Positions 1-64,000 of a stretch of DNA of 64,000 bases are shown piece by piece. The notes under the pieces are model-generated. The model ran no database searches. It saw only the letters and a program-made list of their open reading frames with translations, and was not told the DNA's origin. The stretch's first letter is position 1. Every line of letters begins with the position of its first letter. This DNA is from an uncultured virus (IMG/VR IMGVR_UViG_3300031787_000080) (lineage: Duplodnaviria; Heunggongvirae; Uroviricota; Caudoviricetes). The position numbers and the translations under genes are program-made. The stretch lies in IMG/VR virus record IMGVR_UViG_3300031787_000080; one strand, written 5' to 3'.

Positions 1-657
1 GATCAGCCTGCGGTAATTTTATCTAAACGACATCAGCGTTGGTACAAAAATGGCCTTAAACATCGCGATGGAGATCAACCTGCTGAAATTTTGCCTGACG
101 GAACTAAGAAATATTGGCAGAATGATGAGCTTCATCGTGACGGAGATAAACCAGCAGTCATCAAGGAAGATGGTACTCAAATATGGTATAAAAACAATCA
201 GCGCCATCGCGATGGTGATCAACCTGCCGTAATTCATTCTGACGGATTAACAATGTGGCTCAAGCATGGCGAAATTCATCGCGATGGTGACAAGCCAGCG
301 GTGATTGATCCTTGTGGCGTACAAATGTGGTACAAAAACGACCGCAAACATCGTGACGGCGATCAGCCCGCAATGATTGAAGCCGACGGAACTCTAAGGT
401 ATTATCAACATGATGCCTTGCACAGAGATGGTGATCAGCCTGCAGTAATTTATCCTGACGGTGGACAAAGTTGGTACCAAAATGACACTCTTCACCGCGG
501 TGGGGACAAACCAGCAATGATTGACAGCGATGGTGTGCAATATTGGTATCAATACGGCAAACCCAAGCGCGAAGGGGGCAAGCCCACTGTAGTATACCCC
601 GATGGCTCTATACGTAATTATCGATTTGGGGACAAGTCAACTCCGAACTTATTTTAA
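1..657 (+). CDS. Repeat protein (W/Y-x-x-x-x-x-HRDGDQPAxI repeats), 5'-truncated by window edge
   Basis: Frame 1 is open from base 1; ~24-aa repeats HRDGD(K/Q)PA(V/M)I occur many times. Confidence 0.8.
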   Translation, partial: DQPAVILSKRHQRWYKNGLKHRDGDQPAEILPDGTKKYWQNDELHRDGDKPAVIKEDGTQIWYKNNQRHRDGDQPAVIHSDGLTMWLKHGEIHRDGDKPAVIDPCGVQMWYKNDRKHRDGDQPAMIEADGTLRYYQHDALHRDGDQPAVIYPDGGQSWYQNDTLHRGGDKPAMIDSDGVQYWYQYGKPKREGGKPTVVYPDGSIRNYRFGDKSTPNLF

Positions 658-750
658 AAAATCCCCTAAATTTTTCGAGAAAATTGCCTATAATAAATTG
701 GTAAAAGGACCAAACAGCGAAATGCTGTTTTCAAATAAAACAAAAACACT

Positions 751-1194
751 ATGAAGAACATTCTTTTGACTCTCGTTGCCCTCGTGGCTTTCGGCACTAT
801 GAGCTTTGCTCAATCGACCACCACGACTCGTCAGTCGGACGGCTTTACTGCTCAAAGTCAAAGCGTTGAACTGACCTCGACTAGCCTGAATCTTGTCTAT
901 CTTCGAGACGGTTATGACAATTATGCTGCGTTCACTCTTCCCATGTATACTTTTTCTGGGACTGGTGGCCGTCTGAAGCTGAATACTTTCGGGGCTTTTG
1001 ACCCGAATAACATTGAGCGACGTGCTTATCTCAGCACTGGTCTTTCTTTCGATGTCGTTGATCAAGACGGCTGGAAGCTGACCGTTTTTGGTGGGCCGAA
1101 GGGCTTTAATGTTGCGGACAACTTCCGTTTCCAAGACGGTAATCGTGGATGGGTGTACGGCGTCGGCATTTCACTCCCCCTCTCTTCCAACTAA
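751..1194 (+). CDS. Secreted/outer-membrane beta-rich protein
   Basis: Sec-type signal peptide MKNILLTLVALVAFGTMSFA; alternating beta-strand pattern near C-terminus (WVYGVGISLP). Confidence 0.6.
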   Translation: MKNILLTLVALVAFGTMSFAQSTTTTRQSDGFTAQSQSVELTSTSLNLVYLRDGYDNYAAFTLPMYTFSGTGGRLKLNTFGAFDPNNIERRAYLSTGLSFDVVDQDGWKLTVFGGPKGFNVADNFRFQDGNRGWVYGVGISLPLSSN

Positions 1195-1219
1195 GACCAA
1201 CAACACACTCAAGTAGACT

Positions 1220-1259
1220 AATCATCCCCGAATCATTTCTGATTAGGGGATGATTTTTT
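1220..1259 (+). terminator. Intrinsic terminator
   Basis: AATCATCCCC...GGGGATGATT stem followed by T-run. Confidence 0.7.
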
Positions 1260-1554
1260 GTATAAAATTCATGTGAGCGAGATTGAACATTCATGTCTTC
1301 TGACAAAAGCTATTGATCGTCTGAAAGACGCGGCTAAATTTACCCCAGAATTCGCCCGAGGAGGAATGATCGCAAAATACATAGCGGAAGTGTCTTGTAT
1401 TTTCGAGCCAAACAAGGTTGTTCGCGGAAATGTTTTATACGCTGTTGAAAAAGCATCTAAGAATTTCGAGCATGATGCGCGTTGCATCGATATAATTTTA
1501 TCAGCTATACAGCATATAGAAATGAATTTATGGATTTCAAATAATAGTCGATAA
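1258..1554 (+). CDS. Hypothetical protein
   Basis: 98-aa ORF, start uncertain. Confidence 0.45.
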   Translation: MYKIHVSEIEHSCLLTKAIDRLKDAAKFTPEFARGGMIAKYIAEVSCIFEPNKVVRGNVLYAVEKASKNFEHDARCIDIILSAIQHIEMNLWISNNSR

Positions 1555-1658
1555 TTTCTGATCGTGCAACTTTTTTGATATTCTGATCGTATTATAATTG
1601 AGATAACGAACTGTATCTTATTTTCAAGTCGAGGGGGCGCAAGCCCCCTTTTTCCTTT

Positions 1659-1695
1659 AAAAATCCCCTATTTTCATATTCTGATCGGATATATG
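1659..1695 (+). promoter_or_regulatory. Representative copy of the phage promoter motif AAAAATCCCC-N~15-GATCGGATATAT (about 80 copies in window)
   Basis: Recurs just upstream of start codons, e.g. 2384, 3401, 4888, 5415, 9469, 13523, 14493, 25209, 28912, 33242, 47552, 56883; reversed at 59332, 62234, 63683 ahead of minus-strand genes. Confidence 0.85.
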
Positions 1696-1699
1696 CGAT

Positions 1700-1996
1700 A
1701 TGCCTAAGAGCCAAATCACCCCGATCCCAAGCATGGATGTAAAGATTTCATATGAAAGAGTCCCGAATACGAAGTATGTGAATTTTTTTGCCACTTGCGC
1801 ACTGGGACGAAAACAGATCGCAACCATGAAAAAGGAACGATACTCTTTCTATCTCGTGGGTGGCTATAAAAGAAGTGTGACATATTATCTTGATATGGAA
1901 GATCAGATTGAGTTTAATAGCATTGCAGAACGTCTTAAATGCGAAAGACAACCCTGGCGAATTGCCCAACATATTGAAGAAGGAGGCTGGGAATGA
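1700..1996 (+). CDS. Hypothetical protein
   Basis: ATG directly after promoter motif. Confidence 0.7.
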   Translation: MPKSQITPIPSMDVKISYERVPNTKYVNFFATCALGRKQIATMKKERYSFYLVGGYKRSVTYYLDMEDQIEFNSIAERLKCERQPWRIAQHIEEGGWE

Positions 1997-2268
1997 AAAA
2001 AGTTTACAGACTCCCAGTTTACGACATTGTTGTTGAAATAGACAAAAAAGGCGGGACTATTGTATCCTCCCTGAAGGAGGATAATCCTTTTCATAAAAAC
2101 CATACAATTGATGAAGATGAGATCATGCACGATGAATTCGATGCTTGTATGGATGGGATTGAAGCTTTAATTCTTTCTTGTGCCTGTAATGGCATTAATA
2201 TTGCTTTACCTGAGTTTGTCAAATCCGTACAAGATGCTGTTTCTGCTGCAGAAAATCATTTTCTTTAA
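1993..2268 (+). CDS. Hypothetical protein
   Basis: ATGA overlap with upstream gene. Confidence 0.7.
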   Translation: MKKVYRLPVYDIVVEIDKKGGTIVSSLKEDNPFHKNHTIDEDEIMHDEFDACMDGIEALILSCACNGINIALPEFVKSVQDAVSAAENHFL

Positions 2269-2425
2269 TTTTCTGGAAACTTTTTTGATATTCTGATCGT
2301 ATTATAATTGGAACACAAAAGAGAAAAAGATAAATTTCGACGAGATGAGAGCAAGCTGGGGGCGCAAGCCCCCATTGCTATTTAAAAATCCCTCTTTTTC
2401 ATTGTCCTGATCGGATATATGAACT

Positions 2426-2830
2426 ATGATTAATAAAATCAAAGAAATTTTTGAATGGGCAAAGTCAGATGTGCCCAACGTGGGCGATATGCCGTACACT
2501 GAAGGATATGTCGATGGACTGCGCATGGCGAAAGAGGCTGTTTTGGACATCCTTGGTGATGTGGAAGAACCGCTGAATGAAGAAGAACCAAAGCTCTCTT
2601 TAAAAATCGAGGGATTCGAGACAAGAGAACAGGCTGAAGCTTTTGTTTCATGGTATACAGGACAAGGCGAACAAGATGCAATTTTTTGGTTTGATGCCCG
2701 AGTAAATGAAGGCAATCTAGATGTTAACTTTATGCCCGTAGATAGTAAGCAAACATTTCCTTTGAAATTTGAAAACAATGAAGCAAAAGTTGTTCTTGAA
2801 ATGTGCAAACCAGATTTTGACGAAGAATAA
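2426..2830 (+). CDS. Hypothetical acidic protein
   Basis: ATG directly after promoter motif. Confidence 0.7.
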   Translation: MINKIKEIFEWAKSDVPNVGDMPYTEGYVDGLRMAKEAVLDILGDVEEPLNEEEPKLSLKIEGFETREQAEAFVSWYTGQGEQDAIFWFDARVNEGNLDVNFMPVDSKQTFPLKFENNEAKVVLEMCKPDFDEE

Positions 2831-3248
2831 TAAAGCAGACCCGAAAGTGACTCATTGTGAGCTTTGCGAAGTTGGCAAAAAGTGGCTTGAAAGAAAAGGA
2901 TATGTAGTTGCATTTTCTGAGTTAAGAAACATCCTAATGCATCAACACCCAGATGTGATTGGTTGGAGCTGCAGGGGTGTCTCTTGTTTGATCGAAGTTA
3001 AAATTTCGAGGTCGGATTATAATCGCGATGCTAAAAAGCCTCATGTCATTTCTCCAACCGTGGGTAAATCGCGATACTATTTAGTTCCGAAAGGATTGAT
3101 TAAACCTTGCGAAATACGCGATGGATGGGGATTATTGGAGTATGACGGAAAGCGCGTGCATAAAACAGTGGATTCACCCGAACATTTAAAACGATCTGTA
3201 AATGACGAGTGCGCAATGTTAGTTTACGCATTGAGGAATCGGAGATGA
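2769..3248 (+). CDS. PD-(D/E)XK nuclease-like protein (MmcB-like); true start probably downstream
   Basis: PDVIGW...IEVKISRSDY..D.KK motif, RYYLVP, WGLL. Confidence 0.65.
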   Translation: MKTMKQKLFLKCANQILTKNNKADPKVTHCELCEVGKKWLERKGYVVAFSELRNILMHQHPDVIGWSCRGVSCLIEVKISRSDYNRDAKKPHVISPTVGKSRYYLVPKGLIKPCEIRDGWGLLEYDGKRVHKTVDSPEHLKRSVNDECAMLVYALRNRR

Positions 3249-3441
3249 AAACAAAAGAAAAAATCACAAACATTATGGGAAAAGCTTTGTGTCTGCTAGG
3301 TAAACATAACTGGTCATGGTACGAAGGATTGTCTTTTCGAGATGGAATGTATCAACGATGCAAAAGATGCAAGAGAGTGAATCCTAAAACTTGGTGACTT
3401 AAAAATCCCCTTTTTTCTTTTTCTGATCGGATATATGAAAC

Positions 3442-3885
3442 ATGAATAAAATCATGGTATCTGATGATCTTGGAAGATTTTGCTTTGTAGCCGAAGGCAG
3501 CCCCGATCATAAAAAGTTTCAAGATGCGAATGCGAATTTCGTGGATGAAAAATTAGAAACATGGTCCAAGCCATTTGATGATTATGAGCTTTTAATATAC
3601 AATGTTCCGAATGGCCGAGAATATGTTGATCTCGAACATTACGTGTTGTCAATTGATAGTTTTTCTTGTTTGCGAAGTGTTTATCATACAGACGGTATCG
3701 AAGGCGTAAGAAAAGAAATGCGATACCAATGTTTGCTTGACTACTATAGAGCTTCTGTTAGGAACCAATATATTAGAGAAGGTAAAATTCAAGAACATGA
3801 AACCATGACTGATCAAGAAATTTTCAAAGCTGTTCTTGGGGATATGACCAAATACACATTTAATAAAGCGAAACTGTTGAGTTAA
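3442..3885 (+). CDS. Hypothetical protein, paralog family A
   Basis: Shares W..PFDD..LIY.N and YQCL.DY with 4931 and 5458 ORFs. Confidence 0.7.
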   Translation: MNKIMVSDDLGRFCFVAEGSPDHKKFQDANANFVDEKLETWSKPFDDYELLIYNVPNGREYVDLEHYVLSIDSFSCLRSVYHTDGIEGVRKEMRYQCLLDYYRASVRNQYIREGKIQEHETMTDQEIFKAVLGDMTKYTFNKAKLLS

Positions 3886-3891
3886 ACGATC

Positions 3892-4521
3892 ATGCAAATT
3901 AAGTACCCCAGAACCATGCATCTGCCCTGGAGCAATCCATCTTCAGATGACAAAGTTATCAAAAGCCTTGAGTTTTTCGAGGGGCAAGATATTGTTGTGA
4001 CTGAAAAAATGGACGGAGAAAATACAACGATGTATTGTGATTTTATTCACGCAAGATCGTTAGAGTATGCTCGCGGAGATGATCGCGGGTTCGTGAAATC
4101 ACTTCAGGCGCAGATTGGATATAAAATTCCCGATGGTTGGAGAATTTGTGGAGAAAATCTTTATGCCAAGCATTCAATCCATTATAACAACTTGCCAAGT
4201 TTCTTTTTGGTGTTTTCTGTATGGGATGAGAATAACGTTTGTCTTTCATGGGATAAAACCGTAGATTTCGCAAAGTCGCTTGATTTGCAAATGGTTCCTG
4301 TTTTGTATCGAGGAGAATGGAATGAGAAAGTTGTCCGATCATTATATAAAGAAGGAACAGAAGGATATGTTGTAAGACGATCAGATTCCTTTCATTATGA
4401 CGAATTTCAGAATTGTGTTGCCAAATACGTTCGCGCCAATCATGTGACAACAGATAAGCACTGGCGACATACTCAAATTATTCCAAATCAACTTAGGGAG
4501 CAAAATCTCCCCGTTTTTTAA
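3892..4521 (+). CDS. ATP-dependent RNA ligase family protein
   Basis: KYPRT.HLPWS, motif I VTEKMDGEN, CGENLYAKHSI, EGYVVR, AKYVR. Confidence 0.85.
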   Translation: MQIKYPRTMHLPWSNPSSDDKVIKSLEFFEGQDIVVTEKMDGENTTMYCDFIHARSLEYARGDDRGFVKSLQAQIGYKIPDGWRICGENLYAKHSIHYNNLPSFFLVFSVWDENNVCLSWDKTVDFAKSLDLQMVPVLYRGEWNEKVVRSLYKEGTEGYVVRRSDSFHYDEFQNCVAKYVRANHVTTDKHWRHTQIIPNQLREQNLPVF

Positions 4522-4544
4522 ATAATGATCGGATATATAAGACA

Positions 4545-4889
4545 ATGAATGATTCTGCTGATAATTTCTCCGAGCCGCAAGAATTCGGCACCAAGCCGTT
4601 CATTTATTTTGAAGAGGGCGAGCCAGAAGACTACCCTCAAAGATATGGAGTAGTTCTTGTGCTTTCTGATTTTGCCCTGGCGGCAAAAGGGCTCGGCCCT
4701 GAAGACAAAGATGAATTACTAATTCGAGGCGCAGTGAGTTATCGTGAATGTCTTAATATGGCCAGGGCTAAATGGAAACAAACCGTATTTTTTAAAGGTA
4801 AGGAAGGGAAAATGTATTCGAAAATCTCCATTGAAGGCCCCGATGTGAGAACTACATGGAATAGACCCGAAACCCCGATCATTCCATAA
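4545..4889 (+). CDS. Hypothetical protein
   Basis: ATG after promoter motif. Confidence 0.7.
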   Translation: MNDSADNFSEPQEFGTKPFIYFEEGEPEDYPQRYGVVLVLSDFALAAKGLGPEDKDELLIRGAVSYRECLNMARAKWKQTVFFKGKEGKMYSKISIEGPDVRTTWNRPETPIIP

Positions 4890-4930
4890 AAAATCCCCTC
4901 TTTTCAGAATTCTGATCGGATATAAAAGGC

Positions 4931-5416
4931 ATGAATGATTTAATTCTCGTATATCTGGGCGAAGAAATTGTGAGCGTGGTTGAAGAAAATTCCGACATGC
5001 ACAAAAGATACATTCAAAGAAACAAAGAATCAGCTCAAAAACGCATTACTGATTGGCGAAAACGCTTTGATGATGCTCATATGATTTATCATAATTTTGC
5101 TCGGCATGGAAATAATCTGGCCGAATTCCTTGATAACGATTGTTCGCATTATTGTGATGCTTATATAACATATAAAGAAAAAGGCCTTGATGCTGCTCGG
5201 GATTCATTGCCGTTTCAATGTCTTTATGATGTGAATTTCCATAACACAGCATTACGTCTTTATTATAAACAAAATAAAATTAAAGATTTTTATAAATTCT
5301 TATCAAAATTCACTGATGAAGAATTCTATCGTGTTACTTTTGGCGAACCTGAAAATGATGGTGAGTTTCAGTTCGTGAAAGCACCTTATAATGTTGAGCC
5401 ACCGATCATTCCATAA
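4931..5416 (+). CDS. Hypothetical protein, paralog family A
   Basis: MNDLILV start shared with 5458. Confidence 0.75.
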   Translation: MNDLILVYLGEEIVSVVEENSDMHKRYIQRNKESAQKRITDWRKRFDDAHMIYHNFARHGNNLAEFLDNDCSHYCDAYITYKEKGLDAARDSLPFQCLYDVNFHNTALRLYYKQNKIKDFYKFLSKFTDEEFYRVTFGEPENDGEFQFVKAPYNVEPPIIP

Positions 5417-5457
5417 AAAATCCCCTCTTTTCGTAAGACTGATCGTATATAAAAGAC

Positions 5458-5940
5458 ATGAATGATTTAATTCTCGTATCTCGCGGCAATAAGCCGCTGT
5501 GTGTAGTAGATGAAAGCTCTGATTTGTATCAAGAACTTGTCAGAGAAAACGAAGAGGCTATGCAAGGTGAAATTAATCACTGGTTAACGCCCTTTGATGA
5601 TGAATCTTTGATTTATTACAATTTTAACGAGTGGCCCGAAACAGAAAGCCTTACCGAATACATTGGAAACTTAACGCTTGGTTCACATGCGGCTTTCTAC
5701 AAAGATATGCTTAAAGAAAAGGGTATTGAAGCAGTGAAGAAATCACTTAAATACCGATGTCTTTATGATTATCATCTTGCCACAGTCGGCTATGATATTT
5801 TTCTTAAACAAGATGAAATCAAGGATTTCAAAAAGTTTGCAAAAACTTTAACTCCTAAAGATATTTTCATACAACTGTACGGAGACACTTCAAAATTGTT
5901 CAAGTTCACTGCAATCCCCTACAATACTTTTCCCGAGTAA
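5458..5940 (+). CDS. Hypothetical protein, paralog family A
   Basis: MNDLILV start shared with 4931. Confidence 0.75.
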   Translation: MNDLILVSRGNKPLCVVDESSDLYQELVRENEEAMQGEINHWLTPFDDESLIYYNFNEWPETESLTEYIGNLTLGSHAAFYKDMLKEKGIEAVKKSLKYRCLYDYHLATVGYDIFLKQDEIKDFKKFAKTLTPKDIFIQLYGDTSKLFKFTAIPYNTFPE

Positions 5941-5947
5941 ATAAAAT

Positions 5948-6556
5948 ATGAGCACATTTTTTACTGCCGATTGGCACTTATCAGAAACACGATTGGAAAT
6001 TATGTCGCGAGACATTTTTGACAGCCCCGAACACATGAATGAATCTTTGATTAATCTTCATAACATCAACTCAAAAGTTAAGAAGAATGACGAAGTATAT
6101 GTGATCGGAGATGTGATTTTTCGAGATGCTAATGTCGAAGAAACTCTTCCTTTGATCGAAAGATTTAACGGAAGAAAGATTCTTATTCGAGGAAATCATG
6201 ATCGTCACATAACAGATGAACAGTTTAGCCCATTTTTCGAGGAAATCATCCCCGAGGGAGAAGGCATTGAAATGATGATCGGAGATATTCCTTGTTATTT
6301 AACACACTATCCAACTCGGGGGAAGAAATATAAGTATAATCTAGTTGGGCACATTCATGGTGCATGGAAACACCAACTGAATATGCTTAATGTTGGAGTC
6401 GATGTTCATCATTTTTGCCCCGTAAATGAAAAGTTTGTTTCAAAGTATTTCACAGCAATTACTGAATACTATGATGAAGATGTTTGGGTGGCATATAATG
6501 AAATCAACTCGCGATATCGAAACAATCGAGGAAAGAAAGGTACATATTTCCCATGA
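5948..6556 (+). CDS. Calcineurin-like metallophosphoesterase
   Basis: DWH, GD, GNHD, H, GHIH motifs. Confidence 0.85.
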   Translation: MSTFFTADWHLSETRLEIMSRDIFDSPEHMNESLINLHNINSKVKKNDEVYVIGDVIFRDANVEETLPLIERFNGRKILIRGNHDRHITDEQFSPFFEEIIPEGEGIEMMIGDIPCYLTHYPTRGKKYKYNLVGHIHGAWKHQLNMLNVGVDVHHFCPVNEKFVSKYFTAITEYYDEDVWVAYNEINSRYRNNRGKKGTYFP

Positions 6557-6903
6557 GATCAGAAGAATTTGATGAATATATGAGAGAAATTAGCAACGAA
6601 TTGCGCGTAACGCTAAAGCTGCCACCAAAGTATTTAAAAGGCTTTGAACCCGAACATTGGTCATTTACGCAATTAGAGCCGCTTAGTTTTGAAAAGCAAC
6701 AAAAAATCAAGGAGCATTTCAGTAAAGAAATCCGAGACGCGCTTGACGACTATCTGAGTATTAAGGAAGAGTACCCCGATTGTGTGTGGGCTATTCTCAA
6801 CTCAATTAAAAGGCAGGCCTCAAGATATGGAAACAAAACTCTCTGGAGAGAAATTTTCGCCCCTCACCTCGAAGAAGAAAAACTCAAAGAAATTTTCCCC
6901 TAA
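6553..6903 (+). CDS. Hypothetical protein
   Basis: ATGA overlap. Confidence 0.65.
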   Translation: MRSEEFDEYMREISNELRVTLKLPPKYLKGFEPEHWSFTQLEPLSFEKQQKIKEHFSKEIRDALDDYLSIKEEYPDCVWAILNSIKRQASRYGNKTLWREIFAPHLEEEKLKEIFP

Positions 6904-6932
6904 ATTTCGAGTTATCCTTTGATATAAAAGGC

Positions 6933-7211
6933 ATGGACAAAGAAGCCATTAAACTAGCCATCTTGCCCCGTGGATCAAAACTAATCGAGGGTGAAGAAAT
7001 TAAGTATTATCTTGTTCTCGGGATCGTGGCCACGAACAAGGACATCAACTGGGAAAAAGACTTTGTGACTATGGAAAGCGCAATCGGCTCGCCGATCACA
7101 GATAAAATTGAGAAAATGACCAAGATGAAACTTGATGAAGATTGCGGAGACGCGAATTCTGTGTTAATGAAACTTCATAACACCAACAGAAACGAACTTG
7201 AAGAACTCTAA
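6933..7211 (+). CDS. Hypothetical protein
   Basis: ATG after promoter variant. Confidence 0.65.
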   Translation: MDKEAIKLAILPRGSKLIEGEEIKYYLVLGIVATNKDINWEKDFVTMESAIGSPITDKIEKMTKMKLDEDCGDANSVLMKLHNTNRNELEEL

Positions 7212-7504
7212 TGGAACAAGACGTTTCTCAATATATTTTCATCTCACAAGAAAGCATTGACAAAGCTAAGAAACTTATGAAAAAAGCTCCAGAATCATTA
7301 GAAGATTGGGCAGAAGAAAATTCGCGGAAAGAACGCCGATTAGAAACTCGACGCAGATACTATCGTGAAAACAAAATTCAAATCAATGTTCGACGTAAAG
7401 AACGAAAAGAAGAAATTCGAGCTGAACAGATTAGAACAGAAAAAGAACTATCGGACAAGCTTCAAATGACACTAAATTTTGATTCTGATCGTAGTAATAA
7501 TTAA
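7211..7504 (+). CDS. Hypothetical basic coiled-coil protein
   Basis: TAATG coupling. Confidence 0.6.
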   Translation: MEQDVSQYIFISQESIDKAKKLMKKAPESLEDWAEENSRKERRLETRRRYYRENKIQINVRRKERKEEIRAEQIRTEKELSDKLQMTLNFDSDRSNN

Positions 7505-7505
7505 G

Positions 7506-8738
7506 ATGAGAAGTTTTTTGTCTCAGGATTTATATAAAATTACGATGAGCCAAGCAGTTTGGCGACTGTTTCCTAATGCCTGGGTGAAATATCACTATAA
7601 GCTTCGAACAAAAAACGTCAATCTTGCCCCGATTAAAGATCGAATTGATCGCAAAATTCATCAACTTCAAGGTATTGGGCCGACGGCGCTAGAAATCAAC
7701 TTTCTTCGATCATTGGGATATTTTGATCCGTCATTTTTGGCATCATTGGCACATTTCAAACTGAACCCAGATGCGTATGTGAAAACAAGCGTGGATCAAG
7801 GGCATTTTGATCTCGTGATCGAAGGACCTTGGTATGATACGATCTTCTTCGAAGTTATGCTGTTGCAAATCATCTCGGAAACATATTTCGAAGATCACGC
7901 CCGCGAACACCCAGAGGTTTTCGAGGAAGGCAGACAGCGATTGAATGAAAAAATCGAGCACTTGCTTCACATCTACGATCAGTATACAGATCATTACGAA
8001 AGTCTAAGGGACCTTGAGGGCGGGGGAGAACTCAATCCTTTCTGCCTGATGGAATTCGGCACTCGTCGAGCTTTTTCAGAATCGTGGCAAGGAGAAGTTG
8101 TTGAAACACTTGCGCAAAAACTTCCGCGTGAAATGTTCCTCGGTACATCAAACGTGTATTGGGCACAACAACTTGGGCTTAAGCCACAAGGCACGATGGC
8201 GCACGAATATATCTGTGCTCATGGAGCGCTTTATCCCTTGCATGAGGCGCAAAAGCAAGCTTTCTACAATTGGAACAAGGTGTTCCAAGGCAAGCTCGGA
8301 ACCGCGCTTTCAGATACATTCACTTTTGATCAATTCCTAAGAGACTTTGATTCGGGCTTGGCCAACTTGTTTACAGGAGCTAGGCACGACTCTGGTGATC
8401 CGTTCGAGTGGGGCCACAAACTCATTGAACACTATCGAACACTGGGAATCAACACTCATACCAAAGTGGCTGTGTGGAGCGATAATCTAGATATCGAGCT
8501 GGCAGAAAAGCTTTGGAAAACTTTTGCCCCGAAAATTAAAACATCATTCGGGATCGGGACCAATTTGACTAATGACATGGGGTTAAAGCCTTTGTCACAA
8601 GTCATTAAGCTTACTCATGTGAACAACATGCCAGTGATTAAGATTAGTGATGAACCCGAGAAAGTGATGTGCGAAGATGAAACATACAAGGCCTGGGCTT
8701 TGCGACTATTTACAGAAATTTTACCAAATCAATCATGA
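7506..8738 (+). CDS. pncB: Nicotinate phosphoribosyltransferase
   Basis: DLYK.TM.QA, EFGTRR, GTSN, GTMAHE, RHDSGDP, FGIGTNLTND, KISD.P.K motifs. Confidence 0.92.
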   Translation: MRSFLSQDLYKITMSQAVWRLFPNAWVKYHYKLRTKNVNLAPIKDRIDRKIHQLQGIGPTALEINFLRSLGYFDPSFLASLAHFKLNPDAYVKTSVDQGHFDLVIEGPWYDTIFFEVMLLQIISETYFEDHAREHPEVFEEGRQRLNEKIEHLLHIYDQYTDHYESLRDLEGGGELNPFCLMEFGTRRAFSESWQGEVVETLAQKLPREMFLGTSNVYWAQQLGLKPQGTMAHEYICAHGALYPLHEAQKQAFYNWNKVFQGKLGTALSDTFTFDQFLRDFDSGLANLFTGARHDSGDPFEWGHKLIEHYRTLGINTHTKVAVWSDNLDIELAEKLWKTFAPKIKTSFGIGTNLTNDMGLKPLSQVIKLTHVNNMPVIKISDEPEKVMCEDETYKAWALRLFTEILPNQS

Positions 8739-9157
8739 TCGTAGAAACTCCTCAGTTAAACGAAAGCGAACTTAATAATGAACAGCTCACATATTGGGCA
8801 TACTTTACGTATCTGCCCCATATCGGACACTATTACCAACAATTTGCCTCATCGCAGATGGTCAAACATAAAGTGATTTCAGGAGTGATGCTTTTTTCAA
8901 GCCCCGAAGAATGTGAACGAGTATGTTCGTGGTCAGGAGCAGCTATAGGATCGGGGGCAGTGGAAATTACATTTCAAGAAGCCAAAGATCATTCGATCAT
9001 GTCTCAAAAAGAGTATCCTCATATTACTCCAGTGATTTTCTTCTGTGACGGCATGATCGAGGCTTCATTTTTCGAAGAACACTCTATGGATGAAATTAAA
9101 AATCTTTCAGAATCAATTAAAGATAAAATGATCCCGAGTAAATTTGTATACGTGTAA
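8735..9157 (+). CDS. Hypothetical protein
   Basis: ATGA overlap with pncB. Confidence 0.65.
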   Translation: MIVETPQLNESELNNEQLTYWAYFTYLPHIGHYYQQFASSQMVKHKVISGVMLFSSPEECERVCSWSGAAIGSGAVEITFQEAKDHSIMSQKEYPHITPVIFFCDGMIEASFFEEHSMDEIKNLSESIKDKMIPSKFVYV

Positions 9158-9224
9158 AAATCCCCTATTCTTGTGGCCCAATTTGAATGTATAAAGGGAT
9201 GAATACATTTATGGGAGGCGTGTT

Positions 9225-9470
9225 TTGAACTACGCTTGGGAAGTGACCGTTGACGATGTTTTTTATGCTATCAATGCAAATGACATAAAAATCTCGTGGG
9301 AAAACGCAAACAAAATTCATGACATGCTTGATCATGATGAAGTCGTAGCTGCTGCGCTTTATGGCGAAGACATGGACGATCAGGCCGCATATGCAAGCGA
9401 TGAAATTCGCAATCAAGTCTTTGACGAAAGTGGAAACTTGCGCACAGAGTTTGCCTTCGCAGGGGGATAA
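9225..9470 (+). CDS. Hypothetical acidic protein
   Basis: GGAGG SD before TTG start. Confidence 0.65.
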   Translation: MNYAWEVTVDDVFYAINANDIKISWENANKIHDMLDHDEVVAAALYGEDMDDQAAYASDEIRNQVFDESGNLRTEFAFAGG

Positions 9471-9510
9471 AAATCCCCTGTTTTCTTTCTTCTGATCGGA
9501 TATATAAATC

Positions 9511-9948
9511 ATGACGCCAAGCGAACAACAATACAAAGAAGCTTCTTACAGTGTCCTTTTCCAGAAAGGATGTGTGATCAAAGACGAACGAGACATCATC
9601 AAGTATTATTCAAATACACTGAACGCAGATTATACGGAAACCAAACGAGCCTTAAAAGACCTCCAAGCCAATGGTATTAATATTGGGGAAAGCTCTTTGC
9701 CCTCTGATGGATATGGTTCTGTATTTAATGGAACTGACGCAAATAATATTGAAATTGAGTATATGAGCGCCACGATAGTGTCTAATTCAGGTGCTAAGTA
9801 TTTTTGGGCCGTGCAAGTAGGATCATTGTCCAAGGTCATCAAACTCTTGACAAATCCAATGTCTTTAGAGGACGCCTTGTTTGTTTTGGCTCAGAGACTT
9901 GAACGAGTCAATGACAGCCAAGAACTTGCTTACAACTCGGGACTGTAA
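9511..9948 (+). CDS. Hypothetical protein, paralog family B
   Basis: LFQKGCVI/LLQSGCVI and TIVSN shared with 10608. Confidence 0.75.
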   Translation: MTPSEQQYKEASYSVLFQKGCVIKDERDIIKYYSNTLNADYTETKRALKDLQANGINIGESSLPSDGYGSVFNGTDANNIEIEYMSATIVSNSGAKYFWAVQVGSLSKVIKLLTNPMSLEDALFVLAQRLERVNDSQELAYNSGL

Positions 9949-9989
9949 AAAATCCCCCATATTCATAATCCCAATCGGATATATAAAGC

Positions 9990-10565
9990 ATGGCTAAATA
10001 CACGTTCACAACTTATCGACGAAAGCAAGGCACATCTGAATTCACGGTAGTAAATCAAGAAACCCTTGATCGTTATTCTGATTATCGCAATTGTAGTGTG
10101 CTTGATGATTTTGTGATTGTTCACAATCATAAAACTGGCACATATCATAATTTTTGCCGAAAAGACTTCTATGGCGATGTTGATGGGCAAATTATTTTCG
10201 GATGCAATCTATTTGGAGTTCCTGTTGTTGAACACAAAGATGATATGCAAATTCATTCTGTGACTTTCGCACAGGTAGCGACGTCGTGGCGCAATCGAGA
10301 CGTCTGTGTTCATTTTGACCGCAGCATTCATCCGCAAGATTTTCAAGATGTCCATGCCCTCATCGCCGCTATTGAAAATGCGCTTAAGAACATTCATGGA
10401 CAAAGCCAAGCTGCCAACCATGGAAGAATGTTGGCATGCGGAGGAGAAAATGCATATAGAGCCTATAACATGGGGGAAGTTTATTTTGCAATTTACCTTA
10501 TACATCAGCGAACTGGCGCAAGAGTTGTCACACTTAATAATCGCGTGGGGATTTTTTACTACTAA
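9990..10565 (+). CDS. Hypothetical protein
   Basis: After promoter; C-terminal YRAY..GE..F resembles 11536 ORF. Confidence 0.7.
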   Translation: MAKYTFTTYRRKQGTSEFTVVNQETLDRYSDYRNCSVLDDFVIVHNHKTGTYHNFCRKDFYGDVDGQIIFGCNLFGVPVVEHKDDMQIHSVTFAQVATSWRNRDVCVHFDRSIHPQDFQDVHALIAAIENALKNIHGQSQAANHGRMLACGGENAYRAYNMGEVYFAIYLIHQRTGARVVTLNNRVGIFYY

Positions 10566-10607
10566 AAAATCCCCGATTTTCACCACTCCAATCGGATATA
10601 TAATCAC

Positions 10608-11132
10608 ATGAACTTTGCTCACGAACTTAAAGCCAAGGTGTGTTGCATCCTTTTACAATCGGGATGTGTAATTCGTAACCCAGATGACATCATACAAACA
10701 TATAGCCAACGAATTGACGCTGATTTTCGAGCCACGGAAATGGCTTATGAAGATTTCAAACAAAATGGAATTGACCTAGAGGCATCGTCAACGATTGAAG
10801 ATGGAACCGAGGGCGCATTTGATGGCTCATTTAATGAGCCTCTTCAAGTCCCTTATATTAAGTGCACGATTGTTTCCAACACGGGCATATCTTATCCTTT
10901 CGCGGCTCAAACAGGAGGAAAACTTGATAACTCACTATCGGCTATTATGAAACTTCTTTGTTCTAATCATGATATTAATGAGTCTCTTGAAGAACTCAAG
11001 ACGCGATTAGAAGATGTTAAGAAGCAAACTCAGAAAATCGAGCGTGATGGACCCTACAAAGCCATGTTTGAAAGAGACTATGAGCTTATGCTCGATAGTC
11101 ACTTGGCCTATGAGAGTTATTGCTATCTCTAA
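10608..11132 (+). CDS. Hypothetical protein, paralog family B
   Basis: Similar to 9511. Confidence 0.75.
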   Translation: MNFAHELKAKVCCILLQSGCVIRNPDDIIQTYSQRIDADFRATEMAYEDFKQNGIDLEASSTIEDGTEGAFDGSFNEPLQVPYIKCTIVSNTGISYPFAAQTGGKLDNSLSAIMKLLCSNHDINESLEELKTRLEDVKKQTQKIERDGPYKAMFERDYELMLDSHLAYESYCYL

Positions 11133-11144
11133 AACAAAACAGAC

Positions 11145-11552
11145 ATGATTAAAAAACTAACAAAAGCACTCGAAAATAAAGCACAATTAAACTTTTCCGA
11201 TGAAACCTTGGCACATATGCAACTAGGTCTCGCGATGATGCAAGCCGCGCAAATTTACCGTGACGCGATTAAAGCACTTCTTTCAGATCATGACGAAGAG
11301 GTTTTCGATGAAAGAATCAAAAGTGCCATGAATGAACACAACATCTGTGCATTAACGACTTTGATTGACTATATGTATGATGGTGGAGAAAACTATCTTG
11401 ATGTGAATCTCAGTCACCTTACAGATGAAGAAGTTGAAAAAATGCCACTATCAGAAACAAACATGTATCACTTCCTGTTTATCCCCGTGAAGAAAAATCC
11501 CCTAAATTTTTCACTAACAATGAATATAAAAGCCAATGATGAACCCCAATAA
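11145..11552 (+). CDS. Hypothetical protein
   Basis: 135-aa ORF in gene run. Confidence 0.65.
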   Translation: MIKKLTKALENKAQLNFSDETLAHMQLGLAMMQAAQIYRDAIKALLSDHDEEVFDERIKSAMNEHNICALTTLIDYMYDGGENYLDVNLSHLTDEEVEKMPLSETNMYHFLFIPVKKNPLNFSLTMNIKANDEPQ

Positions 11553-12099
11553 TCTCGCACTTTATAAAGCATCCACAGAGTATTTTAAGCAAGACCCTAA
11601 AACACTCCAGTTTTACTCTGTGGATTTTGAAGATGACGACACATTGCGCACATTACAAGGCATCGGATCAGTTGTTGTCCGCACGCACCCGCGCACTGAA
11701 CTGATTTCTTTCTATGCTGATTTTCGCAACAAAGAATTGCAATATGCGCTCGGAGTTAAAATGCTCGGGGTTAATTTTGCCACGATCAGAGAACTAACTC
11801 CCAATTGCAGCTTTTTTGATGATGAATGTACGTTCTATTTTCATGCCGAAAATCCAGATCAATTAGGAGATGTATATTTCCAAGAATACAGACGATATCA
11901 CAATCTTAGAGACAATTTAGCACAAACATCAAAGCTCAGTCGAAAGAAAATCGCTAAAGAGCTTGAACATTTTGATTCTTATGAAGAATATCGAGCTTTT
12001 CGAGCTGGGGCAATTTTCTTCGTGATCTTTAACATCTGCCGAAAGTATAATATGACTTTTGTGCAAATCCCTTCATGCAGACTGGATCGAGCTTTTTAA
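11536..12099 (+). CDS. Hypothetical protein
   Basis: After promoter embedded in upstream gene. Confidence 0.7.
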   Translation: MMNPNNLALYKASTEYFKQDPKTLQFYSVDFEDDDTLRTLQGIGSVVVRTHPRTELISFYADFRNKELQYALGVKMLGVNFATIRELTPNCSFFDDECTFYFHAENPDQLGDVYFQEYRRYHNLRDNLAQTSKLSRKKIAKELEHFDSYEEYRAFRAGAIFFVIFNICRKYNMTFVQIPSCRLDRAF

Positions 12100-12100
12100 A

Positions 12101-12529
12101 ATGCAGACATTTCTTCCATATCCTGATTTTAAGAAAAGCGCACAGTCTCTCGATTATAGACGATTGCAAAACCAGATCGTTGAATGCCACCAATTGCTTA
12201 AAGCTCTCACGAGCCCCGAGCCAAGAGGGTGGCGAAACCACCCAGCTGCACTTATGTGGAAGGGGCATGAAAAGGCGTTAGCACAATATGCTGAAGCGTG
12301 CTGGGATGAATGGAAAAATCGAGGCTACGGCCCCGATCACAAATCCATTGTTAAAATTCGAGAAATAGCGCAAGCACTTCGATCAACAGACGAATCGCCC
12401 CGATGGATCGGTGATGAAGAATTTCATGCTTCTCATCGGGGAAATCTACTAAGAAAAGATTTGGCTTATTATAGCCAATACAACTGGACAGAAAGCCCCG
12501 ATCTGGAGTATATCTGGCCAACACCATAA
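12101..12529 (+). CDS. Pyrimidine dimer DNA glycosylase family (MSMEG_6728-like)
   Basis: MQTFLPY.DF..SA..LD.RRL..Q.VE, HPA..MW.G, HASHR.NLLRKD..YY. Confidence 0.8.
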   Translation: MQTFLPYPDFKKSAQSLDYRRLQNQIVECHQLLKALTSPEPRGWRNHPAALMWKGHEKALAQYAEACWDEWKNRGYGPDHKSIVKIREIAQALRSTDESPRWIGDEEFHASHRGNLLRKDLAYYSQYNWTESPDLEYIWPTP

Positions 12530-12544
12530 AAGAGAACAAACATA

Positions 12545-12736
12545 ATGACCGATAACGAACGACAAGAACTAGAACTCTTCCTTAAAGACATTGAAGTGCT
12601 TCAGGAAACTTTCACCACATTGCCCGATAAGATGCAAAGCACTATCGGCAAGGACATGGCGATTCAGATGGGCGATATTATGCAAGAGATTAAACGACTC
12701 AAAGCAGAAACGCTTGTTGAGCTAGGGTTGGTTTAA
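12545..12736 (+). CDS. Hypothetical protein
   Basis: Small ORF in gene run. Confidence 0.6.
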   Translation: MTDNERQELELFLKDIEVLQETFTTLPDKMQSTIGKDMAIQMGDIMQEIKRLKAETLVELGLV

Positions 12737-12741
12737 TTGAC

Positions 12742-13101
12742 ATGACAGAGCAGCAACAAATCAAACTTTTTCAAGAAATAGTCAAGATGGCAGCCAGTAA
12801 TCCAACTGCTCATGAATTGGGTGAGTCCGTTGCTGAGTTGTTAAAAGAGAATAACGCGCTCGAATGGTGGGACAAAAAAACCAACCGCACCACATTCACC
12901 AAAGAAGAACAAGAGGTTATTCACGCAGTAAAAAGTGGTTGGCAGTTTTATCGAATGGATGGTAAAAACTGGTATTGGATGAATGATGTGGAAGACCCAT
13001 GGACATGCCCGCGCATGCCGAATATAAGATATGTTTCTACGCGAATGATAAACAGGCTAAAAGCCTGCGGGCAGTTTCCCAAAAACTACAAATTCGCTTA
13101 A
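12742..13101 (+). CDS. Hypothetical protein
   Basis: ORF in gene run. Confidence 0.65.
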   Translation: MTEQQQIKLFQEIVKMAASNPTAHELGESVAELLKENNALEWWDKKTNRTTFTKEEQEVIHAVKSGWQFYRMDGKNWYWMNDVEDPWTCPRMPNIRYVSTRMINRLKACGQFPKNYKFA

Positions 13102-13116
13102 AAATCAATTCATATC

Positions 13117-13524
13117 ATGATCCTGTATCACATTAGCCATCAATACCTCGGGGAAAATCCAACTTTTTCCCCGAAAATCCCCGATCACCCAATGCCAGGG
13201 GAAAATGAAACCATCCCTCGAATTTGCACGGCTCCAACAATCTCGGGATGTTATCTTGCAATTTTGTCAGATTTCTATCTGCTCGCCAAAGAAGGACAAG
13301 ACATCCCCGAATATTTCGTCTATGCAACTGAAACTGACAAAGCTGTTTTCGCAGGGGAAAATGTCCCCGATTCCAACATAACAGGAGAACACTGGATTAA
13401 GGAGCCAACACAATTTCATCTAATAGGCAAAGCACCTAGAATCAAAATCACAATGAAAAGATATGCCCAGAAACCATTTCTTAACCAACTCAGAAAAACC
13501 GTGGATGAAACGATCACTTTCTAA
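13117..13524 (+). CDS. Hypothetical phage protein (LYHIS...PRICTAPTI motif)
   Basis: Conserved-looking motif; possibly ADP-ribosyltransferase-like fold, unverified. Confidence 0.65.
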   Translation: MILYHISHQYLGENPTFSPKIPDHPMPGENETIPRICTAPTISGCYLAILSDFYLLAKEGQDIPEYFVYATETDKAVFAGENVPDSNITGEHWIKEPTQFHLIGKAPRIKITMKRYAQKPFLNQLRKTVDETITF

Positions 13525-13565
13525 AAAATCCCCCTTTTCATAAACTCTGATCGGATATATAAATC

Positions 13566-13868
13566 ATGCCGAAATTCAAAGTTGATTTCATTGTTCAGAA
13601 CTTTCCCGATCCCGACGAGTCCGCATACCTAGCGACAAGAGAAGCTGTTCGCAATCAGCTCAAACATACTAAGGTCAAAACTAGGCAATGGAATAGGAGC
13701 ACTACAACTATTGTCTATACAGAATTTTGTGATGATGCTGTGATCGGATATGAAGACTGGAAAGAAAAGTATCTCGAAAGCCTGATCGAAGAAGTCAAAG
13801 AAAAGGGAGTCGTGATCCGAAGTGTTGAGATCACTGCCACATCTTACGAATACATTATCCAAGACTGA
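13566..13868 (+). CDS. Hypothetical protein, paralog family C
   Basis: KH.K..TR.W and DD.VIGY.D..EKYL shared with 14186. Confidence 0.75.
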   Translation: MPKFKVDFIVQNFPDPDESAYLATREAVRNQLKHTKVKTRQWNRSTTTIVYTEFCDDAVIGYEDWKEKYLESLIEEVKEKGVVIRSVEITATSYEYIIQD

Positions 13869-13875
13869 AAACACT

Positions 13876-14178
13876 ATGCCTAAAACTAACACTCAAGAAC
13901 TGCTTGATCAAATCGTAGAACAGTGCTTTAATCATCTAACCCCAGGTAAAAACATTCATCTTATCTACAGAGAAGGCAACCCAGTTCCATGGGAATTAAG
14001 AATTGATGATTTTGAAAGCTGGACACATTTGAAAAAAGGTATGTCTTTTATGGGAATGATGATGAAGGTAGCGCAAATTCTAGATTGCGAAAATGGCGAC
14101 CAAGAAGTATACAAGACTTATGGATGCCCCACTTGTGGCTGCGGCGACAAAGACATGTATACGCTTAAATTCTGGTGA
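13876..14178 (+). CDS. Hypothetical protein with CPTC motif
   Basis: ATG at 13876; GCPTCGCG. Confidence 0.65.
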   Translation: MPKTNTQELLDQIVEQCFNHLTPGKNIHLIYREGNPVPWELRIDDFESWTHLKKGMSFMGMMMKVAQILDCENGDQEVYKTYGCPTCGCGDKDMYTLKFW

Positions 14179-14185
14179 AAACACT

Positions 14186-14494
14186 ATGCCGAAAATCAAA
14201 ATTGAACTCCAAATTAAAGACTCGCAAAATCATACTAATCCGCCGCATGTCCTGATTAGAAATGTCTTTCGCGATCATATCAAGCACGCCAAGATTCAAA
14301 CAAGAAACTGGAGGGCATATGCTCGATGGGGCTACTACTGGATGATTCTGAAATTCAATGATGATACAGTGATCGGATATGATGATTTTAACGAAAAGTA
14401 TCTCCGCGAAATTTTGGATGAAATCGAACAAAATGGTGTATGTGTCCCGAAGGCGGAAGTCACTGTCAAATCCAAAGAAACGATCACTTTCTAA
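14186..14494 (+). CDS. Hypothetical protein, paralog family C
   Basis: Similar to 13566. Confidence 0.75.
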   Translation: MPKIKIELQIKDSQNHTNPPHVLIRNVFRDHIKHAKIQTRNWRAYARWGYYWMILKFNDDTVIGYDDFNEKYLREILDEIEQNGVCVPKAEVTVKSKETITF

Positions 14495-14535
14495 AAAATC
14501 CCCCTTTTCATAAACACTGATCGGATATATAAATC

Positions 14536-15201
14536 ATGAAAAACATTATTGACGTACATGGAAACAAAACCAGAGCCATTTATCATATCACCATACGCGG
14601 AACTGGTGCATGGGCTCAAATTGATGTTAGATCAACTGGCCCTAAAGCGATCCCAGAATATACGATTGCAGTGGATGAGCCAGATCAATTAGTTAGTTGT
14701 ATGACCAATGCGATTAATGCCGCAGAATTTCTAGTGCAGAAGGAAAGAGAAAAGGGTACGCTGTGCGCCAACATTTCGCCCAACAATACTTTCATTGCAA
14801 TTGACAACACATACCTTCGGGGCATTGATGTGAATACTATCGTTGAAATTTTGGAAACAGACTTCATTCACGCATGGATTGAAAAAACAAACAATAGACT
14901 GTCAGCTAACATTAAAGTCAATGTAGAAATGCCCATTTTAGAGTTGCTGGGTTGCACTACAATTGATTATCGCTTTGTGAGCAATAAACACACCTCAATC
15001 CCTAAGCGCCGAATCAACTTCCCCGAAGGATTTATGTTGCGAGAAAACTCAATCGGAGACTGCAAATACTCTCTTGAAAATCTCACAAGAACGAGCATGG
15101 ACGGTTGCTATATTGCCGATCTGCAAATTCCAGATTGGATGATGCCTCTCGTTGACGCATTCATGGACGAAAACGCAGATTGGGTTAACAATCATCCCTA
15201 A
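14536..15201 (+). CDS. Hypothetical protein, paralog family D
   Basis: NTFI.ID, ILELL, L.EN..G..KYSL, L.I..W.MP..D.FM.ENA shared with 15550. Confidence 0.75.
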   Translation: MKNIIDVHGNKTRAIYHITIRGTGAWAQIDVRSTGPKAIPEYTIAVDEPDQLVSCMTNAINAAEFLVQKEREKGTLCANISPNNTFIAIDNTYLRGIDVNTIVEILETDFIHAWIEKTNNRLSANIKVNVEMPILELLGCTTIDYRFVSNKHTSIPKRRINFPEGFMLRENSIGDCKYSLENLTRTSMDGCYIADLQIPDWMMPLVDAFMDENADWVNNHP

Positions 15202-15241
15202 AAATCCCCCATTTCACAAACCCCAATCGGATATATAAATC

Positions 15242-15550
15242 ATGCCAAAAGTTAACCTTACTGAACACGATACCACAATTCTTAGAGAAGCCAAAGCCTC
15301 CTTAGAACGACTTGCTGAAATGATCGGGCCAACTGGGTTTTACCCCATCAACTTGGCTAATCAAATCCAAGGTATCTTGGACAAAGCCGAACAAACCAAG
15401 ACCGCAACCCCCGAGCTGATCGAACTTGCCCGACAACAATACCAGCAAGAAGGATATGTTGAAATTGATGACAACGCGGAAGTTTCCGAAGGCAAAGATC
15501 AAGGCGTCTATGTGCAAGCATGGGTGTGGGTAGGCAAAGGAGAAGAATAA
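15242..15550 (+). CDS. Hypothetical protein
   Basis: After promoter; EIDD.A.VS...G.YVQAWVWV tail. Confidence 0.7.
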   Translation: MPKVNLTEHDTTILREAKASLERLAEMIGPTGFYPINLANQIQGILDKAEQTKTATPELIELARQQYQQEGYVEIDDNAEVSEGKDQGVYVQAWVWVGKGEE

Positions 15551-16206
15551 TGGAAAACCATCTCGTTTACGGTGAAAAAGGAAAGACATATAGCATCACT
15601 TTGACTTTGCCTCGTCAAGATTGGCGATACGCTGACATTCACGTTGTTAATAACGCAAACTTACATCAACTGAATATGAACGTTGACCACATAGCAGAGC
15701 TTTCCGAAAAACTGATGTACGCCGTGAGGGCAATGAATCTTGTTGCGCAAAAAACCAGAAATGAAGCTCGTGACGAAGTGGCGAATGAATGGCCCGAAAT
15801 GACCCCATACAATACTTTTATTGATATTGATTACGATGAAGATATGACGGTCAAAATTCTGAGAGAGATTGAATATGAAACGATCAGCACATTCGTCCCC
15901 GAATGGCAAGCAAAACATCAAGAAAAAACCATGGGATCAAGACAGATCAAGCTGGATCAAACTATTGATATTCTTGAACTTTTGGACTTTAATAACCAAG
16001 AATATGAATGGGAGAGAGATGTGCCCCCTTATAAACGATCAGTAATGATCGGACCCAAAATCTATCTTCAAGAAAATGAAAAGGGGGAATATAAGTATTC
16101 ATTAGTTAAATTTGTCTGGGTAGGAGAGCGCTCAGTTAAAAATCTCCCTATTCAAAAATGGCTTATGCCGATCATTGATAAATTCATGAATGAAAACGCA
16201 AAGTAA
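15550..16206 (+). CDS. Hypothetical protein, paralog family D
   Basis: Similar to 14536. Confidence 0.75.
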   Translation: MENHLVYGEKGKTYSITLTLPRQDWRYADIHVVNNANLHQLNMNVDHIAELSEKLMYAVRAMNLVAQKTRNEARDEVANEWPEMTPYNTFIDIDYDEDMTVKILREIEYETISTFVPEWQAKHQEKTMGSRQIKLDQTIDILELLDFNNQEYEWERDVPPYKRSVMIGPKIYLQENEKGEYKYSLVKFVWVGERSVKNLPIQKWLMPIIDKFMNENAK

Positions 16207-16259
16207 ACAAAAAATCATAGCCATTTGAAGCAATCCCCGATCTGAATTATGATCGGGGA

Positions 16260-16377
16260 TTTTTTATGACTTTCTATCACGATCTTTTTTATGACTTTCT
16301 ATCACGATCTTTTTTATGACTTTCTATCACGATCTTTTTTATGACTTTCTATCACGATCTTTTTTATGACTTTCTAT
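16260..16377. repeat. Tandem repeat, 25-nt unit TTTTTTATGACTTTCTATCACGATC x4 plus a partial copy
   Basis: ATGAC at 16266, 16291, 16316, 16341, 16366. Confidence 0.95.
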
Positions 16378-16476
16378 GATCGGGTGCCACGGCGGGCTTA
16401 TTTTCTAAAAAAATCCCCTTTTTTCATCTGCTCGATATACTATATAAACTACCTTTAATCAGGAATCCACCAGATA

Positions 16477-18576
16477 ATGATTACTAACCAAACTAACAAG
16501 CCTGTTGAATCTCTTGGGGTTCAATCTGAAGCATTTTTCAACGTCAAGCAAGAAAACCTCGCGTTTATCTTTGGTATCCTCCGCAATAACCTTTACTCTG
16601 ATAAGCCCCTGGCTATTCTGCGAGAGTATTCTGCTAATGCCAAGGATGCTCATGCTGAAAATGGTTGCCCTGAGCGACCGTTTGTCGTCACGATGCCCAC
16701 GGCCTTGTCTCCGAATCTTAGCATCCGAGACTTTGGCAAGGGTCTGAGCGAAGAACAAGTCTATAATATTTTTGCATCGTATGGTGCGTCAACCAAGCGC
16801 GAAACCAATGACCAGATTGGGGGCTTTGGCATTGGCTCCAAGTCGGCTTTCTGTTATGTTAATGGTTTTACGATTGTTAGCATCTTTGAAGGCAAGAAGT
16901 CTACTTATCGTGCCTACATTGATGAAACCAATATCGGTAAAATCTCTCGAATGGGCGAGCCTACTGACACCGATGAAGAAAGTGGCCTTGAAATCATTGT
17001 TGAAATCAAGCAAAATGATATTCACTCTTTTGTTGCGGCTGGAAAGTCTCTCTTTAAGCACTTCAATCCCAAGCCGATTATTGTTTCTTGCCGCGATTTG
17101 AGCGAGTATATTGCTAACTATCGTCAGGGTGAAGTCTTGATCGAAGGCTCTGATTGGAGCATTGTGAAGCGTCAAAACTATGGTTCTTCCGAGGCTTATT
17201 GTGTTATGGGAGATATTCGCTATCCCATTCAGATCAACAAGATCACTTCTGATCGTAAGGGCTGGGTTGATTCACTTTATGGTAGCACAATCAACATTGT
17301 CACTCCGATTGGGTCTGTGAAGATGAGCGCAAGCCGTGAATCACTTGAGTATGACGAGGTTACAATTGACTTTCTTAACAAGTCTGTCGAACGAATCTAT
17401 GCCGAAGCCTGCCAAATGGTGACGAATGAACTCAAGAATTGCAAGACTCTTTGGGAAGCGCGAATTTACCTCAAGGAAATGGACAAAATTTACGGTAGCC
17501 TTAATGTTAAGGCTGAGTGGAATGGCGAACCTATTAAACTACCGCACGTCCATCTTGGGCCGAATGGTTCTGTTGGCGCGATTGAAGGTATTAGCCTTAT
17601 TCGACGAGCAGAAAAGACCCGTAACGGGGACCTAAAGTGGTGCCGATGTGCTGATATTGTGCCTTCTAAGAATGTCATTATCTTTACGGACAATGGCACG
17701 GTGAAGCGAAACACGCTCTTTTCGCGAATTAACAAGTACGTTGCTGACAACAACTTCGGGGGAACCTGCGTGCTTGCTCAATTCACTACGGCTGAGGCCC
17801 AGAAGGAGTTTGAGACTCACGAAGAAATCATCGGCGCGAATATCATTGATGTTGAAACCCTGGCTTATGTGCCTCCGATTCGTGCGAAGCGCATTAGCAC
17901 TGGTGCGCGTGATAAGCAAAAGTGTTCGGCTTTCACTTACAATGGCAAGACCTATGCCAGCGTGAAGTCTCAAGCCTGGGACCCCGTGGAAGTGGACCTT
18001 GTTAATGATGGCGGGGTTTATGTTTACATTGACAAATTCTTGCCAGTCGGTTTTAGTGGCTTTGGACACCTGAAAAAGATCATTGAAGCATTGGGAGAAT
18101 TAACTAATGAAACGATCATTGTTCACGGGTTCCGCGCAATGAAGAAAACCGAAAACCTTGGAAGCAATTGGGTTAGCCTTGAGGACAAAATCAAGAGTGT
18201 TATGCAAGATTGGGCCGCTGATGAGCAAACTAGCATGATGGTTGCTTCAAACTACGTCCATGATGAAACGGAAAGAATTTTTGATTATATTCAAGCGCAC
18301 CGTGACTTACTTGATGATTCAAGTGTCGCCGCTGAGTTTGTAGACTTTATCAGTGAGTTTCCGACTGTGGTTGATGAAAATGCTCTGGATAATCTGAAAT
18401 ACCTGTCTAATTATTCTTGTGATTTTTACAATACGTCTGATGTGGATGAGCATCGGAGTAAGTATAATGAACTCAAGAAAAAGGTCTGGGAAACTTATCC
18501 TATGCTGATATGCATTGCCCATAAGCATGAAGATCGGCGAGCTTTAGACTACATTGCTCTGGTGGACAAAAAGTAG
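16477..18576 (+). CDS. rIIA: rIIA-like protein (N-terminal GHKL/HATPase domain)
   Basis: LYSDK..A..REY..NA.DAH, IRDFG.GLS, Y..STK, GGFGIGSKS.F.Y; followed by rIIB-like gene. Confidence 0.85.
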   Translation: MITNQTNKPVESLGVQSEAFFNVKQENLAFIFGILRNNLYSDKPLAILREYSANAKDAHAENGCPERPFVVTMPTALSPNLSIRDFGKGLSEEQVYNIFASYGASTKRETNDQIGGFGIGSKSAFCYVNGFTIVSIFEGKKSTYRAYIDETNIGKISRMGEPTDTDEESGLEIIVEIKQNDIHSFVAAGKSLFKHFNPKPIIVSCRDLSEYIANYRQGEVLIEGSDWSIVKRQNYGSSEAYCVMGDIRYPIQINKITSDRKGWVDSLYGSTINIVTPIGSVKMSASRESLEYDEVTIDFLNKSVERIYAEACQMVTNELKNCKTLWEARIYLKEMDKIYGSLNVKAEWNGEPIKLPHVHLGPNGSVGAIEGISLIRRAEKTRNGDLKWCRCADIVPSKNVIIFTDNGTVKRNTLFSRINKYVADNNFGGTCVLAQFTTAEAQKEFETHEEIIGANIIDVETLAYVPPIRAKRISTGARDKQKCSAFTYNGKTYASVKSQAWDPVEVDLVNDGGVYVYIDKFLPVGFSGFGHLKKIIEALGELTNETIIVHGFRAMKKTENLGSNWVSLEDKIKSVMQDWAADEQTSMMVASNYVHDETERIFDYIQAHRDLLDDSSVAAEFVDFISEFPTVVDENALDNLKYLSNYSCDFYNTSDVDEHRSKYNELKKKVWETYPMLICIAHKHEDRRALDYIALVDKK

Positions 18577-18724
18577 TCTAGCATCGGGGAGCGGGCATAA
18601 TGCCTGTCTCCCCATTTTTATGACTTTCTGCGATTATGCAGCACGATTAATCTTTTTTTAAAAAAATCCCCTTTTTTCGCAGAGAAACTTGCTATAATAA
18701 AGTATCGGAGACGTAGAATAAGTA

Positions 18725-19978
18725 ATGAAGATCACCGCATGTATTTACCAAACTGGCGATAGCCTCACAATCGCTTTTGACAATGGAAGTCCGCTGACTA
18801 TCCATAGTTACGATGGCAATTTTAACAAGGCCGTTGAAGCCTATCGCAATGGGGATGTTGAAGAACTTTATAGTTTGATGAACATCCTCACATCTATCGA
18901 AAAGATGAGCGAATCTATTGATGACATTAAGGTTGTCGGCAATAGCGTTTATTATCGTGATGAAGAAATCCACAACGTTATTGTTGATCGGATTTTGGAC
19001 TTCCGTAATAATGGCTTTGACATTAAGCCGCTTGCGCGAATGTTGTCCAAGCTGATGCTGAACCCCTCTCGCCGCGCCGTGGAAGAACTCTACAAGTTCC
19101 TTGCCCACAAGAACCTTCCCGTCACCGATAATGGTAATTTTCTTGCCTATAAGGGCGTGACTTCGGATTATTGGAGCATTACGAGTGGTGATGCCAAGCT
19201 GATTAAGGGGACGGTTGATGATGGAGGCCGTATCTACAATGGTGTCGGTGAAGAAATCCAAATGCACCGCAATAAGGTGGATGACAATAAGGACAATCAC
19301 TGTTCTTATGGCCTTCATGCTGGTAGCCTTGAATACGCTGATAACTTCCGTAGTTACGGCGGCTACGGCGGAAAGCTGATGATCGTGGAAATTGACCCCG
19401 CTGATGTAGTGTCGATTCCTAGCGATTGTGGTTGCCAAAAGCTCCGAACTTGCCGCTATAAGGTTGTTGGCGAGTATGACGGACCTCTGACTCAGCCTCT
19501 GTACGAATCTAATTTTTCCACCGAAAATGACGATCTTTATGATGAAGATATTTTTGACGAAGATGATTGCAACGAAGGTGACTACGACTATACTGAGCCC
19601 GAGGATTTTGACAATGAAGATGATTTAGGTGTCGTCACCGACCAGTGTGGGAATGTTCTTAATGATGGCGATGTTTGTCTGTCTGATGACGGCAAGTTGT
19701 ACGCCTGGAATGAAAATAACAAGACGTTTGTTGACCTTGACGATTCTGAAAATGAGCTTGATAGCGCGATGTGGGAGAAGATGACCTATCTCGACCCCGA
19801 TGCCCGAAATGATAGTGACTTTTTGGTACTGATTGATGGCATGATCTACGAGGACTCTTTCGGCAATAAACTCAAGTGGAATGAGACGGCTGACTTGTTT
19901 GAATATGTCAATACAACGTCGTGGCCCAAGCCTACTTATCTTCAGGCAATTCGCAATAAGATTGTTCGCGTTCAGTGA
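18725..19978 (+). CDS. rIIB: rIIB-like protein with acidic C-terminal extension
   Basis: L..NPS...V.ELY.FL, G.FLAYK.V, M.R..VDD, CS.GLH, P.DVVSIP.D....K.R.C.Y.V. Confidence 0.88.
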   Translation: MKITACIYQTGDSLTIAFDNGSPLTIHSYDGNFNKAVEAYRNGDVEELYSLMNILTSIEKMSESIDDIKVVGNSVYYRDEEIHNVIVDRILDFRNNGFDIKPLARMLSKLMLNPSRRAVEELYKFLAHKNLPVTDNGNFLAYKGVTSDYWSITSGDAKLIKGTVDDGGRIYNGVGEEIQMHRNKVDDNKDNHCSYGLHAGSLEYADNFRSYGGYGGKLMIVEIDPADVVSIPSDCGCQKLRTCRYKVVGEYDGPLTQPLYESNFSTENDDLYDEDIFDEDDCNEGDYDYTEPEDFDNEDDLGVVTDQCGNVLNDGDVCLSDDGKLYAWNENNKTFVDLDDSENELDSAMWEKMTYLDPDARNDSDFLVLIDGMIYEDSFGNKLKWNETADLFEYVNTTSWPKPTYLQAIRNKIVRVQ

Positions 19979-19994
19979 ACAATCAAATAAGAAG

Positions 19995-20021
19995 AAAGGC
20001 CCCTAAAAGGGGCCTTTCTTT
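19995..20021 (+). terminator. Intrinsic terminator
   Basis: AAAGGCCCC TAAAA GGGGCCTTT CTTT. Confidence 0.75.
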
Positions 20022-20055
20022 ATGACTTTCTACGATTATGCGACAGCACAGCCGA

Positions 20056-20095
20056 TCACTCTCCAAGTCACTCTCCAAGTCACTCTCCAAGTCAC
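20056..20095. repeat. Tandem repeat TCACTCTCCAAG x3
   Basis: Three exact 12-nt units plus TCAC. Confidence 0.9.
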
Positions 20096-20140
20096 CAAAA
20101 ATCCCCTTTTTTCTGGCAAGCAACACAATATATAGAAGTA

Positions 20141-20440
20141 ATGAAAGTCCGAGTTTATCACAACCCCGATGATGTTTTTGATTTCACCAGCATTGAAGAT
20201 ATGATCGCTGTTGCAGACGTTGAGTGTGATGATATTGAGCACGCAATGGAATTGACCATGAGTATTGATGACGATTGGTGGAAGAACAGCGGTGTGACCA
20301 AGTTATTTGAGGATGAAATTTGTCGCAGCACGAATGCTGGCGATGCGATTGTGAACTTGGATACTAATAAGATTCATGTTGTTGAGTTGCTTGGTTTTCG
20401 CACGATTGAATCTGACGTAATCTTTACGGGGAAGGAATAA
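20141..20440 (+). CDS. Hypothetical protein
   Basis: After promoter. Confidence 0.7.
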   Translation: MKVRVYHNPDDVFDFTSIEDMIAVADVECDDIEHAMELTMSIDDDWWKNSGVTKLFEDEICRSTNAGDAIVNLDTNKIHVVELLGFRTIESDVIFTGKE

Positions 20441-20442
20441 CA

Positions 20443-20658
20443 ATGCACGGTATTTTGTTGCTTGGTTTTTTAATGATCGGCTTTGTGGTCATGGCTTGCG
20501 GCGTGACTGGTTGGATGATGGCTGGCGTGTTAAGTGACACTATTTTCAATGAGAAGTCCGAGATTGATTTTCATAAGCGAATGGCTTTGATCGGTTTTAT
20601 GATTATGGTGCTTACTGTTCTTATTGACTGGGCAATTGGAGGGTTCCCATGGGCGTGA
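20443..20658 (+). CDS. Small two-TM membrane protein
   Basis: Two hydrophobic segments. Confidence 0.65.
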   Translation: MHGILLLGFLMIGFVVMACGVTGWMMAGVLSDTIFNEKSEIDFHKRMALIGFMIMVLTVLIDWAIGGFPWA

Positions 20659-20981
20659 CACTTGAGTGTCGGTATTTGACCGAAGAGCGGAAGGGAGGAT
20701 ATGTAAATTTCATAAACGACAATTGTTTTATTTTTGCCAAGTTGCCAATTAATGATACTGGGATTGACGCGATTGGTAAAATGATTGTCCTTGAGGGTGA
20801 TATCAGTAAGGTTGAAGAAGATCAACTTTTTGATTGGATCACAGGTGATATGGGAAGCCGAAAATATCACGAAGTGAAGTTTGTTGGGTCTTTTCAGCCA
20901 ATTATCGAAGTAAAATACGAACCTTTGGAATTAGATCGGGTAAAAGAATATTTAAGTCTTTTGGAGAAAATCAATGGATAA
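20649..20981 (+). CDS. Hypothetical protein, paralog family E
   Basis: M.VTLEC, GGY...I..N.F.F.K.P shared with 21057. Confidence 0.7.
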   Translation: MGVTLECRYLTEERKGGYVNFINDNCFIFAKLPINDTGIDAIGKMIVLEGDISKVEEDQLFDWITGDMGSRKYHEVKFVGSFQPIIEVKYEPLELDRVKEYLSLLEKING

Positions 20982-21056
20982 TCTTGAAGCCATGACAGAT
21001 TCACAAACGAATATTTGTGATCGGAATTCTTGTTTTCTAACTGGCAGGAGTTTAAC

Positions 21057-21431
21057 ATGAGTGTAACGCTTGAGTGCAGTTTTCTGGATTTTGGTTATCG
21101 TCACCCACTGCGATTCGGTGTGTTGATGCTTGGCGGATATGCAAAATACATCGAGGGCAATTATTTTGTTTTTGTCAAGGTTCCTCCGCACATTGGATGT
21201 GAATTTGTCGGGAAAATGATTAGTGAGTCGCATTTTCCTGATGATATAAGTAGCATGCGTGATGATGCTTTTCTTCGGTTGTTTAAGAACGATGCAGTTA
21301 AAGGTGAGTTTCGCGAAGTAAAGGTTACATCATCATCATGGCGTCATCAAACTATCGAAGTTGACGATGAGCCAATGCATCCCGATAAGCTAAAAAAATT
21401 CATAAAATTATTAAAGGAAAGAAATGGATAA
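21057..21431 (+). CDS. Hypothetical protein, paralog family E
   Basis: AGGAG SD; similar to 20649. Confidence 0.7.
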   Translation: MSVTLECSFLDFGYRHPLRFGVLMLGGYAKYIEGNYFVFVKVPPHIGCEFVGKMISESHFPDDISSMRDDAFLRLFKNDAVKGEFREVKVTSSSWRHQTIEVDDEPMHPDKLKKFIKLLKERNG

Positions 21432-21804
21432 GTACGAACATCTTGAAACCATGACCGCGGAAGAATTGCGCTTCAGAATCCACTATTTGGAATCTGAGGT
21501 TGAAATGTTCCGTAGGCTTGGAAGAGACTTGCTTGAGCAGCGATTAAACTATCGTAGCTTAGTCAAGCATGCTATAGAAACGGGCGAATTAGATGAACTG
21601 GAGCGGGCCTTGTATGAAACTCAGAGAGATGTTTCTGCTGACCCGCATGCTCATAAAGTGCTGCCAAATTCTCAATCGACTGTTTACACAGACGAAAAAG
21701 TCACAGTTCAATGGGACCCCGCTTGTTTCAATTACATCAAAGTGTATTTGCCCAGTGAGTTTTCAAAAAAGAAAGTTCATGTTCGTGTTCGCGCTGTAGA
21801 ATAA
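21424..21804 (+). CDS. Hypothetical protein
   Basis: Overlapping start in gene run. Confidence 0.65.
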   Translation: MDKYEHLETMTAEELRFRIHYLESEVEMFRRLGRDLLEQRLNYRSLVKHAIETGELDELERALYETQRDVSADPHAHKVLPNSQSTVYTDEKVTVQWDPACFNYIKVYLPSEFSKKKVHVRVRAVE

Positions 21805-21840
21805 TCCCCTATTTTTTCACTCTGAGTTGATATAAAAGAC

Positions 21841-22173
21841 ATGGAAGAACTTTTGTTTAAGCATTATGACTCTTTGCTCGGGGAAGAAAAGGCAAAGGAA
21901 GCTCGTGCTATGGGCAATACTGAAGAAGCTCGGGGCTGGCTGGCTTCCGCGATTATTCTTAATGTTGAGGCCACGGACATTCACGAAAGTGAGCATGGGG
22001 ACCCGAAGCGTCCCGAAAAGCTATTAAGTGCAGCCAAGTTACTGTATGATATAAAAGAATGGCGTCATGCAGAGCGACTTGCTGCTGAAGGCATTTCTTT
22101 GAATGCAGATAGGGACACGTTGGTATCGCTTCGCTCGTTGATGTTGGCGTGCCAAATTATGCTAGGGGATTAA
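21841..22173 (+). CDS. Hypothetical helical protein
   Basis: After promoter. Confidence 0.7.
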   Translation: MEELLFKHYDSLLGEEKAKEARAMGNTEEARGWLASAIILNVEATDIHESEHGDPKRPEKLLSAAKLLYDIKEWRHAERLAAEGISLNADRDTLVSLRSLMLACQIMLGD

Positions 22174-22177
22174 TCCA

Positions 22178-22519
22178 GTGGAAAAACAAAGAATAAAGCA
22201 CGATCTTGTTCAGATGGAGTGGGGCAATTATTATGGCAGAGAAGTCATCAAGAATGCTTTGAAAATTGTCAATGACCCCGATCAGGCTGCGAGGAAAGAG
22301 GCCTCATGTTGTGTTCGTTGTTATTATGTTACTCAAGTCGGCGGTGCAGCTATGACAACTTGGTATTGTGGCATTTGTGGAGCGAAGGACATGCATGGTA
22401 GCACCAATACACCTTGTTTGTGCAAGGCGTGTGCGAAAGATAATGGATTGTGTTTTCGCTGCGGAGCGGACATGGAATTAAAGAATCGGAGAAAACAAAA
22501 ATGGACGATAACGGACTGA
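22178..22519 (+). CDS. Cys-rich zinc-binding protein
   Basis: Four CxxC pairs. Confidence 0.7.
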   Translation: MEKQRIKHDLVQMEWGNYYGREVIKNALKIVNDPDQAARKEASCCVRCYYVTQVGGAAMTTWYCGICGAKDMHGSTNTPCLCKACAKDNGLCFRCGADMELKNRRKQKWTITD

Positions 22520-22764
22520 CATTAAAGTTTTTTACAGTCGGGCGGTTTTCCAAAGCTGCTTGGAATGAAATGGCAACTAAGTTTTTTGACCCTGGGGTTC
22601 AAACTACTATCCCGTCTTACACTCGCGCTGAGGCTTTGCGAACGAAAAAAAGAATGGCTAACAAGAAGATCAACATCATCAATGGTGATGGTGAAGTAGT
22701 TGAGTCTGTCAACTTATACGATCACGTTGTCGTCAGGAATGCCAAGGGTAAGATCGTAGGCTAA
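22501..22764 (+). CDS. Hypothetical protein
   Basis: ATG at 22501. Confidence 0.55.
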   Translation: MDDNGLTLKFFTVGRFSKAAWNEMATKFFDPGVQTTIPSYTRAEALRTKKRMANKKINIINGDGEVVESVNLYDHVVVRNAKGKIVG

Positions 22765-22813
22765 GCCACTAAAAAATCCCCTATAAAATCGTGGGGATTT
22801 TCCTATATAAATT

Positions 22814-23077
22814 ATGATTGTTCATCAGAGTTCTTATCGGGGGTGGGACATCGAGATTCGTGAAGTTGATGGTGGGTTTACTGCTGTTTTCTCGAACGAG
22901 TTTGTTGAGAGTTCTTTCCCCGAAGGTGTTCAAAGTGTCAGTATTGAAGACTGCGTTCGGAAGGCACAGCGTTGCATTGATGTGAACGACTATCACGAGC
23001 CTCAGTATCGTTCTGCTTCTTATCGCGACGTTGAGCCTCCTGATATTGATGATTGGTTGATAGGTAAAGAAAAATGA
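22814..23077 (+). CDS. Hypothetical protein
   Basis: After palindromic promoter. Confidence 0.7.
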   Translation: MIVHQSSYRGWDIEIREVDGGFTAVFSNEFVESSFPEGVQSVSIEDCVRKAQRCIDVNDYHEPQYRSASYRDVEPPDIDDWLIGKEK

Positions 23078-23496
23078 AATGGTTTCCTCGATTTGCATGG
23101 CTGAAGAAGAATGGATTCACTTACAGGCAGGTCGAGGAATTTTCTATTCCTTTGATTGATGATTGTGTGGCGAAATTGTGTGCAGCTACGGGCACTCCGA
23201 TTGTCATCAGTAGTGTTTTACTGGGCGGTAAGTTAAGTGTTCGTGGCCGCTTGATTCGTCAAGTTAGGGTTGATGCTCGCGAGATTGATGGCTTTGATCG
23301 AGATACTCTGCCTCAGAGCGCGATCAAGTATTTCGATCAGTACGTGAATAGTGCTTCACAATCGGAGTTGCGTTACTCTGGCGAGTTTAATTGGGCTTTA
23401 ATTGATTTGGATAATCGGACTGTTCAGCATATTCTTGGGCAATATGCTGAACATCTTCGCGTCCTTCATCCTGGTTGCGAGTTTATTGTAATTTAA
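23074..23496 (+). CDS. Hypothetical protein
   Basis: ELRYSGEFNWALI resembles C-terminus of 33284 ORF. Confidence 0.7.
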   Translation: MKWFPRFAWLKKNGFTYRQVEEFSIPLIDDCVAKLCAATGTPIVISSVLLGGKLSVRGRLIRQVRVDAREIDGFDRDTLPQSAIKYFDQYVNSASQSELRYSGEFNWALIDLDNRTVQHILGQYAEHLRVLHPGCEFIVI

Positions 23497-23857
23497 CCGC
23501 GAGTCCTTGTTCAACTTCTTTTACATATCTATCAAAGAAGTTGGCTGTGATTCTTTTCATAATCGCAGGAGTGATTTCTTGTCCATGTGCCACTGCGTTA
23601 TAAATCTCTGGCAATTCATTGAAATCCTTTTCATACATACTTGGCATAACCATATCTTCCGCTGTCGCTGATTGAATAATATTCACAATAATGATTGGGT
23701 TTCTTTCTATTTCGTCGATCAGAAAGCGATAAGCATGCTTTTTGATATGATATAGAACTTGAATATAGTCATCTTCCTGGATGTTGTCTGTGGAGAGGTC
23801 ACAAATGGTTCCCCCGATCAATTTAACCAAAACTTCGCTCATTTGCTGCATTTGCAT
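23483..23857 (-). CDS. Hypothetical protein
   Basis: Reverse-strand AAAAAATCCCC motif at ~23880-23896 upstream of MQMQQM start. Confidence 0.6.
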   Translation of the reverse strand: MQMQQMSEVLVKLIGGTICDLSTDNIQEDDYIQVLYHIKKHAYRFLIDEIERNPIIIVNIIQSATAEDMVMPSMYEKDFNELPEIYNAVAHGQEITPAIMKRITANFFDRYVKEVEQGLAVKLQ

Positions 23858-23929
23858 TATGTATTTGTTTGTGACAGGAAAAATAGGGGATTTTTTGGAA
23901 TACATAGTGGAGAGGACAGGAGAAGAACA

Positions 23930-24649
23930 ATGGCTCTTACAACTGCAAGTACATTTCAACCTATCGCTGAGGCCATTGGCGCAGCTGATCACAACATACA
24001 GAGCACTTTAGACTTGGGTTCTGCCAGCAGCGCGGCGTCTAAGATTACAGATGCTCGCGAAGCGATTGGGGCTGAATCCCTTTTGGCAGCCGTGGCTGAC
24101 TTTGACGACATGAACACTTATGAGACGTCGATGCGCACATTGGAAAAGGACTTGGTTACACGTGTTCAACCAGCCGTGGCTGCTGCGATCACAGCGACAC
24201 AAGTCTATTTCCTTGCGGAAACGGGCGCAAATTTTAGAGATTATTTTAATGCAACTACTAGTGGGAAAACATTTACATTTAACACGGACTTCAATCGATT
24301 CCGCACTGCCTGGCGCAGAGTAAGAAATGAAGAGTTAATCGTTCCCATTGGTAGTGTTACTCGATCTGCTGGTGTTTGGCCGACGTCCTTGACCACCGAG
24401 CAAACATTCTCTTTGCCCAGTTTGCTTGAAGTTCGTGCTGGTAGTTTGATCGGGGCTGCTGCGATCACTCTGAATTTGACTTGTGTGCGTGCTGATGGGA
24501 CAAATGATCTGATCGTTTTGAGCATCCCTGCCGCTACGCCCGATGGAACTCGCTTTTCTATTGGTGGGACGCAGAAATACACGAGTGTTACAACGGTCAC
24601 TGCAACTGGTGGCACGAACGCTGATGTGCTCGAAGTCTGGATTCGTTAA
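23930..24649 (+). CDS. Ala/Thr-rich protein, possibly virion structural
   Basis: AGGAG SD, MALTT start, beta-rich C-terminus; lacks the common promoter. Confidence 0.7.
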   Translation: MALTTASTFQPIAEAIGAADHNIQSTLDLGSASSAASKITDAREAIGAESLLAAVADFDDMNTYETSMRTLEKDLVTRVQPAVAAAITATQVYFLAETGANFRDYFNATTSGKTFTFNTDFNRFRTAWRRVRNEELIVPIGSVTRSAGVWPTSLTTEQTFSLPSLLEVRAGSLIGAAAITLNLTCVRADGTNDLIVLSIPAATPDGTRFSIGGTQKYTSVTTVTATGGTNADVLEVWIR

Positions 24650-24745
24650 TTTTCTTGATCATGAGTCGATAGCAGAAGGGCGGAGATTTTCTCCGTCCTT
24701 TTTAATTTTCCCCTATTTTTCTAGGCTTTATTTGATATATAAAAC

Positions 24746-25021
24746 ATGAACGAAGTTTCAGAAAATCAAATTATCGTAGATTGTTATGTTTATGAACAGG
24801 ACCCTAATATGTGGTGTGTTCAGGGGCATCTGGTGACTGGAGGATTGTCTATGATGTTTACGGATGGTCTTGTAGACTGCACTGAGCATTTTGACGTGTA
24901 TGTTGACCATTTGCGCACAATGGCCGAAAGCCTTGGAATCCCTTTTGTTCTTGAAAAAGATGCCGTAGAGATTCGGCAAGAACTGGAAGAAGAAGAAATG
25001 GGAGAAGAAAATCATGATTAA
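24746..25021 (+). CDS. Hypothetical protein
   Basis: After promoter variant. Confidence 0.65.
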   Translation: MNEVSENQIIVDCYVYEQDPNMWCVQGHLVTGGLSMMFTDGLVDCTEHFDVYVDHLRTMAESLGIPFVLEKDAVEIRQELEEEEMGEENHD

Positions 25022-25211
25022 GGTCGGGCAAGTTGTTTACAACCGTGACAAATCTGAGGTTGGTGTTACCACTGGTTCTGGTCGTCGTTGTCAATCAAGT
25101 GGATGTTCTGGGTTTTGGATTATGGTTCGGTGGGATGATGGGAAAGTCACATGGCCTTGTCTAAAAGGAATGAAATTTGACCCTGATGCGAACTCTTGGC
25201 AAATTCTGTAA
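25014..25211 (+). CDS. Small hypothetical protein
   Basis: Overlapping start. Confidence 0.6.
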   Translation: MIKVGQVVYNRDKSEVGVTTGSGRRCQSSGCSGFWIMVRWDDGKVTWPCLKGMKFDPDANSWQIL

Positions 25212-25252
25212 AAAATCCCCTTTCTTCTTGATTGTGATCGGATATATAAAGT

Positions 25253-25408
25253 ATGCGATTTAAGATTATTGATTTCAAGCCGTACTTCATTTTCGATGAT
25301 GAAGATGAAGCCTATGGTTTTTACAATCGGATTCCCCGTTCTTTGCGGCGATTCTTCTTCTTTCAGTGTGTGGGCGGATATTACAACGCGGTGACGCTTC
25401 GCTACTAA
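25253..25408 (+). CDS. Small hypothetical protein (51 aa, below ORF-track cutoff)
   Basis: ATG directly after promoter, MRFKIIDFKPYF... Confidence 0.55.
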   Translation: MRFKIIDFKPYFIFDDEDEAYGFYNRIPRSLRRFFFFQCVGGYYNAVTLRY

Positions 25409-25414
25409 GAAAAT

Positions 25415-26026
25415 ATGACTTACATTGTTAAGCCTTTGTGGGAAATCATGGTCCCCTATGTTATGGGCGATCATGATGGAACAAATCCTGATTTACCGAA
25501 AAGAAATCGCAACATTCCCGTTCCCTATCATCAAGAATGGGATGAGTTTGTTCGCAATGTGACAGGCGGCTTAACGATTCATCGCGCTGCTCGTGGTCAG
25601 TGGGAAGATCGTGACGGAAAACTTTACAAGGAAATTATGATTCCTGTGCGGATTGCTTGCACACAAGAGCAGATCGCGGAAATCGCGGAATTTACAATTC
25701 AGCATTACAAGCAGAAGGCAGTTTTCGTTACCCTTGTTAGCGAAAAGACTCTGATCTTTTATGCCGATGGTGAAGCTCCTGAGCCAGACCCCAACACTAT
25801 CGTTGCCGTGGCGTTTTACTGGGATGACTTGGAAGATATTGGTGGTTGGTGCTCCGATCTCAGTAAGGAAAGCCTCGATTATGAACGCAAAGAGTCCCCT
25901 GGCTTACGCTTCAAGCCCATCTATGCCAGCGATAAAGGACGATGGGAAAACGACATGGAAGATTGGACGTCAGATTGGATAAATGAGCTTTGCTCTCGTC
26001 CTTTTGTATTTGATAAAAATGATTAA
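25415..26026 (+). CDS. Hypothetical phage protein
   Basis: LWEIMVP, H.EWD..VR...GGLTI, G.W, E.MIPVRIAC, HY.Q.AV. Confidence 0.75.
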   Translation: MTYIVKPLWEIMVPYVMGDHDGTNPDLPKRNRNIPVPYHQEWDEFVRNVTGGLTIHRAARGQWEDRDGKLYKEIMIPVRIACTQEQIAEIAEFTIQHYKQKAVFVTLVSEKTLIFYADGEAPEPDPNTIVAVAFYWDDLEDIGGWCSDLSKESLDYERKESPGLRFKPIYASDKGRWENDMEDWTSDWINELCSRPFVFDKND

Positions 26027-26501
26027 GCCTCAGAAACCAAGTGCCCGATTAGGATGGATAGCGCCGAATGGTGATTGGTATCCATGCGCTTATACTGCTC
26101 ATCGACATTTAGCCTCGATCATTGGGCAGAATCTATTCCCAGACACATACTTTCATGACGAACTTCTTTTAGAGCAAAATGGATGGGTTTCTGTTCGATC
26201 TGGTGGCATGATTAGTAATGGCAAAATGATCACGCCCGATCAGATGAATACATTAAGGCTAATCGTGGAAGAATTTGAATACATGGAAAGTGAAAATCCT
26301 AATATAAGTTGGGATGAAGAACTCTGTCGTAATCCAGAACTATATTTTCGCGTCCGCTGTTTCACTATGCCAACAGAAGGCATGAAGGCCAGCTTTGCCA
26401 AAACACTACGATCACGATTTGATTACTTATCGGGGAATGATCATTCCTTGGTTGAAGAATCAAGATTGTCACGAAGAAATAACGTTCATCCAGGGGATTA
26501 A
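26019..26501 (+). CDS. Hypothetical protein (GWIAPNG motif)
   Basis: ORF in gene run. Confidence 0.65.
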   Translation: MIKPQKPSARLGWIAPNGDWYPCAYTAHRHLASIIGQNLFPDTYFHDELLLEQNGWVSVRSGGMISNGKMITPDQMNTLRLIVEEFEYMESENPNISWDEELCRNPELYFRVRCFTMPTEGMKASFAKTLRSRFDYLSGNDHSLVEESRLSRRNNVHPGD

Positions 26502-26542
26502 AATATCCCCTTTCTTTTTGATTGTGATCGGATATATAAACC

Positions 26543-26902
26543 ATGGACTACAAGATCGAATTAAATGAATATTCTGGAATGCTTGTGGGGAATAGATGGT
26601 ACGAGATTGACATCTTCTATTTAAGCGGCGGATGTTTCGTAGTTGCCATTAACTTTTTGGGATTTTATTCAAAAGGAACAAAATTGTCTCAGCACGGCAA
26701 AAAAGAAGTTGTTAAGAAGGCTTGTGGCTCGGTCAATGATGTGAAAGATTTTGTTTTGGCACATTTTGAAATGGAACAATCCACACATGGTGGTGATGTT
26801 GAATTCACTGGGGCGATGATTGATAATGAAGTCCTGACCAAAAGCAAAATCCTTGGTTTTTCGCGGCGCGAAATTGTTATCCCTTCTGCGAGCTGCTGTT
26901 AA
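26543..26902 (+). CDS. Hypothetical protein
   Basis: After promoter. Confidence 0.65.
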   Translation: MDYKIELNEYSGMLVGNRWYEIDIFYLSGGCFVVAINFLGFYSKGTKLSQHGKKEVVKKACGSVNDVKDFVLAHFEMEQSTHGGDVEFTGAMIDNEVLTKSKILGFSRREIVIPSASCC

Positions 26903-27825
26903 CTTTTTTGATTATCATCATTAGGGTTGGGATCGGGGAAGTTTTCTTGATCTTGAACAAAGTCTCTCAAATCTTCGGTTCGATTAAACCATCCTGGGTT
27001 TGCTTTGGCATGAGGTCTCGTCTTCAAATAGGCCTCTCGAAGATTCGTGATTTTAATTGCCAGCTCTTGGTCTTTTTCAGGTGTACTTGCGTATTCCCAC
27101 GTAAGTTTCATCGTTGCAGGCCCAAGAACGCCTGTTTGTGGAGCCCCGACAATTCTTTGAAGCAGCCTTATAGCCCTTGTTGTTCCCCCATGATATCCCC
27201 AGTCGGCGAGGGCCACAGCAGTTCTTTCAGGAAGTTCATTTCCTCGAATGGGGTTCCAATACATCTTTTCCATAATTTTATGGGCTTCATTCGGGGTCAT
27301 TTTTCTCACGCTTTGTCTTGGTAAATCCATCGAATCTCGCCATTGATTGTATGTGTTTTGTGTGACGCCCATGTTTGTGGCCCCGCCTGGGTCAGCGGAT
27401 TTCTTTCTGTGGACAAATCCGCCTTCTGCTGGCAGCGTGAATTGTTTGAATTTTTTCAGATCGCCACGATTTGGTTTAACTTGTTTTGCTGGAGCTGGTT
27501 TAGTTGCTTGTTGTGGTGCAATAGGCTTGGATGTCTCTTTTCTGATCGGTTCTGGTGCTTTGGCTGCTGGCTGAACAAATTCTGTCGTGATCTTAACTGG
27601 TTCTCGATTTGAATCATAAGCGGGCGTCATTAATGCTTGGCCTGCAAGCATTGCTGGCACGCCGTACATCAGCGCTTTTGCAAATGGGTTTGTTCGTTTT
27701 TTTCTTGATTGAGCAAGTTTAACTGCGATGTCGTCAAGATAGTCAGCCTCTGTATAATGCCCGATATTATCAAGATGGCTGGCTATTCTATTCAGCTCTC
27801 CGATCATAGCAGTAACGTCTCTCAT
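26899..27825 (-). CDS. Glycoside hydrolase family 108 lysozyme with peptidoglycan-binding tail
   Basis: EGGF...DPGGATNMGVT, YW, D...HGG...AIR.LQ, G..GP.T, GWFNR. Confidence 0.85.
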   Translation of the reverse strand: MRDVTAMIGELNRIASHLDNIGHYTEADYLDDIAVKLAQSRKKRTNPFAKALMYGVPAMLAGQALMTPAYDSNREPVKITTEFVQPAAKAPEPIRKETSKPIAPQQATKPAPAKQVKPNRGDLKKFKQFTLPAEGGFVHRKKSADPGGATNMGVTQNTYNQWRDSMDLPRQSVRKMTPNEAHKIMEKMYWNPIRGNELPERTAVALADWGYHGGTTRAIRLLQRIVGAPQTGVLGPATMKLTWEYASTPEKDQELAIKITNLREAYLKTRPHAKANPGWFNRTEDLRDFVQDQENFPDPNPNDDNQKS

Positions 27826-27937
27826 ATTGGGCAATCTCCAGAACTTATATTTGGCGAAAATTCTGGCTCTCACCTTTGAGGCTAGACGACATTTGAAAAA
27901 TCCCTTATTTTCGAGGTTCTGATCGGATATATGAGCT

Positions 27938-28111
27938 ATGGACATTTTGCGTTCGCCTATGACTCTCAAACAAATCATTTCCATGTCTGAGAATGATGAA
28001 AATGGCTACGTTCATGGAATTGTGCCCTTTTCGCTTGATGAAATCATGAACAACGATTTCGAGGGTATGATGGATTTGTTTTCGGAAAGACTCACTGCCA
28101 CTGATCTTTAA
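27938..28111 (+). CDS. Small hypothetical protein (57 aa), possibly 5' part of a split gene
   Basis: ATG after promoter; TAA overlaps next ATG. Confidence 0.5.
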   Translation: MDILRSPMTLKQIISMSENDENGYVHGIVPFSLDEIMNNDFEGMMDLFSERLTATDL

Positions 28112-28386
28112 TGGATATTCATTACGAGGCTGTTGGCTTTGCTAATGGAATGATCTTGATTAAAGTTACTGGCGACCCTGAAACGATCATTGAGGGTGAA
28201 TTTGGTCTAAAGGATGAGTTTCCCTACAATCTTCAACCTGGCGACGAGGTTACTTGGAACGACCCCGATGATGGCCTTTGCAGTGTCACAGGTATTATTT
28301 CTGAGATTGAGTGGAATGGCGACTCTGCAACAATCATGTTTACCTCTGGTCAAGAGATTGAAGTATTGGCAGGAGAGCTTTCGTGA
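28111..28386 (+). CDS. Hypothetical protein
   Basis: TAATG coupling. Confidence 0.6.
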   Translation: MDIHYEAVGFANGMILIKVTGDPETIIEGEFGLKDEFPYNLQPGDEVTWNDPDDGLCSVTGIISEIEWNGDSATIMFTSGQEIEVLAGELS

Positions 28387-28913
28387 AGATTACTAAGTTT
28401 GCAGACATTCCTCAATACACCCGAGGGGCAAATTACGCAGTTAATGTTCCCTGGAGCCACTTGGAACGTGCGCTTGAAGCTTACAATGAGGGATGCACTA
28501 ATCTTTATCTGGACCCTGATTTCCAACGCGGTCATGTCTGGTCACTTGATAAGAAGATTGCTTATGTTACATACATTCTTCGCGGTGGTCAAGGCAGTCG
28601 TGAAATTAAGTTCAATCATCCTAATTGGTCAAATAGTGTCAAAGGAGATATGGTTCTTGTTGACGGTAAACAAAGACTTGAGGCTGTTCGTGGATTTCTT
28701 AGAGATGAATTCCCAATTTATGGTAGCTTGTTCAGTGAATTTACTGATGAATTGCGAATCATGCGATGCGATTTTGTTTTCCAAGTGAATGATTTGAAAA
28801 CCAGAGAGGAAGTTTTACAATGGTATCTTGACTTGAATAGCGGTGGTGTTGTTCACACCGAAGAAGAGCTTAATCGAGTCAGAGAAATGCTTGAAAAGGA
28901 AAAGGGGAATTAA
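28383..28913 (+). CDS. DUF262 (ParB/Srx-like) domain protein
   Basis: PDFQRGHVWS, VDGKQRL, LN.GG..H. Confidence 0.85.
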   Translation: MKITKFADIPQYTRGANYAVNVPWSHLERALEAYNEGCTNLYLDPDFQRGHVWSLDKKIAYVTYILRGGQGSREIKFNHPNWSNSVKGDMVLVDGKQRLEAVRGFLRDEFPIYGSLFSEFTDELRIMRCDFVFQVNDLKTREEVLQWYLDLNSGGVVHTEEELNRVREMLEKEKGN

Positions 28914-28953
28914 AAAATCCCCTTTTTCAGAATAATGATCGGATATAAGAAGC

Positions 28954-29301
28954 ATGAGTGAAGATTTTTTGAACGGTTTTGCTATCGGTGCTGTTGCGAT
29001 TATAGTTATTTGGGTTTGCTCGGCAATTAAGGCGAGTATTCCAAAACCTACAAACATGGGGTGGCTCGATGGATCGGGTGATTGGATTGAGGTGGTTCGT
29101 ATCGGTCACTCAGGAGTGACTGTGCGACATTGTGGGTATAATTCACGTAATTCACACTGGACATTTAGGCGCTGTGCAGAAGATGCTGGCTGGCCTCTTT
29201 CCAAGATGCTTGATTACCTGGGCCTTCCCGATGAAAAGACACTCAAGGAAGCTGACATGACCATGGGTGAATGGCTTTCACAAAAAAATAAAAATTCTTG
29301 A
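28954..29301 (+). CDS. Membrane-anchored hypothetical protein, paralog family F
   Basis: N-terminal TM; CA.DAGW...KM...LGLPDE..LKE..MT.GEWL shared with 29803. Confidence 0.75.
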   Translation: MSEDFLNGFAIGAVAIIVIWVCSAIKASIPKPTNMGWLDGSGDWIEVVRIGHSGVTVRHCGYNSRNSHWTFRRCAEDAGWPLSKMLDYLGLPDEKTLKEADMTMGEWLSQKNKNS

Positions 29302-29369
29302 AACTTTTCAAAGGTGATCGCCGTATAACAAAAGAACATACACAAAGCAAAAGCTTTAAGGACACAATT

Positions 29370-29438
29370 ATGACTCGCCGATATCTTTCACTGCTAGGAC
29401 TCTTATCGCTTTCTCTTGAGAAAGCGGCGATTAGCTGA
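29370..29438 (+). CDS. Leu-rich leader peptide MTRRYLSLLGLLSLSLEKAAIS (putative attenuator)
   Basis: TAAGGA SD; 7 Leu codons; followed by terminator then tRNA-Leu genes. Confidence 0.8.
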   Translation: MTRRYLSLLGLLSLSLEKAAIS

Positions 29439-29459
29439 TAGATTTTGCGATCAGTGTTT

Positions 29460-29500
29460 AATCCCCGATTTCTCTCAAGGAGTCGGGGATTTTTGTTTTT
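29460..29500 (+). terminator. Intrinsic terminator (attenuator) upstream of tRNA-Leu pair
   Basis: AATCCCCGATTTC/GGAGTCGGGGATT stem plus TTTGTTTTT. Confidence 0.85.
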
Positions 29501-29511
29501 GCGTTTCACAT

Positions 29512-29596
29512 ACCGCTCTGGAGTAGCCAAACTTGCTACAGGCAACAGTCTTAGAAACTGTCTCTTTTCTGGGTTGGAATCCCAGGGGCGGTACCA
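29512..29596 (+). tRNA. tRNA-Leu(TAG), atypical
   Basis: ACCGCTC/GGGCGGT acceptor, ACAGT-CT TAG AA-ACTGT, CCA; enlarged D region, short variable loop. Confidence 0.75.
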
Positions 29597-29647
29597 ATAT
29601 TGACAATAGAATAGAGGAAAGAGAAAATAGATTTTCGAGTGATAAAT

Positions 29648-29734
29648 GCGGACGTGGCGGAATTGGTTTACGCGCTACTTTGAGATGGTAGTCCCCGATT
29701 GGGGGTGTGGGTTCGAGTCCCACCGTCCGCACCA
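29648..29734 (+). tRNA. tRNA-Leu(GAG)
   Basis: Full cloverleaf, long variable arm, CCA. Confidence 0.95.
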
Positions 29735-29802
29735 AAAATCCCTCAAATTTTCGAGCCGCGATTGTATATATGAATTATGAATGATTTTCATGGGAGTGCT
29801 CT

Positions 29803-30159
29803 TTGTCTAGTTGGCTGATCGGGTTGATTATCACGTTCTTTGTGATTTATTTTTTCTTCGGGAGTCAAAACCTTGATGATGAAGAAGAAGATTTAGAGTA
29901 CTTACATTCTTGGAAAGATGGAAATGGCTTTACGACTAAAGTAATCCAAATCGGTCACGATAAGATCGTTGTAGAAAATTTTAGCAGAAAGCGCGGGCGA
30001 AAAGTTCGGGTGTGGACTGTTGAAGAATGCGCCAAAGACGCAGGATGGTCAGTTGAAAAGATGAGAGATCATCTTGGCCTTCCCGATGAAAGCGCTTTAA
30101 AAGAAGTTGAAATGACTCTTGGCGAGTGGCTTCACGAAAAGAATCAACATCAAAGATAG
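29803..30159 (+). CDS. Membrane-anchored hypothetical protein, paralog family F
   Basis: Similar to 28954. Confidence 0.75.
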   Translation: MSSWLIGLIITFFVIYFFFGSQNLDDEEEDLEYLHSWKDGNGFTTKVIQIGHDKIVVENFSRKRGRKVRVWTVEECAKDAGWSVEKMRDHLGLPDESALKEVEMTLGEWLHEKNQHQR

Positions 30160-30213
30160 AACCGATCAGTAAAAAATCCCCTGTTTTCGTGGGGGATTTT
30201 TGATAGATAAAGC

Positions 30214-30624
30214 ATGGCAACACGAGGCTGGGAGCCCACAGACTACAATCCGAACATTATTCGTGATGTTTCTAATCGAACCATTGAAGAATTTGAAAAC
30301 GATATTCGATTTTCTCGTGACTGGGGCTTCGTACAAAGTTATGGCCTTGAAAGAGCTACTCAGCTTCTGGGTCGAGCCCCAGATACCCGAGCAGTTGAAT
30401 TCTTTAATGAGTTCATGTCTCAGTATTCCCGAGCCGTCGAGCTTATGGAACAGCTAGGCATCAAAAAGAAGATTCTGAAAAAATTCAAGCGATATCCGAT
30501 TGCTCCTTGTCTTTATGCTGATTTGAATGAAGAATGTAATGATGTATTGACGGGATCGAAAATCGGTGGAATTCCTGACCAGCGCCAAGCTGGAAGTGCG
30601 CTGTCTTCAAGGCAATATTGTTAG
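30214..30624 (+). CDS. Hypothetical protein
   Basis: After palindromic promoter. Confidence 0.65.
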   Translation: MATRGWEPTDYNPNIIRDVSNRTIEEFENDIRFSRDWGFVQSYGLERATQLLGRAPDTRAVEFFNEFMSQYSRAVELMEQLGIKKKILKKFKRYPIAPCLYADLNEECNDVLTGSKIGGIPDQRQAGSALSSRQYC

Positions 30625-31339
30625 TCGCATCAAGGCAGCTTGGCCCAAGGATTCAAATGGTAAATATATGATATTCGTTGGCCAAATCAAAGTGCCTGGA
30701 CACATCGTCGCTCCCTGGGATTATATCATGGGCGAGAAAATAGACAAGTATGGAAATTATGATCGACCTCTTAATGGGTTTAGCCACGGGCAGAACATTT
30801 TTGAACAAGAGCATACTTATTTAATTTTTCGCAGTGCGCATGCACCAAATTTTGGAGACATGTTCGATTGTGCGATGGTGCATTCTCGCTTCGATGCCAA
30901 TGAATCGGTAAAGGAAGATAAATATATTGAGGCTGTGAAAAAAGCTATTCCGCAGTATCGCCGAAGCAACATGGAAGACAATTGTCCAATTTGGAGTGAT
31001 CGGTGTCACACGCTAACTGATTACCGAGTTAGCATGACGCTTGATTTAATTCGCGACTTTGAATGGGCAGGTGGGTTTGAAGGCAATGTATTTGATTACA
31101 TAGATTCGTGGAGAGAACACTTCGGTTCTTATGGCACAATTCAAATTTTTGGCGATCCAAGATCACAACAGACCCCACAGCGATTTGCTGAAACACGCAC
31201 TGTTTACCGTCCTCGAATGATGCGCCCGTGGCTTGGAATGACAGACCTAAAGCACGATTACACTTGGCAATATAATTTTTGTCACGAAGGTTTTCTGAGT
31301 GAATCAATTATGGGCAAAGTTGATGGAAGCTGTACCTAA
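30566..31339 (+). CDS. Hypothetical protein
   Basis: 257-aa ORF, start uncertain. Confidence 0.6.
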   Translation: MEFLTSAKLEVRCLQGNIVSRIKAAWPKDSNGKYMIFVGQIKVPGHIVAPWDYIMGEKIDKYGNYDRPLNGFSHGQNIFEQEHTYLIFRSAHAPNFGDMFDCAMVHSRFDANESVKEDKYIEAVKKAIPQYRRSNMEDNCPIWSDRCHTLTDYRVSMTLDLIRDFEWAGGFEGNVFDYIDSWREHFGSYGTIQIFGDPRSQQTPQRFAETRTVYRPRMMRPWLGMTDLKHDYTWQYNFCHEGFLSESIMGKVDGSCT

Positions 31340-31383
31340 TTAAAAATCCCCTGTTTTTCATGGGGGATTTTGATATATAAGGC

Positions 31384-31785
31384 ATGGCTGATTATTACAC
31401 CCATTTTTCCTTTGTCGTTGACGTTAAGAATCGTGAACAAGCAGACGGTTTGAAGAAAATGCTCACCCAGGCCAAAAATGAAGAGCTAAATGAAGAAACT
31501 TTGTACACTCCTTGGAGTTGTGAAACTAAGGACGATTTAACTAGCTTTTGGTTTCACTCTGATGATTGTGGTCAGGTTGATCTTATTGTTGACATTTTGG
31601 CTAAATGGCAAGAAGACTTCAATTACGATCAGCCCATTTGTTTTGAGTGGGCGAATACTTGTAGTAAGCCCAAACTGGATGCTTTTGGTGGTGGGTCAGT
31701 TCTGATTTACAAGGGCGAAGCTCATTACACGAACACTTTTGATTGGTTGACTAAAAAGAAAGCCGAACTTGGAATCGTTGACTGA
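31384..31785 (+). CDS. Hypothetical phage protein
   Basis: MADYYT.FS...WA.TCSKP.LD.FGGG. Confidence 0.75.
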   Translation: MADYYTHFSFVVDVKNREQADGLKKMLTQAKNEELNEETLYTPWSCETKDDLTSFWFHSDDCGQVDLIVDILAKWQEDFNYDQPICFEWANTCSKPKLDAFGGGSVLIYKGEAHYTNTFDWLTKKKAELGIVD

Positions 31786-31830
31786 CTAAAAAATCCCCTG
31801 TTTTTCAATAGGGGATTTGATATATCAATT

Positions 31831-31967
31831 GTGCCAAGAAGCACTTGAAGTGCAGTCTACGGATATGCCTTATTAGGGCATGTGATTACTGCGTAGGAAG
31901 GACAGGGTGTAATGAAGTACGGTCGCGACGAAAAGTTACATCGGGTTAAAATCCCAACTTGGCACCA
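31831..31967 (+). ncRNA. tRNA-like structured RNA ending in CCA
   Basis: GTGCCAAG/CTTGGCAC terminal stem, T-arm-like GGG TTAAAAT CCC, own promoter. Confidence 0.6.
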
Positions 31968-31989
31968 AATTGAAAAATGAGAATCTAAT

Positions 31990-32290
31990 CGGGGCGTGGC
32001 GAAATGGCAGACGCAGGGGACTTATAAAATGAGCACTTGTTTGTGAAAGCTGCAAGTGAATGCAATCAAATTCGGTGAAACCTTAACAGTTAGGCTGATG
32101 GCAATACCGAGCCAAGCTAACTCAAAACAGAGTTAGAAGGTGTAGAGACTAGATGGTTGCTGCCTAAGTCGAAAGATATGGCAAAGGTATAGTCCAGACC
32201 ACAAAATCCTTTGGGATCGTAGTGAAAGCTATAGTGGTATGAAAATCCCTTAGTAGCAATACTGTGTGGGTTCGAGTCCCACCGCCCCGA
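31990..32290 (+). tRNA. tRNA-Leu(TAA) interrupted by a group I intron
   Basis: Exons 31990-32013 and 32242-32290 join to give GGGGA-CT TAA AA-TCCCT arm, T arm and CGGGGCG/CGCCCCG acceptor. Confidence 0.92.
32014..32241 (+). mobile_element. Group I intron (228 nt, no ORF)
   Basis: Inserted after anticodon U, ends in G; core elements AAATTCGGTGAA (P), AATACCGAGC (Q), GTAGAGACTAGA (R), AGGTATAGTCCA (S). Confidence 0.9.
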
Positions 32291-32340
32291 TTAGGTTATA
32301 TATTGATTACTAATGCGCTTTGTGTGCTTTTAGTATAAGA

Positions 32341-32838
32341 ATGTTTGTGTCACGTTTGCAAAAATATACCCTAGAGGAGATAAAAGAAATAATATCTAAA
32401 TCAAAATCTTATGCTGAAGTAATTCGATCTATTGGTTTAATTCCTGCTGGTGGAAATTACAAAACATTGCAAAGTTTTGTACATGAATACCGAATTGATA
32501 CTTCGCATTTTCTGGGCTCAGCTTGGGGGCGAGGAAACCAATTGGATTATCTCCACAATAGCAATAGAAAATCATTAGAAGATGTTTTTTCGGGAAAAGT
32601 AGCTTATAAATCAAGCCATAAATTAAGGCTTCGGCTGATTAAAGAAGGATATTTTGAGCATAAATGCTATAAATGTGGACTAAAAGAGTGGCAAGGACAC
32701 GAAATACCCTTGGAATTAGAGCATATAAATGGAGATCATTGTGATAACAGTCTCGAAAACCTCATTATTCTTTGCCCCAACTGTCATGCTCAAACAGAAA
32801 CTTATGCTGGTAAAAACAAAAAAAGACGATTAGGTTAA
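32341..32838 (+). CDS. HNH homing endonuclease
   Basis: C..CG...W....PLELEHINGD..DN.LENL..LCPNCHAQT. Confidence 0.9.
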   Translation: MFVSRLQKYTLEEIKEIISKSKSYAEVIRSIGLIPAGGNYKTLQSFVHEYRIDTSHFLGSAWGRGNQLDYLHNSNRKSLEDVFSGKVAYKSSHKLRLRLIKEGYFEHKCYKCGLKEWQGHEIPLELEHINGDHCDNSLENLIILCPNCHAQTETYAGKNKKRRLG

Positions 32839-32878
32839 AAATCCCCTAAATTTTTCTTCAGATTTCGATAAATTAATT

Positions 32879-33127
32879 ATGATCGATGACAAAAGAACTT
32901 CAGAATGTGTTATTCTTCATATTGAAGTTGATGTTGAGTACCCTGAAGGAATGCATCTTGGGGTTGTTCTATCTGGTTTGCAAAACAATGCGAAAATTGC
33001 CATTACTGAACTTGATGACGATAGGGTCCAAATCACAGCAAATAGAATCACAGCAGTTGAACATTTTGTTACTGGAGAAATTTTAGAAGATTACCAGTGG
33101 AAAAAGAAAAAAGAATCTCCTCGATAA
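32879..33127 (+). CDS. Hypothetical protein
   Basis: After promoter variant. Confidence 0.6.
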   Translation: MIDDKRTSECVILHIEVDVEYPEGMHLGVVLSGLQNNAKIAITELDDDRVQITANRITAVEHFVTGEILEDYQWKKKKESPR

Positions 33128-33131
33128 ATGT

Positions 33132-33215
33132 GCCGCAGTGGTGGAATGGTAGACACGGCAAGCTCAAACCTTGCTGCCGAAAGGCGTGAAGGTTCGAATC
33201 CTTTTTGCGGCACCA
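33132..33215 (+). tRNA. tRNA-Leu(CAA)
   Basis: Full cloverleaf, long variable arm, CCA. Confidence 0.95.
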
Positions 33216-33283
33216 TATTTTCACATATGCATGACTATGTGAAAAATCCCCTGTTTTCTCTTTCTTGATCGGATATATAAATC

Positions 33284-33913
33284 ATGTTTAATATGAATGT
33301 GATTCTTTTCAAGAACAATTCTATCGAAGAAAATTATCTTTTCTCTGGTGAAAATTCTGAAGATGTTGCGAAAAAGGCAGAAAGCAAAATGATTGAAATT
33401 CTTCGTTCAGAAATGTCTAACTTTGACGAATACACGTCGGAAGATATTGACAACATTTTGGAAGATGGATATGAATCCTTTGGAAATGGAGCGGTTTTTA
33501 TTACGTGGCCTGACATTGTTGATGTTGATAAGGAGATTGATTCGGAAAATAATTTTGTTTTTCGTGGCACTATTGAATACTCCATCCCGCACATTGATTC
33601 AGAAGTAGTTCGCCTGTGCGCCGCACTAAATGAGCCCATTGAAGTTGGTCTACAGTGGGAATCACATTATCGCAATGGTAATGGCTACGCTGTCCGCGTT
33701 AATGCAGATATCTACTCAGTTGATGAAGAACTTGCTGCCGAGGAATTTAGTGATTATTGGGATTCAGGATGCGATGATGAAATTCGCTATTCTGGGGACT
33801 ACAATTGGTCCCTTTTGGGCAAAGACTATAAAGAGGCCATCAGTATTCTCCAAAAGTATGTTGATGAGCAAAAGCGTCGTTACCCAGGCTACGATATTAG
33901 AATTAGCAAATAA
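33284..33913 (+). CDS. Hypothetical acidic protein
   Basis: After promoter; C-terminus related to 23074. Confidence 0.7.
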   Translation: MFNMNVILFKNNSIEENYLFSGENSEDVAKKAESKMIEILRSEMSNFDEYTSEDIDNILEDGYESFGNGAVFITWPDIVDVDKEIDSENNFVFRGTIEYSIPHIDSEVVRLCAALNEPIEVGLQWESHYRNGNGYAVRVNADIYSVDEELAAEEFSDYWDSGCDDEIRYSGDYNWSLLGKDYKEAISILQKYVDEQKRRYPGYDIRISK

Positions 33914-33950
33914 TCCCCTGTTTTCTCTTTCTTGATCGAATATATAAATC

Positions 33951-34373
33951 ATGACAATTGACGGAAAGTTGCTTAAAAGACTAATGTGTAGCAACGAGGC
34001 TTTTGATATTTTGGGTGACATCGTAAGTTGGAATTCTGGAGGTTGCTGGATTCTTGCCGAAGCTCTGCGCCGATTCATTGGCGATCAGGCTACTATCGTG
34101 GCCATCGCTGATGATCGCTGCCAACACCAACATATTGTCGTGAAAGTGGGGAATTTGTATTATGACGCCGACGGAGAGTCGAACGAAGGGCGTCTGCTGC
34201 ATCGCTGGATGGATTATGAACGACTCCGTAATCCTCGAATCGTAGGTTTTGATCCAGAACTGGCCGCTGATTTAGAAATTCCTTGCGAAGAAGAACTTGT
34301 AACGCAAGTCTATAACTTGCTGAACTCGCGTCTGAAAAATCCCCTTTTTTCACAATCGGGAGCGCATATATAA
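33951..34373 (+). CDS. Hypothetical protein (GGC..LA.AL...H.....YDADG)
   Basis: After promoter; possible Cys-His-Asp triad. Confidence 0.7.
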   Translation: MTIDGKLLKRLMCSNEAFDILGDIVSWNSGGCWILAEALRRFIGDQATIVAIADDRCQHQHIVVKVGNLYYDADGESNEGRLLHRWMDYERLRNPRIVGFDPELAADLEIPCEEELVTQVYNLLNSRLKNPLFSQSGAHI

Positions 34374-34376
34374 ATC

Positions 34377-34583
34377 ATGGACCCATTTCTTTTTTATTCT
34401 ACCTATTTTATCTTGGGACTTGGTTTTATGTTCGCATTGATGGCAATCGGAGCGCATCACTATACCAATGGCCCATCTCGTGAACAAGAACAAAAACAAA
34501 GAATCAAGTTTATTATTCTATCAGTGCTTTTAATAGCTAGTGCAATTTTTCTGGGCCGTTATGCTGCGGGTCTGCTTTTTTGA
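34377..34583 (+). CDS. Small two-TM membrane protein
   Basis: Two hydrophobic segments. Confidence 0.65.
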   Translation: MDPFLFYSTYFILGLGFMFALMAIGAHHYTNGPSREQEQKQRIKFIILSVLLIASAIFLGRYAAGLLF

Positions 34584-34649
34584 TTTCATTCTCTTGAAAT
34601 GGTTTTAAAAAATCCCCTTTTTTCAGAAAACCAAATCAATATAAAAAAT

Positions 34650-34970
34650 ATGCGAATTCGACCGCAATCCGACCCGAACAAGGAATATCTCATCGACTTT
34701 TACTACCCGTATGGGAAGCAAGGACACAAGAAGAAGGGCACCAAGACTGTCTGCACTATCTCTGTCGGCCCTGTGGGTAGTCTCGACAAGGACAAGACCG
34801 AAGTCTCGACCACTACCGTTCGCCGACATAGTACCGATCAGGACAATCTTGTCGTAGCTCGTAATTATGCACTGGCCAAGGCCCTATCCCCGATTGAAGC
34901 TAGTGTCCGACAAGAGATTTGGGAACAGGCTCCGATTCGACGAGCAGACATTTCCCTGGAACTCGACTAA
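34650..34970 (+). CDS. Hypothetical protein
   Basis: ATG after promoter. Confidence 0.7.
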   Translation: MRIRPQSDPNKEYLIDFYYPYGKQGHKKKGTKTVCTISVGPVGSLDKDKTEVSTTTVRRHSTDQDNLVVARNYALAKALSPIEASVRQEIWEQAPIRRADISLELD

Positions 34971-34982
34971 ACTCCAAAAACA

Positions 34983-35018
34983 TTCTCATTGAGGGAGAAT
35001 TTAATCCCTCAATGAGAA
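34983..35018. terminator. Perfect 14-bp inverted repeat hairpin
   Basis: TTCTCATTGAGGGA/TCCCTCAATGAGAA followed by A-run. Confidence 0.6.
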
Positions 35019-35097
35019 AAAACAAAAAACTGCTAACAAAAAGCAGGTGATCGTCGTATAATAAGAGAAGAAACTGAAAAGCACAAAGAGCTATATT

Positions 35098-35220
35098 ATG
35101 AATCATCTCTTATCGACGACAATATGTGGAACAACAGGAACCTCAACAAGAGGAATCCTTTCCCTTGGCGTTATCGGCAAGGATAGTGATTCTGATTCAG
35201 GAGAACCCATCGAATCGTAG
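35098..35220 (+). CDS. Ser/Thr/Gly-rich leader peptide (40 aa, putative attenuator)
   Basis: MNHLLSTTICGTTGTSTRGILSLGVIGKDSDSDSGEPIES; followed by terminator and tRNA-Gly/Ser/Thr. Confidence 0.78.
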   Translation: MNHLLSTTICGTTGTSTRGILSLGVIGKDSDSDSGEPIES

Positions 35221-35240
35221 CTTTACTGTGATTACAGAAC

Positions 35241-35281
35241 AAAGAGGCTCGATTCGATAAGATCGAGCCTCTTTTCTTTTT
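35241..35281 (+). terminator. Intrinsic terminator (attenuator) upstream of tRNA-Gly/Ser/Thr
   Basis: AAAGAGGCTCGAT/ATCGAGCCTCTTT stem plus TCTTTTT. Confidence 0.88.
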
Positions 35282-35410
35282 AGATATGATGTCTGGGAAG
35301 AGAAAGATCGAATATTGAAAATTTCATACAGGTATAGATATAAAAGTGTTAGGGGGTGTTGGATCGATCTTTGATCGCAGGCCTCACCCCCTTGATCGAG
35401 ACACATTTTC

Positions 35411-35484
35411 GCGAGATTGGTATATGGGTTGTGCCCTAGCCTTCCAAGCTAGAGAAAAGGGTTCGAATCCCTTATCTCGCTCCA
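35411..35484 (+). tRNA. tRNA-Gly(TCC)
   Basis: Cloverleaf, CTAGC-CT TCC AA-GCTAG, U73, CCA. Confidence 0.93.
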
Positions 35485-35535
35485 ATTTAAGACACATTTC
35501 TTTGTGCTGCCAATGGGCAGCTTTCAAAAGAAAAC

Positions 35536-35622
35536 GGATGGGTGACAGAGCGATCTATTGTAGCGGTCTTGAAAACCGCCGTGCCAAAAGCACCGTGGGT
35601 TTGAATCCCACCCCATCCTCCA
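35536..35622 (+). tRNA. tRNA-Ser(TGA)
   Basis: Cloverleaf, long variable arm, CCA. Confidence 0.93.
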
Positions 35623-35720
35623 TTTTGTAACAAAATCATAAAATTCAAAGCAGGTGTAGCTCAGTGGTAGAGCGCCCGCCGCGAAGGTTGATGGTTGCAA
35701 TATCGATAAATAGATTATGT

Positions 35721-36137
35721 ATGGCAATAACAAAATACAAAGGAGCCGTCGGGCTAACTAATGTAATGGCCTGTCTTGTCAATCAAAAAGCAAAAATCTT
35801 TGTTCCAATAGACGAAGACTGTCAATATGACCTGGTGGTAGATTATCAAAATTATCTTTACAGAGTGCAAGTTAAATATGCTGAGGCAAAAAATGGCAAG
35901 ATCGTTGTAAAGACGCGCTCAACGAATAACTATTGTGAAATTCGTTATACTAAAGATCATTTTGACGTGATTGCTGTTTGGGACAATGTTGGCAAAAAAG
36001 CATATTTTATTTCATCGAATTTAATCACAGAAGGAATGACGGAAATGACCTTGAGATTAGATGCACCAAAAAACAATCAAACTAAAAACATAAGATTGGC
36101 TCGTAATTATGAGCAATTTAATGCTGCGGTCGCATAG
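35721..36137 (+). CDS. PD-(D/E)XK endonuclease, I-Ssp6803I/group I intron-associated type
   Basis: KG..G, P......YDLVVD......RVQVK, Y....FD..AVW, LR...PKNNQ...IR.A..Y. Confidence 0.85.
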   Translation: MAITKYKGAVGLTNVMACLVNQKAKIFVPIDEDCQYDLVVDYQNYLYRVQVKYAEAKNGKIVVKTRSTNNYCEIRYTKDHFDVIAVWDNVGKKAYFISSNLITEGMTEMTLRLDAPKNNQTKNIRLARNYEQFNAAVA

Positions 36138-36205
36138 TGGTCGATTGCACCTCTCTTGTAAAGAGGAACTCCACACCGTGGGTTCGAATCCCACCCGTAG
36201 CTCCA
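36123..36205 (+). tRNA. tRNA-Thr(TGT)
   Basis: GCTGCGG/CCGTAGC, CCTCT-CT TGT AA-AGAGG, CCA; 11-nt variable region. Confidence 0.9.
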
Positions 36206-36320
36206 TTTTTCGCACATATGTGTCAGGGGTTCGAATCCCCTCTCCTGCTTTGAGTTGAGTGATGATATCCGATCATAAAAAATCCCCCTTTTTCTCAATA
36301 GTGATCGGATATATAAAGTA

Positions 36321-36917
36321 TTGCTGTGAGCTAAATCAATTGACACAGCATGATGAAACCAAAATCATCTAAAAACAATAAGGTGCTCCATATACGTCTG
36401 GGAAAGATAAATTAGACGTGGACACACTGTGATGTGGACTAATCACAGCGCACTGGGGCATGTGTGCAAGCCCGAAAAGCCTATCTTTACTGATATAGTT
36501 AAAGAGAAAGAGCAGAGAGTTAAGGCTTAAAATAAACTCCATGCGTTCGTAAGGATGAACTCAAAGACGAGTTCAGTTATGACTAGGATACGAGAGGAGG
36601 GAGGCAATGAGTTTCTCTCCTCTCCCCGACAAAGCGATTTCCGACTGCTCATCGGAGAAGTGATCTAGTAAAACACTCAGAAAAACACTAGCGTAGGAAA
36701 TGCGTTAATCCCTGATTTTTTATCGGTTTTTAGAGACAAAAAACTGTTCGTATAGGGCTTGCGGTAAGCCTCTTGTTTTAGCTAGGTGATCCTGTATGTA
36801 AAAACCAAGCGGATGGAACAAATCAATTTGTTTTCGCGAGCAAATGATCCATTGACTTTGGGGAACAGCGTAAGAACGTTTCGCCATGAGGCTTTGAGCA
36901 AAGTCTCGTTCCCCAAA
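36321..36917 (+). ncRNA. Large (~600 nt) structured non-coding RNA candidate
   Basis: Own promoter, no plus-strand ORF of 60 aa or more, more than ten hairpins, abuts tRNA-Asp. Confidence 0.7.
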
Positions 36918-36931
36918 AATAAAAAGATTCT

Positions 36932-37008
36932 GGGTATGTAGTTCAGTTGGTTAGAGCACCTGCCTGTCACGCAGGAAGTCGCGAGTTCAAGTCTCGTCAT
37001 ATCCGCCA
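36932..37008 (+). tRNA. tRNA-Asp(GTC)
   Basis: Canonical cloverleaf, G73, CCA. Confidence 0.95.
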
Positions 37009-37028
37009 AAATTTCCAAAGGAGACAAA

Positions 37029-37244
37029 ATGAATAGACAAATAGAAAGCCTCGATCATCTGGTGTCTCTTGGGCTACTGACATCATATGAGTTTGTAAAC
37101 GTGTCAGCCAATAACATTGAGGGCGAGATTTCAGAACATCATAATTCTGATCGATTGAAACTCATATTCCCGAATGGGTTGGAAGTGAAGATCACTGCGA
37201 TCACAACAGGCATGGAAGAAGATGCTCTTTTGAGATTGGAATAA
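37029..37244 (+). CDS. Hypothetical protein
   Basis: AAGGAG SD. Confidence 0.7.
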   Translation: MNRQIESLDHLVSLGLLTSYEFVNVSANNIEGEISEHHNSDRLKLIFPNGLEVKITAITTGMEEDALLRLE

Positions 37245-37284
37245 AAATCCCCCATTTTCAGAAGAGTGATCGGATATAAGAAGT

Positions 37285-37542
37285 ATGGAAGCAAAGATTT
37301 ATCGCCAGGCTCATCCCCAGGATGAAAATCGTCTTTCTGTTGCCGCTGATATTTTTGCACGGCGGCACCGCCTTGAGATTTCTCACCACAGCGATTTGAA
37401 CTACACTGATCTAACTGGGGCAAACAATTTGGCTTTCCTTTGGGAACGCGCAAAGTGCCGAGCATTACTTATGCCCTTGAAGATCAGTGAAAAGCATCAA
37501 ATTTGGCTTGAGAACGACAAAATTGTTCTGACTCCTTACTGA
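37285..37542 (+). CDS. Hypothetical protein
   Basis: After promoter. Confidence 0.65.
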   Translation: MEAKIYRQAHPQDENRLSVAADIFARRHRLEISHHSDLNYTDLTGANNLAFLWERAKCRALLMPLKISEKHQIWLENDKIVLTPY

Positions 37543-37592
37543 CAATGGTCCCGCTTGGGAACACTATCGGCAAGACCAATCGTAGAACAAGT

Positions 37593-37883
37593 ATGAATAG
37601 TTCAGACAACATTCTTCAGGAACAAGAAATCGAAAGAATTCTCACGTCATTTATCCAATCGCGAAATCGACAAGAAAGAGAATGCTCATTGGAGGAATGC
37701 CAAGGGATTATTAATTGGGCAGCTGAAGTTATTGTGAATTACACAGCCTTGCAGCTTTTATTAAAAGGTCATGCGGAAATCGAAGATTTTGATGGTGATG
37801 ATGTTCGTCTCACCACTCCCGAAAACATTCAGTTTCATACTCCGCTGATGAATCAAATCGCGAGGCAAATTGAAGAACTTTAA
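37593..37883 (+). CDS. Hypothetical protein
   Basis: ORF in gene run, start uncertain. Confidence 0.6.
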   Translation: MNSSDNILQEQEIERILTSFIQSRNRQERECSLEECQGIINWAAEVIVNYTALQLLLKGHAEIEDFDGDDVRLTTPENIQFHTPLMNQIARQIEEL

Positions 37884-38080
37884 TAATTGATTTTCCAACG
37901 AAGCACCTTGGCAAGAGCTTTTTCTAACAGTTTTGGCTCCATGCCAAGAAGGACACGTGCCCTGAAACCACGTGTTAATGCTGAAAATATGGGGACAATC
38001 GGGAGAGACCGATAAAAAATCCCTCTTTTTTGGGGAATGAAATTCATATAAGAAATGTGAAGTGAAAGAAAAGTAAAAAG

Positions 38081-38221
38081 TTCGCCCGAATTAAATATCG
38101 GAACAATCCTTTCCTGAAGAGGTTTAGCACTAATTAGGATTAAAGACACTTGGAGTGGGAACTCTGTTTGAAAGAAGTAACATATACCCCGCAATGGTAA
38201 CAGACCTACCACCGAGGCGAA
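38081..38221 (+). ncRNA. Structured RNA candidate, family X copy 1
   Basis: Ends identical to 62331-62493; TTCGCC/GGCGAA closing stem. Confidence 0.65.
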
Positions 38222-38439
38222 AAATTGCTAGATAAATGGAAATCTAGCTCAACGAGCACAGACACCTTGTAGCTAAAAGCGTCGCATGTGAGAGCCATTG
38301 CGGAAGTGGTGTGACAATCGGGAGAGACCGATAAAAAATCCCCTTTTTTCGAGGGATAAAACAATATAAAAGATATCAGTGCAGTGCGGAGTGATAGCTA
38401 CACGAAGCACCTGGAAAAGCTAACCAGAGACACTGTGAT

Positions 38440-38524
38440 GCTACGGTGGTGTATAGAGCACAGCAGAACGAATTGACCTCGGTCATGCAGGGACGCAGGA
38501 GGCGACTTCGCTCGCCCCGTAGCT
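38440..38524 (+). ncRNA. tRNA-like element without a recognisable anticodon arm
   Basis: GCTACGG/CCGTAGC 7-bp stem plus GGCGA/TCGCC T-like arm. Confidence 0.5.
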
Positions 38525-38534
38525 ATAATTTTTC

Positions 38535-38622
38535 GGAGAGTAAACCAGTCAAGGATTGGGGCATCCTGGAAAGATGATCGGATGTGCGAACATCTACGGG
38601 GCAGGTCCGTTGCTCTCCTCCA
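38535..38622 (+). tRNA. tRNA-Ser(GGA), 8/4 structure
   Basis: GGAGAGTA/TGCTCTCC 8 bp, ACGG/CCGT 4-bp T stem, 6-bp D stem, CT GGA AA loop, CCA. Confidence 0.8.
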
Positions 38623-38639
38623 TTTTCATTCAAAAGAAC

Positions 38640-38725
38640 GGAACGTAATCCCGACAGGTGCTGGGCGATGTTTGCTAAACAATCGGCTTTGTAAAAGAAG
38701 TGGGGTTCGAGTCCTCTGCGTTCCT
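38640..38725 (+). tRNA. tRNA-Ser(GCT), 8/4 structure
   Basis: GGAACGTA/TGCGTTCC 8 bp, GGGG TTCGAGT CCTC, TT GCT AA loop; no encoded CCA. Confidence 0.78.
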
Positions 38726-38770
38726 AAAAAAATCCCCCTTTCTTTTTGTTCCTGGAGTGATATATAAAAC

Positions 38771-38971
38771 ATGAAAGATTTTGAAGACGTGGTTTTTGGA
38801 AGTTCCGATGAATGGAATGGGGCAGCTGGTATTGTGCCTGAGGACAAGTTTTACGTTTCTTATCCCGATTGTTCCATTCAGATTTGCGACACCGAAGGAG
38901 AGTGTGCGGCAATTCAAAGAGAATTCCGTGTTATGCACCGCCGAAACCCGATCACTGGCGAAGCAACTTAA
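38771..38971 (+). CDS. Hypothetical protein
   Basis: After promoter. Confidence 0.65.
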   Translation: MKDFEDVVFGSSDEWNGAAGIVPEDKFYVSYPDCSIQICDTEGECAAIQREFRVMHRRNPITGEAT

Positions 38972-39011
38972 AAATCCCCTTTCTTTCGTGGCCTAATCGG
39001 ATATATAAGAT

Positions 39012-39194
39012 ATGGAACGAGACTACCAAGTTGATATTAGTGCCACGGCTGTGGTGCGAACCTGTGTTGAAGTTCGGGCTTCCAGCCCCGAAGAGGCCGT
39101 AGGCTTGGCCATCGAAGTTGCTGAAAGCGGCAACGTGATCTGGAAGTATGACGGCGTAAACGATGGGACTATGATCGTTTTTAACGTGGAATAA
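39012..39194 (+). CDS. Hypothetical protein (V.A.S.EEA motif)
   Basis: After promoter. Confidence 0.65.
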   Translation: MERDYQVDISATAVVRTCVEVRASSPEEAVGLAIEVAESGNVIWKYDGVNDGTMIVFNVE

Positions 39195-39235
39195 AAAATC
39201 CCCTTTTTGTTCACAAGCAAAATCATATAAAAGAC

Positions 39236-39586
39236 ATGGGAAACACATCTTACAAACCCACGCTCGGATTCTATATCACTTTTGGTATTTTGAATCTTGT
39301 CACTTCGATTTTTTCAGGCTACGCCGTCTCGACTCTCTGGGAATGGTTTGTTGTTCCCCTTGGGGTTCCTAGCATCGGGCTTTTTCATGCGATTGGGCTC
39401 GTTGTCTTGGGGACTGTGTTCACGATGGGAATCACCCAAGTTCTTGCGATTCTTAACATGAACACTAGCGAGAATGTTTCACCAGAAGAGAGTTACACTC
39501 GTTTGAATGTTGTCCTCGGGTTTGTTGGCATTATGCTTCCCGCAATTGCTCTTGGCTCGGGATACATCTGCAAGATTTTGATGTAA
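39236..39586 (+). CDS. Membrane protein, paralog family G
   Basis: Three hydrophobic segments, LW.WF..P.G shared with 40411. Confidence 0.75.
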   Translation: MGNTSYKPTLGFYITFGILNLVTSIFSGYAVSTLWEWFVVPLGVPSIGLFHAIGLVVLGTVFTMGITQVLAILNMNTSENVSPEESYTRLNVVLGFVGIMLPAIALGSGYICKILM

Positions 39587-39631
39587 AACATTATCCAGGG
39601 GGAGTAATTCCCCCTGGAAGCGAGCATAAAC

Positions 39632-39898
39632 ATGAAATTCAAAGTTTGCAACATTCAACATGGCGAAGAAGATTTTTGTGTCATGGTGTCTATTCATCAA
39701 GACCCGATCAGTGATCTGACCGTAGTGCAATGCTTGGATTATGATATTGCTTCACAAGGCAAAACCGAAGAAGCTGCGATGATTCGATTTGAGCGATGTT
39801 TTATTGTCGCTATCGAAGCCTTTGAAAAATACGGCGTGAACTTTCGAGAAAGTCTTGCTGAAGCTCCGCCCGAATACTGGAAAGGCTGCCCGATTTAA
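39632..39898 (+). CDS. HicB-like fold hypothetical protein
   Basis: QCLDYDIASQG.T.E.A. Confidence 0.6.
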   Translation: MKFKVCNIQHGEEDFCVMVSIHQDPISDLTVVQCLDYDIASQGKTEEAAMIRFERCFIVAIEAFEKYGVNFRESLAEAPPEYWKGCPI

Positions 39899-39973
39899 GC
39901 TGATATGGCGCAGTGGTAGCGCATCTCCTTGGTAAGGAGAAGGCCGCGAGTTCAAATCTCGCTATCAGCTCCA
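39899..39973 (+). tRNA. tRNA-Thr(GGT)
   Basis: Canonical cloverleaf, CCA. Confidence 0.95.
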
Positions 39974-40015
39974 AAAAATCCCCCATTTTCTAAACTCTTA
40001 TCGGATATATAAGAT

Positions 40016-40357
40016 ATGAGCAATTACATCAAGAAGGCAGATGAAATTTACAAAGCAATCGAAGACCTGAGCCGAAATGACGATGGAGTTGAACGATTTA
40101 AGAAAGCCGAAGAAGATGATCTGATTGACGTTGAGGTTTATGGCAAGGACTTTCGTCACGCAAAGCATGGTGAAGGATGCTATGTTCTGCAAATCACGAT
40201 TTGCGATAAGGATTATTGCGCCGTTTGGTTCAACACTGTTGGCGGCGATTGGATTGAAATCAATCACTATGAATTTTCCGAATGGCGTCAGCTATACAAG
40301 AAGTATATTTCCAACACTTCTAATGATATTTTGGGCGATGATTTGGTGACCAATTGA
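40016..40357 (+). CDS. Hypothetical protein
   Basis: After promoter. Confidence 0.7.
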   Translation: MSNYIKKADEIYKAIEDLSRNDDGVERFKKAEEDDLIDVEVYGKDFRHAKHGEGCYVLQITICDKDYCAVWFNTVGGDWIEINHYEFSEWRQLYKKYISNTSNDILGDDLVTN

Positions 40358-40410
40358 AAATCGGGTAAAAAAATCCCCTTTTTTCATTCAATCAGAATCA
40401 TATAAGAAAT

Positions 40411-40779
40411 ATGGGTAATGATCCTGTAGTAATCAAAGTTCGGGCGTCGGCCTTTTTCGGATTTCTTTTCATGTCTGTTTTGGTGGGCATCTATCGAGCC
40501 TTCGTACTGACTCAAATTTGGCTTTGGTTTGCCACCCCTCATGGAGCCACGCCTTTGACGATCTTCCAGGCTATTGTGATTATGCTTGTAACCTCACTTC
40601 TGTCATATTCCAAGTCATTGTCAAATACTCAATATAAAGTCGAAGAAAAGACTGAGACTAAGCCGAATGAAAAGTTCAATGATTTTGTGAGTATTCTTTA
40701 CAGCAATCTCAACTCTTCCCTAGTGTTGATCACGTTCGTTTACATCACTTGTTTCGCCATCTACAAACTGGCCCCCTAA
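40411..40779 (+). CDS. Membrane protein, paralog family G
   Basis: Similar to 39236. Confidence 0.75.
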   Translation: MGNDPVVIKVRASAFFGFLFMSVLVGIYRAFVLTQIWLWFATPHGATPLTIFQAIVIMLVTSLLSYSKSLSNTQYKVEEKTETKPNEKFNDFVSILYSNLNSSLVLITFVYITCFAIYKLAP

Positions 40780-40827
40780 AAGATTTGTCCCCTGTAAACC
40801 AGGGGGCAAACTCCCCATAATATCACC

Positions 40828-41088
40828 ATGAATTCAGAAACCGAAAAGCAAGAAAGTATTCTTGTCGTGAAAGATCACAAGACGCTCAGAAATCATCCCG
40901 TGCCCGTGCTGAAAGCCTGGTTGAATAGATTTGTTGAGAATGGAGATCAAGTGACAATCAAACAAGTGGACGATGACATTCTATTTACTTGTCCTAATCG
41001 ATCACTTGAATTTTATGTTCTTAAACTTTGTGATGTGATCGATGAATTTGGATTTGCAAAAACACTCTTCCCCGAGGACACGATCTAA
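40828..41088 (+). CDS. Hypothetical protein
   Basis: ORF in gene run. Confidence 0.6.
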   Translation: MNSETEKQESILVVKDHKTLRNHPVPVLKAWLNRFVENGDQVTIKQVDDDILFTCPNRSLEFYVLKLCDVIDEFGFAKTLFPEDTI

Positions 41089-41132
41089 AAAATCCCCCTT
41101 TTTTGCACGACGAAACAGATATATAAAAAGTA

Positions 41133-41327
41133 ATGGTAATTTTCAACAAAGGTGATCGAGTTCAAATCTCCGCAAAAGAATCCACTTCCGTGGATGAATG
41201 GGGTAGAATCTCCTCGACTGGAACCGTGGAAAGCAACATCCCAGACCAAAATGGCGAAATCTTAGTGCATGCTGATGGCCTTTTGGCTATGATTAGTGTT
41301 CTGCCTACAGAATTGACGAAAATCTAA
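41133..41327 (+). CDS. Small SH3/KOW-like hypothetical protein
   Basis: F.KGDRV.I; after promoter. Confidence 0.6.
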   Translation: MVIFNKGDRVQISAKESTSVDEWGRISSTGTVESNIPDQNGEILVHADGLLAMISVLPTELTKI

Positions 41328-41345
41328 AACAACGTAAAACACCTT

Positions 41346-41423
41346 GGGGGTGTAGCTTAGTTGGACTAAAGCAAACCGCTCATAACGGTTAGATCGTGGG
41401 ATCGTAGCCCACCGCCCCCACCA
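41346..41423 (+). tRNA. tRNA with CAT anticodon (Ile2 or Met)
   Basis: AACCG-CT CAT AA-CGGTT, CCA; atypical T loop ATCGTAG. Confidence 0.88.
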
Positions 41424-41465
41424 AATTTCCCCTTTTTTCACCCGATCAGAATCATATAATAGATA

Positions 41466-41945
41466 ATGAACATCTCAGTTAGAAACGCAAAGGTTGACGC
41501 ACATAATTCCCAGGAAACTCTGTGCTTTTCGGCGCAAATAACCATTGATGACAAACTTGCTTTTTATGCCGAAAACAATGGCACTGGCGGAACTAATACT
41601 TATTATCTCAACACTGATGAAGATCAATCCGCACAATTCCTTGAAGATGCAGAGGAATTTGCTAAGAATCTAACTGGAGAAAATTTTGAAGCACTGGATT
41701 TGCTGATCGGGTCACTGGTAAGCGCATACACAACCGCGAACGAAAAGATTGACACGACCATTTTTATGATCGAAGATTCACAAGTTTACACCGTGGATTT
41801 TGGAAAGAATCTTACCCTGTTGGATATTGTAGGCTTTGTTAAAGACAATCCCAACGCAAAGGTTCTGAATATGCTGAATTTTTCAGACGCAGTTCGCGAA
41901 ATCGCCCTGGCAGATTTGAAGAACCAGGATTTTTCCCAAGTTTAA
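41466..41945 (+). CDS. Hypothetical protein
   Basis: SQET.CF.A...A.N.G.GG motif. Confidence 0.7.
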   Translation: MNISVRNAKVDAHNSQETLCFSAQITIDDKLAFYAENNGTGGTNTYYLNTDEDQSAQFLEDAEEFAKNLTGENFEALDLLIGSLVSAYTTANEKIDTTIFMIEDSQVYTVDFGKNLTLLDIVGFVKDNPNAKVLNMLNFSDAVREIALADLKNQDFSQV

Positions 41946-41990
41946 GAGAAAAATCCCCTAAGTTTTGGAAATCAAAAGGATATATAAAAC

Positions 41991-42572
41991 ATGAACCAGC
42001 TGCTTTCGGAAGAAGAACAACAAGATCGCGCAAGCTTCTTGAAGAAACAAAAGTTATCTCAAATCAAGACAATCGCGATCATTATGGTGATCGTGTTCAC
42101 TGGAATCTGGGGCACGACTAGTATCATCAAGAACCATCAAAACATGATTGCACAACAAAAAGCCGCGCAAGAACGACAAGCAAAGAAAGATCAAGAAGCT
42201 GCACGGCTCGCAGAACAATCGAAGGCTGAACAAGATTTTATCGAATCCTATAAAGGACGACTTGAAGCATGGGAGAACATTCTCGGCAATGACAACCCCA
42301 TTAAGGGCTGGCCCGTGCGCCGACGAGAATACATCATTCAAGACATTGCCAATAAAGAAGCAGAGATCACAAATATCTTGAGCAAAATTGGTTCAGCCAC
42401 AACTAGGACTGAACACAATAACGGAAACACATCGCTTGCTTACAACGTAGAACAGATGAGCGAACTGCAAAGTCAACTCAAAAAGGCTGAATACGAGCTT
42501 TATCTACTGAATACAGAACTCCGCCGCGATGAATACTTTGAAGGACGAATCGCTGGATACGATCTAAAATGA
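41991..42572 (+). CDS. Single-TM coiled-coil protein
   Basis: TM at aa ~27-44 then coiled coil. Confidence 0.7.
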   Translation: MNQLLSEEEQQDRASFLKKQKLSQIKTIAIIMVIVFTGIWGTTSIIKNHQNMIAQQKAAQERQAKKDQEAARLAEQSKAEQDFIESYKGRLEAWENILGNDNPIKGWPVRRREYIIQDIANKEAEITNILSKIGSATTRTEHNNGNTSLAYNVEQMSELQSQLKKAEYELYLLNTELRRDEYFEGRIAGYDLK

Positions 42573-42675
42573 TTAGCTTTTTCTATGTCATGTCGTTTGT
42601 AACGATCATAGCCATTGTTCTGATCGTAGCGTGGATTAAAGAAGTGATTCATCACTTCAAAAAGTAAAACAAAAT

Positions 42676-42751
42676 GCCCCAGTAGCTCAGTGGATAGAGC
42701 AGCGGCCTTCTAAGCCGTTTGTCGGAGGTTCGAGTCCTCTCTGGGGCACCA
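42676..42751 (+). tRNA. tRNA-Arg(TCT)
   Basis: Canonical cloverleaf, CCA. Confidence 0.95.
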
Positions 42752-42794
42752 AATTTTCCCCTTATTTCAAAACACTTTTATACTATATCAAAGT

Positions 42795-43505
42795 ATGAAG
42801 CTCTACACCACGCAACCAATTGAAGTGTGGAACAAACTCCAAGAACAAAAGATTCTGATCGCAGATGCGATGCTGGGAGAACACATCGATCAAGAATACG
42901 CAGAAAAGAATGGGTTTTCTATCGAAGATGATAGCTTCTATGCCGCCTATTCGTGGATGAAAGAGCAAATGGAACATCGAATTCCAGGCTACCAAGGTAA
43001 CTGGCCGTGGTGGGCATGGACGCATAAAATTGACATCCGATCAGAACGACATCTGTACCCAAAGGGAGAAGAATTTGTTATGATCGAACTCGAAATCCCC
43101 GATGAGAAAGTATTATGTTCTTGCTTCCAGGGATGGCACTCCGTTTTGAATCGACGCTATCTAGCGAAAACTATGATCGAAGAAGCCAAAGCCGATCAAG
43201 AATGGATGGAGATTACGAACATGGACACAGACCCCGAGAAACCCAAAATCTCACTCTACCAATTACGAAAGTATGCCAAGGGCGAAGAACCATGGCCCGA
43301 AACAATCGAAGATTCCCCCGAAAAAGCACGAAAGAAGCAAGAATATAAAGAAAAGCAAAAACGAACATGGGAAAATATCTTCGACATTGAATGGATGAAG
43401 AAATCACAGTACGAAGGCGGGGACCAGATTCAAGCCTGCTTTGAAGAACTAAACATCAACCAAGTCATCAAAGCAAAGATGTTCAAAGGGGCGCGAAAGT
43501 CATAA
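42795..43505 (+). CDS. DUF3841-family protein
   Basis: L.T.Q, AY.WM..QM..RI, P.WAW, E.EIPD..VL.S.F..WH..LN, W..IFD, IQA.F. Confidence 0.75.
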   Translation: MKLYTTQPIEVWNKLQEQKILIADAMLGEHIDQEYAEKNGFSIEDDSFYAAYSWMKEQMEHRIPGYQGNWPWWAWTHKIDIRSERHLYPKGEEFVMIELEIPDEKVLCSCFQGWHSVLNRRYLAKTMIEEAKADQEWMEITNMDTDPEKPKISLYQLRKYAKGEEPWPETIEDSPEKARKKQEYKEKQKRTWENIFDIEWMKKSQYEGGDQIQACFEELNINQVIKAKMFKGARKS

Positions 43506-43545
43506 AAATCCCCCTTTTGTTTACGATCAAATTCATATAATAGAT

Positions 43546-43755
43546 ATGAACGATTCAAATCGCTTTGAAGTAATCAGCTCAGGTCCATACAATTTGAAGA
43601 TTGTTGCGCAAACTATGACTGAGTGCATGGATATGATTCGACGAAACTCTGACATGGTGGACTTCTGGGCAGTTTTAGACCATTCTACGAAAACCGTGGT
43701 CGCTTTAAGCCAGGACTGGAAAGTCTTGCCAACATTCAAACCCGCAGTAAACTAA
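43546..43755 (+). CDS. Hypothetical protein
   Basis: After promoter; coupled to PARP gene. Confidence 0.6.
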   Translation: MNDSNRFEVISSGPYNLKIVAQTMTECMDMIRRNSDMVDFWAVLDHSTKTVVALSQDWKVLPTFKPAVN

Positions 43756-45035
43756 TGAAAGAATCTCGATATATTTTCGCTGACGTGAGCGCGAATAATA
43801 ACAAGTTTTGGAACATCAAAATTGAACCAAACTTCACGGTCGTAACTTCGTGGGGCCGAGTCGGAGATAACGCACAATCAAAGGAATTTCCCCACGGAAG
43901 CCTTGCAGACGCAGAAAAGTTCTTCGATAGGAAATGCCGCGAAAAGGAACGAAAAGGATACGTTAAGCAAAGAGTTCTGATCGGAGAATACACCACGCAA
44001 GATAACACTTCGCTTGCGTCAGTTGCCAAACAACAAATCAACACAAATAGCCCCGAATTAGATGAACTAATTGCCTTCCTGACTAAAGCAAACGTTCATA
44101 ACATTCTAACAGCAACAGCTATGGAATACGACACTTCAAAGGGAGTTTTTACAACGCCCCTCGGAGTTGTCACGAACGATGCCATTCAAGATGCACGAAG
44201 CATCTTGGCATCAATGGGCCTTCTTGTGCATAATCAAGATTGGAACTCCCCCGATTGGAATTCGCTCTTGTCTATGTACCTTACTGCCATCCCTCAAAAG
44301 ATTGGACGCAGAAAGCCAGACCCAAGAGAACTCTTCCCGAGCCTTCAAGCTATTCAAAATCAAAGCAAAATTCTTGACGACCTGGAAGCATCATTCCAAT
44401 CTGTCGTGAGCGCACCACTGACGCAGAAAGGGGATGACACAAACACGCCACAAGTGTTTGATGTGAAATTGCATCTTGTAGACGATCAAAGCATAATTCG
44501 ACGAATCAAAAACAAATACGACTCCACACGAAAGACCATGCACGCATCATATCATCTGGGGGTGAAACGAGTCTTTTCTGTCGAAATTAACGCGATGGCA
44601 AAGGCATATGGTGATCGGGGAAAGAACGTCGGCAACGTGATGGAACTCTGGCATGGGACACGAGCGGGGAACCTTTTGAGCATCCTTAAAGGCGGACTGC
44701 AAGTCCCACCCGCATCGAGCCCTCATGTGACGGGGAGAATGTTCGGGGATGGATTGTATTTTTCAGATCAGTCCACGAAAAGCCTCAATTATGCCTATGG
44801 AGCAGCACCAGGACAAAGAGGAGGAATTGAATCGTCCACGTTCATGTTTCTCGCAGATGTAGCAATGGGACGCCCATTTGTCCCAACGTCCTATACACGA
44901 CCGTCAAAGTACCCCGTGCAAGGACATGATTCAATATTTGCAAAAGCAGGACAATCAGGCGTACACAATAATGAAATGATCGTATACACCACCGATCAAT
45001 GCAACCTCACCTACCTGGTTGAATTCGGAAACTAA
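43755..45035 (+). CDS. WGR-domain poly(ADP-ribose) polymerase-like protein
   Basis: NNNKFW, WGRVG, EK..KGY; regulatory-like Y.T.IP; catalytic LWHGT, G.MFG.GLYFSD...KS.NY, NNE.IVY. Confidence 0.9.
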   Translation: MKESRYIFADVSANNNKFWNIKIEPNFTVVTSWGRVGDNAQSKEFPHGSLADAEKFFDRKCREKERKGYVKQRVLIGEYTTQDNTSLASVAKQQINTNSPELDELIAFLTKANVHNILTATAMEYDTSKGVFTTPLGVVTNDAIQDARSILASMGLLVHNQDWNSPDWNSLLSMYLTAIPQKIGRRKPDPRELFPSLQAIQNQSKILDDLEASFQSVVSAPLTQKGDDTNTPQVFDVKLHLVDDQSIIRRIKNKYDSTRKTMHASYHLGVKRVFSVEINAMAKAYGDRGKNVGNVMELWHGTRAGNLLSILKGGLQVPPASSPHVTGRMFGDGLYFSDQSTKSLNYAYGAAPGQRGGIESSTFMFLADVAMGRPFVPTSYTRPSKYPVQGHDSIFAKAGQSGVHNNEMIVYTTDQCNLTYLVEFGN

Positions 45036-45084
45036 AAAAATCCCCCGTTATCAAAAGGGGGATTTGATATAATAAAATACCACA

Positions 45085-45378
45085 ATGACCGTTAAACAAG
45101 CATTTGAAAAGGCCTTTGGACCAATCCCCGAAGGGGCTACTTGCCATATCGGGTGCCGCGACATGTACAAGAACATCGAAGTGGACGCTTGCTATCGCCA
45201 CATTGGTGAGACGTTCTTTTTGAACGTTCATAACAAGTTTGTTAGGTTCTGCGACCATTTTGCGTTTGGACCCGACATTAGCCACCGACCCGCGTCAGCG
45301 TTCCTCGGCTTCTTTGGGGGTGAGTATGATCGTGTGGTCGAAGAATGGATCGAATCTCAAAACGAAAAGCATAACTAA
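45085..45378 (+). CDS. Hypothetical protein
   Basis: After palindromic promoter. Confidence 0.65.
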   Translation: MTVKQAFEKAFGPIPEGATCHIGCRDMYKNIEVDACYRHIGETFFLNVHNKFVRFCDHFAFGPDISHRPASAFLGFFGGEYDRVVEEWIESQNEKHN

Positions 45379-45423
45379 AAAAAATCCCCCTTTTTTCAAA
45401 AGGGGATTGAATATATAGAAGAG

Positions 45424-46098
45424 ATGAGCATTTCTCAATCGCAAACCAATAGCATCAAGAACATCGTAAACGAGCTTGTGAAGAAGGGGACTTCCTTCAC
45501 CGCCCATGACATCACCCTGATTATGCGCGGCTCTGGCAATGACGTTACGCATAATTCCGTCAAGCCCGTTGTGCATGATTATATGCAGAGCGTAGGAAAG
45601 TATTCCAGTAAGCTGCGCACCTTCGGCCTCGCCGTGTTCGGCACGCTCGTCGCCATCCGCGCCATTGTCTATGGCCCGACTTCCACGGACATTGCCAATT
45701 ATGACCCGAATTCCATTCGGAATATTCTTGCCAATAATCAGGCACCCGTGACCTCCAACACGAATCAGCCCACGACTAGTTCTGCTCGTGGAACTAAGAC
45801 CACCAACACTCAAAACAAGGGAGTGATTAAGGTGGGTAGTGGTGGCCGTGTCCGCGTCCCGACCAAGTATGTAAACGCCCTTGGAGTGAACTGGCAAGGC
45901 AAGGAAGTTGGACCTTACGTTTACTACTCGAAAACCAGTGACGGCTTTATCGTCGCCAAGAATGACCAAGGTCAAGGATGGAAGTCCATCACCGTCGATC
46001 AATACGGAAACGTTCTGCTCCGAACCAATCTCAACGTAAGTAACTTTACGATTGAACAAGTTGGCTCCGACAAGATTGAAATTCGCGCAAGTCAATAA
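45424..46098 (+). CDS. Hypothetical, possibly DNA-binding (winged helix plus AbrB-like)
   Basis: FTAHDIT; G..GRVRVP and VD.YGN. Confidence 0.7.
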   Translation: MSISQSQTNSIKNIVNELVKKGTSFTAHDITLIMRGSGNDVTHNSVKPVVHDYMQSVGKYSSKLRTFGLAVFGTLVAIRAIVYGPTSTDIANYDPNSIRNILANNQAPVTSNTNQPTTSSARGTKTTNTQNKGVIKVGSGGRVRVPTKYVNALGVNWQGKEVGPYVYYSKTSDGFIVAKNDQGQGWKSITVDQYGNVLLRTNLNVSNFTIEQVGSDKIEIRASQ

Positions 46099-46274
46099 AC
46101 TGACTTAACACAATCGGCTATAGGCGGAAGTGATTTTATCACTTCCGCTTTTCTTTTATGAACACGATTTTTTATGACTTTATATCATGATCTTTTTTAT
46201 GACTTTCTATGATCGGGTGGCACGATTATAATAAAAATCCCCTTTCTTTTGTGGTCCAATCGGATATATAAATT

Positions 46275-46856
46275 GTGATTAATATCAGTAATTTCCGCGG
46301 TCCTATCGTCCAAATCGAACTTCGCCAGGGGAGTCTTTTGGAAGCAAAAGACTTAGACATCATTGTTAATGCTGCGAACTGTAAGATGCGCGGTGGCGGA
46401 GGATTAGACGGCGCGGTTCATGATGCTGCAGGCCCTAACCTTCTTGAAAAGCTGAAAGAACTTGCCCCCTACGGCAGCCCGACTTCCCATCCCGTTGTTA
46501 CAGATGGCTTTGAAACTGGATTTAAGAAAATCATTCACACTCCTGGTCCTGTGTGGGCTGATGGTGTTTCAGGCGAGCGCATTGCACTTCGGGCAACATA
46601 TGATTATGCTCTTGATGCCGCTAATGCGATCTGCAAAAACAAGAATTATAAATCAGTGGGGTTTGGTTCTATTAGCACAGGAATCTTTGGATTTCCTCTT
46701 GACCTTGCAATGCCCATCGCTCTTGGTGCCGTATCTGAATGGGTGCGGGTTGCGCAAAATGTTTATTTCAACAAAATTGTCTTTGTGATGTACGGGGAAG
46801 AAGAATACAACAAGTATAAAACAGCTTTTGACGCTATTAAAGCGTGGAACCCGTAA
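46275..46856 (+). CDS. Macrodomain ADP-ribose hydrolase
   Basis: IVNAAN...GGGGLDGAVH.AAG, IIHTPGPVW, ISTGIFGFP. Confidence 0.92.
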   Translation: MINISNFRGPIVQIELRQGSLLEAKDLDIIVNAANCKMRGGGGLDGAVHDAAGPNLLEKLKELAPYGSPTSHPVVTDGFETGFKKIIHTPGPVWADGVSGERIALRATYDYALDAANAICKNKNYKSVGFGSISTGIFGFPLDLAMPIALGAVSEWVRVAQNVYFNKIVFVMYGEEEYNKYKTAFDAIKAWNP

Positions 46857-47004
46857 AATATCGCCAAAATCAAAAGAACTCTAATATGGGTTCTTTTGAT
46901 TTTATAACGCTCTTCCATCGTGACGCATAAAAATAGAAAGTCATAAAAATCCCCGATTTTCGAGCGAAAACCTACTATAATAATTAAGGAAAATCGAGGA
47001 AACA

Positions 47005-47553
47005 ATGAAAACCCTGAGTGAATGGAAATCTTTCCTGAAGACAAATCCCTGCATGAACTCTCGATTTGCCAAGGCACGAGAAGAATGTCCCGATTTAATT
47101 AACAAAGAATTAAATCAATTGCCTGTCCCACCATTGGATTTGATTTTCGAGGCTGTAAGTCGTGCGTCTTGCGATCCAAACTTTGATCCTTACGAGCCTT
47201 TCGAGGCCCTTTTGCACGAAGACCCGATGCGGCGCATGCGGGCACTTTCAGAGGTTAACATGCGCATGGATCATATTTACACTCTGGTTCACAAAACACA
47301 TTGTCGAGGATGCTTAGCGAGAGGCAATTTTGAATACATTTGGCAAATCATCAAGCATTACTGCCCCGATCACGATATTGACTGGCCCGACATTGAATAT
47401 AAAAAATTCTCATTGAGTGATTATGTTCGTGACGTAACTAAAACGCTTAATAGTCGCATGTGTTACGATATTGGCTGCATGGATTCCATGAGTGAAGATT
47501 ATGGTCGAGAAGGCAAAGCGCAGCTTTTGCCACATGTGCTTGACGAGGGATAA
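47005..47553 (+). CDS. Hypothetical protein
   Basis: GAGG SD. Confidence 0.7.
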   Translation: MKTLSEWKSFLKTNPCMNSRFAKAREECPDLINKELNQLPVPPLDLIFEAVSRASCDPNFDPYEPFEALLHEDPMRRMRALSEVNMRMDHIYTLVHKTHCRGCLARGNFEYIWQIIKHYCPDHDIDWPDIEYKKFSLSDYVRDVTKTLNSRMCYDIGCMDSMSEDYGREGKAQLLPHVLDEG

Positions 47554-47594
47554 AAATCCCCTTATTTTCGAGGTTCTGATCGGATATATAAGCC

Positions 47595-47843
47595 ATGAAG
47601 TCTTGTGATTTCGAGCTTAGTGGCCAGTTATTGATCGACGAAAATCTTGCCCCCCAACACGATTTTGAAGGAAAGTGCTTTGGATTCAAGCTGCCTGATG
47701 GTCGTATTGTTCGAATGGTAATGGCCTTGGAGATTGAAAACCCAGACACGGGGAATTTCGAGTATTTTTCTGATTGTTCCAAGATGGAATCCATCGGGAT
47801 GACTCTTCTCGATTACTTTAAGTCTAATTTTACTTTGATCTGA
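47595..47843 (+). CDS. Hypothetical protein
   Basis: After promoter. Confidence 0.65.
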   Translation: MKSCDFELSGQLLIDENLAPQHDFEGKCFGFKLPDGRIVRMVMALEIENPDTGNFEYFSDCSKMESIGMTLLDYFKSNFTLI

Positions 47844-47860
47844 AGTGGAGAAGAATAAAA

Positions 47861-48250
47861 ATGTCTAAGTGGACCAAAGAAATTCCGACGGAACCTGGGT
47901 ATTATTGGTTCTACGGATGGTTTGAAAAAAACAGCTCTTACTACAAAAAAGACGGAAGTATGTATTTTGTCGAGGTTAGTAAAGCGGCAAATTCTCTTGT
48001 CTTCGTAACGAAAGGTACGTTTCTTTATCCCACAATGGCCCTTGGACAATGGTCTAAAGCTGATGTCCCCGATGTGCCCGATCTTGGTCCGCATTTTTAT
48101 GAGGGTTGTGAAGCATTGTTGATTGAAGATCAAGAGCGCCATATAGTCGCAAAAATAGATGCCCCCACCACCCGTGTGAAAACCCACCCGATTGGTGTTG
48201 ACCCAATTCATGCGGTGTGGCGGGCAATGGATGATCTTGAATTCATCTAA
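47861..48250 (+). CDS. Hypothetical protein (WT.E.PTEPGYYW)
   Basis: GGAG SD. Confidence 0.7.
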   Translation: MSKWTKEIPTEPGYYWFYGWFEKNSSYYKKDGSMYFVEVSKAANSLVFVTKGTFLYPTMALGQWSKADVPDVPDLGPHFYEGCEALLIEDQERHIVAKIDAPTTRVKTHPIGVDPIHAVWRAMDDLEFI

Positions 48251-48581
48251 AAATCCCCTTTCTATCGTTGCAGAAAATAATATAAAACCGAGGATACACA
48301 TTTTGATTTCAAAGCAACAAGCACTTGATTATAATACGAAAGAGTCTTTATTGATGCGTTACATTGATTCAAAGATTCTTCTCTATCGCGGTCGTATATT
48401 AGAGTTTTCGGTTGAGGGTCATTCTCAAGAATTGCTTGATAAGTTGATGCCATTGTATCAAGAAAATGGGTGGGATATCAAGCAAATTAATCGAAAAAAG
48501 ACAGGTGGACACAGCAAACATCGGTATTGGCGCGTAAAATAATCCCCCATTTTCCATAGCCGAAAATAATATAAAAAGAAC

Positions 48582-48657
48582 GGGTCAGTAGCTCAGCAGG
48601 TAGAGCAGCGGTCTTTTAAACCGCGGGTCGTGGGTTCGAGTCCCACCTGGCCCACCA
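48582..48657 (+). tRNA. tRNA-Lys(TTT)
   Basis: Canonical cloverleaf, CCA. Confidence 0.96.
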
Positions 48658-48673
48658 AATTTCCATCACTCTC

Positions 48674-48898
48674 ATGAACATATATTCAACCAGCGCAGAA
48701 GAAATCGTTTCGGCGATTGTCAAGCAGCAAAAGAACAAGCCGACATTTGTGCATGTTCAAGGTGATGACAGTTATGAATTTTACATGACTGATGCCAATG
48801 TGTTCCTGTGCTACGATTGGAATATTAACAAGGAATTTAAGGTCGAAACGATTGAAGAACTGATCGACGAAATCAATCGACTCAAGTCGTACACCTAA
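48674..48898 (+). CDS. Hypothetical protein
   Basis: ORF after tRNA. Confidence 0.6.
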   Translation: MNIYSTSAEEIVSAIVKQQKNKPTFVHVQGDDSYEFYMTDANVFLCYDWNINKEFKVETIEELIDEINRLKSYT

Positions 48899-48943
48899 TT
48901 TTCCCCCGTTTTTACACGATCAGAATCAATATATAAAGGTATC

Positions 48944-49852
48944 ATGGACGAATCGCAGATCATCTTTTATTCTGTTTTTCTGGGGTTGATTTTCTTGAGC
49001 ATTGCGATTTACGCATTGTGCCAACACCTAGACAAGAAAAAGAAAGTAGAAAGAGTAGAGCTTTATTCATTTATCAAAACTGGTCTGGCACAGACGGTTG
49101 ATATCAAAGTGTTTTTTTCTACAATTGAAACAATGGCTCATAAGCAGCGCTGGAGTTGTTATCAGGTATCTAGGGCGATTGCTGAAGTTACTTGCACTTC
49201 GATGCTTAATAAACCAATAGGATCAGCATTATTTTCCTGGATTGATATACCCCGCTTTGCTGTGTGGTATGCAGTAAATGTTTTTGCCAGCGAAAACACA
49301 AGAAAAATGGCATGCATCAATCCACTTACTGCAATTGACTACGCTCTATATGTTGACAAAATGCCTCACCACACAACCAGATCAGCAGCATGTAGACTAG
49401 GCGTTGTCCCGAACTATCTCGAAGCCCCATACAATACTTTTTTTGCTATTGATCGCAGCTTTGGTTACACTAATGTTGAAAAACAACATAATTATAGTTT
49501 GCCTTGGAAGGTTTTAGTGTCATCTGGCAGGTTCGCAATAGATTATGCATTAAAGGTTGATAAATCCCCCAACGAAGAAACTAGAGAGGCGGCATGCAGG
49601 CATTTTGTAACGGCGATGGAGTATGCTATTCAGATTGATCGAGGTCCTAATGAAAAAACTCGGAAGGCCTGTTGTGAAGATGCACGCTGCGCCTTTGAAT
49701 ATGCTTTTAATATAGATAAGTCGGCGCATCCTGATACGTATAGATCAGTTTGCGGTTTGCAGCTCCATCACGGCCTTGTTAGGTGGAAGCATGTTAAATT
49801 CAATGATTTAGTTAGACAATATGAAGCTTCGTTGGGTAAACCAAAGATTTAA
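48944..49852 (+). CDS. Membrane-anchored repeat protein (A..YA..VDK.P...TR.AAC)
   Basis: N-terminal TM; ~25-aa repeats. Confidence 0.75.
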   Translation: MDESQIIFYSVFLGLIFLSIAIYALCQHLDKKKKVERVELYSFIKTGLAQTVDIKVFFSTIETMAHKQRWSCYQVSRAIAEVTCTSMLNKPIGSALFSWIDIPRFAVWYAVNVFASENTRKMACINPLTAIDYALYVDKMPHHTTRSAACRLGVVPNYLEAPYNTFFAIDRSFGYTNVEKQHNYSLPWKVLVSSGRFAIDYALKVDKSPNEETREAACRHFVTAMEYAIQIDRGPNEKTRKACCEDARCAFEYAFNIDKSAHPDTYRSVCGLQLHHGLVRWKHVKFNDLVRQYEASLGKPKI

Positions 49853-49897
49853 CTTAATTTTCCCCGTTTTTGCACGATCAGAATCAATATATAAAGT

Positions 49898-50225
49898 ATG
49901 AGCAAAATCACAATTGGAATCTACAAGTCCGATGGCACTCTACTTGGTTACAAGGCAAGCCCCAAGTGGACACTCACTTCTGACAAAAGTGATGCCGAAC
50001 GCTACGTTTACAATCCAAGCGGGGATGGTTACAATTACAACATTGAGAAAGTGTTCCATATTGTCACGCGCAATCATGGGGCCTCTAAATTTCGTTTTCG
50101 ATGAAATCTTCAACATACTAAAGTCTCACAAAGGTTTGAGAATCGGATATGAGTTTGAGGATTCTGACGAGCCTGTAATCACACACATGATTGAAAGCTC
50201 GGGTGTCTACCAAATTTCCCCTTAA
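49898..50225 (+). pseudogene. Frameshifted paralog of 50255
   Basis: N-half in one frame, C-half in another; one extra base near 50076-50081. Confidence 0.75.
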
Positions 50226-50254
50226 TTTCTAAAAAGCAATCAATATATAAAGCA

Positions 50255-50584
50255 ATGAAGGACACAATTGCTATTGGCATTTACCACTCTGACGGAAAAC
50301 TTCTCGGATACAAAGTAGACACGTTTTGGTCACTTTCTCAAGACAAAGCTGATGCCAAGCCTCACATTTTTGATGAAAAAGGAGAAATCCCCGATAATAT
50401 TATTGGTAATCTAAGTCAGATTGTCACGCGCAATATGGGTCCTCTAGCCTTCTTCTCCGCAGAAACCGTGAACAAGATCAGTTCTCATAAGGGTCTCCGA
50501 GTGGGCTATGAACAAGATGGCTCCGACAAGCCTGTGATCACACACATGATCGAGGCTACAGGGGTTCATAAAATTTCCCCTTAA
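50255..50584 (+). CDS. Hypothetical protein, paralog family H
   Basis: After promoter variant. Confidence 0.75.
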   Translation: MKDTIAIGIYHSDGKLLGYKVDTFWSLSQDKADAKPHIFDEKGEIPDNIIGNLSQIVTRNMGPLAFFSAETVNKISSHKGLRVGYEQDGSDKPVITHMIEATGVHKISP

Positions 50585-50612
50585 TTCCAAACAAAACTCC
50601 CTATATAAAGAC

Positions 50613-51509
50613 ATGAGTAGAGTAAAGAGAGTTATTGATAATGGTCTGGTATCGAAAAACTCAGTGCCAAAGCACTTCCCCGATTCGATTCAATACGAGA
50701 CGATCATGGGAAGTGTGGCCTACGGAGTGTCTTCTGATACGTCGGATATGGATATTTATGGATTTTGTATCCCGCCCAAGCACATTGTCTTTCCTCACTT
50801 AGCGGGACATATCCCTGGCTTTGGTCAACAGCCTGAGAAATTCGAGCAATGGTCGGTGCATCATATCAAAGATGAAGAAAAAAATACCGAGTACGATTTT
50901 TGCATTTACAATATCGTCAAGTATTTTAGTTTGGTTATGGAAAACAATCCCAACATGGTGGATTCTCTTTTCACTCCACAAAACGCGATTTTGCACTGCT
51001 CTCCAATCGCTCAAATGGTGCGTGACGAACGTCATATCTTCTTGCATAAGGGAGCGTGGCACAAGTTCAAGGGCTATGCCTACTCGCAGATGCACAAAAT
51101 TCGATCAAAGGAGGCTCCGCAAGGCAAGCGAAAAGAGCTGGTGGAACAGTTTGGATTCGACGTGAAGTTTGCTTATCATGTTGTAAGATTGATTGACGAA
51201 GTTGAGCAAATTCTTGTTGAGGGCACTCTTGATCTTCAAAGAAATCGAGAACAGCTTAAATCTATTCGGAGAGGTGAATGGACTTTAGAGGAAATCGAGG
51301 AATACTTTACTCGTCGAGAAAAAGAACTTGAGCTGGCTTATGCTAACTCAAAGCTGCCTCACACGCCCGATGAAAAGCGAATCCGCCAGCTTTTGATGAA
51401 TTGCCTTGAGCATCATTACGGAAACCTATCAGACGCCGTAGTGGATGTTGACGCGGCCACGAGAACACTTCAGCAAGTTGCGCATCTAATTCGACAAGGG
51501 GGATTCTAA
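50613..51509 (+). CDS. Nucleotidyltransferase (Pol-beta superfamily, NrdC.11/RlaP-like)
   Basis: GS.AYG.....SD.DI.G, NPN, F.GYA.SQ, FD.KFAYH..RL, L..IR.G. Confidence 0.85.
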   Translation: MSRVKRVIDNGLVSKNSVPKHFPDSIQYETIMGSVAYGVSSDTSDMDIYGFCIPPKHIVFPHLAGHIPGFGQQPEKFEQWSVHHIKDEEKNTEYDFCIYNIVKYFSLVMENNPNMVDSLFTPQNAILHCSPIAQMVRDERHIFLHKGAWHKFKGYAYSQMHKIRSKEAPQGKRKELVEQFGFDVKFAYHVVRLIDEVEQILVEGTLDLQRNREQLKSIRRGEWTLEEIEEYFTRREKELELAYANSKLPHTPDEKRIRQLLMNCLEHHYGNLSDAVVDVDAATRTLQQVAHLIRQGGF

Positions 51510-51549
51510 AAATCCCCCGTTTTTTCTTTTTTGATCAATATATAATTCC

Positions 51550-51900
51550 GTGAGCATCAACAGATTGCAGCTATCACCATCGGTTCTCGAAAAGCTCGAT
51601 TCTCTAATTAATCGAGCTAAGGAAATTGAGAAGAACGCTCCTGATGACTATGACGAAAATGGAGTCATCATTGATTTTTTGGGAGACAACACAAAGACCA
51701 AGGCCCAATCAGCGATCAGTTTTTTCCGCGATTCTATTACAGAACGAGCAACACGCCTTTCTGAAAATCTTGTTGAAGCTATTGAGCAACAGGTTCCGCA
51801 ATTACCAGATCATCCTCTTGAAGCCTTTGATATCGCGAATCAACCCAAAAGCCCAATGAGAAACATGATGATTCGGAATGAAATTGATCTTCTTGATTGA
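51550..51900 (+). CDS. Hypothetical protein
   Basis: After promoter. Confidence 0.65.
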   Translation: MSINRLQLSPSVLEKLDSLINRAKEIEKNAPDDYDENGVIIDFLGDNTKTKAQSAISFFRDSITERATRLSENLVEAIEQQVPQLPDHPLEAFDIANQPKSPMRNMMIRNEIDLLD

Positions 51901-51943
51901 TAAAATTCCCCTTTGTTTTTGAATCCAATCGGATATATAAGAA

Positions 51944-52300
51944 GTGAAGTTCAATCAAGAAGCGCCTGGTGAATTTGTTTCGTCCTGTGGCAATTGGTGC
52001 ATTCAAGCATCCAATTCTAAGTTCCGCGCATTTAAGGTTTTCACTCAAATCAACCTTGGGCCTTTTGACACTTTTGAATTAGCAGTCGCGGGCATCGGCG
52101 ATTATGACCCCAGCACTTGCAGCCGCGATGAAGAATTCGATGTTGATGACCGTGTGCAAGTTCCCGCGCCCGTAGAGGGCGATTTGCACAATCATGAATT
52201 TGTTGGTACAATTGTGGGTTTTCGTGAAGATTATGCCCAGGTCGAAGATATGGAAGGTAATGTTTTCGATATTGAACCATGCAGACTCGAAAAGATTTAG
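51944..52300 (+). CDS. Hypothetical protein
   Basis: After promoter. Confidence 0.7.
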   Translation: MKFNQEAPGEFVSSCGNWCIQASNSKFRAFKVFTQINLGPFDTFELAVAGIGDYDPSTCSRDEEFDVDDRVQVPAPVEGDLHNHEFVGTIVGFREDYAQVEDMEGNVFDIEPCRLEKI

Positions 52301-52345
52301 TCAAAAAATCCCCTTAGTTCATGGTGCAAAAATCATATATTAAGG

Positions 52346-52657
52346 GTGGACAAGCGAGAACCCAGTAACCTTTTTGACGCTTTTAGCATTTGTGCAGAAA
52401 TTATTAAGCAAATGCTAGCAGGACGTTCGACTGCCGAAATCATCGACAGCATTGACGTGAATGAAGAACATCTTGCCAACATTGCCGCCGACATGATTGT
52501 TGTTTGTGGGTTGAATAATGATTTGGCGATGGTTCTTAATGATGGAGAAACTTACACAAACATCTCAGGGTGTTCTATTCGGCAAATGACCGAAGAGTTT
52601 GACGAAGATGGGGAGTTCGTTGAAGATACGTTCGGTGACCCTATCATCGTAATGTGA
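52346..52657 (+). CDS. Hypothetical protein
   Basis: After promoter. Confidence 0.65.
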   Translation: MDKREPSNLFDAFSICAEIIKQMLAGRSTAEIIDSIDVNEEHLANIAADMIVVCGLNNDLAMVLNDGETYTNISGCSIRQMTEEFDEDGEFVEDTFGDPIIVM

Positions 52658-52780
52658 GTAAATTGACAGGAAACTAATCGGGGCAATGAAGCCCTGATTT
52701 TTTATAACTTTCTACGATTGTGCGGCACGATCATTATAAAAATCCCCCTTATTAATCGGCTCAATTTACTATAATGATAT

Positions 52781-53119
52781 ATGTACCACGTAGACGATTG
52801 CGTTATCGGAAAAGAAATTGCAAGTCAGGCTGAATATCATATCAATGTTTATGACTATGACGTTCGGTTATGTTCCGATGGCTGTTGCATTGAGGCGCGG
52901 ACGGCAGCTGAACTTTGGAGCAACGACTGTAAAACTTTTCTAACCGAAGATGTGGATGGGTTTTGCAATAGTGGCGAGGCCGCTCAGAAGGTAATCAATT
53001 TGGCCAAGGCGCGTGGCCTCAATGTTCATCGAGGTAATACGGCGATCTATGTGGACGGCGATAGAGATTGTTCTAACGAATTGATTTACGGATTGAAAAA
53101 ATTTCCCCTAGATTACTGA
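52781..53119 (+). CDS. Hypothetical protein
   Basis: After promoter. Confidence 0.65.
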   Translation: MYHVDDCVIGKEIASQAEYHINVYDYDVRLCSDGCCIEARTAAELWSNDCKTFLTEDVDGFCNSGEAAQKVINLAKARGLNVHRGNTAIYVDGDRDCSNELIYGLKKFPLDY

Positions 53120-53143
53120 GACAAGAGGCATATATAAACTACC

Positions 53144-53884
53144 ATGACAATCGAACACGATAACATCGAAGAGCGAGTTGGAAAGGGAACTTTAATTCGT
53201 ATTTCCAAGCTGCTTACCATGGCGAAGGATAAGCGCACGAACGAGAATGAAGCCCATAGCGCTATGCAATCGGCTCTTGCGCTTTTGTCTCGGTATAACA
53301 TTACGGCTTCTGATGTTGAGAATTCGGGCATTTTCGAGGAAGCAGTGGGTTCTGAATCTTTTAATCCAACTGAAAATCGAAATCACTCCACATGGCGATC
53401 CCAGCTAATCAATTCCATCGCAAGCACTCACTTCTGTCATGTCTATCGACGAAACGGGGGCGAGTTTATTCTGACTGGTAAGGAAACTAATCGTGCCGCC
53501 GCGATGATGCTTTTTCAGTATCTTTCCGTCGTGATTGAAGAAAATGCCCTTCAGGCTGTCCGCGAATACGACGGATGGGAATCGAAAAAGACTTATGGCA
53601 ATGCCTATCGGCTTGGAATGGTGACTCGAATTAATGAACGACTTATTGACCAAAAGCGCCAAATTATTCAAGAGGCTTCATCCAATAACACTGAAATTGT
53701 TGCTGTCAATCCTTATGAACAGGCCGAAAAAGAAAATCAAGCCTATGTCAAATCGAAGGGCGTAAAACTGTCGTCACACGCCTCAAGCAGTAATCTTGGA
53801 AGTGGCGCGGGTTGGCATCGAGGGCGCAAAGATGGCGAGCGCGTTGGGCTTACCGCTGGGCGAGCACTAGGATATAAAAAGTGA
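53144..53884 (+). CDS. DUF2786-domain protein
   Basis: RI.KLL..A....NENEA..A...A..LL.RYNI; W...L...IA...FC; Y..G; G...GR.DG. Confidence 0.8.
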   Translation: MTIEHDNIEERVGKGTLIRISKLLTMAKDKRTNENEAHSAMQSALALLSRYNITASDVENSGIFEEAVGSESFNPTENRNHSTWRSQLINSIASTHFCHVYRRNGGEFILTGKETNRAAAMMLFQYLSVVIEENALQAVREYDGWESKKTYGNAYRLGMVTRINERLIDQKRQIIQEASSNNTEIVAVNPYEQAEKENQAYVKSKGVKLSSHASSSNLGSGAGWHRGRKDGERVGLTAGRALGYKK

Positions 53885-54309
53885 GAGATACGCAAAAAGC
53901 CAAATTTTACAAATTCGAGGACTATATCATCAAGCGATTCCTCCAAAAAGAACTACATGATGGACTTGAATTTCGAGAAATCGAAGGGCTTGTTGGAAGA
54001 ATCTGCCATTCTTATAATGTCCGCCCGCCAAAGATAAAGGTCGGTCGGCAGAATTCGAGCAAAGCCTACTACAAAACGATTGACCATAGTATCACGCTTC
54101 CGCCATGGGCTCAGAGAACATGGACGGTAGTCCATGAAACAGCTCATGCAATTACTTATGGGAAAGGATATAAGGACCCTGGGCACGATGGTGATTTTGT
54201 TGGAGTATGGGTAGAGCTTTTTTCAAGAATGTATGACATCCCCAAGGAAACTCTTGAGTCGGAAGTTAAGCTGGCGGGATTGAGATATGTCAAATTTTCC
54301 CCCAAATAA
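53881..54309 (+). CDS. SprT-like zinc metallopeptidase
   Basis: MRD.Q, ITLP.WA....VVHETAH...H...F. Confidence 0.78.
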   Translation: MRDTQKAKFYKFEDYIIKRFLQKELHDGLEFREIEGLVGRICHSYNVRPPKIKVGRQNSSKAYYKTIDHSITLPPWAQRTWTVVHETAHAITYGKGYKDPGHDGDFVGVWVELFSRMYDIPKETLESEVKLAGLRYVKFSPK

Positions 54310-54334
54310 ATCAGAAAGAAATCATATATAAGAC

Positions 54335-54550
54335 ATGAACACCAAGCAAAATCAGGTCGCAGATGACATTTATAATCGGCTTTCCAGTTCCGCGCCTGGG
54401 TTTTATCGATATTGGTCTGATACGGTTGACCGATCAGTGGCCCAAGCACTAATCAAAAAGGGACCATTTTTCAGTTACGGCAATTCTTGGCGATTCAAGG
54501 CCGAAAGTCTCGGGGCTGGAATGTATCGTGTCAAGATCATTGAAGCCTAG
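54335..54550 (+). CDS. Hypothetical protein
   Basis: After promoter variant. Confidence 0.6.
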   Translation: MNTKQNQVADDIYNRLSSSAPGFYRYWSDTVDRSVAQALIKKGPFFSYGNSWRFKAESLGAGMYRVKIIEA

Positions 54551-54621
54551 TCCCGATCAGGCCATCTTCATAAAAATCCCTTATTTTTATCGTTTCGATT
54601 CGATATAAAAAGGGAGGCTAA

Positions 54622-55074
54622 ATGATTACCCTTTTCAAGTTCGAGACCGAAGATGACGGCACGATTATCATTCCGATGGAGAAAATCGGAGTCACTATCA
54701 AGGACCTACAAGATGCCTTCAAGGAGGCAAAAGAACACGCCCAAGACGAATATGATGTAGAGCTGACCAAAGACACGATTTTCACAGTCGAAGAAGTCCA
54801 CGGCCTGAAAGATTTTCTTGAGAAATACACTCTAATCGAGCGTCCGACGGCGAAGGCTGGCAAACCGTTCTCTAAAGCCGTTTTTGACCCTGATTTGCAT
54901 ACCCTTCCCGAAGTTGCAGACCAGAACCAAGTCTGGACCTGGACCGATTGTGATGATGGCGGAAGTTATCTGATTCAAGGATACCATCATGCCAATCGCT
55001 TGGGCTATATCTTTACTGAAAACAAAGATGGAGAACCAGTGCCGATTGATGGAAACTCCTACTTTGTAGACTAG
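54622..55074 (+). CDS. Hypothetical protein
   Basis: GGGAGG SD; VWT.....G.H..NRLGY..T. Confidence 0.7.
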   Translation: MITLFKFETEDDGTIIIPMEKIGVTIKDLQDAFKEAKEHAQDEYDVELTKDTIFTVEEVHGLKDFLEKYTLIERPTAKAGKPFSKAVFDPDLHTLPEVADQNQVWTWTDCDDGGSYLIQGYHHANRLGYIFTENKDGEPVPIDGNSYFVD

Positions 55075-55194
55075 GTGACTGGGAACAAGAAAGGGGGAAG
55101 TAACTCCCTCTTTCTTTATGACTTTCCGTGATTATGCGCCACGATCATTAAAAATCCCCTATATCTTATATTCCAATCGGATATATAAGATATA

Positions 55195-55365
55195 ATGAAA
55201 ACCAAACATGTTTTTCGAGTTTACCCCAAGAATGCAACATCTTCCGAGGATGCTTTGGTAATTGAGAAAACCATAAGCCCGAAATCTGTCCTTCGAGTAA
55301 TGGGAAACCTTCTTGGCAAGTATAATGCTTCAGAAGTGGCTTTATTGAAATCCGAGGACAAATAA
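55195..55365 (+). CDS. Small hypothetical protein (56 aa)
   Basis: ATG after promoter. Confidence 0.55.
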   Translation: MKTKHVFRVYPKNATSSEDALVIEKTISPKSVLRVMGNLLGKYNASEVALLKSEDK

Positions 55366-55442
55366 GACTTTTTTAACAAAAAGTCCCAAAATCATAGGAC
55401 GATTTTGTTTTTTGATCGTATAATAGATAAGGACACTTTATT

Positions 55443-55535
55443 ATGAAGACCCACACCACATCAAATACGAATATGGTCTTCACCCGACGCAATTCCGCGA
55501 CGGGCGTCCAACAACGCTGTCGGCGTTCCGCTTAA
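55443..55535 (+). CDS. Leader peptide MKTHTTSNTNMVFTRRNSATGVQQRCRRSA (putative attenuator)
   Basis: TATAAT and TAAGGA SD; QQRCRR matches the downstream Gln/Gln/Arg/Arg/Cys tRNAs. Confidence 0.75.
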   Translation: MKTHTTSNTNMVFTRRNSATGVQQRCRRSA

Positions 55536-55624
55536 GTCGGGCTGACACGTTACCACCTGCAAGTAACTTCTTTTTCGAAGAATTAGCCCGCTCTCTGAGC
55601 GAGACGTCGATTATCATCTCGTGC

Positions 55625-55698
55625 TCGGGGATCGTCTAGAGGCAGGACTCTGGTCTCTGGAACCAGAAGCGGTGGTTCGAATCCATCTCTCCGAGCCA
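55625..55698 (+). tRNA. tRNA-Gln(CTG)
   Basis: U1-A72, CTGGT-CT CTG GA-ACCAG, G73, CCA. Confidence 0.93.
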
Positions 55699-55705
55699 GC
55701 TTCAC

Positions 55706-55791
55706 TGGGTCTTAGGCGAATTGGTAGAGCCGCCTGTCTTTGGAACAGGACTCCTGAAAAGGTGGAGGTTCGAATCCTCCCGACCCAGCCA
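55706..55791 (+). tRNA. tRNA-Gln(TTG), long variable region
   Basis: CCTGT-CT TTG GA-ACAGG, T arm, G73, CCA. Confidence 0.85.
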
Positions 55792-55863
55792 ATTAAAGGC
55801 TTTATGCATTTTGAAAAAATAATTAAAAAAGGCTTTCTTAACAGAAGTACATAATTAAAACGA

Positions 55864-56649
55864 GTGATTCAAACTTCCAATAAGAAAACAAGAGTAAAGC
55901 GCAGTCGAATTTGGACGATGCCTAAAGACGAGTTCGCTCAACTAGTGGCCTCAAGTCAAACTTATGTCGAAATTCTCCGAGCCATTAACTACACCATACG
56001 AGGAGGAGCTTTTCGAATTTTAAAAGAACGAATTGCGACAGAAATGATCGACGATTCACATATATTAAAGAATGGAAGGCAAACCATTTATGCCCATAGA
56101 TTCAATACTCGGTCAGATGACGATATATTTTGCGAAAATTCTACATACAATAGTGGCCCTGCCCTGAAAAAGAGAATGATTAAGCTAGGCTTACCTGAAG
56201 AATGCACAAAATGTGGGCTTGGTGCAACATGGAATGATGAACCTCTATCTCTGCAAGTAGACCATATCAATGGGGTGCGCAACGATAACAGATTAGAGAA
56301 TTTGAGGCTTCTGTGCCCAAATTGTCATTCTCAAACCGAAAATTTTGCTGGCAGAAAGTTGAACGCAAAAAACAAATCATGTCCAGAATGCTGCGCTAAG
56401 ATCAGTGGATACCGTAAAGATCAGAGATGCCAATCTTGTGCCAATAAGATCAGGTCTAGAGAAATGCAACTAATATCAAAACCATCAAAAGACGAGCTTC
56501 AAGATATGTTGTGGAAAATGCCCGCGACTAGGATTGCTAAGATATACAATGTGTCCGATAAAACAGTTGGTAATTGGGCTAAATCCTACAAAATTGACAA
56601 ACCGAGCCGTGGACACTGGGTCAAAAAAAATACTCCCCCCCCCTTGTAG
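55864..56649 (+). CDS. HNH homing endonuclease with C-terminal Zn-finger/HTH
   Basis: C..CG....WN...L.LQVDHING...DNRLENLR.LCPNCHSQT; IAK.YNVSD..V..W. Confidence 0.9.
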   Translation: MIQTSNKKTRVKRSRIWTMPKDEFAQLVASSQTYVEILRAINYTIRGGAFRILKERIATEMIDDSHILKNGRQTIYAHRFNTRSDDDIFCENSTYNSGPALKKRMIKLGLPEECTKCGLGATWNDEPLSLQVDHINGVRNDNRLENLRLLCPNCHSQTENFAGRKLNAKNKSCPECCAKISGYRKDQRCQSCANKIRSREMQLISKPSKDELQDMLWKMPATRIAKIYNVSDKTVGNWAKSYKIDKPSRGHWVKKNTPPPL

Positions 56650-56715
56650 CTTAATGGATAGAGCGCAGCACTTCGGATGCTGATGTTATGGGTTCGAGTC
56701 CTATCGAGGGGGCCA
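56640..56715 (+). tRNA. tRNA-Arg(TCG)
   Basis: CAGCA-CT TCG GA-TGCTG, CCA. Confidence 0.93.
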
Positions 56716-56726
56716 AAATTTAAAAC

Positions 56727-56802
56727 ACGCCTGTAGCTCAGTGGATAGAGCATCAGCTTGCGGAGCTGAGGGTCGGAGGTTCGAACCCTCTCAGGCGTGC
56801 CA
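56727..56802 (+). tRNA. tRNA-Arg(GCG)
   Basis: TCAGC-TT GCG GA-GCTGA, CCA. Confidence 0.93.
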
Positions 56803-56808
56803 ATATAC

Positions 56809-56883
56809 GGCCACGTACCCAAATGGTTAAGGGCTCCCTCTGCAAAAGGGATGTTGCGAGTTCGATTCTCGCCGTGGCCTCCA
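56809..56883 (+). tRNA. tRNA-Cys(GCA)
   Basis: TCCCT-CT GCA AA-AGGGA, U73, CCA. Confidence 0.95.
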
Positions 56884-56927
56884 AAAATCCCCTATATTTT
56901 TGTCACAATCGGATATATAGTTAGAGA

Positions 56928-57494
56928 ATGACCCAGATTCAAATCGAAGCCGCGAAGCAAATGAAAAAGGCCTGCTATCGGAGTCGCGGGACCTTAATCA
57001 AAGCAATTCTGGCTTATGTCGAATACCTGATGCGATGTTCGGATTGCCCGCGCAATTGGCCCAAGCACAATCAAGTGAACGTTTCTGCCGAAACTCTAAA
57101 GTCTCTTGCGTGGCTTTACGGCAATTATCATACTGCGGTTTTAGGACAGAAGTTAAACAACCTTCAGTTTTGGATTGAAGAAAGTGGTCGTCAAATCCCG
57201 AGCGAATCTATCGAAGACTATCATGTAAACTCTCTTGACAATAGGATGCTTACCCGAAGAGAGATTTGGGCTGGTGAGATTTTGAGTCACTTGGTTTTTG
57301 CGATTGTCTTTCCCGAAGAAATGGCTCAGACGGGGCTGACTGCTGATGGAATGAATCAAAGATTCGCGGAACTTGATTATGATTTTAACTTGGTGCTTGA
57401 AGATGCTTCAGAAGGCTACGGGACGATTTGCGCATGGATGTCTAAATCAACATCGGTTGAAGTCTTGCGAGACATCTGGCACTTAAACAAGTAA
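56928..57494 (+). CDS. Hypothetical protein
   Basis: After promoter. Confidence 0.7.
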   Translation: MTQIQIEAAKQMKKACYRSRGTLIKAILAYVEYLMRCSDCPRNWPKHNQVNVSAETLKSLAWLYGNYHTAVLGQKLNNLQFWIEESGRQIPSESIEDYHVNSLDNRMLTRREIWAGEILSHLVFAIVFPEEMAQTGLTADGMNQRFAELDYDFNLVLEDASEGYGTICAWMSKSTSVEVLRDIWHLNK

Positions 57495-57613
57495 GTTGAT
57501 AAAAATACCCCTGTCCACCAAGGGGTATTTTTTATTACTTTCTACGATTATGGTTCACGATCATTATAAAAAATCCCCTGTTTTCGAGAAATCAAAACAA
57601 TATATAAAATAGA

Positions 57614-57853
57614 ATGTTGATTCAAGTGTATGACAGTCTTGACGGCAATTATGTCGGCGGCATCTACAAAGTCACTCGCAATGATGGCGGAGACCAATCG
57701 CAACACCAATTCATTGATGCTTGGGCTCGTGCTGTGGAACAAGCGAAAAGCATTGGAGAGGATTGGGGAGAAGATGACATTTTCGAGGCTCTGAAAGAGT
57801 TTGGTTGGGAAGTCGTGCTTCCAGCCATTGACATTTTGCCAGTACAATACTAA
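57614..57853 (+). CDS. Hypothetical protein
   Basis: After promoter. Confidence 0.65.
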   Translation: MLIQVYDSLDGNYVGGIYKVTRNDGGDQSQHQFIDAWARAVEQAKSIGEDWGEDDIFEALKEFGWEVVLPAIDILPVQY

Positions 57854-57854
57854 A

Positions 57855-58184
57855 ATGACCGCAAAACAAGCAAAAGAAATTCAACAAGAAGTCATTGTGA
57901 AGCAAAACAATGATAACGCAAGCATCATCGACAATCTTCTTGAAAAGGGTATTTTTAAGAAGATTGAAGACGCGGCTAGGGATGGTAGAAATTCAACTCG
58001 TATTGGGCGTCCTTACCACGATACTGGTTTTGAAACTCCAGAATTCCGTTGTGGCGACTTTAGCCTAAATTATGTTTTGGGCTTCATTGACAACAATGCG
58101 ATGCGCGAGATTATCATTCAAAAACTCAAAAACCTGGGATATACTGTGTCTGTTGAGGCCTCTAGTTTGATAATTGAGTGGTAA
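57855..58184 (+). CDS. Hypothetical protein
   Basis: MTA..A...I.DAA.DG...LK.LGY.V....I.W pattern. Confidence 0.7.
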   Translation: MTAKQAKEIQQEVIVKQNNDNASIIDNLLEKGIFKKIEDAARDGRNSTRIGRPYHDTGFETPEFRCGDFSLNYVLGFIDNNAMREIIIQKLKNLGYTVSVEASSLIIEW

Positions 58185-58232
58185 AAATCCTTTCTTTTCA
58201 TTGATGCAATCGGATATATGATTTAGGTCACG

Positions 58233-58517
58233 ATGAGAAACGAAGACGCCTCTAGCATTAATTTTGACATTGATAAGCCCTTTCATGTATTTATTTGCGA
58301 TGGATGTCGGGAGGCTGGCCCGTATACTCAATATGGCATAAGTCATCTTGACGCTGCTGGTCGCTTTGCAGAACGATGGAACAAGAATCTTATGTCATGC
58401 TCTAAATCGCATTATGGCTATGGGAAACAATGGGAGGAAGCCCCCCGTAAACCTGAACAGTACGCAAACCATCACTATTTCCAAGACGAGCGAGGCAACA
58501 AACTCTTGATTATCTAA
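58233..58517 (+). CDS. Hypothetical protein with CxxC
   Basis: After promoter variant. Confidence 0.6.
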   Translation: MRNEDASSINFDIDKPFHVFICDGCREAGPYTQYGISHLDAAGRFAERWNKNLMSCSKSHYGYGKQWEEAPRKPEQYANHHYFQDERGNKLLII

Positions 58518-58611
58518 CCAAGAGTTTGTTGCAATATAATTATTTTTCACGACAAAATGATCGTGCCGCATAACCATAGAAAGTTATAAAAAAGAAGGGG
58601 GCAGTGCCCCC

Positions 58612-59298
58612 TTAGTGTTTGAGAAAAGCAATATCTTTCTTATGCTTGGGATTGAAGCACAGACGACAGGCCGCGCAATTTGTTTTCTTATCACTTCCTT
58701 TATGAAGTGCCAAGTCATAAGGGCAAAGAGTCGTATTATCGTCCTGGTCTGCAATCGTATCAATGACTTGCGCGGTTCGGAATCCGTTATCCTTCGCAAT
58801 CTTGCGCTCAATCGGAGACTCTACAGAGGCCACAATATGTAGGTTTTCGGGGAAACTTCCCTTGGCATAACTGAAGCCCGCCGCAATCATACAACGCACG
58901 TCATGAGTATACGTCCATACCGTCACGTCGGGATTCTGCTTGCACCATTCAATAACTTCCGTTAGATACGGCACGTCTAGCGCATGAACACCGTTCCCGT
59001 CAGAAGTAAAGAAGTCGCCAGAAGTATGCAAACGAACCAATCTGGCACCTTTTGAAGTCAGGCGGTCAAGGTCATCATGCCGCGCCGCAGACTTTTTTTG
59101 TTGCTGATTTACAAGAAACTTCCGAGTGTAACACCCTCCGCCCTTACTCGGCAAGTGAGGACAGGTGCCAGGACAGGTGCCTTCACCCTTGCCAGCATCC
59201 CCGACAGGGCGATAAGTCGTCGCCACCTTATTGAGTTTATCCTTGGGGTCGCTCAGTTTGGAGTTCTGCGACCAAGGAGAAATCAAAGTCGTGTTCAT
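58612..59298 (-). CDS. Gp88-like Cys-rich (radical-SAM-like fold) phage protein
   Basis: NSKL, TCP..CP....GCY, VRLH.SGDF, W.YT, SVE, CP, C..C.LC; reverse promoter at ~59303-59341. Confidence 0.7.
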   Translation of the reverse strand: MNTTLISPWSQNSKLSDPKDKLNKVATTYRPVGDAGKGEGTCPGTCPHLPSKGGGCYTRKFLVNQQQKKSAARHDDLDRLTSKGARLVRLHTSGDFFTSDGNGVHALDVPYLTEVIEWCKQNPDVTVWTYTHDVRCMIAAGFSYAKGSFPENLHIVASVESPIERKIAKDNGFRTAQVIDTIADQDDNTTLCPYDLALHKGSDKKTNCAACRLCFNPKHKKDIAFLKH

Positions 59299-59415
59299 GC
59301 TTTATATATCCGATTGTGCTACGGCAGAAAGGGGATTTTTTATGACTTTCTAAGGTTATGTGCCACGATCATAAAAAATCCCTTGCTTTTTGTGTTTCAA
59401 GCGGATATATAAGAT

Positions 59416-59892
59416 ATGTTGATTTTGCCTAAGTTTCACAGCCGATTTGGTGATAAGGGTTTTGCACGCACGCTAGGCAGGCTTATCAGATTTTATTTTT
59501 GGCCTGTTGCCTTTTTTGTCATTTCTCTTGTCTGCCGATTTCAGACTAACCATCATGCAGCGTTTATCTTTAGTGTAGCCACACTGGGAGTGGTAATCGT
59601 TCTGTGCGTTTTATCGGGGTTCGTTGCAAAACTTTCTGAGTCAAGCAATGAACAAGTAGATGCTTTTTGGGCTTTTCTTTCGCATACGGCAAAGGGCATT
59701 TCTGTTGGGTTTTCGCTTTCTGTTTTGAGTTTCATCTTGTGCGTGGCAAGCGTTGTAATTTATAACACCCAAGTCAATGACTTGGTGTCTATAACTCTAT
59801 CGTCTCTTATCGTGGCAAATCTTGTGGTAATGGGCTCTATCGTAAAAGAAACCTTTGAAGACATCGTGCTTGCTTTTAGGGAGCAAAAATAA
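59416..59892 (+). CDS. Four-TM membrane protein
   Basis: Four hydrophobic segments. Confidence 0.7.
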   Translation: MLILPKFHSRFGDKGFARTLGRLIRFYFWPVAFFVISLVCRFQTNHHAAFIFSVATLGVVIVLCVLSGFVAKLSESSNEQVDAFWAFLSHTAKGISVGFSLSVLSFILCVASVVIYNTQVNDLVSITLSSLIVANLVVMGSIVKETFEDIVLAFREQK

Positions 59893-59986
59893 TGCGACAC
59901 TATATCATTTTTATGACTTTCTACGATTGTGTGGCACGATCATAAAAAATCCCCCTAATAAAGCTGAGTAATCGGATATATAATGT

Positions 59987-60066
59987 GGGGCAAATAGCTC
60001 AGTAAAGACATATGGGAATGTAACAGTAGAGGTTTCCGCGTATGTTCAAATCCTGTTGCTCCACCA
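59987..60066 (+). ncRNA. tRNA-like RNA with Ala identity (G3:U70, A73, CCA), no anticodon arm
   Basis: GGGGCAA/TTGCTCC-A-CCA, TAGCTCAG, GTTCAAATC; own promoter. Confidence 0.6.
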
Positions 60067-60107
60067 AAAATCCCCTATATTTTCCGCGTTCATGCCATAT
60101 ATAAACT

Positions 60108-60290
60108 ATGGCAAAATACACTGTCACCTGCTACAATCCTCACTGCGGCCAAAATGGTCAAGTCATCAATAAAATTGACGTTGACGAGGCTAACGAAAAT
60201 CTACTCGTAGAAAACTTTGGTCAAGGAGGAGAAGATGAAGAAGATTTTTGTGAAGAGTGCGGAATGTTAGGGGTTTTGGAAGAAGCCTAA
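60108..60290 (+). CDS. Small zinc-ribbon protein
   Basis: C.N..C and C..CG. Confidence 0.65.
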   Translation: MAKYTVTCYNPHCGQNGQVINKIDVDEANENLLVENFGQGGEDEEDFCEECGMLGVLEEA

Positions 60291-60299
60291 AACCATTTT

Positions 60300-60647
60300 T
60301 TGAGGAAAAAATCGAAGGAGAAAATCGAAGTGAACAACCAAACCGTAACAATCCCGCAGGTGGGCATGGGAGCCACTCAATGCGTCGGCTCTGACCGACG
60401 AGCGTATACAGTCGTTGAAATTATCAATGACCGAAAAATTGTCCTCCAGCGAGACAAGGTAAAGCGCATCGACTCGAACGGTTTTAGCACAGAACAAAAG
60501 TACTCTTATGAACCAAACCCCAATGGTCACGAAGTTGTTGTGACTTTACGCAAGAATGGACGATGGTGCGAGGTTGGAGAGGCCATCGACAACGGAGTTC
60601 AATATGTAGTTGGGCATCGAAAAGAATACGACGACCCGCACTTCTAA
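60300..60647 (+). CDS. Hypothetical phage protein
   Basis: P.VGMGAT...GSDR.AYTV...LRKNGRW...G.R.EY.DP.F. Confidence 0.75.
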   Translation: MRKKSKEKIEVNNQTVTIPQVGMGATQCVGSDRRAYTVVEIINDRKIVLQRDKVKRIDSNGFSTEQKYSYEPNPNGHEVVVTLRKNGRWCEVGEAIDNGVQYVVGHRKEYDDPHF

Positions 60648-60784
60648 AACAAAAGCAAAAGACAATGGTATCTAAGAAAATGATGCCATTGTCTTTTGCG
60701 AAAAAATCGAAAAATCGTGGCACACAATCGCAGAAAGTCATAAAAAATCCCTTATCTTTGAGATTCTAATCGGATATATAAATT

Positions 60785-60997
60785 ATGAAGAAGTTTCTCC
60801 TTTTCGCTGGCGAATATACTCCCGAGGGAGGAATGAAAGATTTTCAGGCCTCTGATGACAATGTCGATGCTCTTTACAGAATTTTGTCTTACGAAATGGT
60901 CAAGCATGATTGGCGATGGTGGCATATTGTTGATAGAGACACTATGAACATTGTTTCAGACAGCAAGTTCCCCGAAGATGGTCCGACCCGAGTGTAA
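60785..60997 (+). CDS. Hypothetical protein, paralog family I
   Basis: MKKFLLFAG...WWHIV shared with 60999. Confidence 0.75.
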   Translation: MKKFLLFAGEYTPEGGMKDFQASDDNVDALYRILSYEMVKHDWRWWHIVDRDTMNIVSDSKFPEDGPTRV

Positions 60998-60998
60998 A

Positions 60999-61196
60999 AT
61001 GAAGAAGTTTCTCCTTTTCGCTGGCTCTTTCCCAAATGAGGGGCAAGGCTGGCGAGATTATAAGTTCACAGCAGATACGATAGGGGAGGTTCACGCCTTC
61101 CTTGCCAACTACATGGTAAACGAAATGGTGGGCTGGTGGCATATTGTATCTGCGGAAACGATGGAAATTGTAGATAATAACAAGCCGATTCATTGA
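60999..61196 (+). CDS. Hypothetical protein, paralog family I
   Basis: Tandem duplicate of 60785. Confidence 0.75.
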   Translation: MKKFLLFAGSFPNEGQGWRDYKFTADTIGEVHAFLANYMVNEMVGWWHIVSAETMEIVDNNKPIH

Positions 61197-61315
61197 TAAG
61201 GGCAATTCGTTGAAAAGCGAAAAGTCCTTTTTTCACGCCTTAATGATCGTGCCGCACAATCGTAGAAAGTCATAAAAAATGGGGGCCAATCCCCCATTTT
61301 TTATCTTAGTCCTTT

Positions 61316-62191
61316 TTAGGCCGTCGCCAGTTCTTTCTTTGCTTCCAGGCTCTTGGCCTTGCCTCGGCCCATAATGAAGTTTGCGGCTTTCCCCGCAAGT
61401 CCTGCGGCCTGCACGACCATTTTGGGGTCGTCATTCAGAACCTTGAGCCAGCCCTGAATATAGGCCTGGGTGTTCTCGGTGTCATTGTCGATGCCGATTT
61501 CTTGGCAGAGAAAGGCGGCTGTGAGTTCTGCTACCAGTTCCTCGCGGCTGTAACCTTCCTTGTCAAGCGTTGAGATTTGCATGACTTCGGGTCGAGCCAA
61601 TCGGGATTCGTGGCCCGTCGCGTGACCAAGTTCATGGAATAAGGTCGCGTAATAGGCTTCGGAACTGACAAAAGATTCGATAATAGGCATTTGGACCCAA
61701 TCGCCATAAGGCGAATAACAGGCACGATTTCCACCGTGACGAATCTCAGGCACCAGCGGCATTTCTTGGACCACTTCCTCACAACGTTCGATGCGGCGAT
61801 TGTCTTTCAGTTCCTCAATCGGCGGCAGGTCGAGCCCTTCGGTTTGCTCCACATTGAAAACATAAAATTGCTTCAATACGGGGTAGGAACCTGTCTTGCC
61901 AGTCTTATCATCCTCATAACTCACCTGCTTCCAGAACACAATCGGTGTGCCCTTCTCGCCCTTCTTGATTCGCCCGCCCATCTTGTTGATTTGATTGCAA
62001 GTCATCCAGCGCGGGTCGGCAAAGGTAGACATTGACAAAAGCAGAAGGTTGAGCCCGCTATACTTGGTTCCGCTACTGGGGTTGCAGGGTCGAATCACCG
62101 ACCAGGGTCGCTTCCAAGCAACGTTTCCGCTCTTTAGGCCCTCGATGATGGTGTTGGTTACGATTTCGTAGACTTCGGACTTCTTCTTCAT
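61316..62191 (-). CDS. ardC: ArdC-like ssDNA-binding antirestriction protein
   Basis: W.RPW, Y.G.N...L, W.T..Q....G..I.KGEKG, VFN..Q, A.Y.P..D...MP, HELGH.TGH..RL.R, Y..EELVAE, AYI..WL..L. Confidence 0.9.
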   Translation of the reverse strand: MKKKSEVYEIVTNTIIEGLKSGNVAWKRPWSVIRPCNPSSGTKYSGLNLLLLSMSTFADPRWMTCNQINKMGGRIKKGEKGTPIVFWKQVSYEDDKTGKTGSYPVLKQFYVFNVEQTEGLDLPPIEELKDNRRIERCEEVVQEMPLVPEIRHGGNRACYSPYGDWVQMPIIESFVSSEAYYATLFHELGHATGHESRLARPEVMQISTLDKEGYSREELVAELTAAFLCQEIGIDNDTENTQAYIQGWLKVLNDDPKMVVQAAGLAGKAANFIMGRGKAKSLEAKKELATA

Positions 62192-62330
62192 TAGTCTGCC
62201 TCTCTTTATATATCCGATTAGACTACGATAGAAAGGGGATTTTTTATGGCTTTCTGAGATTATGGGCCACGATCATTAAAAATCCCCTTTTCAAGTAAAT
62301 TCATATAATATAATAGAAAGAAAGGCAAAA

Positions 62331-62493
62331 TTCGCCCGAATTAAATATCGGATTAATGAAGCGAACACATGAATAAATCATGTGGTGACATTGAAAATAA
62401 AGAGGCCGTAAAGATAAGACTTGGCATCCAAGTCAATGCCGTGAAGCCAAGGGCCAACGACATCTGGTGGAGCCTTACCACCACCGAGGCGAA
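62331..62493 (+). ncRNA. Structured RNA candidate, family X copy 2
   Basis: Ends identical to 38081-38221; own promoter. Confidence 0.65.
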
Positions 62494-62671
62494 AAATTAC
62501 TTGACAATCGGAAAAATCCCCCTTTTCCACTAACACAATCGGATATATAAGCAGGTGTCCAGGGGGCGGTGAAAGTCCGCAAGGCGGCTGCAGAGTCATG
62601 AATCTGCAGTGCGGCTGGTTTCCTCTGCGCTTGCGCAAGACCACCCTGGCGAGCCTTCACAAGAGAGAAAT

Positions 62672-62884
62672 ATGCACGAGTTTGGTATAACTTTCCAAAA
62701 CATCCATGGCGAAACATATGACAGCCCCGAATATGTTGGTCTTACGCTGCCGTTTCGCCCAAATGTTGGTGATGAAATCCTGATTGTGGGGGCAGGAGGA
62801 AAATCCTACAGAGTCTTGAAAGTTGAATATTGCGCTGGGCCATCGTTTGGTGACTTTCTTCTCACCGTCGAACCCGTGGTGTAA
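62672..62884 (+). CDS. Hypothetical protein
   Basis: LPF.P.VGD.I motif. Confidence 0.6.
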   Translation: MHEFGITFQNIHGETYDSPEYVGLTLPFRPNVGDEILIVGAGGKSYRVLKVEYCAGPSFGDFLLTVEPVV

Positions 62885-62925
62885 AAAATCCCCTATATCT
62901 TTTCATCACAAAAGATATAACAAGT

Positions 62926-63162
62926 ATGCTGGAACAGCTGACTCTTGAACATCACGGCGACTTTCATTGCGTGCGTGAGTTTTGGGATTGTGAATGTGAT
63001 GATGATTACATTCGGGGCAATGATGACCACAAGTGCGAAAAGTGCGGCATTGAACGCGATGATGCGCCAAACTCTCGACTGACCGAAGTGATTGAACGCT
63101 ATCCCGATTTGGAGAACGTTCCCTGGGTCATTGACCAAGCGTCCAAGAGCTTCATTCACTAA
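62926..63162 (+). CDS. Small Cys-rich protein
   Basis: FWDCEC...YI....C..CG....D.P.SR..EV. Confidence 0.7.
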   Translation: MLEQLTLEHHGDFHCVREFWDCECDDDYIRGNDDHKCEKCGIERDDAPNSRLTEVIERYPDLENVPWVIDQASKSFIH

Positions 63163-63257
63163 AGGTTCAAACAAAAAAGAGGGCATTGCCCTCTTTTTTA
63201 TAACTTTCCATGATTATGGGCCACGATCATTAAAAATGGAAACAAAAAAATGAGACC

Positions 63258-63440
63258 CTATAAGGGCCTCTCGGAGATTTCTTTCTTCCATTCGGTAATG
63301 GTTCGATACCATCCTGGGTACGTATCGGTTTTCCATCCGCCTTGGTATCTAAAGATATTACAAACCGCCACCCAGCCGTGACCATTGTGATAGCCAATTT
63401 GCTTCGAGCCGTCTGACAAAACCGTGGTTTGGATTCTCAT
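63258..63440 (-). CDS. Small hypothetical protein
   Basis: ATGA overlap with upstream minus-strand gene. Confidence 0.55.
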   Translation of the reverse strand: MRIQTTVLSDGSKQIGYHNGHGWVAVCNIFRYQGGWKTDTYPGWYRTITEWKKEISERPL

Positions 63441-63649
63441 TGCGACTTTGCATTGCTGCGAACTTGGCAGCAGTGACAGGGAAAAAACATGTTATTCACC
63501 AAAATCATAAGAATGGCGACATTAAGCCAATCTTGAGTATCAAGTGGAATGCCCAGCGAGAAAACAGAATTACACAGCACAAGAAGAGCCAACGGGATGA
63601 GAGTGATTGTGTTATTGATGATATTGTTCTTGATGGTCGAAAAACTCAC
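63437..63649 (-). CDS. Small membrane protein
   Basis: Reverse promoter at ~63654-63691; two hydrophobic segments. Confidence 0.6.
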   Translation of the reverse strand: MSFSTIKNNIINNTITLIPLALLVLCNSVFSLGIPLDTQDWLNVAILMILVNNMFFPCHCCQVRSNAKSQ

Positions 63650-63738
63650 ACTTTATATATCCGATTAGACCACGAAAAACAAGGGATTTTTCAATAATCG
63701 TGACACATAATCTCAGAAAGTTATAAAAAATCCGCTTC

Positions 63739-63999
63739 CTAAAAGGAAACGGATTTGAGTGTGTCTAGTATGGCTTCGTTCGATTTGATTTCGGCTTCCA
63801 TTTCTTTAAGTCTTTGTTTAGCCCGAGGTATCGAATCCGATAAACGCCTAATTCTATCCTTTCTCCACTTTTCAAGATTCCCCCGCAAAATGTCATTGTC
63901 CAAAATCGCTTTCACCACCAAGTCCTGAAGTTCTTGAGGCACTTGAAACGACTGGCGTCCAGGTCCATGTTTATTGGGCTCCCATCCTTTGAAACGCCA
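63739..63999 (-). CDS. Hypothetical protein, 5'-truncated by window edge
   Basis: Frame stays open to the window end; coiled-coil tail. Confidence 0.55.
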   Translation of the reverse strand, partial: WRFKGWEPNKHGPGRQSFQVPQELQDLVVKAILDNDILRGNLEKWRKDRIRRLSDSIPRAKQRLKEMEAEIKSNEAILDTLKSVSF

Positions 64000-64000
64000 T

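Follow-up and report, generated by a model that had tools for sequence, protein, structure and literature searches.

In a 64,000-nucleotide stretch of DNA from an uncultured phage (hereafter the window), we read positions 55431-55624 as a stable, non-coding leader at the 5′ end of a phage pre-tRNA transcript, with a probability of about one half. Transcription would start at a TATAAT-type promoter and would run through a unit with the order Gln-Gln-(HNH)-Arg-Arg-Cys. The leader would fold during synthesis into two rigid domains, the second of which, a 25-bp helix with a three-way junction, would end 13 nt before tRNA-Gln. This long helix may prevent pairing between the leader and the first tRNA, and a single-stranded entry site for RNase P may be left before tRNA-Gln. 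An RNase III-like nuclease specific for double strands would probably cut this helix, and a nuclease-resistant RNA of about 150 nt would survive and accumulate. The 30-codon frame contained in the leader would be a by-product of the CpG-rich helix, presumably untranslated and not used as a sensor. The features of the locus are as follows.

55383-55413, + strand: weak hairpin followed by a U-rich run, the probable end of the unit of an upstream 56-codon gene
55415-55430, + strand: promoter-like ATCG-TATAAT-AGATAA with TATAAT at 55419-55424, a variant of the phage gene-start cassette
55431-55624, + strand: predicted 5′ leader of the pre-tRNA transcript, from the putative start to the last base before tRNA-Gln
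55431-55509, + strand: domain 1, with the closing helix 55431-34/55506-09 and hairpins A and B
55443-55535, + strand: ATG frame of 30 codons from the list of open reading frames, ending in QQRCRRSA and then TAA, with a second in-frame ATG at 55473
55444-51/55475-82, + strand: hairpin A, with a 23-nt single-stranded C/A-rich loop
55455-55606, strand not shown by the contigs: stretch recovered as a short exact contig in two RNA-type libraries
55483-55504, + strand: hairpin B of the predicted fold
55509-55526, + strand: QQRCRR codons CAA CAA CGC TGT CGG CGT, the first three in the interdomain linker and the last three in the 5′ arm of the long helix
55519-55611, + strand: domain 2, a helix of ~25 bp capped by a three-way junction
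55625-55698, + strand: tRNA-Gln(CUG), tRNA call and Rfam tRNA
55706-55791, + strand: tRNA-Gln(UUG) of 86 nt with a long variable arm, tRNA call and Rfam tRNA
55864-56649, + strand: HNH endonuclease gene inside the tRNA block, its 3′ end overlapping the start of tRNA-Arg(UCG)
56640-56715, + strand: tRNA-Arg(UCG), tRNA call and Rfam tRNA
56727-56802, + strand: tRNA-Arg(GCG), tRNA call and Rfam tRNA
56809-56883, + strand: tRNA-Cys(GCA), tRNA call and Rfam tRNA
56886-56927, + strand: following gene-start cassette, marking where the tRNA unit ends

The promoter-like element was recognized by eye, by alignment with 38 + strand matches of the gene-start cassette of this phage. Examples of the aligned cassettes are ATCGTATATAAAAGAC-ATG at 5442 and the TATAATAGATAA twin at 41455. 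A generic sigma-70 scan made no call at 55415-55430, and the upstream AAAAATCCCC box is not at its usual 21-nt spacing before TATAAT. The element is a putative promoter of the tRNA unit, and alignment of its -10 sequence with the phage's own cassette would place the transcript start at about G55431. Such a start would leave a 12-nt 5′ UTR with only GGA of the sequence AAGGA, and this GGA is paired. The terminator scan lists the hairpin at 55383-55413 on the - strand only; its + strand version has one C/A mismatch.

All five tRNAs that the original prediction assigned to the unit, Gln(CTG), Gln(TTG), Arg(TCG), Arg(GCG) and Cys(GCA), were recovered at 55625-56883, with scores of 49-68 bits against the Rfam tRNA model. 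The HNH endonuclease gene matches phrog_10822 at 1.2e-47, as well as Pfam HNH and HNH_3. At the gathering score, Rfam 15 found tRNAs and one group I intron in the whole window and nothing else. In the same phage, a group I intron interrupts a tRNA-Leu(UAA) gene, which we take as a weak indication of a cyanobacterial host. A joint in the DNA run X2 that skips 55190-56898 was rejected as a repeat artefact because one of its sides has 22 letters and lies inside the repeated promoter cassette, and because the flanks have no extra depth.

The leader (55431-55624) has a predicted fold of -62.3 kcal/mol, and each of its helices has pair probabilities near 1; the copies compared (loci L002 and L003) are identical and hence carry no covariation in support of this fold. 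For 55426-55624, the energy was -62.5 kcal/mol as against -44.9 +/- 3.9 kcal/mol in shuffled sequences (z = -4.56), and none of the 200 shuffles was as good. The long helix, part of the minimum-energy fold, pairs 55519-55545 with 55583-55611 and has one 1x1 loop at 55528/55602, while the hairpins of the three-way junction occupy 55549-55567 and 55568-55582. About two turns of double-stranded RNA, with internal loops tolerated, are what an RNase III-type nuclease takes, and the predicted helix of ~25 bp offers them. Early transcripts of phage T7 carry RNase III hairpins; similarly, the long helix here, imperfect and with an internal loop, would be a plausible site for a single cut that leaves a protective 3′ hairpin. 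The three-way junction was also considered as a degenerate tRNA and rejected: it has no T-loop or D arm, and ARAGORN was silent even at a relaxed threshold. Two other tRNA leaders of this phage are folded as well. In the Asp leader (z = -2.84), a Y-shaped junction lies 14 nt before the tRNA; for the Gly leader, z is -2.94. Neither of the two contains a comparable frame, which counts for the non-coding reading.

The frame itself is as had been described. It ends in QQRCRRSA and uses CGA, CGC twice, CGG, CGT, CAA twice and TGT, and its QQRCRR tail has the same three amino acids as the five tRNAs downstream. The count of six Thr codons, for which the unit has no tRNA, was also right. Several of its properties speak for a non-coding leader. 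CAG, the codon read by Gln(CUG), the first tRNA, is absent; five of the 11 CpG of the frame are at codon positions 1-2; and the whole frame lies inside stable helices, with the AUG at the edge of an 8-bp helix in which its U and G are paired. There is no clear ribosome-binding site for the frame, and the phage's usual gene-start cassette is missing at its start. Against the non-coding reading, AAGGA lies 9 nt before the AUG and would be a possible ribosome-binding site if transcription started a few bases upstream.

The frame is not unusual in length, because 5000 dinucleotide shuffles of 55431-55624 gave an ATG frame of at least 30 codons in 13% of cases; its codon cluster is unusual. The cluster was defined as at least six of eight consecutive codons from {Gln, Arg CGN, Cys}, and it was present in 2 of the 913 dinucleotide shuffles with a frame of at least 25 codons. 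When 5000 shuffles preserved the structure, 58 had the cluster in any frame and four had it inside an ATG frame of at least 20 codons. In the six frames of the 64-kb window, QQRCRR is the only Gln/Arg(CGN)/Cys run of six, next to six runs of five (one antisense to QQRCRR) and 21 runs of four. From these counts, arithmetic puts the probability of finding the longest run in the 194-nt leader, on the + strand, at ~0.0015. A regulatory-codon cluster of the kind that attenuators have is present. The match between codons and tRNAs is real and statistically odd, and it counts against the non-coding reading.

The rarity of the cluster by these three nulls favours a reading in which the frame is translated and the leader acts as a sensor without a terminator, and we regard this as unlikely. 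The time that a ribosome spends on CAA CAA CGC TGT CGG CGT would keep 55519-55545 unpaired. This dwell time would set read-through, cleavage or folding of the pre-tRNA, and the output of Gln, Arg and Cys tRNAs would be tuned to the efficiency with which their codons are decoded, for example after loss or cleavage of host tRNAs. The cluster covers the three amino acids that the unit serves, and it matches four of the five anticodons. The frame begins 12 nt after the putative transcript start, has a length typical of leader peptides and reaches its stop codon within the 5′ arm of the long helix, and QQRCRR is placed just where a paused ribosome would hold this helix open, which argues against the non-coding reading. 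When ribosome-sized masks were placed in the folds, the 3′ arm paired differently, and with two of the four mask positions so did tRNA-Gln itself. However, no terminator appeared in any masked state, and the effect, where there is any, is misfolding of tRNA-Gln, which has the wrong sign for a replacement circuit. The poor start context, the missing CAG codon, the six Thr codons and the frame-free Asp and Gly leaders also stand against a sensor.

The defining parts of an attenuator are missing from the leader. No intrinsic terminator (a G+C-rich hairpin plus a U-tract) was found between the frame and the first tRNA, nor any other defined output element. A terminator would be expected there because canonical hairpin-plus-U terminators are present elsewhere in this phage. 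The absence of a strong intrinsic terminator had been noted as a caveat in the original prediction, and the scan of 55431-55624 on the + strand, which finds no terminator-like site, bears it out. The GTTAC/GTAAC pair before TTCTTTTT, mentioned in the same place, sits at 55549-55575. The only U-run, 55568-55575, follows a 5-bp hairpin with two G-C pairs, and the contigs from both RNA-type libraries run 27-31 nt past it. The mutually exclusive pairings that had been proposed do exist at their coordinates, but only a trivial 5-bp hairpin, at 55513-55527, competes with the long helix. Of the claim of leader-peptide attenuation, the codon match stands, while the terminator and the choice between antiterminator and terminator do not, which leaves the claim as a whole undecided. 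There is a short ATG frame near the putative promoter, with a partly paired AUG and only GGA of AAGGA within the predicted transcript. Rho-dependent control had been suggested as well; cyanobacteria are not known to have Rho, which may bear weakly on this suggestion.

Leader-peptide transcription attenuators are well known from enterobacteria (trpL, hisL, leuL, thrL, ilvL and pheL). The phage leader resembles the trpL type in having a short frame behind a putative promoter and a matching codon cluster at the entrance of an RNA helix. It differs in having neither a terminator hairpin with a U-tract nor an antiterminator alternative, in its weak start context and in the genes downstream, which are tRNA genes and not genes of biosynthetic enzymes; it also matches no Rfam leader family. 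In attenuation of the pyrBI type, the leader frame enters the attenuator hairpin, and a closely following ribosome blocks the hairpin. Likewise, the phage frame ends in the 5′ arm of a large helix, which a ribosome would physically prevent from forming. The pyrBI helix is a true terminator with a U-tract, whereas the phage helix is followed by UAUCAUCU.

Part of the leader sequence was also found in two RNA-type libraries from different studies. In library X19, a 152-nt contig corresponds to 55455-55606, and in library X20, a 157-nt contig corresponds to 55459-55602, both with 0 differences; the contigs show neither strand, true ends nor level, and one of the two runs may be DNA. Nothing else of the 1851 bases of 55150-57000 was found in either library at a likeness of at least 95%. 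The ends of the two contigs agree within 4 nt on both sides; they fall in the loop of hairpin A on one side and, on the other, at or close to the 1x1 loop in the long helix. Taken as an external spacer of a tRNA precursor, the leader extends on the + strand from the putative promoter to the first tRNA, and part of its sequence is present in two RNA-type libraries.

In a distinctly unlikely alternative, the product of the locus is the stable RNA of ~150 nt. Processed from the head of the tRNA transcript, it would serve the phage as a trans-acting small RNA or as a decoy, whose target might be an RNA of the host, an RNA-binding protein or a nuclease directed at tRNAs. Two RNA-type runs yielded this piece alone out of the 1851 nt, with almost the same ends, which fits this alternative. 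The 23-nt single-stranded C/A-rich loop on a rigid scaffold fits such a role, as does the finding that no Rfam 15 family, including the T-box and amino-acid leader families, matched the leader at E <= 1. The phage is near-clonal in 18 of the 23 listed runs, from at least 10 studies. On the other side, a search of the window for antisense targets found none; its best match was 13 nt long (E = 0.19). tRNAs are poorly captured in RNA libraries of this kind, and therefore a conspicuous leader need not be functional. No homologue was found in phage records, in viral contigs or by a 24-nt pattern scan of species genomes.

The 3′ external transcribed spacer of glyW-cysT-leuZ in E. coli is a sponge for small RNAs. 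The phage contigs resemble it as a non-tRNA piece of a tRNA precursor that would accumulate as a discrete RNA. The phage piece differs in that it comes from a 5′ leader, has far more structure, is encoded by a phage and is without a known partner. The tRNA gene cluster of phage T4 yields the stable small RNAs species 1 and 2, also called RNA C and RNA D, and the present region would be a further phage tRNA region that yields an extra stable, structured RNA, as predicted from its fold. No similarity of the leader to the T4 and T7 RNAs was found, either in sequence or in Rfam.

It is highly improbable that the frame, an ATG frame near a promoter-like element, encodes a real basic peptide of 30 residues with a function unrelated to tRNAs, given that it lies wholly within stable RNA helices, lacks the usual gene-start cassette and a clear ribosome-binding site, has a length within chance (13% of shuffles) and gives a peptide with no family or look-alike in Pfam, PHROGs or Atlas.

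Little is known about the control of phage tRNA genes. If the frame were a sensor, it would be a new use of ribosome-mediated sensing; a search by title and abstract found no paper on leader-peptide control of tRNA genes. If it is not a sensor, the locus holds an undescribed, very stable phage RNA that is present in two environmental RNA-type libraries, and it shows that a striking codon coincidence can arise in a CpG-rich helix. Phage tRNAs are now also regarded as answers to host defences that cut tRNAs, besides their role as codon supplements (PMC10264068, PMC11464382).

Relatives of the unit were sought at the nucleotide and protein levels. Against 50,697 phage records, blastn with the unit gave only tRNA matches, and with the leader alone nothing better than E = 0.2; tblastn with rIIA reached a best identity of 29%. 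In viral contigs, the flanking proteins had no match, and the 25-mer of tRNA-Gln and the promoter cassette gave 0 matches each. The rIIA query found one viral contig at 38% identity, and alignment of the 246-aa neighbour found one locus at 24% identity that has no tRNAs. One 24-nt leader pattern gave 0 matches in species genomes. Among the matches listed for metagenome contigs there were two loci (L002 and L003), both 100% identical to the window. At the protein level, relatives were found for two open reading frames: P0074-P0078, encoded on contigs of up to 61 kb, are 52-58% alike to that at 53144-53884, and P0002 is 96% alike to that at 54622-55074.

The window is a portion of a large phage that carries rIIA/rIIB and a nicotinamide phosphoribosyltransferase-like gene. 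Its G+C content is about 42%, and 15 tRNA genes were called in it by ARAGORN. A 203-kb metagenome contig carries an identical copy. No relative was found among phage records, where the best rIIA identity was 29%. Viral contigs yielded only an rIIA relative at 38% identity and, in a locus without tRNAs, a relative of a neighbouring gene at 24% identity. At the protein level, ORF 54622-55074 has a relative (P0002) at 96%, and ORF 53144-53884 has relatives (P0074-P0078) at 52-58%.

The original prediction of a frame with a QQRCRR tail ahead of Gln, Gln, Arg, Arg and Cys tRNA genes was confirmed: the frame lies at 55443-55535, and all five tRNA genes are on the same strand. We put at about 0.5 the probability that the sequence before the first tRNA gene (55431-55624) is a stable non-coding pre-tRNA leader, whose long helix would act as a folding insulator ahead of tRNA-Gln and as a processing helix of the pre-tRNA. 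The features of the unit are as follows.

55431-55509, + strand, predicted domain 1 of the leader: 4-bp closing helix, hairpin A, then hairpin B
55519-55611, + strand, predicted domain 2 of the leader: helix of some 25 bp, interrupted by a 1x1 loop (55528/55602)
55625-55698, + strand, tRNA-Gln(CUG)
55706-55791, + strand, tRNA-Gln(UUG)
55864-56649, + strand, HNH endonuclease gene (phrog_10822 at 1.2e-47; Pfam HNH)
56640-56715, + strand, tRNA-Arg(UCG)
56727-56802, + strand, tRNA-Arg(GCG)
56809-56883, + strand, tRNA-Cys(GCA)

The tRNA-Gln(UUG) measures 86 nt and has an extended variable arm, formed by a 3-bp stem and a GAAA loop; tRNA-Gln does not usually take such a type II shape. U1-A72 and G73 are kept in both this tRNA and the adjoining tRNA-Gln(CUG).

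Nearly every gene of the phage is opened by a cassette consisting of AAAAATCCCC, a spacer of about 21 nt, a TATATA/TATAAT box and an ATG a few bases on. Examples are found at 9951-9992, 14497-14538, 33245-33286, 55150-55197 and 56886-56930. In the window, 11 strict matches were found vs 0 expected, and a looser pattern gave 38 matches on the + strand. The form seen is AAAAATCCCC, ~21 nt, ATCGGATATATAAA and ATG 2-4 nt further, and the CCA end of tRNA genes often directly abuts the AAAAATCCCC box. Most cassette-type gene starts have no Shine-Dalgarno sequence; with the ATG so near the TATA box, transcripts would lack a 5′ leader, unless the cassette works at the level of RNA. The leader carries the downstream half of the cassette only (ATCG-TATAAT-AGATAA, 55415-55430), which was not called as a promoter in a generic sigma-70 scan. 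GGA at 55431 stands in place of the ATG of other genes, and we therefore infer from the sequence that transcription starts near G55431.

From this start to the tRNA, the predicted fold of the RNA has an energy of -62.3 kcal/mol, and pair probabilities are close to 1 in all helices. The stretch 55426-55624 reached -62.5 vs -44.9 +/- 3.9 for shuffles (z = -4.56), and none of 200 shuffles was equally stable. The 8 bp predicted for hairpin A involve two bases of the AUG, U and G; its C/A-rich loop measures 23 nt. The predicted domain 2 helix bears at its tip a three-way junction from which two small hairpins arise, and 13 single-stranded bases separate the domain from tRNA-Gln. No Rfam family matched the leader at E <= 1.

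Folded leaders were also predicted before other tRNA units. Before tRNA-Asp, a Y-shaped junction ends 14 nt 5′ of the tRNA (z = -2.84 for the wider stretch; 2/200 shuffles as good). This three-way junction (36857-36917) has a 9-bp closing helix and two hairpins, and it shares its layout with the inner portion of the Gln leader. A hairpin domain precedes tRNA-Gly (z = -2.94; 0/200 shuffles as good), and a cloverleaf-like element precedes tRNA-Leu(GAG) (z = -1.16). No comparable ATG frame was found before any of these three. Folded leaders thus recur in the phage, unlike codon-matched frames.

That the leader is a translation-coupled sensor working without a terminator is rather doubtful, and its odds are raised by the codon run. 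The 30-codon ATG frame ends in ...QQRCRRSA and contains CGA, CGC twice, CGG, CGT, CAA twice, TGT and six Thr codons. Its length by itself is not unusual, as an ATG frame of at least 30 codons occurred in 13% of 5000 dinucleotide shuffles of 55431-55624; the codon cluster is unusual. Six consecutive codons all belong to the Gln/Arg(CGN)/Cys set, which makes up 8.9% of codons (686/7676) across 32 long phage frames. At least six set codons in eight consecutive ones were seen in 2 of the 913 shuffles with a frame of at least 25 codons. Of 5000 structure-preserving shuffles, 58 had such a cluster in any frame and 4 had one inside an ATG frame of at least 20 codons. All six frames of the real window hold one run of six (that of the leader), six of five, one of them antisense to the leader site, and 21 of four. 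The calculated chance of the single longest run landing in the 194-nt leader on its strand is ~0.0015. Two points count against these estimates: the match criterion was set post hoc, and only 5 of the 11 CpG in the frame are at codon positions 1-2, as would be expected for any one of the three reading frames across a CpG-rich helix. In the predicted fold, the frame's final five codons, together with its stop codon, make up the 5′ arm of the domain 2 helix.

Several results argue against such a sensor. The frame has no CAG codon, and leaders elsewhere in the phage lack a comparable frame. The start-codon context appears poor: the AUG lies 12 nt from the inferred start, so that of the AAGGA motif just GGA would fall inside the RNA, and this GGA is predicted to pair with 55506-55509. 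As the original prediction had cautioned, there is no strong intrinsic terminator before the tRNAs; a scan of 55431-55624 found no terminator-like site on the + strand. The U-run at 55568-55575 is preceded by a hairpin of 5 bp, two of them G-C, and UAUCAUCU, not a U-tract, lies directly 3′ of the long helix. This absence carries weight because canonical hairpin-plus-U terminators are present elsewhere in the phage. The pairings proposed earlier all lie where they had been placed. Alternative, switching helices are missing. When a ribosome-sized mask was applied at four positions in folding, a terminator formed at none, and at two of the four tRNA-Gln was predicted to mispair with the freed 3′ arm. 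If this acted as a switch, stalled ribosomes would mean less tRNA, which is the wrong sign for the sensor.

Public sequencing runs were also compared with 55150-57000. Among the 23 runs listed, 18 DNA-type runs from at least 10 studies contain all sampled words, and two RNA-type runs contain 7-8% of them. The studies date from 2017 to 2024, and the metagenome matches listed include two contigs with 100% identity to the window, over 5350 and 8450 bases. The phage is unusually clonal and widespread. In a metatranscriptome (X19), one contig of 152 nt matches 55455-55606 without any difference. In X20, listed as a cDNA library though its material may be DNA, the central 144 nt of a 157-nt contig match 55459-55602, again with 0 differences. 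Two independent libraries thus share the same piece, with both ends within 4 nt; by random draw from 1851 bases, such agreement is estimated at ~0.5%. The remaining matches in both libraries, 5-11 letters off over ~50 nt, are tRNAs or HNH motifs of other organisms. The piece of about 150 nt continues through the weak U-run; its 5′ end is in the hairpin A loop, past the first AUG, and its 3′ end falls on or close to the 1x1 loop in the long helix. Contigs carry no information on strand, level or true ends, and these two are good evidence, though short of conclusive, that a stable RNA of at least about 150 nt exists. That this RNA is itself a trans-acting product is improbable, and that the frame encodes an unrelated small protein is very improbable. 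Systems for comparison include trpL-type attenuators, pyrBI, the glyW-cysT-leuZ spacer, T4 stable RNAs and T7 RNase III sites; leader-peptide control of tRNA genes was not the subject of any title or abstract found in a full-text literature search.

One DNA contig (run X2) joins 55190 to 56898, which would amount to a deletion of the whole tRNA module between two cassette copies. The joint is probably a repeat artefact, since it has only 22 letters on one side and no extra depth in the flanks; recombination between the cassettes is conceivable.

Two cloverleaf-like elements with a CCA end (29512-29596 and 59985-60067) were not called by default ARAGORN. In the one before tRNA-Leu(GAG), the anticodon-type loop reads CUUAGAA and the T-loop TTGGAAT; the other is directly 3′ of the cassette at 59971. 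Behind tRNA-Ser(UGA) lies an apparent tRNA 5′ half (35640-35690); a 3′ half that matches it, with T arm and acceptor, comes after tRNA-Thr(UGU) (36215-36245). Between them lie a 157-codon frame (35664-36137) and tRNA-Thr(UGU); the halves may be one tRNA gene split by insertion. Between the cassette at 62515-62551 and the next ATG (62673), about 120 nt (62550-62672) are G+C-rich and apparently structured; no Rfam match at gathering score was found there, and the stretch may be a regulatory 5′ UTR. With introns allowed, ARAGORN showed the anticodon loop of tRNA-Leu(UAA) (31989-32291) to be interrupted by a group I intron of 218 nt, and Rfam Intron_gpI matched inside this gene at 32013-32216 with 58.2 bits. 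Such an intron is typical of cyanobacteria and plastids, and its presence in the phage may be a hint at the host.
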